Source of the DNA: Desulfobacterales bacterium
Lineage (GTDB): Bacteria; Desulfobacterota; Desulfobacteria; Desulfobacterales; UBA5852
Direction of reading: 5' to 3'
Assembly: GCA_963674755.2 (NCBI GenBank)
Contig: CAXXVS010000003.1
Span: 2,240,001-2,304,000 of the forward strand
DNA length: 64,000 bases
Shown here: positions 1 to 64,000 of the stretch, one piece after another
Position numbering within the stretch: position 1 is the stretch's first letter
Layout: each line of letters opens with the position of its first letter
The notes under the pieces: generated by a model
Databases searched by the model: none
Seen by the model: only the letters and a program-made list of their open reading frames with translations
Told to the model about the DNA's origin: nothing
Made by a program: the position numbers and the translations under genes

Positions 1-1308
1 CTGGCCGGGCAGGGGCAATGGCACCCCGGCGGGCCACCTGATTTGTCGGGCGAGTTCATGGTGGGCAAGGGTCGTTTTAACGTTCCGGCCGGGGATGTCC
101 GGGCCTCGGGTTTCAGCCTGCGGTTGCCCCTGGCCTGGCCGCCGCCGGAGAAAGCCAAAGCGGGTGTCTTTCGCCTGTCTTCGACCCTCTGGCAGAAGCG
201 GGAACTGGGCGGGGTGAGCGGCCAGCTGCGTCAGACCGCCCAGGGGATCGCTTTCGAGGCCCGCCACGCCAACCGGCTGGTGCCCGGGTTGATGGTGAAG
301 GCCGGGGGGCAGGTGGCGCTGGGGTCTGGAAGCCGCATGCCCCTGGTAAAAATCGACTGGTCGGCCGAGCGGCCTGTCGACGCCGAACCGATAGCGGTCT
401 CCGATCTTTTGCCCGAACCGTTGGGCTTTCCCATCACCTTCACGGGAGCCCTCTTCGCCCGGGGGGAGGCGGCCTACGACGGTGGGTTGCGGGGATCCCT
501 CTCGGCCGGCATCGCCGGGGGACGGCTTGCGGTGGAGGACCAGGGCGGGGTGATCGAGGGGATCGAGACCGCCTTGCACTTTCCGGATATGACGACACTG
601 CGCAGTGCACCGGCCCAGGTCATGACCTTCAAGGGGGTCGCATTGGGGAAGGTGCGGGCGGAAAAGGGCCGTCTGGCCTACCAGGTGGAGCCCGGCGCAG
701 TCGTCTTCCTGGAGGACGGCCGCTTCCAATGGTGCGGCGGAACCGTTATCATTCCGGCCACGCGTTTCACGGCTGGCAAGAACGCTTACGATGTCACGGC
801 GTTCTGCGACCGCATCAAACTGGACCTGCTGCTTGAGCAGCTGGGCATGGCCCAGGTCGAGGGCGGCGGCGCCATCAGCGGCCTTATACCGCTGAGCCTG
901 GTGGATGGCCGCCTGCGCTTCAACAATGCCTTTCTCTACTCCAGCCCGGGGGAAGGCGGGGTGATTCGGGCCCAGGGATCGGAGATGCTCACGGCCGGCA
1001 TCCCGCCGGGAACACCCCAGTACAACCAGATGGAGCTTGCACGCTATGCCCTCAAGGATTACGATTACCAGTGGGCCAAGGTCACCATGAACAGCGAGGG
1101 AGACGACTTGCTGGTACAATTGCAGTTCGACGGCAAGCCGGCCGAAGCGCTGCCGTTCGAATACGATTCCGCCGCCGGCGGTTTCGTCAAGACGGCCCCG
1201 GGCACGCCGGGATCGGTCTTCCAGGGCATCCGGCTGGATGTCAACGTGACCCTGCCGCTGAACCGGATACTGCGCTATCGGGAGTTTTTCAAACGATTGC
1301 AGCAATGA
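1..1308 (+). CDS. ydbH: YdbH-family (AsmA-like) intermembrane lipid-transfer protein, 5'-truncated by the window edge
   Basis: Frame is open from base 1. Beta-rich C-terminus (GGAISGLIPL...ALKDYDY...GIRLDVNV); followed by YnbE- and YdbL-like genes. Confidence 0.75.
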   Translation: MAGQGQWHPGGPPDLSGEFMVGKGRFNVPAGDVRASGFSLRLPLAWPPPEKAKAGVFRLSSTLWQKRELGGVSGQLRQTAQGIAFEARHANRLVPGLMVKAGGQVALGSGSRMPLVKIDWSAERPVDAEPIAVSDLLPEPLGFPITFTGALFARGEAAYDGGLRGSLSAGIAGGRLAVEDQGGVIEGIETALHFPDMTTLRSAPAQVMTFKGVALGKVRAEKGRLAYQVEPGAVVFLEDGRFQWCGGTVIIPATRFTAGKNAYDVTAFCDRIKLDLLLEQLGMAQVEGGGAISGLIPLSLVDGRLRFNNAFLYSSPGEGGVIRAQGSEMLTAGIPPGTPQYNQMELARYALKDYDYQWAKVTMNSEGDDLLVQLQFDGKPAEALPFEYDSAAGGFVKTAPGTPGSVFQGIRLDVNVTLPLNRILRYREFFKRLQQ

Positions 1309-1359
1309 CTGCTTTGTAAAATACCCCTACGATGGACGCTAACTTTAGGGAGGTGCACC

Positions 1360-1581
1360 ATGCACAATTGGCAATGGCTGCCGGTCGGTCTGGCGCTGGG
1401 GGTGATGCTGCTGCTTCCCGGCTGCACCCATCATCAGGTGGAGGTGGCACCGGTGGAGATCAAACCGATCCACATCACCATTGACGTGAATGTCAAGATC
1501 GACCGGGAACTGGACAACTATCTGGACGATATTTTCGAGGCCGATCAAACTATTCGCAAAAAACAGGAAACCAACCCCTGA
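1360..1581 (+). CDS. ynbE: YnbE-like lipoprotein
   Basis: GGAGG RBS, lipobox LPGC, motif KPIHITIDVNVKID. Confidence 0.8.
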   Translation: MHNWQWLPVGLALGVMLLLPGCTHHQVEVAPVEIKPIHITIDVNVKIDRELDNYLDDIFEADQTIRKKQETNP

Positions 1582-1611
1582 GCGGGACTGGGGAACCATG
1601 GAGGATCCGTC

Positions 1612-1989
1612 ATGAATCGCATTTCGCATATTATCTTGGCTATGGGAGGATTCGCTCTGGCCCTGGCCCTGCTCATCACCGCGCCGGCCTTGGCCGGCCC
1701 GCTCCAGGACCAAATGAAGGCCCGGCTGCCGGAGATCGTGGCCCTTAAATCCAAGGGCATCATCGGGGAGAATTCCCAGGGCTATCTGTCATTCGTGGGC
1801 CAGAGTCGGGAGGGGGCCGATATTGTCGCCGCGGAAAACGAAGACCGCAAAATGCTCTACCAGGCGATCGCCAAAAAGACCGGCGCCACCACGGAAAAGG
1901 TCGGACGCAGGGCCGCCCTGAAATGGAAGGAGAACCTCGGCCCGGGGGAATACTTTCAAAACGAGGACGGCACCTGGATTAAAAAATAG
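1612..1989 (+). CDS. ydbL: YdbL/DUF1318 family periplasmic protein
   Basis: Signal peptide; GIIGENSQGYL, ENEDRKMLYQAIA, GEYFQNEDGTW motifs. Confidence 0.85.
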   Translation: MNRISHIILAMGGFALALALLITAPALAGPLQDQMKARLPEIVALKSKGIIGENSQGYLSFVGQSREGADIVAAENEDRKMLYQAIAKKTGATTEKVGRRAALKWKENLGPGEYFQNEDGTWIKK

Positions 1990-2110
1990 CCGGCCGAATG
2001 CCTGCCGCAGGTCCGCGGCCCCGCCGCGGATCACCTCCCTGTCGGCCTTGTCACCAAAGGCCGGTCTCCAGCTATAGCGACACACCCATTATCGACGCGA
2101 GGATTATTGC

Positions 2111-3475
2111 ATGAGTACACCAGCGCCTCCCTGGGACGTCATCAGCGCGCTGATCGAAGCGCGGAACAGCGCCGAGTTGACGCGCTTTATCGAAACCCTC
2201 AGCCCGCCGGATACAGCACGGGCCATCTCCCGCCTGAGTGAAGAAAAACAGGTGGCCCTGCTGGGACTGCTGCATCCCGAGGATGCCGCCGATCTAATCG
2301 AGGATATCTCGGAAACCCAGGCGGCCGATCTGGTGGAGGAGATGCCCTCGGAGCAGGCGGCGGCCATTATGGAGGAGCTCTCCAGCGACCACCTGGTGGA
2401 CGTCCTGGGGCAGATGGAGCCGGATGCCAGTCGGGCCATCCTGGCCCGAATGGATCGCGAAGACGCGGAAGAGGCCCGCATGCTGCTGGCCTATCCAACG
2501 GATTGCGCCGGCGGCATCATGATTTCGGAGTTCCTGGCCTACCGCAACGACGACACCATTCAAGGGGTGCTCGATGATCTGCAGGCCCATCGCAGCGAAT
2601 ACGCCGACTACAACGTCCAATACTTCTACGTGGTGGATCAGGAAGCCAAGCTGGCCGGCGTCCTGCGCATCCACGACCTGCTGTTTCCGGCCCGGAATAC
2701 CCGGCTGGGGGATGTGATGCTGACCTCCCCCCTCAGCGTATCGGACAAGGCTTCCCTTCGGGAGCTGCGGGCCTTTTTCGACGAACATCACCTGTTCGGC
2801 GTACCGGTGGTGGACGACATGAAACGGCTGGTGGGGGTGGTCCTGCCGGATGATGTGGAAGAGGCGGTCAACAAGCAGAAGACCAAAACCTTCCTGCGGT
2901 TGAGCGGCATCATCGGGGGCGAGGAATTCCGGACCATGCCCCTGTTGTCCCGTTCCGGACGCCGACTGTCCTGGCTGAGCATGAATATCGTGCTCAACAT
3001 CATCGCCGCCAGTGTCATCGCCCTTTACCAGGACACCTTGTCGGCGGCCATCACCCTGGCGGTTTTCCTGCCCATGGTGAGCGATATGAGCGGCTGTTCC
3101 GGCAACCAGGCCGTGGCGGTCTCCATGCGGGAGCTCTCTTTAGGCCTGGTCCGGCCGGGGGAATTGTTGTGGGTGTTGGCCAAGGAAGCCCGGGTGGGCA
3201 TCATCAACGGCCTGATCCTGGGCGCGATGCTGGGTGGGGTGGCCTATCTCTGGAAGGACAACCTGTGGCTGGGACTGGTGGTGGGCGGCGCCCTGGCGGC
3301 CAACACCCTGGTGTCGGTCCTGCTGGGCGGGATGCTGCCCCTCGCGCTGAAAAAACTGAAGCTGGACCCGGCCCTGGTCTCCAGTCCGCTGCTCACCACG
3401 GTCACCGACATGTGCGGGTTTTTCTTCGTCCTGAGTTTTGCCTCGGTGGTGCTCTCCAAACTCGCCGGGGTATAA
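2111..3475 (+). CDS. mgtE: MgtE magnesium transporter
   Basis: Acidic N-domain, CBS pair, 5 TM helices with SGNQA and PLLTTVTDM motifs. Confidence 0.92.
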   Translation: MSTPAPPWDVISALIEARNSAELTRFIETLSPPDTARAISRLSEEKQVALLGLLHPEDAADLIEDISETQAADLVEEMPSEQAAAIMEELSSDHLVDVLGQMEPDASRAILARMDREDAEEARMLLAYPTDCAGGIMISEFLAYRNDDTIQGVLDDLQAHRSEYADYNVQYFYVVDQEAKLAGVLRIHDLLFPARNTRLGDVMLTSPLSVSDKASLRELRAFFDEHHLFGVPVVDDMKRLVGVVLPDDVEEAVNKQKTKTFLRLSGIIGGEEFRTMPLLSRSGRRLSWLSMNIVLNIIAASVIALYQDTLSAAITLAVFLPMVSDMSGCSGNQAVAVSMRELSLGLVRPGELLWVLAKEARVGIINGLILGAMLGGVAYLWKDNLWLGLVVGGALAANTLVSVLLGGMLPLALKKLKLDPALVSSPLLTTVTDMCGFFFVLSFASVVLSKLAGV

Positions 3476-3558
3476 ACGCGCGGCTAAATCGGCGTTGCCA
3501 AAGACCGGCCAAAGGTGTAGATCCGTCGAAACTCTGATGGGGAGACGGCATCGGCCTT

Positions 3559-4779
3559 ATGCGGGTCCTGACGATTTTCATCGCCACCTATATCGGGGTG
3601 GCCATCGGGCGGGTGCCCTGGCTGGTGCTGGACCGTACCGGCATGGCCCTGCTGGGGGCCATCGCCATGGTGGTCAGCGGCGCCGTTTCCCTCGACCGCG
3701 CCGTGGCGTCCATCGACGCGGCGACCATCCTGCTGCTCTTCGGCTTCATGATCGTGTCGGCCCAATTGCGGCTGGGCGGCTTCTACACCCGCGTAGCAAA
3801 TGCGCTCGCCGCCTGCCGGGTCGGTCCCCGGCTCTTGCTGCTCAACATCATGCTGGCCAGCGCCGTCCTTTCCGCCCTGCTGGCCAACGACATCGTCTGC
3901 CTGGCCTTTACACCGGTGCTGGTGGTCTCCCTGCAGCGGGCCCGGCGCAACCCCGTGCCGTATTTAATCGGACTGGCCGTGGCCAGCAACATCGGTTCGG
4001 CGGCCACCATCATCGGCAATCCCCAGAACATGCTCATCGGTCAGATCGGTCAGCTCGATTTCGGGCGCTTTTTCACCTGGTGCGGGCCGCCGGCCCTGCT
4101 GGCTCTGCTGGGCGCCTTCGGCATTATCTGCCGGGGCTACCGTAAAGGGTTTAGCCTGCCGACGGCCGCCGTTCTCCCGGACGTATCCTGGCCGGTCTTC
4201 AACCGCTGGCAGACCGCCAAAGGGCTGGCGGCGGTGGTTATCCTCATCCTGCTGTTCTTCACCAAGTTGCCGCGGGAAATCACGACGATCGCCGTGGCCG
4301 GGGTGCTGCTTTGCAGCCGGCGGTTGAAATCCAGGCAGATCGTCGAACTCGTGGACTGGTATTTGCTGACCCTCTTTTTGGCCTTGTTCGTCGTCATCCA
4401 GGCCGTGGCCGACGCCGGACTGCCCGCGGCCGCCACGGCGGTGCTAAAGCCCCTGGGCATCGATCTGGCCAATCTTTATGTTCTCTCCCTGGTGTCCACG
4501 GCCATGAGCAATCTCTTCAGCAACGTACCCGCCGTCATGCTGCTGATCCGCTTTCTGGATCCTACCGATCCCTTCCAGTGGCAAGCGTTGGCGCTATCGA
4601 GTACCTTTGCCGGCAACCTGATCACTATCGGGAGCATCGCCAATCTGATCGTCATCGAGCAAGCGCATCTATACGGGGTCGAGATCGGTTTCCGGGAGCA
4701 CGCCCGCATCGGCGTGCCGGTCACGCTGTTTTCGCTGCTGGTGCTGGTGGTCTGGATTGGGGTGCGGCAGGGGGCTTGA
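3559..4779 (+). CDS. ArsB/NhaD-superfamily anion permease
   Basis: ASNIGSAATIIGNPQN, SNLFSNVPA and STFAGNLITIGSIANLIV motifs; many TM segments. Confidence 0.85.
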   Translation: MRVLTIFIATYIGVAIGRVPWLVLDRTGMALLGAIAMVVSGAVSLDRAVASIDAATILLLFGFMIVSAQLRLGGFYTRVANALAACRVGPRLLLLNIMLASAVLSALLANDIVCLAFTPVLVVSLQRARRNPVPYLIGLAVASNIGSAATIIGNPQNMLIGQIGQLDFGRFFTWCGPPALLALLGAFGIICRGYRKGFSLPTAAVLPDVSWPVFNRWQTAKGLAAVVILILLFFTKLPREITTIAVAGVLLCSRRLKSRQIVELVDWYLLTLFLALFVVIQAVADAGLPAAATAVLKPLGIDLANLYVLSLVSTAMSNLFSNVPAVMLLIRFLDPTDPFQWQALALSSTFAGNLITIGSIANLIVIEQAHLYGVEIGFREHARIGVPVTLFSLLVLVVWIGVRQGA

Positions 4780-5057
4780 AGACGACCTGCTGGGACCGGC
4801 GGCCGGCGAAAAGCCCGCGCGTTTTTCAGGTAGGTAGCGGCCGATAGGCCTGTTGATGCTCGTGGCCTGTCGTTAAGGGTTTAATGAGCGTGTGGAATAC
4901 GGTTAGTCACCGCAGAATATGGCGCTGGGAATTGCCACCATGAGAGCCGTCATTGGAACCACAGGCTGTTAATGCGTCCAGGACCATCCATTTCACCAGA
5001 AATATGCCGTTGCTGCGGCTCTGGCCCGGGAATACCTTATCCAGGCTCAAAGAATAC

Positions 5058-5086
5058 TTGACATGGTATGGTTACAAGGATAGTAT
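5058..5086 (+). promoter_or_regulatory. Sigma70-type promoter of arsR
   Basis: TTGACA-N17-TAGTAT about 30 nt upstream of the arsR ATG. Confidence 0.6.
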
Positions 5087-5115
5087 ATTCCAAAATGGTT
5101 ATATGGAGTTCGTGC

Positions 5116-5463
5116 ATGAAAACTCTCGTCAAAATCATGAAAGCCCTGTCCGATCCAACGCGCATCAAGATCGTGAAGATGCTTCAGCACAAAACGCTAT
5201 GCGTCTGCGAAATGCAGGCGGCCTTGGGGCATTCCCAACCCAACGTGTCCAAGCATTTGAAGATCTTGCAGGAAGCCGGCCTGGTGGAATCACAAAAGGA
5301 TGGTTTGTGGGTTAACTATGCGATTGTTCCGGCCGACAAGGCCGGGCCGTATGTCGGCACCTTACTAAGTGGCATGGAAGGGTGGCTGGAGGATGACCCG
5401 GAAATGAAGGCCATCCTCAAAAAGATCCATTTCGTGGATCGTGTGACCCTTTGTCGCAACTAA
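5116..5463 (+). CDS. arsR: ArsR/SmtB family metalloregulator
   Basis: KALSDPTR, LCVCEM box, SQPNVSKHLKIL HTH; GGAG RBS before ATG 5116. Confidence 0.88.
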   Translation: MKTLVKIMKALSDPTRIKIVKMLQHKTLCVCEMQAALGHSQPNVSKHLKILQEAGLVESQKDGLWVNYAIVPADKAGPYVGTLLSGMEGWLEDDPEMKAILKKIHFVDRVTLCRN

Positions 5464-5593
5464 AAAATTTTAGGCTATTATATAACTGTATATCGATATA
5501 GCGATATTAACACACTTGATATCATTGGCGCCGTTCTCAGGAGCATCGCAACCGTTTACGAAAACATGACTGTCACCGATGTCAAAGGAGATT

Positions 5594-5830
5594 ATGATGG
5601 AAATCAAAGTCTTGGGCCCTGGTTGCCCGAAATGCCGGCAAACCATGCAGCAGGTCGAGAAGGCCATCGTCGAGACCGGCGTAAACGCGGAAGTGTCAAA
5701 GGTCACGGATATCCGCAAAATCGCCGAATACGGCGTTTTCGGAACACCGGCTGTGGTGGTGGACGGGGAAGTCAAAAGTGTTGGCAAGATCCCCCGTGTG
5801 GAAGATATCAAGGCGTGGATTCAAGGCTGA
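5594..5830 (+). CDS. Small redox-active disulfide protein (MTH895-like thioredoxin)
   Basis: IKVLGPGCPKC...TPAVVVDG; AAGGAG RBS. Confidence 0.88.
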   Translation: MMEIKVLGPGCPKCRQTMQQVEKAIVETGVNAEVSKVTDIRKIAEYGVFGTPAVVVDGEVKSVGKIPRVEDIKAWIQG

Positions 5831-5871
5831 TGCAGGCTAACGATTACTTTTTCTGATCAGAGGAGAACCGC

Positions 5872-6297
5872 ATGACGAAAGAATGCTGCCAATCCAACAA
5901 CCACGTTATGATTCTGGCCTGTTCGGGCGCATCCAACGTCGGCCAGCTCAGCAACCAGGCGGCCATCGAACTGACCCGGGAAGGGTATGGCAAGATGTTC
6001 TGCCTGGCCGGGATCGGCGGGCAGTTGTCCGGCTTCGTGCAGTCGGCCAGGGATGTCCCCCATCTGGTGGCGATCGACGGCTGCCAGGTGGGTTGTGCCA
6101 AGGCCATCCTGGACCAGGCCGGCATCGAGACGAAAAACTACATCGTGCTGACCGACAACCCCGGGATCGAAAAGAACAAGGACTTCGAACTCAAGCGTGA
6201 GGAGATCGAACAGGTGAAATCCACGGTCAAGGGGCTGCCGCTTGCCGTGGGGGCACCGCCGGTCTCCGGCTCCGGTGGGTGCTGTTCCTGCTCCTGA
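5872..6297 (+). CDS. DGC-domain putative zinc-binding protein
   Basis: ACSGASNVGQ, MFCLAGIGG, AIDGC motifs; Cys-rich tail. Confidence 0.85.
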   Translation: MTKECCQSNNHVMILACSGASNVGQLSNQAAIELTREGYGKMFCLAGIGGQLSGFVQSARDVPHLVAIDGCQVGCAKAILDQAGIETKNYIVLTDNPGIEKNKDFELKREEIEQVKSTVKGLPLAVGAPPVSGSGGCCSCS

Positions 6298-6338
6298 ACC
6301 TGTCCGGATAATGCGAATTGCCTGAAGGAGGTTACGGT

Positions 6339-6731
6339 TTGAACCAATCCGTCCGCGTTTTGCTCATAGTCGTATGTTTTTTGTTGTTCGGGGGAACGTC
6401 CCTCATCGCCGGCGAGCCGGTCGAAGTACCCGTCAAAGGCATGGTGACCATGGTGGACCTGGGGGCTGACAAATGCATTCCCTGTAAGATGATGGCCCCC
6501 ATTATTGAGAAGGTGCGTAAGGATTTCGAGGGCCGGGCCGCCATCGTTTTCCTCGATGTCTGGAAGGATTCCAGCCACGGACGGCGGTTCGGCATCCGCG
6601 CCATTCCGACCCAGATTTTTTTCGACGCCGAAGGCAAGGAAGTATTTCGCCACATGGGATTCATGGATGAGAAGAGCATCGTGGCCAAGCTTTACGAGCT
6701 GGGGGTTCCCAGGCCTGAGACGACGCAGTAG
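6339..6731 (+). CDS. Exported thioredoxin-family protein
   Basis: AAGGAGG RBS then TTG 6339; signal/TM segment, DLGADKCIPCKMM, GIRAIPTQIFFD. Confidence 0.85.
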   Translation: MNQSVRVLLIVVCFLLFGGTSLIAGEPVEVPVKGMVTMVDLGADKCIPCKMMAPIIEKVRKDFEGRAAIVFLDVWKDSSHGRRFGIRAIPTQIFFDAEGKEVFRHMGFMDEKSIVAKLYELGVPRPETTQ

Positions 6732-7077
6732 GGCCGTCGAATCTCTACGGGCGGCTGCCGGGCCTGGAGGAAGTAGGGCATGCCTTTGCCAGGGAATCAA
6801 CCTGAGGAAAACAAATCGGCACTTGCCCATCCTGAAGGAAATCAAATTGGAAGAGATGTCCGCTCCATCCGGCGGGATCTGTTCAAGCCATTTAAGGGCC
6901 TGCCGCCATCGCGTTCCCCCAAGGTTGATGCAGCGTTTGCTGGTACGGGTTACCGATAATCAGTGTGGCTCCAGCAGAACGTCCAGTTGCCGTAAATCGC
7001 AGGGCGTCATAACGGAAGGTTTTTCAATTCCGTGTGGCAGCAGGCCGGCCTGCCGATCGATAAACAGGGGTAACGCC

Positions 7078-7380
7078 ATGAACGAGGAACAGATCCTGGA
7101 GGACCACAACCACGAAGAAAACGGATGCGTGTGCCATGACCACACGGAGGATAGTCACCTGCATGGCTGCGCAGGCCACCACCACGGACCGCCGTTGCAG
7201 GACACCAGCGGTCCCCGGCTGCTCGCCACCCTGGCGTTGAACCTGGTCATTCCGACAGCCCAGATCGTCGCTTCCATGCCCATGGCCCAACGGCTGGTCA
7301 TGGCCGAGTTTTTTCGCTTTTCTTCCCAATTGAAAGTCCTGTGGGAAGACAAAGGTGGTGCGCAGGATACCGACCTTTGA
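7078..7380 (+). pseudogene. Truncated CzcD/ZitB-like cation diffusion facilitator (His-rich N-terminus and first TM only)
   Basis: His/Cys-rich leader, then RLLATLALNLVIPTAQIV typical of CDF TM1; similarity stops near 7270. Confidence 0.55.
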
Positions 7381-7408
7381 TCCGGCCGGAATCGATGGGG
7401 GTCAATCT

Positions 7409-8686
7409 ATGAAACATAGTATTCTTATCCTAATGTTCAGCCTGCTCTGCACCGGATCCAGCTGGGCGATCGGCATCCAGGACCTGTTGGATGCGGTCTC
7501 CCGGCAGCCGGGTTACGATGTCAGCGCCTTGTCGGTTCAAGAAAGCAGCTTGCAGCAAGAGCGGGCCACGGCCGCGCTGTTCCCAAAACTGGGGCTTTTC
7601 GGACGGGCCGAGAGTTACAACTCGCCGACCAACCTGCGACCCGTAACGCCAACCGAAGCAAGCAAGGCTGCCGATGGCGAAGCGGTTCCCTTTTCCCGGG
7701 AGATCCTGCGCTACGGGTTGAGCTTCGACGCCCCCGTGTATGTCCGCGAGCTATACGTGCTGCGACAAAAGGCGATGCTGCTGCGGGAAAAAGCCGAAAC
7801 CGACCGGCAGCTGGACTTGATCGGCCGCCAGGCGTCGGTGGTTTCGCTCAACAGCGCCCTGGCCTATCTCCAAGCCCTTGAAGCGGCGATCGTGGCGCGA
7901 CATGCATCGCTTGGCAAAACCCTTGAAGATATGTCGCTCAAGGTCAAAACCGGAAGGTCCCCGGAATCCGAGCTTCTAAAGATTCAGAAGACACTCAACG
8001 ACCTGGATCAGCAACGAAATGAACTGGACATCAAACGCCTGGACACCCTTCGGGAAATCCGGGCATTGACCGGCGTCGAGCTCACCGCGGCGGCGGACAT
8101 GACCCTCTTGCACCCGCCGGGCGGGACTTCCTACCTGTCGGTAACCGCCGCGCAATACAGCACCGACGCTGCTGCAAAGGAAGTCGAACGCCGGCGGGCG
8201 GCCCGCTGGCCGACCTTGGCGGTCACCGGCTTTGTCTCCGGCAATGACGGCGAGGCTTACAACACGGACAGCCATATCTACCGGAGCTACAGCACAATCG
8301 CCCTGGTGCTGAAATTCCCTCTTTTCGACCGCACCCTGAGCACCGACGAGTCCATCGCCTGCGTTCAGCTGGAAAAGGCCAAAAAACAGCTGGAACAAAC
8401 ACACCTCGATATGGCGGCCCTGGCGGACACGCTGGATCGCAAAATTCCAGTCGTCGAAAATTCCATCGGTCTGGCCGAAAAATCGATCGCCGACGCCCAG
8501 ACCCTGCTGTCAGTGGCCCAGGTTGCAGTGCGCTCGGGACGTATGACCATGGAGGACTATTTGCGCTATGAAAGCGATGTGCTGGCCGCCCAGGCTGTGC
8601 TTTACCAGGCGCGTCAGCAGCGCTGGCAGGTCGTGGCCCAGCAGGCGGCGCTTTATGGAACGGATTTGAAAGGAGTCGTGAAATGA
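7409..8686 (+). CDS. TolC-family outer membrane efflux protein
   Basis: Signal peptide, two OEP-like repeats (ALFPKL, ARWPTL), first gene of an RND operon. Confidence 0.82.
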   Translation: MKHSILILMFSLLCTGSSWAIGIQDLLDAVSRQPGYDVSALSVQESSLQQERATAALFPKLGLFGRAESYNSPTNLRPVTPTEASKAADGEAVPFSREILRYGLSFDAPVYVRELYVLRQKAMLLREKAETDRQLDLIGRQASVVSLNSALAYLQALEAAIVARHASLGKTLEDMSLKVKTGRSPESELLKIQKTLNDLDQQRNELDIKRLDTLREIRALTGVELTAAADMTLLHPPGGTSYLSVTAAQYSTDAAAKEVERRRAARWPTLAVTGFVSGNDGEAYNTDSHIYRSYSTIALVLKFPLFDRTLSTDESIACVQLEKAKKQLEQTHLDMAALADTLDRKIPVVENSIGLAEKSIADAQTLLSVAQVAVRSGRMTMEDYLRYESDVLAAQAVLYQARQQRWQVVAQQAALYGTDLKGVVK

Positions 8687-9822
8687 AAAAGCGCGTCGTG
8701 ACGATTTTGGTCCTCGTACTGGTCGCCGCCGCCGGCCTGATGCTGCTCAAGAAACGAAAAGCCGACCTTGCCCAGGCCTCTCCCGCCCAAGTCCTGCCGG
8801 CGGTGGTTGCGGCCATGGAACTCAAATCCCAACCGGTCACCCTGACCCTGCCGGCCATGGGCGTGGTGGCCTCGGACGTTTCGGCGGTGCTGTCCACCCG
8901 AATCAGCGGTCAAGTGAGCGAAGTCCTCAAGCAAGAGGGTGATTCCGTAAAAAAAGGGGACACGCTCGTCCGAATCGATGCCGCGGATCTGGAGGCCAAA
9001 AAGCAGGGGCTTGCACTCCAGCGCCAGGGCATTGTCTTTCAGGTCGAGGGCCGGAAGGCCGAGGTCGGGGCCCTGGAGACGGCGTTGAAAAGTGCGCGGG
9101 AGGCCCATGCCCGGACCAAGGAACTGCTCGATATAAAAGGCGCCTCGCCCGAACAATACAGCCAGGAAGAGGCCGAGATCGCCAAGTTGAAAGCCGCCCT
9201 GACAGCGTCCCGCAACGGCATCGAGACCCTGCAGAAAAGCATGGGGGCTTTGGGTGCTTCCATGCGGGAAATCGACTCGCTAATGACCTATGCCACCCTG
9301 GTCGCGCCCATCGACGGCACGGTGAGCCAGATCTTGGCCCGTCCCGGCGATCTGGCCACGCCGGGCAAGCCCCTTGTGCGGGTTTCCTCAAAAGCCGGAC
9401 TCTATCTGAACCTTTCCCTGCCCGATGCGCTGCGTGCCGACCAAGTGGCCATGGCGGGTCAAGTCTTGCCGCTGACATCCAAGGACCAGACCGGAGAAAC
9501 CGGGCTGGTGCAGTACGTGGCGCCGCTGCCGGAAAACATCGGGTTGGTCCAGGGGCAGTTCGTCAATGTGGATGTCGTGGTCTTTAAAGGACAGGAGGTG
9601 CTGGTACCTATCGATGCCTTGCTGACCATAAACGGATCTTCTTCGGTTTTTGTGCTGGCTCCCGACGACAAGGCGCAACGACTGCGCGTTGCGATCAAGG
9701 CCCGGGGCGTTGAAGGCGTGGTCATCGATCAGAACCTGGCCGGCCGCAGGATTATCGTGGCCAAGCCGGATATTCTCTTACGGGTGGCCGCCGGCGTTCC
9801 CGTGACCACAAGCAATTTATAG
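8683..9822 (+). CDS. RND efflux periplasmic adaptor (MFP)
   Basis: N-terminal anchor, lipoyl half-motifs (SGQV..EGDSVKKGD; APIDGTV), coiled coil; ATGA overlap with tolC. Confidence 0.88.
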   Translation: MKKRVVTILVLVLVAAAGLMLLKKRKADLAQASPAQVLPAVVAAMELKSQPVTLTLPAMGVVASDVSAVLSTRISGQVSEVLKQEGDSVKKGDTLVRIDAADLEAKKQGLALQRQGIVFQVEGRKAEVGALETALKSAREAHARTKELLDIKGASPEQYSQEEAEIAKLKAALTASRNGIETLQKSMGALGASMREIDSLMTYATLVAPIDGTVSQILARPGDLATPGKPLVRVSSKAGLYLNLSLPDALRADQVAMAGQVLPLTSKDQTGETGLVQYVAPLPENIGLVQGQFVNVDVVVFKGQEVLVPIDALLTINGSSSVFVLAPDDKAQRLRVAIKARGVEGVVIDQNLAGRRIIVAKPDILLRVAAGVPVTTSNL

Positions 9823-9836
9823 GAGGGGCGCCGACG

Positions 9837-12800
9837 ATGTTCGATTTCTTTCACAAGCGTCCCTACCTGCTCTACAGCCTGATTACCGGTTTTTTCGTGC
9901 TGGGGGTTTACGGTCTGATCGAGATGCCCAAGAATCTTTTTCCGGACAGCGACCGGCCGACGATCATCGTGATGAGCCAGGTGCCCGGCGCCACGCCCAA
10001 CGTGGTTGCTGCCACGGTCTCCAAGCCCATCGAGGAGGAGGTTTCCACCCTGTCGCAGATCCGCCAGGTCAGTTCCGTCAATATCGCCGGCATGTCCATT
10101 GTCACGGCCGAGTTCGAGTACGCCAAGGGGTTGGAGTCGGCGGCGGTCGATGTCAACAACGCCGTCAACAAAGTTCGCGGCAAACTGCCCCAGGACGTCA
10201 ATCCATCCATCTACACGGCCGGCTCCCACATTCTGCCGGTGGATGTGTTCGCGCTGTCCCCGGCCGGTGGCGGCCTGACGCTGGGCGATGTGCGCAAGAT
10301 CGCCGAAAGCGACATCAAGCCAGCCCTATTGCGCAACCCCCAGGTCGGCAACGTGGAGATCTTCGGCGGCTACCAGAGCGCCATCAATATCAATGTGGAC
10401 CCGTTCAAGGCCAAGGCGGTGGGGTTGAGCCTGGATAAGATCGCGACAACGGTGCGCGCCCTGGATCGGGACGCCCCCGTCGGTTTCAGCAAGAATGCCG
10501 ATTCATTCTATACAATCACCGTTTACGGCGAAAAAGCCAGTGTCGAGGCACTGAGCATGTTGCCGGTGGCTCCCAACGTGCGCCTGGGCGATATCGCCGA
10601 CATCCGGTGGGAGCATCAAAAACGCTTTTCCGGGTATGAAGGCAACGGCAAGGCTGCCATCGCCCTGGCCATCCAGCGCGCGCCGGGCGGATCGGTGCTG
10701 TCCACCAGCAAGGCCGGCCGCGCGGTGATGGAAAAACTGAAACCACGCTATCCCAATATCCGCTTCGAGCTGGCCGACACCCAGCGCAACCTGATCCAGA
10801 CCGCCAACACCAACATGCTCGACGCCCTGCGGGACGCCATCATCTTCACCCTGCTGGTCATCCTGCTCTTCCTGGGCAACCTGCGGGCCGTGGCCGCGGC
10901 CCTGGCTTCCATTCCCATGGTGTTCTTCGCCACCCTGGCCATCATCTGGATGACCGGCGGCGAGCTGAACATCGTCATCTATACGGCCATCATCCTGGCC
11001 TTGGGCATGCTGGTGGATGACGCGGTCGTCGTCCTGGAGAACATCGAGCGCCACCTGGTGGTGCTGAAACAGGATTTGAACACTGCGATCATCGCCGGGA
11101 CAAAGGAAGTGATCGCGCCGGTGTTCGCCGGCACCGTGGCCACGGTGGCCATCATGGTTCCCTTCCTGTTTGCCGGCGATTTCCCCCAGCAGATCTTCCG
11201 ACCCCTGATCTCGACGCTGATCATCGCCCTGGTGGTTTCCTATTTCCTGTCCATCACCTTCATCCCGGCCATCTCCTTTTTCCTTTACCGCAAGGGGGTT
11301 TCCAAGACCCGCTTCGAGCAATGGCTCGAATGGCTCTACGAAAAAAGCTTCGGACGCCTGGTCGGCCCCTACCTGGCCATCCTGCGGTTTTCCGCCGGGG
11401 GCCGTTCCGGCTTGCGGCGGATCTTGATGACCGTGGGCGTGGTTGCCCTGCTGGCCGTCAGTGTGAAAACGATCATGCCGGTGATCGGCCGCGACCTCAT
11501 GCCGCCCATGGATACGGGCATCATCAAGGCCCATGTCAGATTTAGTGCCAACGAAACGGTGGACACCGCGGAAAAACGCCTCAAACCTTTTATAGCGTGG
11601 CTTCACCAACAGCCGGAAGTGGTCATGAGCTCGGTAAGCTACGGTTCCGAGCCCGGCGTGCTCTCCCTGGGGTCGGGGTCCCTGCCCGCCGAGGCCATGA
11701 TGACCATCAACTGCGTGGACCGCTTCCACCGCAAGAAGAACATCTGGTCGATCGAGGATGAAATCCGTTCGCGGCTGTCCGGTCTGCGAAACGTCAAGGC
11801 GGCCGACGTGTATGACTTCGGCGCCACCCCCATGTCCAGCATCAAGGCCCCCATCGACGTGCGGCTGCTGGCTGAAGACTATCATGTGCTGCCGCAAGCC
11901 GCGCAAAAAGCCGCGGCGGCCCTTGGAGCGGTCAAGGGATTGACCTCGGTCAGTACCAGCTGGGACAACGATTTTAGCGAAGCCCGGCTGAATATCGATA
12001 CCAACCGTGCCCTGGCCTATGGCATGACCCCGGTGCAGATCGCCGCCCAGCTTCCCCTGGCCGGTCTTCCGGTAGCGGTCAGCGCCAACCTGGTTTCCAT
12101 GCAGAACCAGTTTGTGCGCCTGTATTTCAACCGCCCGTTTGACGGCAACCCGGACCAACTGCGCCTGATCCCCATCCAGACGCCCAAGGGACCGGTACCG
12201 CTGGCGGCCCTGGCACAGATCGACTACGGGCTGACCGCCAACAAGATCGAACGCAACCAGATGCTCTACTCCCTGGATGTATCCGGTTACCGCAGCCGGC
12301 GCGCCATTTCAACGTTGACCGAGGATAGCCAGGCCGCACTGAACAAGGCCGGCATCAAAGGCGTGGAAATAAGCCAGGAGGGCGACATCAAGCAGATGAA
12401 GGACTCATTCGGGCGGATGATCAAATCCATCGGCATCGGCGTCATTCTGCTGCTCATGGCCCTGGTGGCAATTTACCAATCGGTGCGTCTGGCTGTCGTT
12501 ATGGTCCTGGTGCTGCCGCTGGCCATGATCGGCGCCTCCTGGGGCATGCTGGCCTTCAACAAGCCCAGCTGCATGCCCAGCCTGGTGGGCATCTTGCTGC
12601 TATTCGGCATCATCATCAAAAATTCGATTCTATTGATCGATTTTTACCAGGAATTCAGAAAGAAAGATGAGACGCCTTTTGAGGCGGCCCTGGAAAGCGT
12701 GCGGGTGCGCTTCCGGCCCGTCTTCATGACCGCCTTCGGCACCATCGCCGGCATGATCCCCATCGCTTTTGAGTGGGCCGTGGGACTGGAGCGGCTCTCG

Positions 12801-12902
12801 CCCCTGGCCGATGTGGCGGTGGGGGGGTTATTGGTGGGAACCGTGCTGACCCTGATTTATATTCCCATGTTTGCCTACAGCGTGGACCGCAAAAACCTGT
12901 AA
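9837..12902 (+). CDS. RND efflux permease (AcrB/CzcA superfamily)
   Basis: 1021 aa; GMLVDDAVVVLENI, GIIIKNSILLID, RFRPVFMT motifs. Confidence 0.93.
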   Translation: MFDFFHKRPYLLYSLITGFFVLGVYGLIEMPKNLFPDSDRPTIIVMSQVPGATPNVVAATVSKPIEEEVSTLSQIRQVSSVNIAGMSIVTAEFEYAKGLESAAVDVNNAVNKVRGKLPQDVNPSIYTAGSHILPVDVFALSPAGGGLTLGDVRKIAESDIKPALLRNPQVGNVEIFGGYQSAININVDPFKAKAVGLSLDKIATTVRALDRDAPVGFSKNADSFYTITVYGEKASVEALSMLPVAPNVRLGDIADIRWEHQKRFSGYEGNGKAAIALAIQRAPGGSVLSTSKAGRAVMEKLKPRYPNIRFELADTQRNLIQTANTNMLDALRDAIIFTLLVILLFLGNLRAVAAALASIPMVFFATLAIIWMTGGELNIVIYTAIILALGMLVDDAVVVLENIERHLVVLKQDLNTAIIAGTKEVIAPVFAGTVATVAIMVPFLFAGDFPQQIFRPLISTLIIALVVSYFLSITFIPAISFFLYRKGVSKTRFEQWLEWLYEKSFGRLVGPYLAILRFSAGGRSGLRRILMTVGVVALLAVSVKTIMPVIGRDLMPPMDTGIIKAHVRFSANETVDTAEKRLKPFIAWLHQQPEVVMSSVSYGSEPGVLSLGSGSLPAEAMMTINCVDRFHRKKNIWSIEDEIRSRLSGLRNVKAADVYDFGATPMSSIKAPIDVRLLAEDYHVLPQAAQKAAAALGAVKGLTSVSTSWDNDFSEARLNIDTNRALAYGMTPVQIAAQLPLAGLPVAVSANLVSMQNQFVRLYFNRPFDGNPDQLRLIPIQTPKGPVPLAALAQIDYGLTANKIERNQMLYSLDVSGYRSRRAISTLTEDSQAALNKAGIKGVEISQEGDIKQMKDSFGRMIKSIGIGVILLLMALVAIYQSVRLAVVMVLVLPLAMIGASWGMLAFNKPSCMPSLVGILLLFGIIIKNSILLIDFYQEFRKKDETPFEAALESVRVRFRPVFMTAFGTIAGMIPIAFEWAVGLERLSPLADVAVGGLLVGTVLTLIYIPMFAYSVDRKNL

Positions 12903-12978
12903 ACGGCACAATGATATTGACGGCTTTATTCGCGCAACATGTGTCACGGGCCGTTGAAGGGAAAGGATCGTTTCCGAA

Positions 12979-13767
12979 ATGACTGGAAAGACAAAGGCGC
13001 CCGAATCATTGCTTCCGGAACAGGCCTGCGTGCAGGTCGCCGCGGAATTGGAGCGCCAGCTTTTGCCCAAAACCGCCCCCCTTATCGGTGGGGCGGAAGT
13101 CGCCGGTTGGTCGATATATTCTTCCAAGCTCGGTGGTGATTTTTTCGATTATCACGTTTTTGAAGGGGTTTGCTGCCCATCGTCGAGGTCGATGCGCATT
13201 GTCGTCGGTGATGCCTCCGATCACGGCCTTTGCTCCGCGCTGCTGATGACCACCACCCGCGCCTATTTGCGCGCCCGGGCCATGCAGCCGGGGACGTTGG
13301 CCCAGGTGATCGATGATGTCAACCGGCTTCTGTGCATGGATACGGCGTCGGCCGGACATTTTGTAACGGCGTTTTTCGCTCTGGTGGACGGGCCCGCAAG
13401 AAAGATCGCGTGGGTTCGCGCCGGACATGACCCGGCCTTGATTTATGATCCCGACAAGGACGTATTCGAGCCGTTGAATGGTTCGGGCATCGCGTTGGGC
13501 GTCGATCCGCAAGCCCGCTACACAATGAACACCCGAACGGACTTACCGAGGGGTGCCGTTATTGCGATTGGCACGGATGGTCTTTGGGAAGCCAGATTGG
13601 GAAGCGTTGGCGCTTCCGGCAGGGAAATCGTTCAAGATCTGGTGCGCCGGCATCGCCATAAGCGTGCCGCCGACATCGCCGAAGCCGTCAAGGAAGCCGT
13701 CCATGATTCGTATCGCGACTCCCAAGCAGAAGACGACATGACCTTTGTGACGGTAAAGCTTGTGTGA
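12979..13767 (+). CDS. PP2C/SpoIIE-family Ser/Thr phosphatase (stand-alone)
   Basis: GGDFFD, VGDASDHG, AGHDP, GTDGLWE, EDDMT motifs. Confidence 0.85.
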   Translation: MTGKTKAPESLLPEQACVQVAAELERQLLPKTAPLIGGAEVAGWSIYSSKLGGDFFDYHVFEGVCCPSSRSMRIVVGDASDHGLCSALLMTTTRAYLRARAMQPGTLAQVIDDVNRLLCMDTASAGHFVTAFFALVDGPARKIAWVRAGHDPALIYDPDKDVFEPLNGSGIALGVDPQARYTMNTRTDLPRGAVIAIGTDGLWEARLGSVGASGREIVQDLVRRHRHKRAADIAEAVKEAVHDSYRDSQAEDDMTFVTVKLV

Positions 13768-13923
13768 TCGAAGGGACAAGTGGCGCTAAGCCATACACGT
13801 CTATCAGGTGATCCGCTCCAGGCTTCGTGCATCTCACGGGGCGCCTAAGAATTGGAATAGGATAACCACCTTAAGCAATGCGGCATGACCCACCCCTCTC
13901 CTTGGCAACCTTCGAGAGGCTTG

Positions 13924-14113
13924 ATTGTTTTCGTCAAGGTGGGGGGAAGAGCAGGTCCTCGTGGCCCACTACGGCATCCGCTCTATTCCGGTACAGGTAT
14001 TCTTCGATGCAAACGGGCAGGAGGCATTCCGGCACGTCGGTTTTTATGCTGATAAGAGCGTTCTGAAATTATTGCACAAAGCAGGTTTAAAGCCATTGGG
14101 AATCGAGGATGCC
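13924..14113 (+). pseudogene. C-terminal remnant of a thioredoxin, frameshifted in a G6 run
   Basis: IVFVKVG / EEQVLVAHYGIRSIPVQVFFDANGQEAFRHVGF resembles the C-half of 6339..6731; no CxxC; extra G in 13941..13946. Confidence 0.65.
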
Positions 14114-14821
14114 ATGTTCGACCAATTTCTAATCACGGTTAACCAATGGATGTCCGGCGGGCTGGCCTTGGCCGCTGTCGGGACCTTTGCCTGGGGCATG
14201 GTCAGCGTGCTGTTCTCCCCCTGCCACCTGGCTTCCATCCCGCTGATAGTGGCCTATGTGGGCGGCCAGCAGACCGCCGTGCACCCCCGGCGGGCCGCCT
14301 GGTATGCCATCGTTTTTTCATTGGGCTTATTCATAACCATTGCCGTGGTGGGCATTGTGTGCGCCGCCTTGGGTCGCATGCTCGGCGACGTGGGGTCCTG
14401 GTGGCAGGTCCTGGTCGGCATCGTTTTGATTTGGGTGGCCCTGGGGATGCTGGGGGTGCAGGCCTGCACCATGTCCGGATCGCTGCTGTATCGGCTCAAC
14501 CTGCGCGGCATCCATGGCGCCTTCGGACTGGGGCTGGCCTACGGCATTTTATCCGGCTCGTGCACCTTCGGTTTCATCGCTCCGATCCTGGCCATCGTCA
14601 CCGTGCAGCAGAAAGTCTTCGCCGGGTCGCTGATGATGATGATGTTCGCCGTGGGGCACTGCCTGCCCATCGCCGTGGCGGGAAGTTCCACGGCCCTGGT
14701 GCGCAGGATTACGGAAAACAGCGCCTGGCAGGGGGCCGGGTTGTGGTTCCGGCGGGGCGCCGGTGTCGTGATCGCCCTTTTGGGGGGCTATTTTATGGCC
14801 AGCCCGTTTGTCGCGATATGA
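14114..14821 (+). CDS. ccdA: CcdA/DsbD-type cytochrome c biogenesis / disulfide transfer protein
   Basis: GAGG RBS, FSPCHLASIP and GSCT Cys motifs, about 6 TM. Confidence 0.85.
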   Translation: MFDQFLITVNQWMSGGLALAAVGTFAWGMVSVLFSPCHLASIPLIVAYVGGQQTAVHPRRAAWYAIVFSLGLFITIAVVGIVCAALGRMLGDVGSWWQVLVGIVLIWVALGMLGVQACTMSGSLLYRLNLRGIHGAFGLGLAYGILSGSCTFGFIAPILAIVTVQQKVFAGSLMMMMFAVGHCLPIAVAGSSTALVRRITENSAWQGAGLWFRRGAGVVIALLGGYFMASPFVAI

Positions 14822-14911
14822 AGAAGTCATAACAGACAGAAAGTACCCGCAGAAAATGGACCTTGGGAAAATTCGTGCAAGCGATGATGCCATGCGCGCA
14901 GGGGTGACCAA

Positions 14912-16363
14912 TTGAAGCGCGATCGATGGACCGAAAACCGTCCGCCCGAGGATTTGGCGCGATCTGTTGTGGATGCCTGCACGGATTGCGATGTCTGCCG
15001 GTATCTCATGCCCGGGGATTGCCTGCTGTTCGACGATCTCTACCGGCTCCACGACCGGGCGGAAAACGGCGGCGGCCCCATCTCAGTCGTCGATTTGCGG
15101 CAGATGGTGGATCTCTGCACCTATTGCGGCCTTTGCACTTGTTCAGACATCCGGGCGGACATTATCGCCGCCAAGACCGGTTTTATCGCAAAGGAGGGAC
15201 TGCCGTTAGGCGTTCGGCTAATGACCCGCCTGGAAGCGGTGGCCAGGATCGGTGAGCGCATTCCGCGACTGACCAATGCCCTGATAAAGAACCGGGCGCT
15301 GGCCGGACTGATGAAACGCTTGGCGGGCATTCATTCGGAACGTAACCTGCCGACGTTCCCCGCGGAGTCCTTTCCCGAATGGGTCGCCCGCGAGGGAATT
15401 GACCGCAAACCGTCGGGCCAGGCTTCGCCCAAGGTCGCCTATTTCGCCGGCTGCACCGGACGCCATCTTTTCCCGGCCGTGCCCCGGGCCGTGGTCCAAA
15501 CCCTCCGGCGCTTCGGTGTTTCGGTTTACTATCCCACCCAGCACTGCTGCGGCATGCCGACGTTCGCGGAAGGCGATTGGGAACAGACCCTGGGTTGGGT
15601 TCGCCGTACCATCGATCAGCTGGCGGCGTTGGTCGACGAGGGCTTTGCCATCGTATGCTCCTGCCCCACTTGCGGCTATATGCTCAAGACGGTGATCCGT
15701 GAGCGAGCGGACTATGCCGAGGCCCGTCAAGCGGACTTGGGTGACGACGACCGCTTCCTTTTCGTGCCGGACGAGACCGTTGCGGCCCGGGGCGGCAAGC
15801 GGCCCGTGAAAAAGCTGTTAAAGAGCATGTACGGGAAGCTGCTGCGGGATGACGGTTATTTTGCCGGCATCGATCCGGTGCGGCGGGTGACGGTGGCCGA
15901 GAACACGTTTGACGCCGGCGAATATCTTCTGGGCCTTATTCAAGAACGCCCATTGTCACCTAAGTCGGCATGGCGTCTCGGCCGGCTGGCGTATTTCGTT
16001 CCCTGCCATCAGCGGGAGCAGCAGATCGGCCGTCCCTATCTCGATCTGCTGCAAAGGATATCCGGGTTGGCCATGGATGTCGTGGACGGTCCCTATGACT
16101 GCTGCGGCATGGGGGGCAACATGGGTTTCAAGAAAGACTTCCACGAGGCGTCGCTCCGGCTGGCGGCGCCGATTATGAAGAAAATTCGCCATTTGAATCC
16201 CGACGGCATCGTGACCGACTGCCTGAGCTGTCGGCTGCAGTTCAGGCATGCCTTGCCCTATCCCGTGTATCACCCGATGGAAATTTTAAATGCCCTTGAG
16301 GTGAATGAGAATCCTCGCGTACCAACAGCCAGCGCTTGTGGAAGGGTGCTTGACCGGAAGTAA
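14912..16363 (+). CDS. Fe-S/CCG-domain oxidoreductase (GlpC/HdrD-like)
   Basis: CTDCDVC and CTYCGLC ferredoxin motifs; two CCG domains (YFAGC..CCG..CPTC; PCH..CCG..CLSC). Confidence 0.82.
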   Translation: MKRDRWTENRPPEDLARSVVDACTDCDVCRYLMPGDCLLFDDLYRLHDRAENGGGPISVVDLRQMVDLCTYCGLCTCSDIRADIIAAKTGFIAKEGLPLGVRLMTRLEAVARIGERIPRLTNALIKNRALAGLMKRLAGIHSERNLPTFPAESFPEWVAREGIDRKPSGQASPKVAYFAGCTGRHLFPAVPRAVVQTLRRFGVSVYYPTQHCCGMPTFAEGDWEQTLGWVRRTIDQLAALVDEGFAIVCSCPTCGYMLKTVIRERADYAEARQADLGDDDRFLFVPDETVAARGGKRPVKKLLKSMYGKLLRDDGYFAGIDPVRRVTVAENTFDAGEYLLGLIQERPLSPKSAWRLGRLAYFVPCHQREQQIGRPYLDLLQRISGLAMDVVDGPYDCCGMGGNMGFKKDFHEASLRLAAPIMKKIRHLNPDGIVTDCLSCRLQFRHALPYPVYHPMEILNALEVNENPRVPTASACGRVLDRK

Positions 16364-16559
16364 GTATCAGGCCGTCTCCCATTGCGGTTTCACCCATGAT
16401 AGCGGCTCGATGTTCCGTCCTGTCCTAATCAGAGCATGCCGCAGGTTGGGACAGTGGCACGTAATATGTAAAATGTAAGCCCCAAACTTATTGCGATATC
16501 CCAAATCAGATCAATTAATTACAAAGGGGCTCTATATTTATCGTAACCTTTCCGATATC

Positions 16560-16589
16560 TTGACAATTTTTCCATTATTTTGCTAAGCT
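16560..16589 (+). promoter_or_regulatory. Putative sigma70 promoter of the cyclase gene
   Basis: TTGACA-N18-TAAGCT with TGn extended -10. Confidence 0.45.
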
Positions 16590-16720
16590 TTTTACGTTTA
16601 CCCATCCTGTGACCCGCGACCGACCCGATCATCAATCATCAACTGACCTACCCCTTCACGCTGAGCTCTTTTCTGTCAGCATTTTCAATTGCCCAGCATT
16701 TCATGATTTGGGAGCCGCCT

Positions 16721-19700
16721 GTGAAATGCCCAAATTGCCAGTTTGAGAACCCAAACGGCATGAAATATTGTGGCGAATGTGGGCAAGAAATCCATCCCTC
16801 ATGCCCGCGTTGCGGTTTCACCAATCCTCTCAACTTTAAATTCTGTGGAAATTGTGGCTGTGGGTTATCAGCCGTGGAAAAAGCAATGGTCGATATTGCT
16901 CCACAGCCTGAGGAAATCCCCGTTGGTGAAGATTACCATAATGAGAATGCCTGCTACGGTCCAGATAGCGAGCGCAAATGCGTCACCGTCATGTTTTCAG
17001 ACCTGACGGGCTATACGGAAATGTCCGAGAAGCTCGATCCAGAAGAGGTCAAAGAAATCACAAGCGCTATTTTTGGCGAACTTACCAAAATCATCGAAAA
17101 GTATGATGGATTTATCGAAAAATACATCGGTGACGCCATCCTTGTCGTTTTTGGCGCGAAGGAGGCCTTTGAAGATAGCGCCCTGAGAGCCATCAAAGCA
17201 GCCCGCGAAATCCACGCTCATGTCGAATCCGTTAGTCCCAAATACGAAGAACTTATCGGTCGTGCTCTAACCATGCACACCGGTATCAAAACCGGTGTCG
17301 TCGTGACGGGCGAGATCAACTTTGAAAAGGGCACCCATGGCCTTGTGGGAGACACCATAAACACGGCAGCCAGAATAATGAGCGTCAGTCAGTCCGGAGA
17401 AATCATTGTCGATAAAAATTCTTTTACTCAAACCGAGGCGTATTTCGAGTTCGAAGCCCTGGAACCTGTCATGGTCAAAGGGAAAAAGAACCCCATTCCG
17501 ATCTATAGGGTCACCAAATCGATTCACACGCCTCAAAAACTCCATAGATTGCATGGTCTGCGGTCTGAGCTCATAGGACGCTCCATTGAAATGCAGATCT
17601 TGGAGGAGTCGATAGAGAATCTGCACCAGGGCCAGACAGCGATTTTGTCCGTAAGTGGTACCGCAGGTACTGGAAAAAGTCGCCTAGTCTTGGAATTCAA
17701 GGGAAAACTTGATCTTAACAATATCCAATGGTTTGATGCCCATGCCTATCCGCATACTCAAAACACCCCATACTCTCCATTGATCGATCTTTTTACCAGG
17801 ACCTTTCGAATTGAAGAAGGTGACGGTACTGAAACGATCCAAGGCAAAGTTGAGAATGGTTTAAAAGATGTGCCAAACCTCGATCAAAAGGCAATTTCCT
17901 ATATCCTTAGCTTGTTCTCAATAGAGACAGATGAGACACATGATGCAAGTCCTGAATTCTGGCAAAAACAGCTCTTTAAAATGGTCCGAAAAGTCATCGA
18001 AGCTTTATCGGCTCTTGGGCCAACTATAATTTGTATTGAGGATCTGCAGTGGGCAGACTCATCATTCATCCAACTTATAAAGCGCATTTCTACAACTATC
18101 AACGGAACGGTACTTTTCATTTTTACTTATCGCCCTCATTTTTCTCTTTTTGATGACGATATTCCTAATGAGATTAAAGACCGATATCGCGATATTCCCC
18201 TCAAAGAGCTATCTGCTCGTGAATCCTCGCTGATGATAAAATCATTACTGAGGACAGAAGACGTTCCTAAGAAACTTTATAAATTTGCAGAGCAGAAAGC
18301 CCAAGGTAACCCTTTTTACATCGAGGAAATGATCAATTCTCTAATCGAAAGCGATATCATAATCCATGACGATGGAAACTGGCTCCAGACTCGTCAAATC
18401 ACTGAGGTAGACATCCCAGTAACTATTCACGGTTTGCTTGCAGCACGTGTCGATCGGTTAGAGAAACGAATCAAGCGGATTTTGCAGGAAGCATCAGTAA
18501 TAGGCCGGTCATTTCTTTTTAGAATACTTGAGAGGATTTCAGATATCAACAGTGGAATCGATCAGTGTCTTAGAAGTCTTGTGAATTTAGACTTGATTAT
18601 TATGCAATCTATAGAACCGGATCTTGAGTATATTTTTAAACATGCGTTGATTCAAGAGGTGGTTTATAATGGCTTGCTAATAAAAGAGAGGAAGGAAATT
18701 CATGAGCGCATTGCATCTTCTATCGAACAAATCTTTAAAGACAGGCTACCTGAGTTTTATGAAAATCTTGCATTTCATTTCCGACTAGGAAAATCAGGAA
18801 ATAAAGCTGTAGAGTATATGATAAAAGCAGGTGAAAAAAGTTACTCCCGGTTTTCTTTGGAGGAAGCGCATCAATACTTTAGTGGAGCATACAATTTGCT
18901 CATTGAAAATGATAAATGTACAGAAAAAGAAAATCAAGCTATAGTTGATCTAATAATTAAATGGGGAAACGTCCTTAACTGTCGCGGAGACTTTAATCAT
19001 TTAGAAAAACTTTTGATTGCCAATGAAAGGATAGCTAAGTCTATAGACGACAAGGAAAGACTGGGCATGTTTTATGCTTGGTTTGGTTATACCCTTAGAT
19101 CCAATGAAAAGCTCCGAGAAGGTTATCTTTATTTGATCGAAGCCCTTCAAATTGGAGAGGAGATATCAAACCAAAAAATAGTTGGATATGCCTGTTGCTG
19201 GCTTACCTGGTGTTGTGCTGACATGGGTCGTCTAGATGAAGCAATCAAGTATGGTAAACGCGCTAAGGAATTGATTCCGGCATTAAATTTAGATAGAGAT
19301 TTTATTCGTTTTACGCTCGCTGGGTTGGGAATGAGCCATTTCTTTAAAGGCGATTGTCAACAAGTTTTTAAGATTGGAAATGATCTTTTGGGATATGGAA
19401 AACAAAAATCTGACATCAGATGTATGACTCAAGGATATAATATAATTGGCTGGAGTTATTATGTCGCTGGAAATTATGATCAAGCGATTCAGAACTTTCA
19501 GATAGCAACTCAAATATCCGCAGACTTAGTTTTCGAAATAACAGCACATTTGTTCTTAGGTATCTCATATATATTGAGTAAGAGATTGGATGAAGCAGCA
19601 GAAACGTTTGATAATATATCTCATCATATAGAGAAAACAAACGCTAAGTTTATTGGAAACTTCGCCCAGTTTTTTTTCAGTGTATATAGCGTCTCACAGG

Positions 19701-20122
19701 GAGAATTAGAATACGGTCTATTAAAAGCCAAGAATGTAACTGACTCCTTTCTTGAAAATGGTAGTATGTATCGATATGCTTCAGCCAATCATGTTTTAGG
19801 TAGAGTTTATTCAAGTTTAGCTGTTGGAGATAACAGGAAAAGTATTTCCCTTTTTGTTAAAAATCTCTTTTTCCTGATAAGAAACATTCCATTTGCAAGC
19901 AAAAAAGCCGTAAATTATTTTGATGAATCCATTTCTGTTGCCAAAAAAATCGGTGCAAAGGGAATATTGGGGCAAGCTTATCTTGATTTAGGGCTTCTTT
20001 ACAAAGCTAAAAAGAGAAACCACAAAGCACAAGAATATATTTTAGAGGCTGTAAAAATTTTCGACGAATGCAATGCTGATGTATTTCAAAAAATAGCGAA
20101 AGAGTCACTGCCGACACTTTGA
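16721..20122 (+). CDS. Double zinc ribbon - class III adenylate/guanylate cyclase - AAA/STAND ATPase - TPR protein
   Basis: Four CxxC pairs; FSDLTGYT, KYIGDA, GDTINTAAR; Walker A GTAGTGKS, Walker B ICIEDLQW, GNPF; TPR-like C-terminus. GGAG RBS before GTG 16721. Confidence 0.9.
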   Translation: MKCPNCQFENPNGMKYCGECGQEIHPSCPRCGFTNPLNFKFCGNCGCGLSAVEKAMVDIAPQPEEIPVGEDYHNENACYGPDSERKCVTVMFSDLTGYTEMSEKLDPEEVKEITSAIFGELTKIIEKYDGFIEKYIGDAILVVFGAKEAFEDSALRAIKAAREIHAHVESVSPKYEELIGRALTMHTGIKTGVVVTGEINFEKGTHGLVGDTINTAARIMSVSQSGEIIVDKNSFTQTEAYFEFEALEPVMVKGKKNPIPIYRVTKSIHTPQKLHRLHGLRSELIGRSIEMQILEESIENLHQGQTAILSVSGTAGTGKSRLVLEFKGKLDLNNIQWFDAHAYPHTQNTPYSPLIDLFTRTFRIEEGDGTETIQGKVENGLKDVPNLDQKAISYILSLFSIETDETHDASPEFWQKQLFKMVRKVIEALSALGPTIICIEDLQWADSSFIQLIKRISTTINGTVLFIFTYRPHFSLFDDDIPNEIKDRYRDIPLKELSARESSLMIKSLLRTEDVPKKLYKFAEQKAQGNPFYIEEMINSLIESDIIIHDDGNWLQTRQITEVDIPVTIHGLLAARVDRLEKRIKRILQEASVIGRSFLFRILERISDINSGIDQCLRSLVNLDLIIMQSIEPDLEYIFKHALIQEVVYNGLLIKERKEIHERIASSIEQIFKDRLPEFYENLAFHFRLGKSGNKAVEYMIKAGEKSYSRFSLEEAHQYFSGAYNLLIENDKCTEKENQAIVDLIIKWGNVLNCRGDFNHLEKLLIANERIAKSIDDKERLGMFYAWFGYTLRSNEKLREGYLYLIEALQIGEEISNQKIVGYACCWLTWCCADMGRLDEAIKYGKRAKELIPALNLDRDFIRFTLAGLGMSHFFKGDCQQVFKIGNDLLGYGKQKSDIRCMTQGYNIIGWSYYVAGNYDQAIQNFQIATQISADLVFEITAHLFLGISYILSKRLDEAAETFDNISHHIEKTNAKFIGNFAQFFFSVYSVSQGELEYGLLKAKNVTDSFLENGSMYRYASANHVLGRVYSSLAVGDNRKSISLFVKNLFFLIRNIPFASKKAVNYFDESISVAKKIGAKGILGQAYLDLGLLYKAKKRNHKAQEYILEAVKIFDECNADVFQKIAKESLPTL

Positions 20123-20445
20123 TTATTTTTCAGCAAAATCAGAATGCTTTCTCTATGCCTTTGGGGATCTGATACTTCAGACATGAACCTACAGCCGCAT
20201 ACCCCTAAATTACTTCATTCTATCTGAAATATCGACTGAATGCGGATATCTGCTATGTAACACACCTTCATAGAATGCCTGCCACAGAATATGGTGATCG
20301 GCCTTTACCCGCGAAAAGCGTCGGTTGGGCAGTGCCTGCGATAGCCTGAACCGCCGACCTCCCATTTATTTCATCTCAATGTGATAGGTGTTACGGCCTA
20401 ATTAGCAATCGAAGTCGATGGCTGTTCCTAAAAAAAAGACAGCGA

Positions 20446-20991
20446 TCACTTTTTTGGAAAGGCGACCGTATGGGAACGATTATGGAGGTTCCGGAATGCC
20501 GCTAACTCCCGTACGATTTTGCGTAGCGAGTAGCCTACCATGATAGCTCCGGAAACGGGCATGCAGGCATACAGGAATCGCCTTGATACGTTGAAAACCG
20601 GCGTCCAGTCACGGGCTTGCAGCGTCAGCTGCAGGGATTGGTAGAAAAAGATGGCAATAAAGATAAGGGATATGACTTCGATCGTTGCAGCTACCAAATG
20701 ACCGCTGGGCGTTCCCTTGAGTTTTTCATTGATCCACTCCAGGCGGAAATGGTCGTCCCGGGCCCAGAGGGCCGCCGCACCGAAGAAGACCATCCAGGCA
20801 AACATGCACTCCACCACCTCGTCGAACCAGTAAAAAGCGGCCACCGGGAAGATGCGGACGAACACATTGCCGGCCAGCAGCAGGAGCAGAATCGTAAAGC
20901 AGCACACGCAAATCAGGCGCAGCGTGAAGACAAGTCCGCGGTCCAGAGCGGCCCCTATGTGTGCGGGTGTTGTAGGGTGGTTCATATCCAC
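20446..20991 (-). CDS. dctQ: TRAP transporter small permease
   Basis: NVFVR..WFDEV..WMVFFGA..HFR motifs, 4 TM. Start GTG 20991 (AGGAGG RBS) or ATG 20985. Confidence 0.85.
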   Translation of the reverse strand: MDMNHPTTPAHIGAALDRGLVFTLRLICVCCFTILLLLLAGNVFVRIFPVAAFYWFDEVVECMFAWMVFFGAAALWARDDHFRLEWINEKLKGTPSGHLVAATIEVISLIFIAIFFYQSLQLTLQARDWTPVFNVSRRFLYACMPVSGAIMVGYSLRKIVRELAAFRNLHNRSHTVAFPKK

Positions 20992-21004
20992 AAGGGGGGA
21001 CCTC

Positions 21005-22291
21005 CTATTTCCCCATGACCAGGTTCGGCAGCCAGAGGGATACCGCGGGAACAAAGGCCACCACCAGCAGCACCAGGAAAATGCCGAGCAGGTAAGGCCA
21101 CATTTCCTTTGATAATTCCACGATGGAAAGCTTGGTGATGCTGGATACGGCATACAGACACATGCCCACCGGCGGTGTCAGCAGTCCGATCATGGAGGCC
21201 AGGGTCATTACCACCCCGAACTGCACCGGGTCGATGGCGAAGTGCACGATGATTTTCTGGAAGATCGGGATGGTAATGAGCAGGACGGCAATTCCTTCCA
21301 AAAAGCAGCCGAAGATCAACAGGACAAAGATGATGATCAGCATCACCAAGGCGGCGTTGGTGCTCAGGGTGGTGAGACCGGTGATCACCTGCACCGGGAT
21401 GCGGTGCAGGATCAGCAGCCAGCCGAAAAAACCGGCCGTGGCAATGATGAACATGATGCGCACCGTATGGGTGAGGGTGTTCCAGAAGATTTCGGGAAGA
21501 TCACGGATGCGGATGCTGCGGTAGATGACCAGACCGAGGAACAGGGCATACAGGCAGGCCACCACCGAGGCTTCGGTGGGAGTGAACTGGCCGCTTAAAA
21601 TTCCTCCGACGATGATGGCCGGCGTCAGCAGCGGCAGGGTGGCGGCCTTGCCGCTGTTGATAATTTCTTTGAAGGAAGCACGCTGGTCCCGGGGGTAGCG
21701 GCGATGACGGGAAACGAAGTAGACGGCCACCATGAGGGCGAGCCCCATCAACACCCCTGGTAAGACGCCCGCCAGGAAAAGCCGGCCCACGGATACTTCG
21801 GTGAGATAGCCGTAGATCACCAGCGGGATACTGGGGGGGATGACCGGCCCGATGGTGGAGGAGGCCGCCGTGATGGCGGCCGAAAAGCGCCAGTCATAGC
21901 CGTTGTCTTTCATGGCCTTCATTTCGATCATGCCCAGACCGGCCGCATCGGCCACGGCGGCCCCCGACATGCCCGAAAAGATCATGCTGGCAATGACATT
22001 GACCTGCCCCAGGCCGCCCCAGATATGCCCGACCAGGGCCCGGGCAAAGCGGAAAATGCGCTCGGTAATCCCGCCGGTGTTCATCAGATTACCGGCCAGG
22101 ATAAAGAAAGGAATGGCCAGCAGGGTGAAGGACGTGGTGGAGGCGTACATCCGCTGGGCCACCATGGTGAGGATATCGGCCTGGCCCATGACCAGAAAGG
22201 TCGCCACGGCCGTAAGCCCCATGCTCACGGCAACGGGAACTCCCAGCAGAATCAGCCCGATCAGGGCGGCAAAAATCAGCAGTGTCGTCAT
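21005..22291 (-). CDS. dctM: TRAP transporter large permease
   Basis: AIPFFILAG, SGAAVADA, GPVIPPSIP, TPTEA, GLLTPPVG. Confidence 0.93.
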   Translation of the reverse strand: MTTLLIFAALIGLILLGVPVAVSMGLTAVATFLVMGQADILTMVAQRMYASTTSFTLLAIPFFILAGNLMNTGGITERIFRFARALVGHIWGGLGQVNVIASMIFSGMSGAAVADAAGLGMIEMKAMKDNGYDWRFSAAITAASSTIGPVIPPSIPLVIYGYLTEVSVGRLFLAGVLPGVLMGLALMVAVYFVSRHRRYPRDQRASFKEIINSGKAATLPLLTPAIIVGGILSGQFTPTEASVVACLYALFLGLVIYRSIRIRDLPEIFWNTLTHTVRIMFIIATAGFFGWLLILHRIPVQVITGLTTLSTNAALVMLIIIFVLLIFGCFLEGIAVLLITIPIFQKIIVHFAIDPVQFGVVMTLASMIGLLTPPVGMCLYAVSSITKLSIVELSKEMWPYLLGIFLVLLVVAFVPAVSLWLPNLVMGK

Positions 22292-22487
22292 CGCTCATCC
22301 ACTCTGGGGCATGCAGGGCAGGTAGCCGCCGGGCACCGTCCATCTGAATTGGGCGAAGAAGAGATCGATGCCGGCGGCGGATTGTCTCACGTTGCTATCA
22401 GCGTCTGTCCAGAGGTGGTCGATTTTGGTTGCGGCCAAAGTGCGATAACGTCGGCCGGGGACGAAAGTTGCCATTTATGGACGAACA

Positions 22488-23471
22488 CTATTTGGCTTCC
22501 TCCACAATCTTCAGAAAATATTCCACATTCTCCGGGCCGACGGAGGCCTTCATGCGTTTGTAGGCCGGCCCCATTTTGGCTTTGAACAGGGCCACGTCCG
22601 GGTAAGTGACTTCCATGCCCAGCTCCTGCAGCTTGGTGAGCTGATCGGCCTCGGCATCCCGCAGGGTTTGTCGCATGAAGTCGCCGGCCTTCTTGCTTTC
22701 CTCCCGTACGATTTGCTGCTGTTCCGGGGTCAGCTTGTCCCAGGTCTTTTTGCTCATCACGTGGACCATGGAATTGTAGGTGTGCCCGGTCATGGCCAGG
22801 TACTTCTGGGTTTCGTAGATTTTGAAGGCGTAGATGACGCTGACCGGGTTCTCCTGGCCGTCCACGACACCTTGCTTCAGCGCCATGGGGAGTTCGGAGA
22901 ACTGGATGGTCTGTACGGTGGCGCCCAGGGCTTCCATGGCGGACTGATTGGAGAGCTCGGGCGGGGTGCGGATCTTCAATCCCTTGACGTCATCGGGCGT
23001 GTTGATGGGGTGCACGCTGTTGGTCAGGTTGCGGAAGCCCCATTCCCAGTTGGACAGGAAAACCAGCCCCGCGGCTTCCAGATCCGGCTGCGCCCATTCG
23101 ATGAAGGGGCCGTCCAGGACCTTGTAGGCCTGGTCATAGCCGTCGAAGGCAAACGGCAGCATCACGCAACCGAATTTCTTGGAATACTTGGCCAGCTGCC
23201 CCTGGGTGGGCAGACTCATGTCGATGACGCCCAGCACGTTTTGTTCGAGCACTTCCGGCGGGTTGCCCAGCTCGTTGTTGGGATAGATCTCCACCGTGAT
23301 CTCTCCATTCGTGCGTTGGGCCACGCCTTCGGCAAACATCTGGGCGGCCTTGTTGCCGGCGTGTTCGGCGTTGGCATAGTGACCGAGTTTCAGAACCGTT
23401 TTGGCTTCCGAAACGGCGCCTATACTCATGACGGCAACGATCAGCAATGCGACGAAAAGCACCTTTTTCAT
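22488..23471 (-). CDS. dctP: TRAP transporter substrate-binding protein
   Basis: Signal peptide; GFRNLTN, KGLKIR, GVVDGQENP. Confidence 0.93.
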   Translation of the reverse strand: MKKVLFVALLIVAVMSIGAVSEAKTVLKLGHYANAEHAGNKAAQMFAEGVAQRTNGEITVEIYPNNELGNPPEVLEQNVLGVIDMSLPTQGQLAKYSKKFGCVMLPFAFDGYDQAYKVLDGPFIEWAQPDLEAAGLVFLSNWEWGFRNLTNSVHPINTPDDVKGLKIRTPPELSNQSAMEALGATVQTIQFSELPMALKQGVVDGQENPVSVIYAFKIYETQKYLAMTGHTYNSMVHVMSKKTWDKLTPEQQQIVREESKKAGDFMRQTLRDAEADQLTKLQELGMEVTYPDVALFKAKMGPAYKRMKASVGPENVEYFLKIVEEAK

Positions 23472-23606
23472 GATAACTCTCCCCCTAGCGTAAATGGTTG
23501 GCAGGGGCCCTACCCCTATACGCGACCCCTACAGGATGGGTGCGGCCGATGCCGCATACAACGACGCCAACTTCTCCGGTCAACCGTACGGCGGGCGGTG
23601 ATGCTT

Positions 23607-24362
23607 CTATTGCCCGCCCAATGATTGCGAGATGATCCCCGCATATTTTTTAAGCGCGGCGATTTCCGGTGCGATGCCGCGGTCGTTGTTGATGTAAGAG
23701 GGAAAAGTGACACTCACGGCGCCGACCAGACCCTCGCCGAAACCGAACACCGGTGCCGCCAGGCACAAGATCCCGCGGGTGATTTCTTCATCGTCCAGCG
23801 CGTAGCCCTGCTTGCGGATCATAGCCAATTCCTGCGCCAGCTTGCCAGGGTCGGTAATGGTCTTTTCCGTGAGTGCTTCCAGAGGCGTTTGGATCAGCGC
23901 CTGCAGCGTGTCTTTGGGTGCAAACGCCAGCAGCACTTTCCCCAGGCCGGTACAGTGCAGGGGAAAGGGTTTACCGATTTCGGAGAACAGTTTGATGCCG
24001 AAATCCCTGGATTCGATCTTGTCCACGAAAACGCCCCGTGTGCCGTCCAGGACGCCCAGATTGGTGGTGTGGTCGGTTTCCCGGTGCAGGGCCAGCAGGT
24101 GGGGTCGCACATGATCGCGCAACTGGAACTGGGACATGACCTCCGCCCCTAGGGAGGCCAGACGCAGGCTGCCGAAGTAGCGCTTGGTTTCCGGGTTGAA
24201 GGTGAGATAGCCCAGTTCAGTAAGTTCTTTGAGAATGCGGTGCACGGAGGACTTGGGCAGATCGAGCGCCGCCAGGATTTCCGAATAGGTCAGGCCTTTG
24301 TCCTGTCGGGCGACTACCGTTTCGATGACGGTGAAGACTTTGTGCAATGGGTTCATCGGCAT
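23607..24362 (-). CDS. IclR family transcriptional regulator
   Basis: LPKSSVHRIL HTH; PLHCTGLGK, GYALDDEE, CLAAPV. Start 24362 or 24356. Confidence 0.92.
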   Translation of the reverse strand: MPMNPLHKVFTVIETVVARQDKGLTYSEILAALDLPKSSVHRILKELTELGYLTFNPETKRYFGSLRLASLGAEVMSQFQLRDHVRPHLLALHRETDHTTNLGVLDGTRGVFVDKIESRDFGIKLFSEIGKPFPLHCTGLGKVLLAFAPKDTLQALIQTPLEALTEKTITDPGKLAQELAMIRKQGYALDDEEITRGILCLAAPVFGFGEGLVGAVSVTFPSYINNDRGIAPEIAALKKYAGIISQSLGGQ

Positions 24363-24430
24363 CCGGTTTCGGTTCAAGGTCGGTCGACGGGGATATCGCC
24401 GGCCATAAAGGTGGAGGAGAGCGCCAAAAT

Positions 24431-24490
24431 ATCCATATGTGGAGAAATTATCTAAATGTGGAGAATATGAGGGCCGCATGCGATTGTCAA
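24431..24490 (-). promoter_or_regulatory. iclR-TRAP promoter with tandem putative operators
   Basis: Minus-strand TTGACA(24490..24485)-N17-TATTCT; direct repeats ATCCATATGTGGAGAA (24431) and ATCTAAATGTGGAGAA (24450). Confidence 0.55.
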
Positions 24491-24529
24491 GCAAAATCAT
24501 GTGGACACGAATTACGGCCTGGACCCTAC

Positions 24530-24558
24530 TTGACAAAGGGACGCGCCTTTTCTAGCTT
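24530..24558 (+). promoter_or_regulatory. Putative sigma70 promoter of the ABC transporter gene
   Basis: TTGACA-N17-TAGCTT, divergent from the iclR promoter. Confidence 0.45.
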
Positions 24559-24818
24559 TTTTGATTGCTCCTATCCATTCACCTCTTATTAATGCCACGC
24601 AACCGGTCGTCTCACACCGGTTGCCGAAAACATAAAGGGATCGCCAGGGAACGTGACAGGAAAACCATCTGACGCTGAATCGCAGCGTGCGGAGGTCGCT
24701 TCTTCGCGCACTATCGATTTTTTCATTGGTGAGGTGGCGCACAGCATCTCCATACATTCTGCAGGACCTCTCATGCCGATGACCGGCCTACGAACCCTAT
24801 TCCAAGGAGTCGATTGAT

Positions 24819-26795
24819 ATGGCAACATCGATCGCCGACAGCGGTTTGCCATCGCCTCGCATATCGCTCTGGCGGCGTTTCACCGCCATCGCCCAGCCGT
24901 ATTTTTTTCCCCGCATTCCCGGCGGGGGCAAGATAACCCTCCTTTTGCTGATCATGCTGCTGGTCTTCCTGTTCGGCCTGCTGGTGGTGCTCGTTTCCGG
25001 AATGGTGCTGACCGGCGCGCATTTCGCCCCGCAACTCACCGCTAAAATCGCCGGTGGTCTGTCCGAGGTGGTGCACCATATTTTCCACTCCGACGCTGTC
25101 CTGGTGGTGCTCGCGATCCTGGGCATTCCCGTGCTGGTCTTCGCCGGCTTCCGGCGGCATATCCAGGCCCGACGCCAGGCTTGGCTGCTCTTGGCGGCGG
25201 TTTTGCTGCTGTCCCTGTCCGTGACCGGCATCAATGTGGCCTTCAGCTACATCGGCAATTATTTCACCAATGCCCTGGTGAAAAAAAACGAGAGCATGTC
25301 CTATCTGTATGTGGCGGTCTATTTCAGCGGTTTTCTGGTGGGCATTCCCGTCATGGCCTTCTACAGCTATGTCCGAAGCTATATGGGCATGCACTGGCGG
25401 GAGTGGATGACGGGGGAATTTCTAGGAAATTACTTCAGCAATCGCAACTACTACGAGGTCGAGGCCAGCGGGCTGATCGACAACCCGGATCAGCGCATCA
25501 TGGAGGATATCCGCTCATTTACCCGGACGTCGCTGGCCTTTTTGCTGATCGTTCTGGGTTCCCTGATGGATCTGATTTCCTTTACCGGTATTCTATGGTC
25601 CAAGTCCCATCTGCTGGTGGTGGTCGTTCTGATCTACTCCGTGGCCGGCACCCTGCTGACAGCCCTGATCGGGCGGCGTCTGGTGCGCCTCAACTTCAAT
25701 CAGCTGCGTTATGAAGCGGACTTCCGCTACTCCCTCGTGCATGTCCGCGACAATACCGAATCCATCGCCTTTTATCAGGGCGAAGGCCCTGAGAAGGCCT
25801 ATGTCGGTGAGCGCTTTCGTATGGTGCTGAAGAATTTCAGTTTGCTGATCGGTTGGCAGCGGAACTTGTCCTTTTTTACCACGGCCTACAGCTATCTGCC
25901 GGTGGTGCTGCCCTATCTGGTGCTATTCGGCCCCTATTTCAGCGGCAAGATCGAATACGGCGATATGGTGCAGGCCAATTTCGCCTTTATGCAGGTCTAT
26001 GGGGCGCTGTCCCTGATCGTCTCCCAGATCGACGACATCACCAATTTTGCCGCCGGCGTTCAGCGACTGGACACCTTCGCGGAAACCATCGCACCGGATA
26101 GACCTGTCCTGCCCGAGATTTCCTCGGAGCCGGCCGACCGCTTTTTCCTAGACCGGATGACGCTCAAGACGCCGGACAGCACTCGCACCCTGATCAAGGA
26201 GTTGGACTTCACCCTGGATCCCGCCGACGACCTGATCGTGGTCGGCCGCAGCGGCGTGGGCAAAAGCTCGCTGCTCAGGGCCATTGCCGGTCTGTGGACC
26301 CGCGGCAGCGGGCGTGTCGGACGGCCGCCCCTGGAGGAGATTTTTTTCCTGCCCCAGAAACCCTACATGCTCCTGGGCAACCTGCGGGACCAACTGCGCT
26401 ATCCCAAGCTCGACATGACGATTTCGGACGCGGCCCTGCAGCAAATGCTCGAAACGGCGCGGCTGGCCGGTCTGGCCGAGCGCATGGGGGGCTTCGATGT
26501 GGTGCTGGACTGGGCCGATGTCCTCTCCCTGGGGGAGCAGCAGCGCCTGGCCTTCGCCCGCCTGCTGATCCACCGGCCCGGTTTCGCCGTCCTGGACGAA
26601 GCCACGAGTGCCCTGGATCCGGAAAACGAAGCCCATCTCTACGGCACATTAAAGGCCATGGGGATTCACTACATCAGCGTGGGGCATCGCCCCTCCCTGC
26701 TGGACTACCATACCCGGGTGCTTGAACTGGCCGACGAGGCCCACTGGCGGATTTTGCCGGTAGAGGACTATCGCAACCGGGAGGCCCTGCCCTGA
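24819..26795 (+). CDS. ABCD/YddA-like fused ABC permease-ATPase
   Basis: DNPDQRI, EADFRYSL, ESIAFY; GRSGVGKS, LSLGEQQR, LDEATSALD. Confidence 0.9.
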   Translation: MATSIADSGLPSPRISLWRRFTAIAQPYFFPRIPGGGKITLLLLIMLLVFLFGLLVVLVSGMVLTGAHFAPQLTAKIAGGLSEVVHHIFHSDAVLVVLAILGIPVLVFAGFRRHIQARRQAWLLLAAVLLLSLSVTGINVAFSYIGNYFTNALVKKNESMSYLYVAVYFSGFLVGIPVMAFYSYVRSYMGMHWREWMTGEFLGNYFSNRNYYEVEASGLIDNPDQRIMEDIRSFTRTSLAFLLIVLGSLMDLISFTGILWSKSHLLVVVVLIYSVAGTLLTALIGRRLVRLNFNQLRYEADFRYSLVHVRDNTESIAFYQGEGPEKAYVGERFRMVLKNFSLLIGWQRNLSFFTTAYSYLPVVLPYLVLFGPYFSGKIEYGDMVQANFAFMQVYGALSLIVSQIDDITNFAAGVQRLDTFAETIAPDRPVLPEISSEPADRFFLDRMTLKTPDSTRTLIKELDFTLDPADDLIVVGRSGVGKSSLLRAIAGLWTRGSGRVGRPPLEEIFFLPQKPYMLLGNLRDQLRYPKLDMTISDAALQQMLETARLAGLAERMGGFDVVLDWADVLSLGEQQRLAFARLLIHRPGFAVLDEATSALDPENEAHLYGTLKAMGIHYISVGHRPSLLDYHTRVLELADEAHWRILPVEDYRNREALP

Positions 26796-27147
26796 GTTTC
26801 AATTTATAATTTCAACCTCGGGTGGAGGGCCTGGAGGGGAGCCACCGATCTGGTTTTATTGGGGGGGTGTTGTTACTTTTCTTCCGCGTGGCAGAAAAGT
26901 AACCAAAAGAAGACGCCCGTGTCCCGCGTACCCTGCGCGTCGTCCAACCGGCCGGAGCGCGCGGAAACTCGCCCCGCCTTCGCCAAGGCTGCGGCGGGGC
27001 TCGGACAGTCCGCGCCCTTTTATCCGGCCGCCTTGCCGATGCTCGGCGCGGGACAAAGGGAAATGCGAAGATCAAAGACTAAGAAACCGTTTCAGGTCCC
27101 CTTCGAGGGGGGGGCTACCTGAAGCCTCCCGCTCTGCGGGAAGGGCC
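26795..27147. repeat. Structured ~340-bp dispersed repeat, copy 1 (divergent)
   Basis: Shares GCCCGTGTCCCGC, GGCCGGAGCGCGCGGAAACTCG, CCGATGCTCGGCGCGGGACAAAGGGAAAT and CCCTTCGAGGGG blocks with copies at 31755 and 37430. Confidence 0.85.
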
Positions 27148-27165
27148 TTTCTTCCGGACGGTACA

Positions 27166-28452
27166 TCAAGCACCTTGTAGATATTTGGCCAGACGCTTGC
27201 CCAGCGCGATTAACGTGAAGCTCGGCGGCAGACCCCAGGCGGCGGGCACGACCGAACAGTCACAGACGTAAAGGTTCTCGATGGTCGTTTGAAGATCGCT
27301 ATCCACCAGATCGTTGATTTTGACCGTGCCTCCCGGATGAGCCGCCAGGTACCAGCTGCGATGGATATTGCGGGCGCCGGCATGGGCCAGGATTTCCCGG
27401 GCCCGGGCATATCCTTTGAACAGCTTGACCTTGTCGATCTCGCTCAATCGCTTGCGAATCCCGCCCCGATCGGTCAGGCAGCCGCCCAGTTCATCTCTGA
27501 TCTTGACCATGATGGTCAGGGTCTGATGGTGCCGGTAAAGCTGGCCCAAACGGCCCACCTCGGCATTGAAGACGGCGTGCAGGGTCCAGGGGACGGTCAT
27601 GTCGGTGATGACATAGCCGTCTTCTTCGCAATGCATGCCGGCGGTCATGGGGATTTCCCGGCCGCCCCGCAGGCCTTCGACAGTTCCCATGACGACGATC
27701 AGGGGATCGAAGAAGAAGTCCATTCCGGCGTCATGGATCCCGGTCTTACGCAGGATCAAGGGGGAACCGATGCCGCCGGCGGCGATCACCACCACAGCGG
27801 CCCGCACTTGGTGGGTTTGCCTCTTCTTGCGGTAGACAACGCCGACCGCCCGGCCTTTTTCCACCAGGACGCGTTCGACACGGGCGCCGTTGATCAGGCG
27901 GGCGCCATTCTGCCGGGCCTCGTCCACAAATAGGCGCCCGCTCCACTTGGCCCCCTCGGGGCAGCCATAGTTGCAGCGGAAGCAATTCGGCTTGCATTTT
28001 TCCTGATCGATGAATTTGGGCAGCTTACGCCAGTCATAGCCAAGCTGTCGGGCACTTTCCATAATGCACCGGGCCATGGGGCCCACGAGTTCATCCGCCA
28101 GGGGGCCGATGGGCAGTTCGCCGCGAATTTCCGCGATGGCCTCTCGCAAATCAATGCCGCAGGCATCGAACATGGCAAGCGGGGGTTCAAAGGCGCTGGC
28201 GTAATAGAACATCGAGCTGCCACCGGTGGTAATGCCGCGCATCATGGCGCACAGGTCGCCGGTGATCAGCAGGCTTTTACCCGGGATGGCCGCAGCCGCC
28301 GCAAATTGTGGCATCGTCCCTTTGATGGGTTTGGCGGCGCCCCATTCCAGCATGAGGACGCGATTTCCACGACGGGCTAATTCCCGGCCCACCGTCGCAC
28401 CGCCGGGACCGGTACCCACGACGAGGACATCTGTTTCTTGGGTTGATGACAT
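27166..28452 (-). CDS. GMC-family FAD oxidoreductase
   Basis: VGTGPGG dinucleotide fold, CFRCNYGC, HPGGT, LYVCDCSV..PP. Confidence 0.85.
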   Translation of the reverse strand: MSSTQETDVLVVGTGPGGATVGRELARRGNRVLMLEWGAAKPIKGTMPQFAAAAAIPGKSLLITGDLCAMMRGITTGGSSMFYYASAFEPPLAMFDACGIDLREAIAEIRGELPIGPLADELVGPMARCIMESARQLGYDWRKLPKFIDQEKCKPNCFRCNYGCPEGAKWSGRLFVDEARQNGARLINGARVERVLVEKGRAVGVVYRKKRQTHQVRAAVVVIAAGGIGSPLILRKTGIHDAGMDFFFDPLIVVMGTVEGLRGGREIPMTAGMHCEEDGYVITDMTVPWTLHAVFNAEVGRLGQLYRHHQTLTIMVKIRDELGGCLTDRGGIRKRLSEIDKVKLFKGYARAREILAHAGARNIHRSWYLAAHPGGTVKINDLVDSDLQTTIENLYVCDCSVVPAAWGLPPSFTLIALGKRLAKYLQGA

Positions 28453-28710
28453 GTCCGCTTTCCCTTTCACGTTAGCGGCCGGTTTTATCCATCAGGCGCT
28501 GCCGCGAGGCGACGGTTGCCCGGCAGCAAGGGTTGGCAGCTGATTGGTAAGGGTGATTTTCCAATCCACCTGTTCAGGTAGGAATGTCGAAGCGGTCGAA
28601 TGCGAGGGCGGTTTGCGGTGGATGAGAGCACCGTCGATAGTTGACCATACCGGAAGCCATGTCGTTTGTCATTTCTTTTTCCCAGGGCATCCACCTCAGG
28701 GCCCAGGCGT

Positions 28711-30153
28711 CTAACGAGGTGACGTTTCGCTGGGGAAAATCTTGGCCGGATTGAGGATGTGGTTGGGGTCCAGGGCCTGTTTGATGCGCCGCATGACATC
28801 GATCTGGACCGGATTCATGACCAACTTCATAAAATCCCGGCGTTTGTGCCCGATGCCGTGCTCGCCGCTGATGGTGCCCCCCAGGCGGGCCGTGGCCCGG
28901 TAGATGTCGCTCAGCAGGTCCGGCAGCAGGGTCTCCCAATCCGCGTCGGGCTGGTCGGGGTTCTTCAGGGGGGTGGCGTGGATATTGCCGTCGGCCGCGT
29001 GGCCGTAGACCGGGATGCGCACCCCATAGCGCCGGCCGATAGTTTCCAGTTCCGGCATCAGATCGGTGAGGGCGGCGATGGGCACCACGATGTCTTCCAC
29101 GGACTGGCGGGGCGCATGGCGCTTGAGCACCCAGATGACCCTTTTGCGGATATTCCAGAAGCCCTCGGCCTCAGCCTCGTCGGCCGCCCGGCGGATCGCC
29201 ACGGCCTGCCCGGCGCGGCACAGATCCGCCACGGTGTCGGCCTCCCGGGCCACCGTGTCGGCGAAACGGCCGTCCACCTCGAAGAGCAGCGCGGCCCGGG
29301 TGCGCTCAAAGGGAAAGTCGTATTTCAGGTCCCGGGCCGACAGGGCAAAGGTCTCGCCGTCCATGAATTCTACCGCTGAAGGGATCAGCCCGCCTTCGGC
29401 CATCACCCGGGCCACCAGGGCCACAGCCGTATCCACCCGGTCGAAGAGGGCCAGCAGGGTGACCCGGTGGCTGGGCCGGGGCAGCAGGCGGATGAAAATC
29501 TTGGTGAAGATCCCCAGGGTGCCCTCGGAGCCGATCATGAGCTGCACCAAGTCGTAGCCGGTCACATCCTTGACCCGTTTGCCGCCGGCCTGGAAGACGC
29601 GACCCTCCGGGGTCACCACTTCCAGACCGTGGATATAGCGGCCGGTGACGCCGTATTTGACAGCCCGACCGCCCCCGGCATTCTCGGCCACATTGCCCCC
29701 GATGCAGCAGATTTCCTCGCTCATGGGGTAGCCCGCGAAAAACAGGCCGTGGGGCTTGAGGGCGGCGTCCAGGTGGTTGGTGATGACGCCGGGCTCCACC
29801 ACGGCCATGAGGTTGCGGGTGTCGATCTCCAGGATGCGATTCATGCGTTCCACGGACAGCACGATGCCGCCGCAGGCCGCCACCGCGCCTCCCGAGAGGC
29901 CGCTGCCGCCCGCCCGGGGGGTGACCGGCACCCGGACCTCGTTGGCCAGGCGCATCACGGCCGCCACGGCTTCCGTCGTGGCGGGCATCACCACCACTTC
30001 GGGACGCCGGGCATACTTCTGGTCGGACACAGCATCCCGGGCGAATTTGTCCAGCCGCTTGAGGTCCTCGAACACCACGCCGTCGCGACCGCAGATGGCT
30101 TCCAGGGCAGCGACGATTTCCGGGGTAACAGGGTTGTAGTGGGTATCTGGCAT
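28711..30153 (-). CDS. FAD-linked oxidase (GlcD/D-lactate dehydrogenase-like)
   Basis: RAGGSGLSGG, GSEGTLGI, GHAADGNIH, SGEHGIG, DPNHILNPAK. Confidence 0.9.
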   Translation of the reverse strand: MPDTHYNPVTPEIVAALEAICGRDGVVFEDLKRLDKFARDAVSDQKYARRPEVVVMPATTEAVAAVMRLANEVRVPVTPRAGGSGLSGGAVAACGGIVLSVERMNRILEIDTRNLMAVVEPGVITNHLDAALKPHGLFFAGYPMSEEICCIGGNVAENAGGGRAVKYGVTGRYIHGLEVVTPEGRVFQAGGKRVKDVTGYDLVQLMIGSEGTLGIFTKIFIRLLPRPSHRVTLLALFDRVDTAVALVARVMAEGGLIPSAVEFMDGETFALSARDLKYDFPFERTRAALLFEVDGRFADTVAREADTVADLCRAGQAVAIRRAADEAEAEGFWNIRKRVIWVLKRHAPRQSVEDIVVPIAALTDLMPELETIGRRYGVRIPVYGHAADGNIHATPLKNPDQPDADWETLLPDLLSDIYRATARLGGTISGEHGIGHKRRDFMKLVMNPVQIDVMRRIKQALDPNHILNPAKIFPSETSPR

Positions 30154-30217
30154 TGTGCCCCCTTTCTTCTTGCGCCCATAGATAATCGCGCGGCAAGCCC
30201 CGCCGGTCGTTTGGCGG

Positions 30218-31651
30218 CTACAGGGCGATCATGACATGCTTGGTCACCTGGTAGTCATGCACTGCCTCGACGGAAAGATCCTTGCCGAAGCCGGACTGCT
30301 TGAAGCCGCCGTGGGGGGTTTCCGAGGCCAGGGGCAGGTGATCGTTGATCCATACCGTACCATACTCCAGACGGGCGGACAGGCGCATGGCCCGGCTCAC
30401 GTCCCGGGTGAAAAGGGAGGCCGCCAGGCCGAAGTCCACCCCGTTGGCCAGGGCCAGGGCCTCGGCTTCGTCCGTGAAGGGCTGGATGGTGATCACCGGT
30501 CCGAAGACTTCCTTTTGAATGATTTCCCAATCCTGGTAAACGTCCGTGATGACGGTGGGGGTGTAGTAATAGCCCCGATCGAATCCATCCGGAGGAGCGC
30601 CGCCGGTGAGCACCCGGGCGCCCTTGTCCCGGGCCCGGGCCACGAACCCGGCCACCGTGTCGCGCTGGGCTGCGGAAATGAGCGGCCCCATCTCGACGCC
30701 CTCCTCGAAAGGCAGTCCGATCTTCACCTTGCGGGCGGCGGCCACCACAGCTTCGGTGACCTCGGCGAGTTTGCTTTTCTCCACCAGGAGGCGGGTGGCC
30801 GCGGTGCAGTCCTGGCCGGTGTTGAAAAAGGCGCCCAGGGCGGTTTTCTCGGCCACCTGGTCGATGTCGGCATCGGCGAAGACCACCACGGGCGCCTTCC
30901 CGCCCAGTTCCAGATGGACCCGTTTGACGGAAGCGGCGGCGCCCCGCATGATCCCCCGGCCCGTTTCCGTGGATCCGGTCAGGCTTACCAGGCGGATGTC
31001 GGGATGGTCCACGATGGACTGGCCCACGTTTCCGGTGACGATATTGAGCACCCCGTCGGGAAGCCCGGCGTCCCGGGCGATCTCCCCCAGCAGGAGGGTG
31101 CTGCGCGGGGTGAGGGAGGCCGGTTTGATGATCGAGGTGCACCCGGCGGCCAGGGGCGGGCCGATTTTCCAGACGGCCATCATGAAGGGGTAGTTCCAGG
31201 GGGTGATGCCGGCGGTCACGCCGCACGGTTCTCGGCGGTAGATGGAGGTGGACCCCGGGAAATATTCGCCTGCGTGATGGCCGCCGGTGTCCCGGGCCGC
31301 GGCGGCGAAAAAGCGCAGGTTATCCACCGAGAAGGCCAGATCGGCGCCCAGGGATACATTCTGATAAGGTTTCCCGCTGTCTTCGGATTCGATGCGGGCA
31401 ATTTCGGCGGCCCGTTCTTCCACGAGGTCGGCCATCTTCAGCAGGACCGCCGAGCGCTGGCCGGGGGTCTTGCCGGACCAGCGGCCGTCTTCAAAAGCGG
31501 TTTTGGCCGCCTGCACGGCCAGAGCTACATCGGCGGCGTCGGCGTTCGGCACCTGATCGATAATCTCTTCCGTGGCGGGGTTTTCTACATCCAGGTGTTT
31601 CTGCGCTTGGGACGGGCACCAGTGCCCGTCGATCCACAAGGCGTTTTCCAT
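30218..31651 (-). CDS. Aminobutyraldehyde/betaine-aldehyde dehydrogenase-like ALDH
   Basis: PWNYP, LELGGKAP, FNTGQDCTAATR, EVFGP, PHGGFKQSGFGKDLS (PatD-like). Confidence 0.88.
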   Translation of the reverse strand: MENALWIDGHWCPSQAQKHLDVENPATEEIIDQVPNADAADVALAVQAAKTAFEDGRWSGKTPGQRSAVLLKMADLVEERAAEIARIESEDSGKPYQNVSLGADLAFSVDNLRFFAAAARDTGGHHAGEYFPGSTSIYRREPCGVTAGITPWNYPFMMAVWKIGPPLAAGCTSIIKPASLTPRSTLLLGEIARDAGLPDGVLNIVTGNVGQSIVDHPDIRLVSLTGSTETGRGIMRGAAASVKRVHLELGGKAPVVVFADADIDQVAEKTALGAFFNTGQDCTAATRLLVEKSKLAEVTEAVVAAARKVKIGLPFEEGVEMGPLISAAQRDTVAGFVARARDKGARVLTGGAPPDGFDRGYYYTPTVITDVYQDWEIIQKEVFGPVITIQPFTDEAEALALANGVDFGLAASLFTRDVSRAMRLSARLEYGTVWINDHLPLASETPHGGFKQSGFGKDLSVEAVHDYQVTKHVMIAL

Positions 31652-31754
31652 AAGAACTCCTTTCGAGTCGGAATATAGACAATTCAGGGTAATTCCATGC
31701 AATCGCACAATAGGGCGTTTTCTACCGTAATCAAGTGTCGCAGCGGAGGTTTGG

Positions 31755-32093
31755 CTTAGTTTCGATCTAAGCCCTCCACCTCTGGTGGAGGACCCGGAGA
31801 GGTTTTTCCGATCCGGGGTGGCTTTACATCAATTGGTTCCTTCATTTTCTTTCACGTGAAAGAAAACAGAAGCAAAAGAAAACGCCCGTGTCCCGCTTAA
31901 TCCTGCGCGTCGTCGAGGTGGCCGGAGCGCGCGGAAACTCGCTTCGCTCAAACAGTCCGCGCGCTTTTATCCGGCCGCATCGCCGATGCTCGGCGCGGGA
32001 CAAAGGGAAATTCAAAACCAAAACCTCAAAAACTGTTTTCCAGCCCCCTTCGAGGGGGCTTCCTGAGGCCTCCCGCTAAGCGGGAGGAGGCTC
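31755..32093. repeat. Structured ~340-bp dispersed repeat, copy 2
   Basis: Highly similar to 37430..37768 over the full length; nested inverted repeats. Confidence 0.9.
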
Positions 32094-32131
32094 ATTCTTG
32101 ACCCAAGCCCTGCCGCTATGCGGGAAGACGA

Positions 32132-33637
32132 TCATTGGCCCCCGGTCGACCCATGCCGGGGACCGGTCTCATCATCGGCCGGCAGCCGCTTTTCAGCCAT
32201 TCGCTGCTCTTCCACGAACTGCAGCACATCTTCCGTCACGTCGCCGGTGGCGTAATCGCCGTCGAAAAAGGCCATGTGCGGTTTGGTGAAGCTCAGCTTG
32301 CCCTTGCGGGTGATGGCTTCCAGCAGTCCCTCCACGTCCTGGTAGACCAGAGCGTCGGCCCCGATCTGCTTCCGGATGTCGTCTTCCGTGCGGTTGCAGG
32401 CGATATATTCGTCCCGGGCCGGCAGATCGATGCCATAGAGGTCGGGCCAGCGCAGGGGCGGGGCGGCCGAGGCGAAGACCACCTGGCGGGCGCCGTTGCG
32501 GCGCATCAGCCGGACGATGTGCCGGGAGACGTTGCCGCGCACGATGCTGTCATCCACCACCAGCACATTGCGGCCCCGCACCTCGAAATCGATCAGGGAG
32601 AGTTTGTAGCGGTTGGCCTTCTGCCGCTCCGCCTGGCCGGGCATGATGAAGGTGCGCCCGATGAAGCGGTTTTTGACGATGGCCTCGGTATAGCGCACCC
32701 CCAGTTCGTGGGCGCAGGCCAGGGCCGCCGTCACCGCACTCTGGGGGGCCGGCACCACCACATCGAAACGCATGTCCGGCAGAACCTTTTTGATTTTGGC
32801 GGCCAGGTTCTGCCCCATCCGCAGCCGGGCGCGGTAGACGCTGACCCCGTTCAGAAAGGCGTCCGGCCGGGCGAAATAGATATATTCGAAAGCGCAGGGT
32901 CGAAAGGTCTTCTGCTGCACGATCCGCTGCCGGACCCGTCCCTCCAGATCGACAAAGACGACTTCGCCGGGGGCCACATCCCGGTGGTAGTCGAATCCCA
33001 GAAAGTCGAACATCCCGTTTTCGGAAGCAAAGATATGGGCCTCCCCGCCGGCGGTGGTGCGGCGGCCCCAGACCAGGGGGCGGATGCCGTGGGGGTCGCG
33101 AAAGGCGATCAGCCCCTTGCCGGCAATCAGGGCCACCACCGAGTAGGCCCCCTGCACGCGCCGGTAGACACTGGCCACCGCGCGGACAATCGCATCCAGG
33201 AAATCACCTTCGCCCGGCCGGGCCAGGGACGAGGCGAATACATTCAGCAGCACCTCGGCGTCGTTGTGCGAATTGACCTGCCGAAGATCCCGGGTATACA
33301 GCTCTTCCCGGAGCTGCCAGACGTTGAACAGATTACCGTTGTGGACCAGGGCGATGCCGTAGGGGGAGTTGACCTGGAAGGGCTGCACATCCTCCGCACT
33401 GCCCCCGCCGACCGTGGCATAGCGCACGTGGCCGATGCCGAGCCGGCCTTCGAGCTTGGCCAGGTCCTGGGGCCCGAAGACTTCGCGCACATAACCCAGG
33501 CCCTTCTTCTGGTGAAAGCGATCGCTGCAGGTCACGATGCCGGCGCTGTCCTGACCGCGATGCTGCAAGGCGGTCAGGCTTTCCACCATGGCCAGGGCCA
33601 CCGGTTGATCTGAAATGAGGCCGACGATGCCGCACAT
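32132..33637 (-). CDS. purF: Amidophosphoribosyltransferase
   Basis: MCGIVG Ntn nucleophile, QHRGQD, GHVRYAT, FEYIYFARPD, VVDDSIVRG, YGID. Confidence 0.95.
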   Translation of the reverse strand: MCGIVGLISDQPVALAMVESLTALQHRGQDSAGIVTCSDRFHQKKGLGYVREVFGPQDLAKLEGRLGIGHVRYATVGGGSAEDVQPFQVNSPYGIALVHNGNLFNVWQLREELYTRDLRQVNSHNDAEVLLNVFASSLARPGEGDFLDAIVRAVASVYRRVQGAYSVVALIAGKGLIAFRDPHGIRPLVWGRRTTAGGEAHIFASENGMFDFLGFDYHRDVAPGEVVFVDLEGRVRQRIVQQKTFRPCAFEYIYFARPDAFLNGVSVYRARLRMGQNLAAKIKKVLPDMRFDVVVPAPQSAVTAALACAHELGVRYTEAIVKNRFIGRTFIMPGQAERQKANRYKLSLIDFEVRGRNVLVVDDSIVRGNVSRHIVRLMRRNGARQVVFASAAPPLRWPDLYGIDLPARDEYIACNRTEDDIRKQIGADALVYQDVEGLLEAITRKGKLSFTKPHMAFFDGDYATGDVTEDVLQFVEEQRMAEKRLPADDETGPRHGSTGGQ

Positions 33638-33762
33638 GGGGGCTCCCTTATTTTCGGTTTGCGTTTGGACGGATCCCTGATTACAAATAAAAAATTCACC
33701 CTTATGGTGGGTCGAAGCCCACCGAGTGTCAACACCATGCACCGGAACCCATTGGAGAGCAC

Positions 33763-34974
33763 GTGACCCCTCATGAACGCAACACGCTGATCACCACCTC
33801 ACTGGGCCACTTCCTGAGCCACTTCAACATGCTGGTGTTTCCGGCGATTTTAATCCCGCTGAGCACCCGGCTCCACATGCCCCTCGCAGAAGTGCTGGGC
33901 CTTTCTTTCTGGATGTATCTGCTTTTCGGGGTCACGGCCCTGCCCTGGGGGCTGGCGGCCGACCGTTTGGGGGCCAAACCGCTGATGGCGATTTACTACG
34001 CCGGGGCCGGGTGCTGCGGCCTGGCGGCAGCGGGCTGGATCGATGCCCCTCGCCTGCTGGCGCCGGCCCTGGCCGGCATCGGGTTGTTCTCCGGCATCTA
34101 TCATCCTGCCGGGCTGGGCCTGATCTCCAAGCAGGTGACCCGTATCAGCTATGCCATGGGCATCAATGGGATGTTCGGTAATCTGGGGCTGGCCACGGCG
34201 CCCCTGGTGGCCGGTGCGGTGACCTGGCTCTGGGGGCCGCAGGCGGCCTATTTTGTCCTGGGGGCGGCCAATCTGGCGGGCCTGATGGTCATGATCCTGC
34301 TGCCGCTGCCGGTGGAGGGCGGTGCGGTCGCCCGGGCGGACGATCCCAACGGCGGCCGCGGATTCGTCATTCTGCTGGTGGCCATGATGCTGGGCGGAAT
34401 CGTCTATCGGGGCGGCACGGTGATTCTGCCGGCCTATTTCGAGCTCCGCAATCCGGATGTCCTGAAATGGCTGGGAGAGCAGCTCCCGAACGGTTTTTCC
34501 GGCAACCTGGTGGCCACGCTTCTGACGTCGGCTATCTTCGTCGTGGGCATGCTCGGGCAGTATATCGGGGGGCGGGTTGCCGAGCGCTACCCGCTGGCAC
34601 CAAGCTACTTGCTCTTTCATTTGATCACCATTCCGCCGGCCTTTGCCATGGCCTGGGCCTTCGATATGCCGCTGATCCTGCTGGCTCTGGTTTACTTCTT
34701 TTTTTTGCTCGGCATGCAGCCCATCGAAAATACCCTGGTCTCGCAACTCACCCCGCCGCACTGGCGTCACGCCGCGTTCGGCATGAAGTTCGTGCTGACC
34801 TTCGGCATGGGTGCCCTGGCCGTGAAAGGCGTGCAGGCCATTGAAAGCAACTATGGAATTTCCTGGGTCTATCCGTCCCTCGGGTGTGTCTCCCTGCTTC
34901 TGGTGGCGACCATCGGTGTTCTCATCATCCGGATGAGATCCGAAGGAAGTGCGCACCATCGGTTTGCGCATTGA
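33763..34974 (+). CDS. MFS transporter
   Basis: About 12 TM; GLAADRLG, SGIYHPAG, GGRVAERY. Confidence 0.85.
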   Translation: MTPHERNTLITTSLGHFLSHFNMLVFPAILIPLSTRLHMPLAEVLGLSFWMYLLFGVTALPWGLAADRLGAKPLMAIYYAGAGCCGLAAAGWIDAPRLLAPALAGIGLFSGIYHPAGLGLISKQVTRISYAMGINGMFGNLGLATAPLVAGAVTWLWGPQAAYFVLGAANLAGLMVMILLPLPVEGGAVARADDPNGGRGFVILLVAMMLGGIVYRGGTVILPAYFELRNPDVLKWLGEQLPNGFSGNLVATLLTSAIFVVGMLGQYIGGRVAERYPLAPSYLLFHLITIPPAFAMAWAFDMPLILLALVYFFFLLGMQPIENTLVSQLTPPHWRHAAFGMKFVLTFGMGALAVKGVQAIESNYGISWVYPSLGCVSLLLVATIGVLIIRMRSEGSAHHRFAH

Positions 34975-35262
34975 CGGTCTTCGGGCACCCGCTTTCACGA
35001 TTTCCCGAAGACGGCTGACGGCTGCGATGACGCTTTCATTTGCGGGCCAAACGGCTGTCGGGATGCCGGCAGCTGTGGTATGATGCATGTATTTGCCCGG
35101 GCGCGCGGCGGATCAAGGGGTTGGCATTCCGGGCCCCAATGGGCCGCACGGTTGCCTGGCGGAACGCATCCGGAATGATGCGGACATGACGGGAAGGCGG
35201 GACCGGCGACCTTCGAACGGCGCCCCGATCTTGCCTTCAAACGGAACCTCAGGAGACCGACG

Positions 35263-37329
35263 ATGGCAGACAGGCAGCGACCCTTTGACTCGATCTATTC
35301 CCACGGCTTCGTCCGGGCCGCCGTGGCGGTGCCCTCCCTGCGGGTGGCGGACTGCCGCTACAATGTCGAACGCCTGCTGGCCCTGGCGAAAAAAGCGTCC
35401 CGGGACCATGCGGTCCTGGTCGTGTTCCCCGAACTGGGGCTTTCGGCCTATTCCAACGAAGACCTCTTCCAGCAGGAGGCCCTGCTGGATGCCACCCTTG
35501 CGGGCTTGGCCCAAGTCAAGGCGGCCTCCCGTGAGCTTGCGCCCCTTCTTCTGGTGGGCGCGCCCCTGCGTCTGGAGGGCAAACTGTTCAACTGCGCCGT
35601 GGTGCTCTACCAGGGCCGGATTCTGGGGGTCGTCCCCAAGAGCTATCTGCCCAATTACCGCGAGTTTTACGAGATGCGGCAGTTCGTCGCTGCCCGGCAG
35701 GCGCTTCACAGGGAGGTGAACTTGCTGGGGGAGACGGTGCCTTTCGGCAACGATCTGATTTTCGAGGCGCTCAACTTGCCGGGCTTCGCCCTCCATGCGG
35801 AGATCTGCGAAGACATCTGGGTGCCCATTCCACCCAGCACCTATGCCGCGCTGGCCGGCGCCACGGTGCTGGCCAACCTGTCGGCCAGCAACATCACCGT
35901 GGGCAAGACCGACTACCGCCGCCTGCTGTGCGCCTCCCAGTCCGCCAAATGCCTGGCGGCCTATCTCTATTCCGCGGCCGGCTTCGGCGAGTCCACCACC
36001 GATATGGCCTGGGACGGCTATGCGGTCATCTATGAGAACAGCGAACGTCTGGCCGAATCCGAGCGCTTCCGACAGGCGGAGCAGCTCATCATGGCGGACA
36101 TCGATCTGGACCGCCTGGTGCAGGACCGCATGCGCACCACCAGCTTCAACGACGCAGCCGCCGACCACCGTCAGCAGGTTGCGGCCGTGCGCCGCATCCC
36201 GTTTGCTTTCGATATCCCCCGGGAGGTAATCCCGCTCCGGCGCGAAGTGCCACGCTTCCCCTATGTCCCCCGGGACCCCTCCGTGCTGGATGAGCGCTGC
36301 TTCGAGATTTACAACATCCAGGTCCAGAGTCTGATCCAACGGCTGAAGGCCTCCGGCATCGAAAACATGGTCATCGGTGTCTCGGGCGGTCTCGACTCGA
36401 CCCAGGCCCTGCTTGTGGCGGCCAAGGCGGCCGATGAATTGGGATGGCCCCGGGAGCGTATCTACGCCACCACCATGCCGGGATTTGCCACCAGTTCCTC
36501 CACCTTGCGCAATGCCCACCGTCTGATGGCCGCCCTGGGGGTCCGGGCCAGTGAAATCGACATCAGGCCCTCCTGCCGGCAGATGTTCCAGGATATCGGA
36601 CACCCCTATGCCCAGGGGGAGCAGGTCTACGACATCGCCTTCGAGAATGTCCAGGCCGGGGAGCGCACTTCCCATCTCTTCCGGCTGGCCAACCACCATC
36701 GGGCCCTTGTTTTGGGGACCGGCGACCTCAGCGAACTGGCCCTGGGCTGGATGACCTACGGGGTGGGCGATCACATGTCCCACTACAACGTCAACGCCTC
36801 GGTTCCCAAGACCCTGATCCAGCACCTCATCCGCTGGGTTTCCACGACCGGCCAGTTTTCCGAAGCGACCAACGACGTCCTGCAAGCCATCCTGGCCACG
36901 GCCATCTCCCCCGAACTCGTGCCGGACGCGGCCGGTCCCGGCGAAGAACCCGCCCAGCGCACGGAAGACGTCATCGGCCCCTATGAGCTGCATGACTTCT
37001 ACCTGTACTATGTGCTGCGCTTCGGCTACCGGCCGCGCAAGGTGGCCTTTCTGGCCCGGGCTGCCTGGGAAGACAAGACCCGCGGCTCCTGGCCGGGCAC
37101 CCTGCCGGCGGCGCAGCGCCACGCCTATTCCCTGGCCGTCATCAAGAAATGGCTGGCCGTCTTTCTGGACCGCTTCTTCCGCACCAGCCAGTTCAAACGT
37201 TCGGCCCTGCCCAACGGCCCCAAGGTGGGATCGGGGGGCTCCCTTTCCCCCCGCAGCGACTGGCGCGCCCCGAGCGATGCCGAAGCCGCGGTCTGGTTGG
37301 ACGATCTTGCCGAAAACGTTCCTGATTGA
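35263..37329 (+). CDS. nadE: Glutamine-dependent NAD+ synthetase
   Basis: Nitrilase domain ([22 protein letters not shown]) plus [22 protein letters not shown]. Confidence 0.95.
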
Positions 37330-37429
37330 CACCTTCTTCCGCCAGCCGTGCCAGGCGTTGAAGGACATCTTCCCGAAGATCTTCCTGGTAGCTCGCGGCA
37401 TCCTCTGTGCGTAATGGTTCACGTATGGA

Positions 37430-37768
37430 CTTAGTTTCGATCTGAGCCCTCCATCTTAGGTGGAGGATCCGGAGAGGTTTTACCGATCCGGGGTGCCTTT
37501 ACATCAATTGGATCCTTCCTTTTCTTTCCCGTGAAAGAAAAGGAAGCTAAAAGAAAGCGCCCGTGTCCCGCTTAACCCTGCGCGTCGTCGAGACGGCCGG
37601 AGCGCGCGGAAACTCGCTTCGCTCAGACAGTCCGCGCGCTTTTATCCGGCCGCATCGCCGATGCTCGGCGCGGGACAAAGGGAAATTCAAAACCAAAACC
37701 TCAAAAACCGTCTTCAGGCCTTCTTCGAGGGGGCCTCCTAAGGCCTCCCGGTTTGCGGAAGGAGCCTC
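37430..37768. repeat. Structured ~340-bp dispersed repeat, copy 3
   Basis: Highly similar to 31755..32093; lies between convergent nadE and potC. Confidence 0.9.
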
Positions 37769-37790
37769 GCGGGATAGGACCGTGATGACG

Positions 37791-38648
37791 CTAGGGCGTG
37801 GGGGCCTTGGGCTTGCGGCCGCTTTTGGTCTTGCGGCCGATGAGGTAGCTCATTGAGACGAACAGCAGGGAGATGGCCAGCATGACGGTGGAGAGCGCAT
37901 TGACCTCCGGGGTGACCCCCATGCGCACCATGCCGTAGATGTAGAGGGGCAGCGTGGTGGAGCCGGCCGGTGCCACCATCAGGGTGATGATGAAGTCGTC
38001 GATGGAGATAATGAAGGACAGCATGGCGCCGGAGATGATGCCCGGCATGAGCAGGGGCAGGGTGATGTGGCGGAAGGTGCGCCACTCGTCGGCGTAGAGA
38101 TCATGGGCGGCCTGCTCGAGGGTGGTGCCCATCCCTTGGAGGCGGGCCCGGATGGGCAGGAAGGCGAAGGGGATGCAGAACACCGTGTGGGCCAGGACCA
38201 CCCGGCCCAGACCGATCTCCAGATGCAGGGCGGTGAAAAAGGACAGGGTCGCTACGGCGGTGACGATTTCCGGCATGGTCATGGGCAGCATCAGGATGCC
38301 GTAGGATACTCCCCGCCCCCGGAAGCGCCCGCCGCGGGCCAGCACCAGGGCGGCAAACACCGCTACCACGGTGCCTACGGCCGTGGCGCTGAAGGCCACG
38401 ATCAGGCTGTTGATCGCGGCCCGCTGCACATCGTCATTGGCAAAGGCCTTGAGGTACCACTCCAGGCTGAAACCATGCCAGATCGTGGCCGAGCGGCTGG
38501 AATTGAAAGAGAAGATGATCAGGAGCACGATAGGGACATACAGGTAGAGGAGAAACAGCCAGGAAGTGGTGGCGAAGCCGGGAAACCGCCCGATGGCGAA
38601 GCGTTTTTCGCCGTTGCCCTTGTCGGTCCTGGTCATGACGGCCCCCAT
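37791..38648 (-). CDS. potC: Polyamine ABC transporter permease
   Basis: FSFN..GFSLEWY, EQAAHDLYA, SIDDF, TPEVNALST. Confidence 0.88.
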   Translation of the reverse strand: MGAVMTRTDKGNGEKRFAIGRFPGFATTSWLFLLYLYVPIVLLIIFSFNSSRSATIWHGFSLEWYLKAFANDDVQRAAINSLIVAFSATAVGTVVAVFAALVLARGGRFRGRGVSYGILMLPMTMPEIVTAVATLSFFTALHLEIGLGRVVLAHTVFCIPFAFLPIRARLQGMGTTLEQAAHDLYADEWRTFRHITLPLLMPGIISGAMLSFIISIDDFIITLMVAPAGSTTLPLYIYGMVRMGVTPEVNALSTVMLAISLLFVSMSYLIGRKTKSGRKPKAPTP

Positions 38649-39546
38649 CAGCTTTCCCCCTCCAGTCTCATTTTGCGCCCCGGCCCCCAGACATAGACCA
38701 TCATGGCCAGCAGAACGATGGCCATCAGAATCAGGGCCACGGCCGAGCCGAAAGGCCAGTTGCGGGAACCGCCGAATTGCAGCTGGATCAGGCTGCCGAT
38801 CATGAGGTGCTTGCCGCCCCCCAGCAGATTGGGAATGATGAAGTCGCCCAGGCAGGGCACGAACACCAGCAGGCTGCCGGCAATGACGCCCGGCATGGCC
38901 AGGGGCAGGATCACGTGGCGCATGAGCTGCCGGCGGCTGGCGTAGAGATCGTGAGCCGCCTCGAAGAGGCTGAAGTCCAGCTTTTCCACCCGGGCGTAGA
39001 TGGGCAGGACCATGAAGGGGATGTGGGTGTAGACCAGCCCCAGGAAGATGGCGAAATTGGTGTAGAGCATCGTCAGGGGTTCGTGGATGAGCCCGATCTT
39101 GATCAGGAAGTTGTTGATCAGGCCGGTGTCCCGCAGGAGTAGAATCCAGCAGTAGGCCCGGATCAGGAGATTGGTCCAGAAGGGGATCGTCACCAGGAAG
39201 ACCATCAGGTTCTTGCGGCGGGGCGGCTGGCGGGACATGTAGTAAGCCGTGGGAAAGCCGATCAGCAGGCAGAGCACCGTGGTCACCAGGGCCAGGACAA
39301 AGGAGCGCCCGAAGATACGCAGATAGGCTGAGTTGAAGACCAGCTTGTCCATCAGGTTCCGTTCGAACAGGAACTGGATATAGGCTTCCAATGAGAACTG
39401 GGGCGTGACGCCGCCGTAGGGGTTGGCCTTCATGAAGGAGAAGACGATGATGATGGCGATGGGCACCACCATGAAAATGCCGATGATGCCCAGGGCCGGA
39501 GCCAGGCCCAGGGCCCGTCGCGTGGAGGCGTTTTGCAGGATGCGCA

Positions 39547-39547
<1 letters not shown>
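38648..39547 (-). CDS. potB: Polyamine ABC transporter permease
   Basis: PFWTNLLIR, PFMVLPIY, EAAHDLYA, RNWPFGSA. Confidence 0.88.
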
Positions 39548-40644
<1,097 letters not shown>

Positions 40645-40777
40645 GGCGAGGATGCTCCCTGTGAACAAAAAAACCGGGCGCAGGCAAACGTCGCGCCTCT
40701 ATAGCAAATAATCGAGCGTTTCGGCAATCGGATTTCGGTAACTTCCGTCTGCCGGCCCGATCGGGCGTGGACCGCGC

Positions 40778-42052
40778 TCAGCACAACCGGTCCTTGAGGC
40801 TGAACCAGCGGTAGACCAGCGGCAGAAACCACGGGCGCCCCTCGTAAAACGGGATGGCCCGGAATTTCAGGCCGGCAAAGGCGCTATGGCCCGCAACGGT
40901 TCCCTGGATCAGGCCGGCCAGCTTTTCCCCCAGGTGGGTGGCCAGGGCCACCCCGTGGCCGCAGTAGCCGCCCGCGAAATAGACGCCGTCTTTTTGCCCC
41001 AGGTGCGGCAGGTGGTCCACCGTAAACCCCAGCTTGCCCCACCAGGCGTAGTCCACCGCTGTGGACCGCAGCTGGGGGAAGATGGCCATCATGTTGTCCC
41101 GCATGTGGCGGGCGTTTTCCGCTATGGACCGGTCCGTGAAGGGGGGGCGCCCGCCGAACAGGATCCGGCGGCCGTCCGGCGAGGGCCGGAAATAGTAGAG
41201 AAAGGTCTTGGTGTCCGCGATCATCCGTCCTTTGGGGATCAGGGCCCTGACACGCTCGGGGGGCAGCGGCGCCGTGGCGATCATCAGGCTGCGGGCCGGC
41301 ACGATCCGGCGGCGTATCCAGGGCGTCAGGGCGCCGGTGTAACCGTTGGTGGCCGCGATCACCTTCTCCGCCCGGATCAGGCCGCCGTCGGTTGTCACCG
41401 CCAGGCGGCCGGGCCTGCCCGTGATGCCGAGAGCCGTGACCTTTTCATGCAGGCCCACGCCCGCCTCCCGGGCCATCCGGATCAGCCCGGCGATGTAGCG
41501 GGCCGGCTGAATCCCGGCGTCATTCTTTTCGAGCAAGGCCCCGTGGTAGACCGGCGAGTCGACTTCTTCCCGGATTCGTTCGGCCGGTACCCATTCGGCG
41601 GTATGCCCGATCCGCTCGGCCATGAATGCCCGGGACCGCTTAAGGGCCTCGGCATGGCGGGGTTTGAAGGCCGCATAGAGAAACCCGCTGCGCCGGAAAG
41701 CGCAGTCGATGCCGCCCTCCTGGACCAGGTGTTCCACGGCATCCACGGCGGCCACGGATTCCCGGTAGAGCCGGCGGGCCGCATCAAGGCCGTAGCGTTT
41801 GGCCACCACCGTCAGTTCGGCGCTGAGGCCGCTTAAAACCATGCCCCCGTTGCGGGCGCTGGCGCCGGTGCCCAGCGGTTTGGCATCGATTACCGCGACC
41901 TCATGGCCTGCCTGGCGCAGCCGTATGGCGGCGGTGGTGCCGGTGCAGCCGCTGCCCACCACGAGAATTTCGGTTCGCTCGGGCGGCGGGTCCGGGAAGG
42001 CCGGCAGCAGGCCGTCATCCCACCAATAGTTGGTTTCCCTGATCGCGTTCAT
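40778..42052 (-). CDS. FAD-dependent amine oxidoreductase (PuuB/DAO family)
   Basis: VGSGCTG, GASARNGG, ATNGY, GYCGHGVA. Confidence 0.82.
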   Translation of the reverse strand: MNAIRETNYWWDDGLLPAFPDPPPERTEILVVGSGCTGTTAAIRLRQAGHEVAVIDAKPLGTGASARNGGMVLSGLSAELTVVAKRYGLDAARRLYRESVAAVDAVEHLVQEGGIDCAFRRSGFLYAAFKPRHAEALKRSRAFMAERIGHTAEWVPAERIREEVDSPVYHGALLEKNDAGIQPARYIAGLIRMAREAGVGLHEKVTALGITGRPGRLAVTTDGGLIRAEKVIAATNGYTGALTPWIRRRIVPARSLMIATAPLPPERVRALIPKGRMIADTKTFLYYFRPSPDGRRILFGGRPPFTDRSIAENARHMRDNMMAIFPQLRSTAVDYAWWGKLGFTVDHLPHLGQKDGVYFAGGYCGHGVALATHLGEKLAGLIQGTVAGHSAFAGLKFRAIPFYEGRPWFLPLVYRWFSLKDRLC

Positions 42053-42059
42053 GGCCGCG

Positions 42060-43850
42060 CTATTCCGGCAGGGGCGGACGGACGCCCTTGGGCAGCGTGC
42101 CGTCGTCCTCGAAGACGATACGCCCCTCGAAGATGGTTGTCGCCACCCGGGCTTGGGGGATGTCCTCGATGGGAATTTCGTAGAGGTTGCGGTCGATGAC
42201 AACGAGATCGGCCAGTTTGCCCACCGTTATGGAGCCCAGCTCCGTTTCGAGAAAGTTGGTATAGGCGCCGCCCAGGGTGTAGGCCTTGAGCGCCTCTTCC
42301 AGATCGAGGCGTTCCTCTTCCGGCGGCAGGACGCCCATGTCCCCGTAGGACAGCTCGGTGCCCGGTTCGGGAACATAGCGGTAGGCGGGGTTGCGCCCGT
42401 AGTGGCGATCGAAAATGCGGCGGGGGATCCGGCGGGTCACGGCACTGTACAGGGCCCGCATGGAATCCGGCGGCACCACCGAGAAGTCGGAATGAAAGGC
42501 CAGGTTTACGCCATGGGCGAGAAAGCTTTGCTGGGGGTACTGCTGCTGGAAAGCCCGCTCCCGGCCCAGGTAGTCCACATAGAATTCCCAGAAGTAGTCG
42601 TCGATGACGGGCCAGTAGGGGGCGATGAGGGCCGTGACGCCCATGGCGGCCATGCGGGGCTTATCCTCCGGGGCCACCAGCTGCAGGTGGGCCAGGACCG
42701 GCCGCCGGTCACGGAGGGGGGCGCCGGTGTCGCGCTGCAGGGCTTCCAGCACGTCGAGCACGTAATGCACGGCGCCGTCGCCGATGGCGTGGACGTGTAC
42801 CTGGCCCCCGGCCCGGTGCACGCGGTCGAAGGCGTCTTGTAAGGCCGCCTCGTCCCAGTCCTTCAGGCCGCGCCAGTTATCGTCACGATGGGCGTAGGGC
42901 GCCAGCAGGTAGCCGGTTTCCTCCTCGATCACCTCGTCGGCGAAGAACTTGAAGACATCGGTTTTGAAATGGGGGGTGTCGAACTGGCGGGACAATTCCA
43001 GGGCGCGGGCGATGTCCGCCCGAAAATCCCTTTCGGGCATGATGCGCCAGGCGCCCCGGTAGCGGACGGTCAGCCGGCCTTCCTGGGCCAGTTCGTGATA
43101 GGCCCGGGCCACTTCCGGTTCGTCCAATTCCAGGATGGCATCCAGGGCGGTGGTGATCCCTTCGCGGTTGAGCCATTGCTGCAGCCAGAGCAGCGCGGCC
43201 TTGACCTGTTCCTTGGTGGGGCGGGGAATATGGGGCCGCACCAGGTTCATGGCCGCTTCCTGGAGCAGGCCGGCGGGCTCCCCGGTGGCCGGATCCCGCT
43301 TGATGACCCCGTTGGGCGGATCGGGGGTCTGGGCCGTGATGCCGGCCACGGCCAGCGCCCGGCTGTTGACCCATAGGGAGTGGCCGTCTTTAGAGAGAAT
43401 CGAGATGGGCCGTTTGGCGTCAATAGTGTCGAGCCATTCCTTGCGGGGGCCGATGCCGTCGAACGCCGCCCGGCGGAAGCCGGCGCCCTGAATCCAGGGC
43501 GTATCCGGATGGGCCTGGACGTAGCGGGCAGCCGCGTCCAGGTAGGCCTTTTTCTGGTCGTCTTCGTTGACGTCGAACAGGCTCAGACAGAAGACGTGCC
43601 GCCAGGCGCCGTGCACCGGATGCATGTGGGCGTCCACGAAGGCCGGCAGCACCATTTGGCCGTCCAGATCGATGGTTCGGGTGCGAGGCCCGATGAAGGC
43701 GGCCGCCCCCTGATCGTCACCCACGTAGACGATGCGCCGGCCGCGCACGGCCACGGCCGCGGCGCGGGAATGCGGGATTTCCTGGGTGAAGACGTTTCCG
43801 TTCGTCAGCACCAGGTCGGCGAACGCGGCGGTGGAAGTTTGGGTCGACAT
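42060..43850 (-). CDS. YtcJ-like metal-dependent amidohydrolase
   Basis: PAFVDAHMH, DGHSLWVNS, HAIGD, HSD, GKLADLVV. Confidence 0.88.
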   Translation of the reverse strand: MSTQTSTAAFADLVLTNGNVFTQEIPHSRAAAVAVRGRRIVYVGDDQGAAAFIGPRTRTIDLDGQMVLPAFVDAHMHPVHGAWRHVFCLSLFDVNEDDQKKAYLDAAARYVQAHPDTPWIQGAGFRRAAFDGIGPRKEWLDTIDAKRPISILSKDGHSLWVNSRALAVAGITAQTPDPPNGVIKRDPATGEPAGLLQEAAMNLVRPHIPRPTKEQVKAALLWLQQWLNREGITTALDAILELDEPEVARAYHELAQEGRLTVRYRGAWRIMPERDFRADIARALELSRQFDTPHFKTDVFKFFADEVIEEETGYLLAPYAHRDDNWRGLKDWDEAALQDAFDRVHRAGGQVHVHAIGDGAVHYVLDVLEALQRDTGAPLRDRRPVLAHLQLVAPEDKPRMAAMGVTALIAPYWPVIDDYFWEFYVDYLGRERAFQQQYPQQSFLAHGVNLAFHSDFSVVPPDSMRALYSAVTRRIPRRIFDRHYGRNPAYRYVPEPGTELSYGDMGVLPPEEERLDLEEALKAYTLGGAYTNFLETELGSITVGKLADLVVIDRNLYEIPIEDIPQARVATTIFEGRIVFEDDGTLPKGVRPPLPE

Positions 43851-44087
43851 AGCGCTTATCCTTGAATCCGTAGCCCCGGGGACGAAAACCCGTCGGCCAG
43901 GGCAAAACGTGGGGGATACCCGGCATCGGGCATCCCCCAATGGTGAAGATTTCCCGCTTTGCGGGACTTTCCGTTCTATCGAGCCCCCGGGGTGGGCGTG
44001 CGCCGCAGAGATACATCGGTATCTTGAAAACGCAAACCGTGCGCCCAACGCCGATGCAGGGCCCAAAAGACTATTTTGAGAAGTGTT

Positions 44088-45119
44088 CTACTGCTTGACT
44101 TTGGTCCAGACCTTGTCCAGCAGCCGGATGGCTTTTTCCGAGCACTGGGGATGGAAATGGACCGGAACGCCCTCCGGCACGGTGAGTTCGGGCGCGCCCC
44201 GCAATTCTTCTTTCAGGAATGCTTCACTGCCCTTGATGGCGTTGGCGTAGCCGGAGAAATTGGTCTGGAGGGCGGCGTTTTCCGGCTGCAGCATGAAGAC
44301 CATGAATTTGATGGCGTTTTCCCGGTTCGGGGCGCCCTTGGGAACGGCCAGGTTGTCGGCCCAGCCCAGGATGCCTTCCTTGGGGTACATGTATTTGATG
44401 TCGGGGTTGGCCTTGCGGGCCCGCATGGCAGAGCCGTTCCAGCAGCCGGACATCATTACGTCGCCGGACACCAGACGCTCGTGAATGCCCTCGGAGCTGT
44501 ACACCTTGACATAGGGTTTCTGGGCCATCAGAAGATCGAGGACTTCCTGCATCTGGGCGGGGTCTTCGTTGCACTGGGGATAGCCCTTGAAAACCAGGGC
44601 CAGGTTGGTGTTCTCCTCGGAGGAGTCGAACATGCCGATTTTGCCTTGCAGTTCGGTCGGTGGCATGAAGAGGGTGGCCAGGGTGTCTTCGGAGGGGTTG
44701 TAGGCGGAGGTGTTCAGGCAGAAGGAGGTGCTGCCGTAGTTCCAGGGGACGGTGTATTCGTTTTTAGGGTCCCAGGGAGGGCCTTTCATGGCATCCACGA
44801 TATTGTCGTAGCCTTTGAAGCTGGCGGCGTCGACCTTCTGGATCAACCCTTCGTCGATCAGGATGGTGACGAAGTTGTGGGTCGGTACGATGATGTCGTA
44901 GGCCCCGCCGCCGGATTTCAGCTTGGCCAGCAGGGTTTCGTTGGAATCGTAGATGTCGAGGGTCACCTTGATGCCGGTTTCCGCCTCGAATTTCTTGATC
45001 AGATCGGGGGCCGTGTAGTCCGACCAATTGTAGAGGAAGAGCTCCCCTGCGGCCAGGACCGGGCCGGCGGAAACCACGAGGACCAGCAGACACGCCATGC
45101 ATACAGCTATCCGTCTCAT
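44088..45119 (-). CDS. potD: Polyamine ABC transporter substrate-binding protein (PotD/PotF)
   Basis: YNWSDY, DSNETLLAKL, PKEG..WADN. Confidence 0.85.
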   Translation of the reverse strand: MRRIAVCMACLLVLVVSAGPVLAAGELFLYNWSDYTAPDLIKKFEAETGIKVTLDIYDSNETLLAKLKSGGGAYDIIVPTHNFVTILIDEGLIQKVDAASFKGYDNIVDAMKGPPWDPKNEYTVPWNYGSTSFCLNTSAYNPSEDTLATLFMPPTELQGKIGMFDSSEENTNLALVFKGYPQCNEDPAQMQEVLDLLMAQKPYVKVYSSEGIHERLVSGDVMMSGCWNGSAMRARKANPDIKYMYPKEGILGWADNLAVPKGAPNRENAIKFMVFMLQPENAALQTNFSGYANAIKGSEAFLKEELRGAPELTVPEGVPVHFHPQCSEKAIRLLDKVWTKVKQ

Positions 45120-45240
45120 TGCAGCATCTCCTTTCATGAATGGGGGAACAGCCAGGTAGGAACGGCATTTCTCCTACCATGTCGGCCCCGGAGGATTCAA
45201 GCGCTATATGAAGACGGGGGACATTTTTTATTGGACTGAT

Positions 45241-45270
45241 GCGGCAGCCCCTGTCGAGGGGTTCTGCCGC
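45241..45270 (-). terminator. GC-rich hairpin downstream of 45294..45590
   Basis: GCGGCAG-CCCCT-GTCG-AGGGG-TT-CTGCCGC; no clear U-tract. Confidence 0.3.
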
Positions 45271-45293
45271 GGCGACGGGGGCAACCGTCAGCT

Positions 45294-45590
45294 TCAGCCG
45301 GCCAAATGACGGATCAATTTTGCGGCTTCATCGATGCTGGCGGCGGGATGAATTTCGAAATGGACAAAGGGTGTGTACTGCTCGGTCATCTTCATGACCT
45401 CCAGTGTGGAGCCTTCGACAATGCTGTAGCCCCTGCCTTCCGAGGGGAAAGTGCCCCAGTCTCTGAGAATCCCTTTCTCCCGGTCGTTTTTAACCATGTC
45501 CATCAGAATTTCCCAGCCCTTGCCCCGCTCGCGGGGGTCGATGGGGATACGGGCCGGGTCCAATGTCCAAAGTAGAAGATATTTGCTCAT
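45294..45590 (-). CDS. Small hypothetical protein (DUF3303-like)
   Basis: AGGAG RBS; DWGTF..GRGYSIVEG..PFVHFEIHP pattern. Confidence 0.6.
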   Translation of the reverse strand: MSKYLLLWTLDPARIPIDPRERGKGWEILMDMVKNDREKGILRDWGTFPSEGRGYSIVEGSTLEVMKMTEQYTPFVHFEIHPAASIDEAAKLIRHLAG

Positions 45591-46158
45591 GGTAAGACTC
45601 CTGTGGTTCATCGGGCGTTAAAATCAAGGATCGTGGCCATCAAAACGGTGGGCAGCCTCCGGGGAACACCTGCTTTTCCACCGGAGGCCTCGACCGGGCA
45701 GTTTAAGATATCTCATTGGTTTCCCTCCCTTGTTCAAAGGGCCGATGTGCGGACGAGGGGAACGCTTGACAAATGAGCGGGTTTTTCTGAAAGCGTAGAC
45801 TAATTCGACGGTGGTGCCACGGTTGGGCGGCGTCGGGGTGTCATATCTGTAGAAAGATCGCTTCGGGTGAAAGCAGGGGGGGGGGGGCGAAGAACGTCAA
45901 ATCGGCCCTGAATGGATATTATGGTTACATCATAAGACTGAACGCAACCGATGCCACATGACAACGTGAAAATTTCAACCGTCCCAACGGTGGAGCATGT
46001 GGTGGGATATTCCCAGGCGCTGGTGGAAGCGCATTTCTGAGAGGCGATCCGTTGCGTCTGGCTGAAATCGTCTTACTCTAATCCAAAGCCGACCAGGGAT
46101 CCTGGGGCCCTGCGAAAGCAGCGCCGCCTTTCCCTCCCAATATGTGACGGAGAAACGA

Positions 46159-46716
46159 ATGAAAACGCGACAGATCAAGGAGTTGATGGTCCCTATCTCG
46201 GACTATGCCACCATCCACGAAGACGCCACCATCGCGGCGGCCATTGAAGCACTCGAAAATGCCAACAAGCGTCATGGCGACAAACCCTATCGCCATCAGT
46301 CCCTGGTCGTCGTCGATGCCGACCGCCATGCCGTGGGCCGCCTGAGCCAGGTGGATATCATGCATGCCATGGAGCCCCGTTACAAGGATCTGGGGGACGC
46401 GCGTTGGATCGGCCGGTCGGTGCTTACCCGGCATGCCCTGGTTGTCCTGCGAGAGAAATTCCATCTCTGGGAGCAGCCCCTCGAAGAAATCTGCCGGATC
46501 ATCGATACCCAACGGGTTAAGAATTTCATGCAGATTCCCACCGAAGGTGAATTCGTGGAGGAGACCGACACCATGAACATCGCGATGCACCGCATTGTCA
46601 TGGGGCGCCATCACAGCCTGTTGGTCACCCGCAACAAGGAAATCGTCGGTATCCTGCGCTCCACCGACCTGTTCAACACCCTTTACGATATGATGGAAGA
46701 GTGCCCCATACGCTAG
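46159..46716 (+). CDS. CBS-domain protein
   Basis: IKELMVP...VGRLSQVD and VKNFM...VGILRSTD CBS repeats. Confidence 0.85.
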   Translation: MKTRQIKELMVPISDYATIHEDATIAAAIEALENANKRHGDKPYRHQSLVVVDADRHAVGRLSQVDIMHAMEPRYKDLGDARWIGRSVLTRHALVVLREKFHLWEQPLEEICRIIDTQRVKNFMQIPTEGEFVEETDTMNIAMHRIVMGRHHSLLVTRNKEIVGILRSTDLFNTLYDMMEECPIR

Positions 46717-47250
46717 GTGTCGGTACCCCGCTAATTGCCCTGCACAGGGTCCGCTTCCGCAGGGGATTCCCGTCGGCCCAGGTCATGTTTTCCGAACGGC
46801 CATTCGACCACAAACACCAAGCGGTCCCTGAGGCGGACGAAACCAAGAGGCCAACCCCATGGCCATCGATATCGCCACCACCATGATCGATCGAATTATC
46901 GGCCGGCGCCGGCGGTGAGGATGAGCCCTCTTTTAAATCGTCCGACCACTGAGGATGACGGCCTATCCTTGCGGGAATTTGAGATTCAGTGCGGCATTGC
47001 GCTTTCAGGGCAGGCATGCTATCCGGATTCAGGGACTGCCCCGGGCGGCCCTGTCCGACATCTGATGCTCCTGCCCTCCAGCCCTGGCTGATTTCGACGA
47101 AGTCCTGCCGCCCTATGTCCCACGACCGATGGGACGACGACCGCACCCGTGCAAGTGGCTGCATCTGCACACGACAGCTTGGTAATCGCACGGTGACGCG
47201 CAAGCGATTGAGCGTTTGTTTCATTCTCACACCAACAAGGGAGGGAAACG

Positions 47251-48255
47251 ATGAAAAAGGTCATGCTTTTTGTGGTGCTGTTGGTGCTGGTGGGCGCTCC
47301 CCTGGCCCAGGCGGCAGGCGGCGCTTCGGCCGAAAAGGCGAAAGCCGAGGGCAAGGCCGTCTTCTACGCCAACATAACGGCCATCGAACCGATCATGGAC
47401 GCGTTCAGCAAGACGTACGGCGTGCAGGGGGAATACACGCGCATTTCCACTTCCAAGTTCTTCGCCACCGTGTCCACCGAGCACCAGGCCGGCAAGCTGC
47501 TGGCTGATGTGCTGCAATCCCCCCTGCCCATCATGGATCTTCTGGAAAACCAGGGCGTGCTCACGGCCTACGCCTCACCTTCGGCCGCGGCCTATCCGGA
47601 GTGGACCCGCAAGGACCCCAAGATTCAGATTTTCGGCATCGAATATGTGGCCCTGATCTATAACAAGGAACTGGTCAAACCGGCCGACGTTCCCAAACGT
47701 TACGAGGACCTCACCGACCCCAAATGGCGCGACAAGATCGTCATGGCCAACCCGTCCTCCCATGCCACCACCATCTCCTGGCTGGTGGGCTTGAAGGAGA
47801 AGGTCTTCCCCTCGGAAGCGGCCTGGATGGATTTCCTGAAAGGCCTGGCGGCCAACAAGCCCATGTTCGTGCGCTCTTTCGGACCCACCCCGGCCCCCGT
47901 GGAAAGCGGCGAGAAGCTGATCGCCATCTCCATGCCCAAGTATATCATCACCAAAGCCCCGGCCCCCCTGGACTGGGCCCATGTGTCGCAACCCCTGCTG
48001 GGCACCCCTCGGGGGATCGGCCTTTCCGCCACTGCGCCAGACCCCGAGGCCGGCAAGTTGTTCATGGATTTCTGGCTGTCCAAGGCGGCCATGCAGATGC
48101 TGGCCGACCAGGTGGGCGAATACGTCCTGCACCCGGGCGTCTATCCCCCCATCGCGGGCATCGACAAGGCCGAGGTCCTGCCGGTGCGCACGCTTTCCGA
48201 CGCTGAAATCCGAAAGTGGGGCGCCGAATTCAAGAAGATTTTCGACGTGCCCTGA
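47251..48255 (+). CDS. ABC transporter substrate-binding protein (Fe3+/thiamine-type)
   Basis: Signal peptide; YNKELV..P..YEDLTDPKWRDKI. Confidence 0.82.
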   Translation: MKKVMLFVVLLVLVGAPLAQAAGGASAEKAKAEGKAVFYANITAIEPIMDAFSKTYGVQGEYTRISTSKFFATVSTEHQAGKLLADVLQSPLPIMDLLENQGVLTAYASPSAAAYPEWTRKDPKIQIFGIEYVALIYNKELVKPADVPKRYEDLTDPKWRDKIVMANPSSHATTISWLVGLKEKVFPSEAAWMDFLKGLAANKPMFVRSFGPTPAPVESGEKLIAISMPKYIITKAPAPLDWAHVSQPLLGTPRGIGLSATAPDPEAGKLFMDFWLSKAAMQMLADQVGEYVLHPGVYPPIAGIDKAEVLPVRTLSDAEIRKWGAEFKKIFDVP

Positions 48256-48342
48256 TCCAACGGGCGCGGTTTGCCCCGTCCTCTGAATGACTTCCCTGAA
48301 GACTGCTGGCGCGGTCTTCAGGGCTTTCCTGGAAAAGCGACG

Positions 48343-49428
48343 ATGGAAATACGCATCAGCGGTGTGAGCAAGATCTATCATTCCGAAGGCAAGCAGATCA
48401 ACGCCCTGGACCATGTCGATCTGACCATTCCGGCCAATCGGATCTTCACCCTCCTGGGCCCGAGCGGCTGCGGCAAGACCACGCTGCTGCGCTGCATCGT
48501 GGGGCTGGAGATGCCCGACGAGGGGGAAATCGCCATCGGCGAGGAGATCGTCTGGTCCCGGCCGAAGAACATCTTCGTACCGCCGGAAAAACGCGGGCTC
48601 AGCATGGTGTTTCAAACCTACGCCATCTGGCCCCACATGACGGTCTTCGACAATGTGGCCTATCCCCTGCAGGCCCGCCACGAGCCCCGGGATGCCATTC
48701 GGGAAAAGGTGGCCAAGACCCTGCAATTCGTCCAGCTGGAAGGCTTCGGGAACCGTCCGGCCACCAAGCTGAGCGGCGGGCAGCAGCAGCGGGTGGCCCT
48801 GGCCCGGGCCCTGGTGCCGGAACCCAAGGTGATCCTGTTCGACGAACCCCTCAGCAACCTGGACGCCAAGCTGCGGGAGGAGACCCGCAAGGAGTTGCGC
48901 AGCTTTCTGACCCGCCTGCAGATCACCGCCGTTTACGTGACCCACGACCGCATCGAGGCCCTGTCCCTCTCCGATTCCCTGGCGGTGATGCGGGCCGGCC
49001 GCATCGTGGAGATCGGGACACCCAAGCAGATCTATTTCGATTCCGATCAGCGCTTCGTGGCGGATTTCATCGGCCGGGCCAACCTGATCGCCGGGCAGGT
49101 AACAAGCAATGAGGGGGATGCTGCGCTTGTCGATTCCGCCATCGGCCCCATCCGCTGCCGCCGGAAGGACCGGGCCGCGCCGGGGGACAAGGTCACCGTC
49201 TGCGTACGGCCCGAGTTTATCCGGGTGACCAGCGCCCCCGGGGAAGGCCCCAACGTTTTCGAAGGCCAGGTGGCCTCTCTGGTGTTTGTGGGGGAGGCCT
49301 ATGAGGGCGAGATCAGCATCGGGGAGACGGTTCTCATCACCGAAATCGACCCCACCTCCGGCATCGGGGAGGGCGATGCGGTCTTTGTGGCCTTCGATGC
49401 GGACCACTGCGCCCTGTTGATGGGCTGA
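48343..49428 (+). CDS. ABC transporter ATP-binding protein (FbpC/PotA-like)
   Basis: [36 protein letters not shown]. Confidence 0.9.
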
Positions 49429-49442
49429 ATCGAGGCACGCCC

Positions 49443-51131
49443 ATGGCCGTAAGCAAAAGCAAACTGACCCCGTTCCTGATCGTCGTGGTGGGCTTTTTGA
49501 CGGTCTGCCCGGTGGTGATGCTCGTCCTGGGAAGCTTCTCTGAAGGGCTGGGCGCCTTCGGCCGTTTTACCCTGCAGAAGTATATCCAGTCCTACGGCGA
49601 TCCCGAGCTGATCGGCATCCTGGTCAACACGGTGGTTTTTACCGTCGGTTCGGGCGTGGTGGCCACCTTCCTGGCCCTTTTTCTGGCCTATCTCAATACG
49701 CGCACCAACATCCCCTTCAAGTTTCTGTTCCGCATCATTTCGATCATCCCCATGATGATCCCGCACATTCTCTTCTCCGTGAGCTGGGTGCTGCTGCTCA
49801 ATCCCTCCAATGGGCTGATCAATCTGGTCCTGAAGGAGCTGCTGCATATGGACGGCAGCCTCTTCAACATCTACACCCTGCCGGGCATGATCCTGGTGGA
49901 GGGGCTGCTGGATCTGCCCATCGCCTACCTGATCCTGGCCCCGGCCCTGGCGGCCTTCGACATTTCCCTGGAGGAGTCCTCCAAGGTCTGCGGTGCCTCC
50001 AACCTGAAAACCCTTTTCCGGGTGACGCTGCCGGTGCTGCGTCCCGCCATCCTGGCCTCGTTTATCCTGGTGATCGTGCGCAGCCTGGCTTCGTTTGCGG
50101 TGCCTTCCGTGATCGGCATGCCGGGGCGCATCTACGTGCTGGCCACCCACATCTACCGCATCATCGCCACGGGGTTTGCCGCGGACTACGGCATGGCGGC
50201 GGCCATCGGGATGAGCGCCATGGCCACTTCCATCGCGCTCATCTACATCTACCGCCACCTGACATCGGAGAGCGAGAAGTACGTCACCATCTCCAGCCGG
50301 GGCTACCGGCCGACCCTGATCGACCTGAAGGGCGCCAAAACGCCCCTTTTCGTGGTGGTGGGAATCATCTCCTTCGTCCTGATCCTGCTGCCGGTGATCG
50401 TCCTTTTCTATACCTCCCTGGTGCCCTACTCGATGATCCCCAGCGCCAAAGCCTTCAGCCTCATGAGCTGGAAGAACTGGCTGGCGGTGATCCACGATCC
50501 CATCTCGCTGCTGTCGGTCAAAAACAGCGTTTTTCTGGGTATCGTGGGCGCTACCCTGGGGATCGTGCTTTCCATCTTCGTCTCGTATGTCATCGTGAAG
50601 GTGCGCAGCACGAGTTCGGGCATCCTGGAATCCCTCAGCTTCCTCTCGTTCTCCTTTCCGGGCATCGTGGTGGGCATCGGGTTCATGTGGTTTTTCGTGC
50701 AGACGCCCTTGTACGCCACCATCTGGTCCCTGTTGATCGGCTATATCGCCACCTACCTGCCCTACGGCATCCGGCCGCTCACCAGCGCCTTTGTCCAGAT
50801 CCACAGCCACCTGGAGGAATCCTCCAAGGTCTGCGGGGCCGGGACGCTCTATACCTTGCGGCGGGTGGTGATTCCGCTGCTGATTCCCGGCATCGTTTCG
50901 GGCTGGATCCTGATGGCCACCATGTTCGTGCGGGAGCTGACCCTCTCGGTGGTGCTCTCCCGGCCGGGGACCGAGGTGCTGGCCGTGCAGATTTTCAGGT
51001 TTGCGGAGGACGGTCTGTGGGGCAAGCTTTCGGCCCTGGGGATCATGATGATTTTTATTTCAACGGGGCTGGTGGTGGCGGCCTCGCTGATCGGCGCCAG
51101 GCTGACCCGGGTGCAGACCGAGGGGGGATAG
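49443..51131 (+). CDS. ABC transporter permease with two TM domains (FbpB/ThiP-like)
   Basis: Two EAA-type loops (LEESSKVCGA twice). Confidence 0.88.
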   Translation: MAVSKSKLTPFLIVVVGFLTVCPVVMLVLGSFSEGLGAFGRFTLQKYIQSYGDPELIGILVNTVVFTVGSGVVATFLALFLAYLNTRTNIPFKFLFRIISIIPMMIPHILFSVSWVLLLNPSNGLINLVLKELLHMDGSLFNIYTLPGMILVEGLLDLPIAYLILAPALAAFDISLEESSKVCGASNLKTLFRVTLPVLRPAILASFILVIVRSLASFAVPSVIGMPGRIYVLATHIYRIIATGFAADYGMAAAIGMSAMATSIALIYIYRHLTSESEKYVTISSRGYRPTLIDLKGAKTPLFVVVGIISFVLILLPVIVLFYTSLVPYSMIPSAKAFSLMSWKNWLAVIHDPISLLSVKNSVFLGIVGATLGIVLSIFVSYVIVKVRSTSSGILESLSFLSFSFPGIVVGIGFMWFFVQTPLYATIWSLLIGYIATYLPYGIRPLTSAFVQIHSHLEESSKVCGAGTLYTLRRVVIPLLIPGIVSGWILMATMFVRELTLSVVLSRPGTEVLAVQIFRFAEDGLWGKLSALGIMMIFISTGLVVAASLIGARLTRVQTEGG

Positions 51132-51154
51132 CCTGCTCTGTACGCCGGGCGTAA

Positions 51155-51370
51155 TCAGCCTGTTTCGGGGGGCTTGTCGCCTGCCGGGTCGTTCGCAATC
51201 CCACGGAAGCGATCATGGCGGCCGTTAGGGGCTCCGAGCCGATTCCCACCCTTGCTGCGGCGGACCCTGGCTTTGAGGCGGGAGCTCTCCAGCCGAAACA
51301 TTGCCTGCCGTGTTTGGCGTAGCACCTGCCGGCGCTTCACATCGCCGTATTTTCCAAATCTTCCGCCCAT
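51155..51370 (-). CDS. Small Arg/Lys-rich hypothetical protein (71 aa)
   Basis: GGGAGG RBS before ATG 51370; MGGRFGKYGDVKRRQ. Confidence 0.5.
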   Translation of the reverse strand: MGGRFGKYGDVKRRQVLRQTRQAMFRLESSRLKARVRRSKGGNRLGAPNGRHDRFRGIANDPAGDKPPETG

Positions 51371-51527
51371 GACGTTATCCTCCCTTTTTCGAAGGTCGTC
51401 AGCCTCCGACCGTAAACGTAAAGACAGCATTTACACTTCTAAATATAATCATAGCGGATGCGGAAAACCAACCGGTTGCGCTTGCTGGAAAAGTGTCGTG
51501 AAAGGATTCGGGAGGGGAGGCGGTTCT

Positions 51528-51557
51528 TTGACAAGCACGCTTGCGGTTGATTACATT
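51528..51557 (+). promoter_or_regulatory. Putative sigma70 promoter for 51714..52739
   Basis: TTGACA-N18-TACATT. Confidence 0.4.
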
Positions 51558-51580
51558 AGTTTTGCTCGATAACTGTCACG

Positions 51581-51616
51581 TCTGGTGAAGGCTCTGGAGC
51601 GTTTCACCCGATCAGG
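51581..51616. repeat. Short remnant of the dispersed repeat 5' segment
   Basis: TCTGGTGAAGGCTCTGGAGC..CCGATC resembles TCTGGTGGAGGACCCGGAGA..CCGATCC in copy 2. Confidence 0.4.
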
Positions 51617-51713
51617 AACGCTTTTTTGCAAGTGGATTCTTCCTGCGATGCGGGAGCAGACTCATTTCTGAAGACCGAGAATAAGTTGCAAATGCGAATT
51701 TGAGGGGAGGGCA

Positions 51714-52739
51714 ATGGACAGAACGGTCGTCATCAAAGCTATCCTCGGCAATGTACTGATGCGGGAGATCATCGCCATCCGTCTGGATACCCTGTGGAAA
51801 ATGCTGGGGTGGGTCCAGGCCGATGCGCTGCCGGACATCGATGAAGAAGGGGCCACCGGCAAGTTCGACAACAAGGGCGCCATCTTCGTCCCGGGCGGTT
51901 TGATCTACTGCGATGTGGACGAGAGGCCGATCGCGTATTCTTCCGAGCCGGACTGGGATGCCGCCGTTTTCCGCCGGCGCATACGGGCGGCCATGAAATA
52001 CGACAACGCCACCCTGCTTTTCCCGGACGGCGTGGCGCCGGGCGTCAACCTCGACAGCGGATTCTTTTCCCGCGCCGCCCGCCGGATCAATATGTTCAAG
52101 AAGGCCGCCTTCCGGCGCAAGAAGAAGATCGGCCCCAAGATGTCCCTGGAGATCAGCTCCGAGGACATCGTTCAGAGCCACACCCCCATCTACATGACCG
52201 GGCCCTTCGGGGCGCGCACCCGCATCAGCACCTGTATTGCCGCCGCCCTCGTGGATCCGCCCCTGTATTACGCCCACCTGAAAACGGAATTCAACCTGGA
52301 CGACGACAAGGCCCGCCGCGTTATGGACGGCATCGACCAGGCCCTGGATCCGGGCCGCGGCCGGAAGGGCAACCTCCTCTACCCGCCCTACATCGTGGTG
52401 TGTCACGACACGCGCTACAAAAAGGCCTCCCTGACCGGCTTGACCCGCATTCTGGGCATCGGCAAGTTCGGTGAATTCGCCACCTTCACCCTGGAAAGGC
52501 TCGGCCGGCGGAACATCAACGAACTCAAGCGCAAGGGGTACGATCCGGACCAGGTGGAAACCATGGCCGAAACGGACGGCATCCGCGTGGCGGGTCTCCT
52601 GCGTCTCTACGCCCAGACCAACCCCGGCAAGCGTTCGGCCCAGTATGACCTGCACGTGGTATCGCCCCGCCGGGACCTCGACCTGGACATCGCCGCCATC
52701 GAGACCGAAGCCCGCCGCCGCTACGCTATCAGCGATTAG
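51714..52739 (+). CDS. Hypothetical protein with probable divergent DAC/DisA_N (diadenylate cyclase) fold
   Basis: Strong RBS and GC3-rich coding. Motifs in DAC order: KGAIFVPG, MKYDNATLL, GARTRIS, IVVCHDT. The CDS is confident; the fold call is less so. Confidence 0.6.
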   Translation: MDRTVVIKAILGNVLMREIIAIRLDTLWKMLGWVQADALPDIDEEGATGKFDNKGAIFVPGGLIYCDVDERPIAYSSEPDWDAAVFRRRIRAAMKYDNATLLFPDGVAPGVNLDSGFFSRAARRINMFKKAAFRRKKKIGPKMSLEISSEDIVQSHTPIYMTGPFGARTRISTCIAAALVDPPLYYAHLKTEFNLDDDKARRVMDGIDQALDPGRGRKGNLLYPPYIVVCHDTRYKKASLTGLTRILGIGKFGEFATFTLERLGRRNINELKRKGYDPDQVETMAETDGIRVAGLLRLYAQTNPGKRSAQYDLHVVSPRRDLDLDIAAIETEARRRYAISD

Positions 52740-52846
52740 CTTTGATCTGAACCCTCCAGCTTTGGTGAAGGATCTGGAGCTGTCCTACCGATCCGGGGGG
52801 CTATTTCCTAAAAGAATTTTTTATTTTCTTTCACCAGAAAGAAAAT
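52736..52846. repeat. Partial (5' ~110 bp) copy of the dispersed repeat
   Basis: TTAGCTTTGATCTGAACCCTCC..CCGATCCGGGG and the ATTTTCTTTC/GAAAGAAAAT stem. Confidence 0.7.
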
Positions 52847-53308
52847 ATGGATATGATTGAAATCCAATCGTTTTCCTGCTAAAAACAATCATCCTCGCAA
52901 ACAAGCCGGTTAATCCCACCATACCGCGTCAGCGGTTGGCTTTCGAGCCGCTATAAAATCGGGGCGCCGATGTTCCAAAGCCCCCGTCATCAATACGTCG
53001 GATTCCTGATGGAAAAAGGAATCTATTTCAGCCACCCGCAGTACGGTCGCCCGTTCCTATGTCGGCCGGCAGATTTTCTGTTATGAAGTTATATGATTCA
53101 GCGTATTACTAACGGGATGGTTAGGCGTCTTTTAGTGACATATAACCAACTTCGCCAAAATGCGATGAATAGCAGCATAAGCATCTAAATATATATGTAA
53201 TTATCGCATGGAACTGAGGAAAAATAGTGGATGGTTAGGCGTCAAAAGGTGACGCATTTGCTAAAATCATTAGGACATCTAATCTAGGTTAACTGAGCAA
53301 AATTCGAA

Positions 53309-54433
53309 ATGAAATCTCTGCCAAATCAAAATGACCAACCAACTACCGTGTTTATATTTGGAGCGGGCGCCTCTTATGGTGATGGTGTACCCCTCCAGGC
53401 AAATATCTTACCTCTAATAATTAAGGATGAAGATCCACAGCTTAAATACTCTGAAACGGCCAAAAGGCTTCGTGGCTTCCTTACCGAACACTTCGCTCAT
53501 GGCGAACAAACACCTTCATTGGAGGAAGTCTTTGGTTTCATAGAATTTTTTATAAATAACAATCTTTCTCTTTCAAAACAATGGGGAGTGAAAGAGCTAA
53601 TTGAAATAAAAGGTGATTTTACAAAGACTGTTCATTACCTAATCAGTAAAAACACTAAAAGAAGCGAAACATTCAGAGAGTTTTGGAAAAAGGTTCGCTC
53701 AAATGAGCCTGAAATCGGCGTAATTACGACAAATTATGATACTTTGATTGATGAAGCTTTTGATGCAATTTATCCGGAATGCCTCATTGATTATTGTCTT
53801 GATTTTGTCAATTTTAGGCACCCCAACGCCGGAGTACCTTTTGACTGGTGGATCGATCCAAAAAAACCGACTGAACACTTCGAGTACAGCAGATTAACCA
53901 GAATTAAACTAATCAAGATTCACGGTAGTTTAAATTGGAAGTATTGCTCCTGTTGTGGACAGATAGCACTTACACCATGGCAACATCAATACGATTTAAA
54001 GCTGGACTCGTTCCAATCATTTTTCGACTCTCAAATCACTGAATGCCCTTTTGATGGTGCCAGGTTGATATCTTTGCTACAGATGCCTACCCATCTAAAA
54101 TCAAACAATAATTTCATTTTTAGCAAACTCTACGATGAAGCGTCATATCTTGTAGGAAACGCAAAACAACTTGTATTTGTGGGTTATTCATTTCCAGAGG
54201 CTGATGTTCACATCCGCGCACTTGTGCGGAGGTGCTTTTCAGAGGAAGGAAAAATTATCGTTATAAATAAAAGTAGAGCCAAGGATCTAAGATACCGATA
54301 TGAAGGACTGGCAAGAAATGTAGATTATTATGAATACACCTTTGAACGGTTCGTGAAATCACGGATATTTGATGAACTACTGTCAGCTAACAAAACACTT
54401 CAGGGGACGGCTCGCTTCGCGCGCCGCTCCTGA
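53309..54433 (+). CDS. SIR2-like (sirtuin/NADase family) protein
   Basis: FIFGAGAS, ITTNYD, KIHGSLNW, CSCC..CPFD, FVGYSF; AT-rich. Confidence 0.85.
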   Translation: MKSLPNQNDQPTTVFIFGAGASYGDGVPLQANILPLIIKDEDPQLKYSETAKRLRGFLTEHFAHGEQTPSLEEVFGFIEFFINNNLSLSKQWGVKELIEIKGDFTKTVHYLISKNTKRSETFREFWKKVRSNEPEIGVITTNYDTLIDEAFDAIYPECLIDYCLDFVNFRHPNAGVPFDWWIDPKKPTEHFEYSRLTRIKLIKIHGSLNWKYCSCCGQIALTPWQHQYDLKLDSFQSFFDSQITECPFDGARLISLLQMPTHLKSNNNFIFSKLYDEASYLVGNAKQLVFVGYSFPEADVHIRALVRRCFSEEGKIIVINKSRAKDLRYRYEGLARNVDYYEYTFERFVKSRIFDELLSANKTLQGTARFARRS

Positions 54434-54448
54434 GCGTAGGCGTTGGGC
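54385..54448 (+). other. Integron attC recombination site (64 bp)
   Basis: R'' AGCTAAC, 5-nt spacer, L'' ACTTCAGG, central palindrome, L' CCTGAGC, R' GTTGGGC. GTTAACTGA at 53288 complements TCAGCTAAC at 8/9 positions. Confidence 0.75.
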
Positions 54449-54716
54449 ATTGAAAGATTGCATCTATGAATGAACTCTCTAATATAAGTACCTCTTTACT
54501 CTTTAAAAAAAACCTGAGTGAAATTGATCAGATATTGATGTTTTTTCTGGATGATATCATTCTCTAAACGGTCATTAACGGGAAAAGCTTTCCAACTCCA
54601 GTCGGCACTTGATGCTTTTGTAATCTTTTTCAATGCTCCATTTGCAGTGGTAAGATTTAAAGATATTAAGCGTTCAAAAAAAACAGGAAAATCATTAGCC
54701 AAAACGAGGATTGCAT

Positions 54717-55274
54717 ATGAGTGATTATCTTAGTGAAGACGCATATCATAATACACGCCAAGCTTATAATGATGCTGAACTTGAAGTCAGCGGAAGATAT
54801 GATACATGGATTTTAACTTTATCCGGTGGTGCGCTCGCCATATCAATTACATTTATAGAAAAGATTGCTAAAACCCCAACAGCAGATTCTCTAATCTGGC
54901 TTAAGATTTCATGGGCGAGTTTGGTTGTGTCGCTTTTATTTGCATTGGTTTCGCTAGTCACAAGCCAATCTGCGATAAGAGAAAATAGAAAAGAATTGGA
55001 TAATGCATATTTAGAAAACCGTTCTCCTCGTCTATCTTTTCCAAAATGGTTTACATGGATAACAGAAAGCTTGAATTGGTTTTCGTTATTGTCTTTTATA
55101 TTAGGTGTAGTTTTTTTATGTGTGTTTTCCTTCTCAAATATAGATCATAGTGTATCAAATAGAGGAACGAAAAATGAGCAAAAATCAACAAGATCCAAAA
55201 TCCAAGAGACTTCAACGGGTAAAAATAGAGGGAAAAAACATTCCACAGAAGTCATCGTCAACCCCAAAAAATAA
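54717..55274 (+). CDS. Hypothetical membrane protein (about 3 TM, basic tail)
   Basis: GAGG RBS; hydrophobic segments WILTLSGGALAISITFI, WASLVVSLLFALVSLV, WFSLLSFILGVVFLCVF. Confidence 0.72.
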   Translation: MSDYLSEDAYHNTRQAYNDAELEVSGRYDTWILTLSGGALAISITFIEKIAKTPTADSLIWLKISWASLVVSLLFALVSLVTSQSAIRENRKELDNAYLENRSPRLSFPKWFTWITESLNWFSLLSFILGVVFLCVFSFSNIDHSVSNRGTKNEQKSTRSKIQETSTGKNRGKKHSTEVIVNPKK

Positions 55275-55323
55275 GCGTGGATTTGTTCCACCACCACCAC
55301 CGCCAAAGAAAAAACAGAAATAG
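55174..55323 (+). CDS. 49-aa basic micropeptide with a Pro6 run
   Basis: GAGGA RBS then ATG; MSKNQQDPKSKRLQRVKIEGKNIPQKSSSTPKNKRGFVPPPPPPKKKQK; below the ORF-track length cutoff. Confidence 0.45.
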   Translation: MSKNQQDPKSKRLQRVKIEGKNIPQKSSSTPKNKRGFVPPPPPPKKKQK

Positions 55324-55392
55324 ATTTGGTGTGGGTACATAAACAAAGTGTTTGAATGCAGGTGAATTAATAGAAGAATAGGATTCGCTATA

Positions 55393-56481
55393 ATGCAAAT
55401 GAAACAAATACTTGTAGTGTTTGCAAATCCGGAAGGAACAGACCCATTGAGACTGGGTAATGAGAATAAGGCTATACTTGATAGCGTAAAATTATCAAAA
55501 AATCGAGACAACCTTTCGATTGACTTCAGGCACGCAGCTACGACACATGATGTCAGGAGGTCTTTACTTGAGGAGAATTATAATATTATTCATTTTTCTG
55601 GGCATGGTACAGGTAAGGGCCTTGCATTTGAAAATGAATTAGGAGAAATACAGATTGTACCTCAGGCAGCTCTTGCTGAGCTCCTTGCAGCTTATAGCCC
55701 GCCCCTAGAATGTGCGCTCCTTAATGCTTGCTACACACAGGAACAGGGAAACCTTTTTTCTTTGCGTATCCCATACACTATTGCCATGAGTGGCCCAATA
55801 TCGGATCCATCGGCTATTGAATTTACGCGAGGCTTCTATGATGCAATTGGCGCAGGGAAAGATATTGAATTTGCTTATAACGAAGGATGTAGAGCAGTTG
55901 ATTTGGCCGGACTAAAGGATGACCTGGATCCGGTCTTTATAACCTCAATTCAAGAAGAAATGAAAGTATTTTTTCATAGTTGCCTGCCACAAGCAGAGCG
56001 GCAATCCGATACGAGCCTGCCGTCTTGGCTTCAAGGAGATTGTTTGAGGGTATTTGAGAGCAGCATTCATAGAGCTAGATTCAGTGAACTTGGACTGCTA
56101 ACCACACGTCATATATTGTTGGCGTTGTTGGAACTTGAGAATGGCATTTCGAAAACAGCCATAAAATACATTGGCGGAGATGTTGGGATTATAGCCAAGG
56201 AGATTTCAAATAATATTGATAATGATACAGAGTCGAACCAAAGGGTTAGAGCCACAAAATCAGTTAGGGAATTAATAGAGACATTGAATATTAATTCTAC
56301 CGCTAAAGGGTCTAATTATTTAGATGATGGCATAATTTTTCAAGTCGCATTGGAGCAGGACGCAGACTCCGTTACTATTGTGGAATTATTAAATGACCTC
56401 AAATGCGAGAAGGAAAAGCTATTACAATCTATTGCACAAGTCAGAAAAGCCCAAGATTCTACTCCAAGTAGAAAAATTTAG
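55393..56481 (+). CDS. CHAT (caspase-like) protease domain fused to a ClpN-like helical domain
   Basis: FANP..LRL..E, IIHFSGHG, LLNACY, FTRGFYDAI; C-terminal RARF..TTRHILLALL resembles Clp repeats. Confidence 0.8.
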   Translation: MQMKQILVVFANPEGTDPLRLGNENKAILDSVKLSKNRDNLSIDFRHAATTHDVRRSLLEENYNIIHFSGHGTGKGLAFENELGEIQIVPQAALAELLAAYSPPLECALLNACYTQEQGNLFSLRIPYTIAMSGPISDPSAIEFTRGFYDAIGAGKDIEFAYNEGCRAVDLAGLKDDLDPVFITSIQEEMKVFFHSCLPQAERQSDTSLPSWLQGDCLRVFESSIHRARFSELGLLTTRHILLALLELENGISKTAIKYIGGDVGIIAKEISNNIDNDTESNQRVRATKSVRELIETLNINSTAKGSNYLDDGIIFQVALEQDADSVTIVELLNDLKCEKEKLLQSIAQVRKAQDSTPSRKI

Positions 56482-56490
56482 GTGAAAAAG

Positions 56491-58329
56491 ATGAATAATT
56501 TTGAAACACCACCAAGGAGTACCACCAAAATCAAACCAAGGACGAAGATGTTTAGGTGGTGGAAGGAAGCCGAACTGATTTCGAACAGGTGGTTTATTCA
56601 CAGAGCAATTCCGCCCAGTCAAATGGGGATTATTTATTTCTGCTTTGACATTAAACTTGGCCAACCTATGGTAGTCAAGTCATTACCTTTCGAATCTTTG
56701 TCGGATATGAAAGCGCAAGAACGATTTGTTAATGAATGTAAAACCTGGGTGGATTTAGGAAACGATCCGAATATTGTAAAAGCGTATTTTGTTGAATTAG
56801 TGAATGGGTATCCATATGTTTTCGTAGAATGGATAGATGGCAAAGACATTTATAATGCCGGACTGGATGCATGGATAGGGACGCATAGCCTGTCTATCGA
56901 TCGCTCATTAGATATTGCCGCCCAGATATGTGATGGTATGAGTTATGCCGCAAAAATATTTAAGAAAAAGGAACAAGTATTCATACATCGGGATATCAAA
57001 CCCTCTAATATATTGATTACGGCTGATTGGAGGGCTAAAGTTACTGATTTTGGCATCGCAAAGATGAGGTTGAATGAGTATCTTGTAAAGTCTAAAGGGG
57101 TGAAAGAATCTTCCCTGGAGTATAGTGATTTCCTTGGAACTCCTCAATATATGTCGCCAGAACATTTCGATGATCCTACTTCCGTAGATTGTCGCAGTGA
57201 TATTTATTCTTTTGGTTGCACTCTCTTTGAAATGATAACCGGACAACATGTGTTTAAATCTGATTCTTGGGAGGCATGGCGAGAAGCTCATGTGAACCAA
57301 TCAGCACCCAGACTCAAAGAAATTTGCCCAGAAATACCACAACATATTGATGAATTGATCAAAAGCTGCCTATGCAAAAATCCAGGAGATCGGCCACAAA
57401 GTTTTGAAGAATTAAAAGAGCGGCTGTTTACTAACGTTTTGAATTCAATGAAGAAGCTGGATAAAACCAGCTCGTTTTTGGATTTAATGAATAAAGGCAC
57501 GTCGCTTGACTCTTTGGGAAAATTTAACGATGCAATTCCATACTTTGATAAAGCTGAGGGAGCTCTAAGTGCGATTGATGAAGGACTCGACAAAACTATC
57601 TCTGAGTTTATGCTTGCCTGTAACCGGGCGATTACCCTTGAACATATAGGAGATTTTATTGAATCAATCGCTCAGTGGGACAAAGCATCGGAGTTGGCTG
57701 AAAAAATACCATCTGGTTATAGGAGTATGGTCTCCAGCCTTCCACTTAATAAAGCTTCAGCACTGTTGGGTAAAGTTTTGACCATTGCAACTAAAGGTGA
57801 CATTAACCAAGCGATCGAACTTTGCAGAAGTGTTTTGGATGAACAGCCTAATAATGCGATTGCAGTTTCACGAATGGGATACTTATTAGTGCGTAATGAA
57901 CAATATCATGAAGCTATACCTTGGTGTGAGCGTGCTATTAAGGTTAATGCTCACGATCCTGACTCCTTTGCAAATCTTGGGGCAGCTCTTCACGAAGTTG
58001 GCGAAATTGAACGAGCCCATAAAGTTCTTCAAAAAGCTCTTGACTTGGCTCCAACACATTCAAAAGCCTTATATAGCATGGGAACTTTACTGCTCCAGAA
58101 TGGCTCAACTGAGCAATCTATTCAGTATTTGCGGAAAAGCGTCAAGATAAATCCTCAGTTTAGTGAAGCGTGGAACCATCTCGGGATAGCCTTGCATAAC
58201 TCCAATGACCCAGATTGTAGAACTTGCTTTGAACAGGCTTTACGCGTAGATCAAAATAACCAAATGGCATTGCGCAATTTGACAGGTATAATTCAACAAG
58301 AGGAAAATTCCAGTCCAAGGGGTATTTAG
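56491..58329 (+). CDS. Hanks-type Ser/Thr protein kinase with C-terminal TPRs
   Basis: VVK, HRDIKPSN, DFG, GTPQYMSPE, SDIYSFG; TPR consensus repeats. AGGTGA RBS before ATG 56491 (GTG 56482 possible). Confidence 0.9.
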   Translation: MNNFETPPRSTTKIKPRTKMFRWWKEAELISNRWFIHRAIPPSQMGIIYFCFDIKLGQPMVVKSLPFESLSDMKAQERFVNECKTWVDLGNDPNIVKAYFVELVNGYPYVFVEWIDGKDIYNAGLDAWIGTHSLSIDRSLDIAAQICDGMSYAAKIFKKKEQVFIHRDIKPSNILITADWRAKVTDFGIAKMRLNEYLVKSKGVKESSLEYSDFLGTPQYMSPEHFDDPTSVDCRSDIYSFGCTLFEMITGQHVFKSDSWEAWREAHVNQSAPRLKEICPEIPQHIDELIKSCLCKNPGDRPQSFEELKERLFTNVLNSMKKLDKTSSFLDLMNKGTSLDSLGKFNDAIPYFDKAEGALSAIDEGLDKTISEFMLACNRAITLEHIGDFIESIAQWDKASELAEKIPSGYRSMVSSLPLNKASALLGKVLTIATKGDINQAIELCRSVLDEQPNNAIAVSRMGYLLVRNEQYHEAIPWCERAIKVNAHDPDSFANLGAALHEVGEIERAHKVLQKALDLAPTHSKALYSMGTLLLQNGSTEQSIQYLRKSVKINPQFSEAWNHLGIALHNSNDPDCRTCFEQALRVDQNNQMALRNLTGIIQQEENSSPRGI

Positions 58330-58464
58330 GGGACATTCTATATTCCCCTTGTCAACAAAATAATTAAAATAGAATAATCAAATAGTTACAATTGTTGTCA
58401 GAGACAAGAAACACTTCTCCTGTCGGTTTTGTAGATCGGCGAGTATCTCTCCAGTCGGCGAACT

Positions 58465-58635
58465 CATGGCCTGATCGTTACAGTTATCCGGTGTCCAGCC
58501 GGAAACGGCGGCACCCATCATTCCTTATCCAGGCTTGGAGTTCAGAGAGAGGCCCGGGTATTGTCCCTCCAGAGGTTATGACCTCAACGTTGTTGAAAGG
58601 GCTCTCTCGCCGAACAAACAGCTTTGTTTGTAATT
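58465..58635 (-). ncRNA. Predicted IS110 bridge RNA (seekRNA): 5' stem-loop, target-binding loop, donor-binding loop
   Basis: Two stem/internal-loop/hairpin modules. Loop strands UCAACAACGU and AGGGAC match the target; GGAAUG and AUAAC match the circle junction. Ends approximate. Confidence 0.78.
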
Positions 58636-58647
58636 TGCTACAGCGCC

Positions 58648-59297
58648 TTAACTGGTCAGCAAAGCGGGATCATAATCTGTATCGTCGCGCATCATACACC
58701 AAGCAATGACCAGCATTTTGACGGCCAATTTAACCCGCATCTTGGTCCGGATGCCGCGCTCACGTTCCCGGCCTTGAAGATAACGGGTGAACAAAGCGCG
58801 GAAGCCATCGTTGTGATACGAGGCGATCTGCGCTGCTTGATAAAGAGCGTAACGCAGGTCGCTGTTACCACGTTTGGAGATCACCGGTACGGCTGTATCA
58901 CTGGTCTTGCCGCTGCGTTTAGCATTCAAATCATAACCGGCCAAACGGATGAGCTGCTTTCGTCCGGCAAAGCGGTGCGGATCCCCGATGCGGGCGATCA
59001 CCTGGGAGGCGATGTAGGGGCCAAAACCCGGGATCGTTAGCAGTCGCCGATAGGATGAGAAGCGCTGACAGATTCGTTCAATGCGCTTTTCCGTGCGCTC
59101 AATTCGTTCGCGCAAATCATACAGGCGATCCACCAGCAGCCGGGCTTCAAAGCGGACCGCGGCATCCGTGGGGCAGCCGATGGAGACCGCCGCGGCATCG
59201 TAGATGCGCTGCAAACGCTTGACTTGACGCAGTCCCCGGTCGCGATCGGTCACCCGGCGGAGGAACTCGTTAAAGGGCATGGCGCTGATCGTGCGCG
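58648..59297 (-). pseudogene. IS110 recombinase, C-terminal part (Tnp20 domain)
   Basis: LLTIPGFGPYIA, LAGYDL..RSGK (catalytic Ser), ISKRGN; in frame with 62001..62634 once IS21 and one GATCC are removed. Confidence 0.88.
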
Positions 59298-59393
59298 GAT
59301 CCTGTCAATGATCACCCTAATGAGGCCACCTATGATCGCCTTAATGGGGCCATTTCAAACCGACCAAAAAGCGGTTTTCGGACCGGCTTCAAA

Positions 59394-60197
59394 CTATTGT
59401 TTTTCACCCCCTTTCGAACCGCCGTTTTTGGGCGTTTTTTGACATGTGTTTTTAGCTGATTTGGAGACCGGTCGCGGGGAGCGATAGCTCTTGCCCTCCA
59501 GCACGACGGTGTAGGCACCGTGGCGCAGCCGGTCGACGGTGGCTTCCCCCAAAATCCGGTTTGGAAAGGCGTCGGTCCATTCCGGGATGTCCAGGTTCGA
59601 GGTCACGATGGTGCTTTTGCGCTCGTAGCGCTCTGAGATGACATCGTGGAAGTCCTCGTCCTGAGCGGGTTTGAGGGGTTTAAGGCCGAAGTCGTCAATG
59701 ATCAGGAGATCGACGCCGGCGATCTTTGCAAAATGCCGATCGTAGCCGTTGGTTGCCCGGGCGGCGTTTAGCTGGGAGAGCATCTTGGATGCGGAAGTAA
59801 AGAGCACGCTGTGCCCGTTTCGAATGGCGCTGTGGCCGAGGGCCTGCGCCAGATGGCTTTTTCCCGTTCCGCACGGGCCGATGATGAACACACAGACCCG
59901 CTCGGCCATGAACCGGCACGAGGCCAGCTCCATGACCAGGGCGCGATTGATGTTGGGATTGTAGGCGAAGTCAAACTCTTCCAGGGTTTTCTGGTTACGG
60001 AAGTTGGCCCGCCGCAGGGCGGAGGCTAATTTCTTCTGGTTGCGACGGGCGATTTCGTCGGTGATGATGGTGGCCAGAAAGTCCATGTAGGACATCTTGT
60101 TTTCGATGGCCTGCCGGTTGCGCGACTCGATGGAGTCCAGGATTCCCGACAGGCGAAGCTGCTTTAGCATGGGCGTCAGATCGGGTATCGGATTCAT
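59394..60197 (-). CDS. istB: IS21 helper ATPase IstB
   Basis: GPCGTGKSHLA, LLIIDDFG, TSN, DRLRH, GKSYR; ATGA overlap with istA. Confidence 0.93.
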   Translation of the reverse strand: MNPIPDLTPMLKQLRLSGILDSIESRNRQAIENKMSYMDFLATIITDEIARRNQKKLASALRRANFRNQKTLEEFDFAYNPNINRALVMELASCRFMAERVCVFIIGPCGTGKSHLAQALGHSAIRNGHSVLFTSASKMLSQLNAARATNGYDRHFAKIAGVDLLIIDDFGLKPLKPAQDEDFHDVISERYERKSTIVTSNLDIPEWTDAFPNRILGEATVDRLRHGAYTVVLEGKSYRSPRPVSKSAKNTCQKTPKNGGSKGGEKQ

Positions 60198-61744
60198 GAC
60201 GGCCTCCTTTCCCGGTACACCTGGTGGCGAAGAAAACGGCCGTTGCCGGTGTACGCCGCAGCTAGCGGGATCACGTTGGGCTGCTCGTAGAGCGGCGCCT
60301 GGTCAAGGCCCTGATGCAGGATGCTTTTTACCGTACGGTATTTGACGTTGTCGAAGTGAAGCGCCCGGCGGCAGGCGGCTTCCAGGCGGGCCGTGCCGTA
60401 CTTTTTGCTCAAGCCGATTACGCCCTGGGCCGCGCGCAGATTGTCGAGCACTTTGTGGGCAAACAGCCGGCGGACGAGCCGATGACAATCCGGGCCGACG
60501 GCTTCGGCCTGCTTCAGACACCACTGTGGGTCCTGCATCTTGTAGGCCAGGGCTTCCGGCGGCATGTGGCCGTCGACCGTCGAGCGCTGGCCGGCGCGCT
60601 TGAGCCGCGGGTGGGTGGCCACGAGCTTCACGTCCTGGTAGAGTTTTACGGTCGTGTCGGTGGCTTTTAGCATCAGCTCCTGGTGCACCAAGCGGAAGGG
60701 CGCCGAGTAGTAGGCCTTTTCAAACTGCACATGGCAATTGCCGTGCACCTTGACCCGGGTCCAGACGGCGAGTTCCACGGGAACATCTGGCAGCGGCTTT
60801 AAAAAGTGTTTTTCGGTCTCCGCAAACATCTCCAGCGGCCTTCGGTGGGTTGTGCCGTGGATGCGGTTGCCGGCCCTTTCCAGCAGCCAGCGGACAAGCT
60901 GCTCGTTGGCGTCGGCCAGGGTTCGGAAGGTACGAAGCGGCACGAAGTTGTTTTTGACATATTTGACACCGGACTCGACCCGGCCCTTTTTCTGCGGGTC
61001 CCGGACGGGACACGGCGAAATGAGAAAGCCGTATCCTTCGGCCAGCTCGCCGTAGGAGCGCTGAACGTCCGGATCGGTGTAGCAGGCCCGGGTGATGGCG
61101 CACTTGGGATTGTCGATGATCATTTTGGCCGCCACGCCATTGAAAAACGCGAATGCGCGCCGATGGCAGGCCAGCCAGGTTGCAACTTTCTGGTCGGTGA
61201 CGATCTCGGCATACATGTGGCGGCTGAAGCACAGCGTCATCACAAAGATCCAGGTCTTGATCACCGCGCCGGTAAACACGTCCTTGATCGTGGGCCCTTT
61301 GCCGAAGTCAACCTGGGCTGCTTCGCCTGGGGCAAAGTCCAGAACGCAAGAGGCTTTGGGGCTCGCGTGGCGCAGCTTTCTTACCTGGCGCCGGACAGAG
61401 GAATAACTGCCGGAAAATCCGAACTGCCCGACCAAGGCCTCATAGATCGTCGTGGCTTGAATGCCCTCTGCGACCCATTGCTTGATCTGATCCGCATGCG
61501 GCTGGGTCAACGGGGCTTGGTTTTGGCCGGGGGATCTTTTAACCTCGAAGATCTTGGCGAGTTGTTCGTCGTCGGGCAGCGGGCCGCTATTGAGCCAGCC
61601 CTTTTGCCCAGCGACCTCCCGCACGGCGGCGCATTTGGTCCGTCCGATCAGTTGGCTTTTCGCGATGGCGCGGTCGCTTTGTCCAAGGCGCATACGGTGG
61701 ATGACTTGTCGGTACTGATGCATCTCGATTCTCCTGTTGGCCAT
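60194..61744 (-). CDS. istA: IS21 transposase IstA
   Basis: N-terminal HTH, PGEAAQVDFG, IIDNPK, KGRVE DDE motifs; GGGAGG RBS before ATG 61744. Confidence 0.93.
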   Translation of the reverse strand: MANRRIEMHQYRQVIHRMRLGQSDRAIAKSQLIGRTKCAAVREVAGQKGWLNSGPLPDDEQLAKIFEVKRSPGQNQAPLTQPHADQIKQWVAEGIQATTIYEALVGQFGFSGSYSSVRRQVRKLRHASPKASCVLDFAPGEAAQVDFGKGPTIKDVFTGAVIKTWIFVMTLCFSRHMYAEIVTDQKVATWLACHRRAFAFFNGVAAKMIIDNPKCAITRACYTDPDVQRSYGELAEGYGFLISPCPVRDPQKKGRVESGVKYVKNNFVPLRTFRTLADANEQLVRWLLERAGNRIHGTTHRRPLEMFAETEKHFLKPLPDVPVELAVWTRVKVHGNCHVQFEKAYYSAPFRLVHQELMLKATDTTVKLYQDVKLVATHPRLKRAGQRSTVDGHMPPEALAYKMQDPQWCLKQAEAVGPDCHRLVRRLFAHKVLDNLRAAQGVIGLSKKYGTARLEAACRRALHFDNVKYRTVKSILHQGLDQAPLYEQPNVIPLAAAYTGNGRFLRHQVYRERRPS

Positions 61745-61848
61745 GGCATTCCTCCCGGCGGCTGGTGGTTTGCCGGAAAGACTTACCAGATTGTGGATGT
61801 AAGGTCCGAGATGCTTTTTGGTTTTATACGCGTTTTTCCCTGCGGCAG

Positions 61849-61995
61849 GTGGCCTCATTACGGTGATCACCAACTGGCCTCATTAGGGTGATCATCAAGT
61901 GGCTCCATTAGGGTGCTCACAAAGTGGCCTCATTAGGGTGATCACAGGGTGGCCCCATTAGGGTGCTCATGGAATGGCTCTATAGCAGTGACCAT
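61849..61995. repeat. Six tandem 25-bp IS21 end repeats
   Basis: Consensus TGGCCYCATTAGGGTGATCA starting at 61850, 61875, 61900, 61925, 61950, 61975; two inverted copies at the other end (about 59309..59354). Confidence 0.85.
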
Positions 61996-62000
61996 TAACA

Positions 62001-62634
62001 GATCCAGGCAACTGCGGACGATGGCCAGATTCTCTTTAAGACAACTGCCCCACAGGCGATCCATCTCGGGGAAGTGGCGAACCAGAAGCCCATTGCGGAT
62101 CTGCATGCGTACGCTGTGTTCATCGCGTTTGAGCCGCTTGCGAAGTGAAAGCAAGCTGCGCAACGCAGTAAGCTCCGCCGAAGGCTTTTCAAAGAACTGG
62201 CATTTGCCCTGCGCCATCAGGTCGGCCACATTGGCGCTGTCTTTGGTGTCGTTCTTATCCCAGCGCCCGTCAAGACTCTCGCGGTTGTCGGCAATGGCTT
62301 TGTTGGAGACCAGTACCAGAAGTTGATCCTGTTCCAAAAGCCAGTTGGCCAAAGGCTTGTGGTAATTGCCGGTGGGCTCCAGTCCGAAAGCGACCCTTCG
62401 GCAGGAATGGGCCACCATCAGTTGTTCAGCTCTTTCGATGAGCTGCTCGAAACCGGTGCGGTCGTTGTCAAAGATCAGGCGCTTTAGGAGCGTCTTGCCG
62501 GTGGCGGTGCCGAAGAAGGCATGATGGCGTTCCTTAGCCACATCGATGCCGACGAGCATATAATCCTGGCTGCCTCGCACGGAGGTGCGAAATTGACAGT
62601 ATTCCTCGTACCTGCTAATTTCTCTGTTACCCAT
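62001..62634 (-). pseudogene. IS110 recombinase, N-terminal DEDD (RuvC-like) part
   Basis: GIDVAK, GLEPTG, KNDTKDS; GAGGAGG RBS. Confidence 0.9.
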
Positions 62635-62768
62635 AATAGCCTCCTCGTAGCTCGTGTTGAAGGTTTGTCCACCTTTGTGCTACCTGGAGGCTATTTTCTT
62701 TTCAAGGCGATAATTACTTTTGTTTTTACTACTCTTGGAGGTATATTCTCTAACTATTTCAATATATA

Positions 62769-62824
62769 ACGTTGTTGACTAAATGTACAAGAGTTGGATT
62801 TGTACACTTAGTCAACAACGTCCC
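62769..62824. repeat. REP-like palindrome used as the IS110 target
   Basis: ACGTTGTTGACTAAATGTACAA-N9-TTGTACACTTAGTCAACAACGT (21/22 paired), extended by GGG/CCC in the reconstructed empty site. Confidence 0.8.
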
Positions 62825-63357
62825 TTTTCCTCTAGGCGGCACCGAAACGCTCAAAATGAAATTGACGCTGTCCTTTTAAAACAGAGCTTGGATGGATCAT
62901 CGCAATTGTCTCGCAATGTGGTGGTCAATAATGTGCAAGCAGGAAGTCTGAGCGATAGGACCCCTCAGGAGAAACCGAAGATCCGGGATAGGGCCGCTTT
63001 AATGGATGATGTCAGTATGACCTATCGCTAGCCGACAGCCATACGTCAGCAATGCTTAAAAAATCAAATCGTTTTTGGCGGGCCATCCCATCGCGCCTGC
63101 AATTCAGGGGCGGCGACCCCTGCTGCAATAGCCATCCCGTTGCGGATGTTCCGATCCGCTGGGGAAAGGGGCTTATATGCCAGCGGCATCGAGGGTGTTA
63201 AATGCGGACATCAATCCCAAAAAGCGTAGGAAAGGGAATGTGGTTGTCGCTGTATGGGGATAGTCGAAGGATATGAAAACCGGCCATCGGTAACTCATCG
63301 GGCGTTGCAAGCGTGCTCAAAGTGCCGCTCCGCTTCCCTCCAATGATAACGTGTGAC

Positions 63358-64000
63358 TTATTGCCCAGGCGTCAAAATTGTTGTCATATAGGCGGTTGCA
63401 AAATCGATGAAGGTGCGTACGCCCAATGGCAAGCGTCTCTGCACAGGATAGACGATGTGAGCCGGCAGATCTTCGGCTTGCCATTTCGGTAAAACCCTTA
63501 TCAGCCGCTCCGAAACAATATCTTCGGCGATCAACCACTCCGGTAAAACCGCAACCCCAAGTCCCATCCGCGCTGCTTCGCGCAAGCTGGTTACACCTTC
63601 GGACGTTAAGACGGGCGTTATCGCCACCCTCTGCTTTTTCTGCCCTGTTGCATAAATGAGGACTTCCTTCTTCCCGCCGAATTGAACGCCGGAAAGCGCC
63701 AGCCACGGCCAGGACTGAAGTTGAATGGGTTGGGAGACGGTCTTTTGCTTCTTTAGAAACTTGGGGGAAGCGACGAGATAGCGTTTAATGACCGGAAGCG
63801 GGTGCGCGATGATCGTATCGTCGGTAATGGTGCCGGCGATGATGCCAAGATCGCATCCTTCTTCAAGCATACGCATGGGACGGTTGGAATAGGCAAGGTC
63901 AACCGTCACGGCCGGGTTGGTCTGAATAAAGCTTGTGACCAAGCGGCTGACAACATTCTGACCGAAATCGATTGTCGCGAACAGACGGATATGACCCTGA
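63358..64000 (-). CDS. LysR-family regulator (CrgA/DmlR-like), 5'-truncated by the window edge
   Basis: GHIRL..FG, EEGCDLGI, LVASP, GLGVAVLPEW; frame open to the window end. Confidence 0.88.
   Translation of the reverse strand, partial: QGHIRLFATIDFGQNVVSRLVTSFIQTNPAVTVDLAYSNRPMRMLEEGCDLGIIAGTITDDTIIAHPLPVIKRYLVASPKFLKKQKTVSQPIQLQSWPWLALSGVQFGGKKEVLIYATGQKKQRVAITPVLTSEGVTSLREAARMGLGVAVLPEWLIAEDIVSERLIRVLPKWQAEDLPAHIVYPVQRRLPLGVRTFIDFATAYMTTILTPGQ

Follow-up and report, generated by a model that had tools for sequence, protein, structure and literature searches.

In IS621, as set out in the excerpted text of two reports (PMC11208160, PMC11208158), a recombinase with DEDD and Tnp domains and a Ser-Gly (SG) motif is accompanied by one bridge RNA, encoded in the left end, in which a target loop is followed by a donor loop. 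The left guides of IS621 equal the top strand and the right guides complement it; the right-hand guides are short, the natural core CT is contained in all four guides, and the two bases past the core complement act as handshake guides, which once strands have been exchanged pair with the non-cognate DNA. IS621 also has a junction promoter and a REP-type target. In the IS110 group the RNA is typically found in the left end, upstream of the recombinase gene, and in the IS1111 group typically downstream of it (PMC11208160, PMC11187229, in the parts cited here), and IS110-type exceptions with a downstream non-coding region are mentioned by Siddiquee (PMC11187229). From the same excerpt, the IS110-type ISEc21 has an upstream non-coding region, a 358-aa transposase, a bottom-strand match 5' of the top-strand match, a circle-junction promoter, no target duplication and a linear target inside IS3-family genes. 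The IS1111 elements ISEc11, ISKpn4 and ISPa11 have guide RNAs downstream of the transposase gene that presumably arise by processing of a longer transcript. Their transposases have 330-350 aa, their subterminal inverted repeats are long, their strand-match order is the opposite one and their targets are structured repeats (PMC11187229). REP-type targeting is already known for IS110-family elements: ISPpu9 of Pseudomonas putida inserts in conserved intergenic REP sequences and, in the excerpted account (PMC12288879), has alternative end boxes, an upstream bridge RNA, the core AG, no hybrid promoter in its circles, and a downstream RNA, Ssr9, that is not the guide. ISPpu10, another IS110-family element, inserts in copies of one conserved intergenic sequence (10.64898/2026.03.19.712850, in excerpt), and the excerpt of a further report (10.1101/2024.06.21.599552) does not state the RNA location.

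We analysed a window of 64,000 nucleotides, by which we mean the whole stretch of Desulfobacterales DNA, and found on its minus strand an interrupted IS110-family insertion sequence whose non-coding end behind the recombinase gene is very probably a bridge (seek) RNA gene. The bases of this reading are sequence matches, the stems, guide/flank and guide/end covariation and the protein family, and from them we infer transcription, processing, protein binding and catalysis. The element agrees with IS621 in all the respects described above for domain composition, loop order, guide logic, short right-hand guides with bases in handshake positions and REP-type target, and its junction has a promoter-like layout. 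It differs from IS621 in that the RNA lies 3' of the gene, GT is the natural core, the recombinase is 427 aa long as against the 328-aa chain of the solved structure, with low similarity (E 9e-15), and a long-range closing helix may be present. With ISEc21 it has in common the order of strand matches, the circle-junction promoter (here promoter-like) and the lack of target duplication, whereas the placement of the non-coding region, the protein length and the type of target are unlike. With ISEc11, ISKpn4 and ISPa11 it shares the downstream position of the guide RNA and a structured repeat as target, and not the transposase length, the inverted repeats or the strand-match order. Its insertion in a REP-type sequence is as in ISPpu9, whose alternative end boxes recall the odd left-end remnants described below; the upstream RNA, the core and the circles of ISPpu9 are unlike what is seen here. 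ISYps2 (Yersinia pseudotuberculosis pGDT4) is among the closest named matches listed from a plasmid collection; the alignment with its IS110-family transposase of 414 aa covered 92% of the query at 30% identity, and its gene is followed by some 400 nt of non-coding DNA and preceded by 72 nt, but, unlike the window element, it gave no match behind the gene to the covariance model R1 introduced below. The features of the element and its surroundings are as follows.

62769..62826, minus strand: REP-like palindrome holding the insertion, GGGACGTTGTTGACTAA...TTAGTCAACAACGT
62769..62778, minus strand: left target half and core, TCAACAAC-GT, equal to the left target guide (10/10)
58333..62768, minus strand: IS110-family element in full, its left-end T at 62768 and its right-end GT at 58334-58333
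62635..62768, minus strand: short left end of 134 nt, starting TATATA(TT), which is -10-like in the circle junction
62002..62634, minus strand: recombinase codons 1-211, DEDD RuvC-like domain (PF01548)
59303..62000, minus strand: nested IS21 of 2698 bp, with istA at 60194-61873 and istB at 59394-60197
58648..59298, minus strand: recombinase codons 212-427 and stop, Tnp domain with RSG motif (PF02371)
58333..58355, minus strand: right-end terminus, a TTGACA -35 box (58355-58350) followed by 17 nt
58329..58332, minus strand: right target flank CCCC, of which the first three C and the core are complementary to GGGAC

The element measures 4436 bp with the nested IS21 and 1733 bp once IS21 and one copy of its target duplication are taken out. 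On the left, TCAACAAC-GT (62778-62769) directly abuts the element end TATATATT; on the right, the element ends in ATAGAAT-GT at 58340-58333, followed by CCCC. These ends were confirmed by two paralogous elements in the genome (L002 and L003) and by empty paralogous sites (L085 and L086). The empty sites are uninterrupted paralogues of the L003 insertion site, TAGTCAACAACGT-CCCCAACTTTCCCC, and confirm insertion at GT without duplication. The target TCAACAAC-GT-CCCC and the circle junction AGAAT-GT-TAT, both reconstructed in the preliminary description, were thus correct, as was the GT core that it had proposed. The last 17 nt of the right end finish with the left-donor sequence TAGAAT and the core GT, and TTGACA stands 17 nt from the right terminus in 58 of the 71 rows of the family alignment. 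In a circle, TTGACA would face the left-end TATATA(TT) at a spacing of 17 or 19 nt according to which hexamer is taken, which by its sequence is a promoter-like layout. A 615-aa Ser/Thr protein kinase with TPR repeats (56482-58329, plus strand) ends 3 nt from the insertion point, so that the IS110 element is placed just behind a convergent kinase gene.

Pfam matches cover both pieces of the recombinase gene: PF01548 at 61942-62634 on the minus strand (E 4.2e-26, 92 bits, cut-off 29) and PF02371 at 58648-59280 on the minus strand (E 7.6e-19). With IS21 set aside the recombinase has 427 aa, and no break other than IS21 was seen in either piece; identity to an intact paralogue is 96% for codons 1-211 and 87% for codons 212-427. 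IS21 was inserted at codon 211/212 with a 5-bp target duplication, GGATC, at 62001-62005 and 59298-59302, and its istA (559 aa) and istB (267 aa) lie on the same strand as the recombinase; several CACCCTAATGAGGCCAC-like repeats occur at its ends. The genome holds two intact 427-aa paralogues, those of L002 and L003, with 82-83% identity over the 3' half. Because its own gene is cut, the window copy would be mobile only with a recombinase supplied by one of these. An intact paralogue (P0001) matched the NCBIfam model NF033542, 'IS110 family RNA-guided transposase', with 196 bits (cut-off 140), and its best solved relatives are IS621 (at the E value given above) and ISCro4. Its KRSGKTS aligns with ESGS of IS621, and by alignment counting the aligned Ser-Gly would correspond to S241-G242 of IS621.

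The RNA is placed 34 nt past the stop codon, in the right end of the element. Its parts, all on the minus strand, are listed below from 5' to 3'.

58614..58631, minus strand: 5' hairpin ACAAACA-AAGC-UGUUUGU, arms 58631-58625 and 58620-58614
58454..58614, minus strand: bridge RNA core, target loop then donor loop (R1 match of 164.9 bits, E 8e-39)
58608-58599 with 58555-58545, minus strand: target-loop stem, GAGAGAGCCC with GGGCCUCUCUC
58587..58596, minus strand: left target guide UCAACAACGU, with family-wide covariation at 58587-58594
58585-58581 with 58576-58572, minus strand: target-loop hairpin, GAGGU with ACCUC
58562..58568, minus strand: right target guide (A)GGGAC and an invariant A at 58562, in a putative handshake position
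58519..58524, minus strand: left donor guide GGAAUG, which fits A-GAATG of the right end with a G.T wobble at the first position
58483..58487, minus strand: AUAAC, perfect complement of GTTAT, in the closest relatives only
58476..58481, minus strand: family-conserved right donor guide GUAAC, pairing with GT+TAT with one G.T, and a G at 58476 that follows it in a putative handshake position
58435..58442, minus strand: CUCGCCGA, possible 3' strand of a closing helix with UUCGGCGAG (58614-58606)

Every motif named in the preliminary description was found on the minus strand at its coordinates, and the three modules reported there were reproduced by a single-sequence fold, which gave a 5' hairpin and two internal loops, the first bearing a small hairpin and the second a longer one, with a z value of only -2.5. 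The 5' hairpin exists as it had been described, but as a family feature it did not hold: it is limited to the window copy and its closest relatives, and across relatives its sequence varies and it is missing in many. At the base of the RNA, UUCGGCGAG can pair with UCGCCGA (58461-58455) or, in competition, with CUCGCCGA (58442-58435), a motif that is the only option present in three relatives; no double compensatory change was seen in the UUCGGCGAG/CUCGCCGA closing helix. The segment 58435-58461 (minus strand) contains two UCGCCGA copies with GGAGAGA between them, and pairing of GGAGAGA with UCUCUCU of the target-loop stem allows alternative folds of the RNA base. An Rfam 15 scan of 57500-63500 returned no bridge RNA family and one sub-threshold miRNA match, which lay on the REP palindrome.

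A protein-based scan with one genome per species yielded 80 loci, mostly from Desulfobacterota metagenome-assembled genomes, with 46-89% identity. The RNA regions of 24 relatives were aligned with MAFFT, and RNAalifold returned 38 pairs, 15 of them with compensatory changes. The covariance model R1 was built from these 24 relatives with 32 base pairs; run over 83 sources, it gave 71 matches to a full-length RNA lying immediately 3' of the gene. In the R1 alignment, 96.4% of cells pair, as against 85.7% in shuffles and 31-49% with slid partners, 22 of the 32 pairs have changed on both sides, and none of 500 shuffles equalled the observed values on any measure; this alignment was fitted to the model and is hence favourable to it, and the slid controls and the independent MAFFT and RNAalifold result agree with it. 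Since G-U pairs are frequent, the transcribed strand is that of the recombinase gene. The two-loop structure with covarying helices is therefore found in homologous IS ends, as the preliminary description had proposed to check, and this covariation supports a bridge RNA strongly, beyond what the modest single-sequence fold provides. The reach of R1 is limited: with filters off it gave a 12-bit match only on the ISYps2 and Paracoccus loci and falls short of both.

In the window, the left target guide identified in the preliminary description matches the left flank at 10 of 10 positions and GTCCC is complementary to the bottom guide, as had been claimed. When the 10-nt guide is compared with the 400 nt upstream of the ATG, its best match falls at the junction and the next one reaches 6/10. 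For the family, left ends were set by the conserved GT/TATATAT, independently of the guide, and the 48 loci with usable flank (those with too little upstream DNA were dropped) gave 45 distinct guide/flank pairs. The left target guide follows the left flank: it matched its own flank at 5.89 of 8 positions on average and the flanks of other elements at 4.55 of 8, a difference that none of 20000 permutations reached. Positions -7, -6 and -5 agree in 76-78% of pairs, with 37-47% expected. At positions -10 and -9 the 45 pairs showed no covariation with the flank, which leaves a left guide of some 6 nt and GT for the family as a whole; of the 10 positions of the proposed guide, only about 8 covary in the family. 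The right target guide GGGAC and its partner GT+CCC are nearly invariant. The exception is one element (L010), with GAAGAC and GT+CTTC, in which the guide differs on both strands and the flanks follow (TGGCATAA 8/8, CTTC/GAAG); the flanks of four elements do not fit the right target guide. Since right-flank and right-donor positions are almost invariant, the covariation there comes from one lineage.

The own flank fits the own guide at only 3-4 of 8 positions in 7 of the 45 elements, which include L003, a paralogue, at 4/8 and, out of three identical Desulfosarcina copies, two. L003 (G000:C1:77721-81691) is a mosaic, with positions 1-700 100% like the window element and positions 700-1500 97% like L002, and its flank agrees with the window guide at 9/10 and with its own guide at 6/10. 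Either L003 recombined with another copy after insertion or it was guided in trans.

On the donor side, 26 rows of the alignment combine GGAAUG with ...AGAATGT, and 25 rows combine GGGAUG with ...AGGATGT. Guide and right end agree at the A/G position in 58 of 58 rows, a count that includes three rows with a possibly wrong right end by pattern, which bears out GGAAUG as the left donor guide. The second core base in this guide is A, where T would match. AUAAC, which had been put forward as the right donor strand, lies where it was said to lie and complements GTTAT, but the guide conserved in the family is instead GUAAC at 58477-58481; AUAAC may be an alternative or additional right donor guide. 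[G/A]UAAC stands at a fixed alignment position and fits the invariant GT+TAT, and its covariation information is nil. In the 53 distinct combinations whose target has C at -3, [G/A/U]UAAC is followed by G, and in two combinations with A or G at -3 it is followed by U. This handshake pattern fits 55 of 55 distinct combinations, with a single varying lineage (L010/L011), and pairing is possible between the A that invariably follows GGGAC and the invariant T preceding the donor core. By analogy with IS621, A 58562 and G 58476 may therefore have a handshake role.

The palindrome that holds the insertion contains in its other arm (62812-62824, plus strand) an intact copy of the 13-nt target. The 13-mer TCAACAACGTCCC has 14 exact copies in the genome, with about 0.2 expected by chance from simple arithmetic; only exact copies count, as at up to one mismatch there are 22 against 16 in a reversed control. 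Palindromic repeats of several types have the 13-mer at their tips. One 19-kb region (L127, G000:C2:1638000-1657000) carries seven exact target 12-mers and a 322-aa open reading frame (6141-7109, minus strand) with an IS200-like Y1 domain (PF01797, E 1.5e-11) that is RAYT-like, bracketed by inverted target-repeat copies at 6119-6130 and 7174-7185. By these inverted repeats around a Y1 gene, the target is a REP/RAYT-type repeat. A reading of the target as integron attC was dropped, as the repeats bracket a Y1 transposase gene and no GTTRRRY core was seen by eye.

Contigs from four RNA libraries contained six short pieces, 88-99% alike and from relatives, of which five lie within 58405-58632 and one over 58657-58770, with the rest of the stretch uncovered. 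These contigs, possibly DNA carry-over, show neither expression nor silence. A promoter and terminator scan detected neither a minus-strand promoter immediately before the RNA nor a terminator. We propose that the RNA is read from the recombinase-gene strand, most likely as the 3' part of the gene transcript, from which it is probably cut. The transcript would fold into two internal loops, in which GGGAC would pair with the top strand of GT+CCC, and GUAAC, or AUAAC in the window copy, with that of the left-end GT+TAT. A recombinase tetramer with the RNA would then join the element circle to the tip of a REP-like palindrome, at a site of 11-13 bp, with strand exchange at GT and no target duplication, and in the circle the right-end TTGACA and the left-end TATATA would form a promoter.

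The preliminary description had noted that the RNA lies downstream of the gene in IS1111-type elements. The RNA could be read as a seekRNA of the IS1111 group and not as an IS110-group bridge RNA, which would leave the mechanism the same and change the subfamily and the loop logic. The long non-coding end of about 310 nt downstream of the gene, against 134 nt upstream, fits this, and so does the palindromic-repeat target, as in several IS1111 members; the left-end position typical of the IS110 group is not seen here. The gene order is IS1111-like, whereas the other features tested point to the IS110 group. The recombinase has 427 aa and not about 330-350 aa; the longest inverted match between the ends, and the only subterminal inverted repeat, is the 6-bp, AT-only TATATT, where IS1111 elements have 7-17 bp; both loops are simple internal loops; and with 'top' taken as the transposase-gene strand, the 5' guide has the top-strand sequence and the 3' guide its complement, so that the bottom-strand match lies 5' of the top-strand match in the IS110-type order. 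Among the plasmid matches listed, moreover, the full-length ones bear generic IS110 names or are ISYps2 or ISBth13, and those from Escherichia and Klebsiella align over the C-terminal domain only. We therefore consider an IS1111 seekRNA improbable; apart from the 3' position of its RNA, the element conforms to the logic of the IS110 group. The 3' region might also act as DNA, for example as subterminal recombinase-binding sites, the flank identity being target sequence copied into the element. To this we give hardly any weight, even though the RNA-library contigs do not establish a transcript and several elements sit at sites that fit their own guide poorly: the stems have stayed paired by way of G-U intermediates, which in duplex DNA or on the opposite strand would read A-C, covarying helices enclose the guide, which lies some 250 nt into the element, and the layout reproduces the four-guide logic of IS621 including the core overlap and the handshake positions.

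A two-loop bridge RNA of an IS110-family recombinase of 427 aa with a GT core, as the preliminary description had it, is thus supported, which leaves the state of this particular copy. The RNA gene in the window could be an inert relic, neither expressed nor used, given that IS21 splits the recombinase gene at codon 211/212, that the natural promoter is 2.7 kb away and that no promoter-like site lies directly upstream of the RNA. Several observations make this doubtful, while leaving it a good deal more credible than either of the preceding readings. The R1 score of the window RNA (164.9 bits) is on a par with those of the intact copies (165 and 163.3 bits), its guide still matches the flank at 10/10 with 14 exact sites in the genome, and two intact paralogous recombinases are present. 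Read-through may occur, as istA and istB lie on the same strand, and the L003 site, as noted above, fits the window guide better than its own.

The favoured reading, a bridge RNA gene, makes the window RNA a clear natural example of the system described in 2024, and a new mechanism is not revealed. A natural bridge RNA whose core is GT and whose recombinase has 427 aa is well supported, and 3'-encoded guide RNAs are thereby shown outside the classical IS1111 type. The 71-sequence alignment marks the loop positions that carry specificity, which is useful for choosing or engineering bridge recombinases. Tentatively, and with less confidence than we would place in its opposite, the Desulfobacterota-centred clade might be a distinct architectural class with IS110 guide logic, the RNA behind the gene and possibly a long-range closing helix, in which guides are maybe exchangeable modules. 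The idea of exchangeable modules comes from three observations: each of the three copies in the genome has a target guide different from the others, and one copy lacks a working recombinase; L003 is a mosaic; and ten relatives have an extra target-only loop. The three copies offer a natural case for asking about trans action of guides between copies, and the extra loop could be a natural second target specificity.

This extra module was seen in ten relatives (L012-L018, L021, L077, L052) between the stop codon and the full bridge RNA. It consists of a target-type loop only (for example L015:2760-2876), with its own covarying stem and a different left guide, such as UCAUCCCCGU. In one Desulfosarcina copy (L016) the flank fits the extra guide at 6/8 and the main guide at 4/8, and in the other copies it does not.

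Some left ends depart from the usual form. L010 (1380-1420), whose guide is the most divergent among the relatives, has no TATATAT start at its left end; its left flank TGGCATAA, 8/8 to its own guide, lies about 45 nt nearer the start codon, and the left end looks shortened or alternative. In addition, two REP-type sites (L110, G000:C3:1151870-1151932, and L111, G000:C3:1231265-1231327) carry 38-bp left-end remnants, in which the first 36 nt of the IS110 left end and GT are joined straight to CCCC. By-eye comparison yielded no convincing guide match to the internal ...GAGA-GT site as a cause of the remnants, and a pattern search for the remnant junction in the own genome and 60 relatives gave matches in the own genome only. 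The remnants look like footprints of recombination at an internal GT of the left end.
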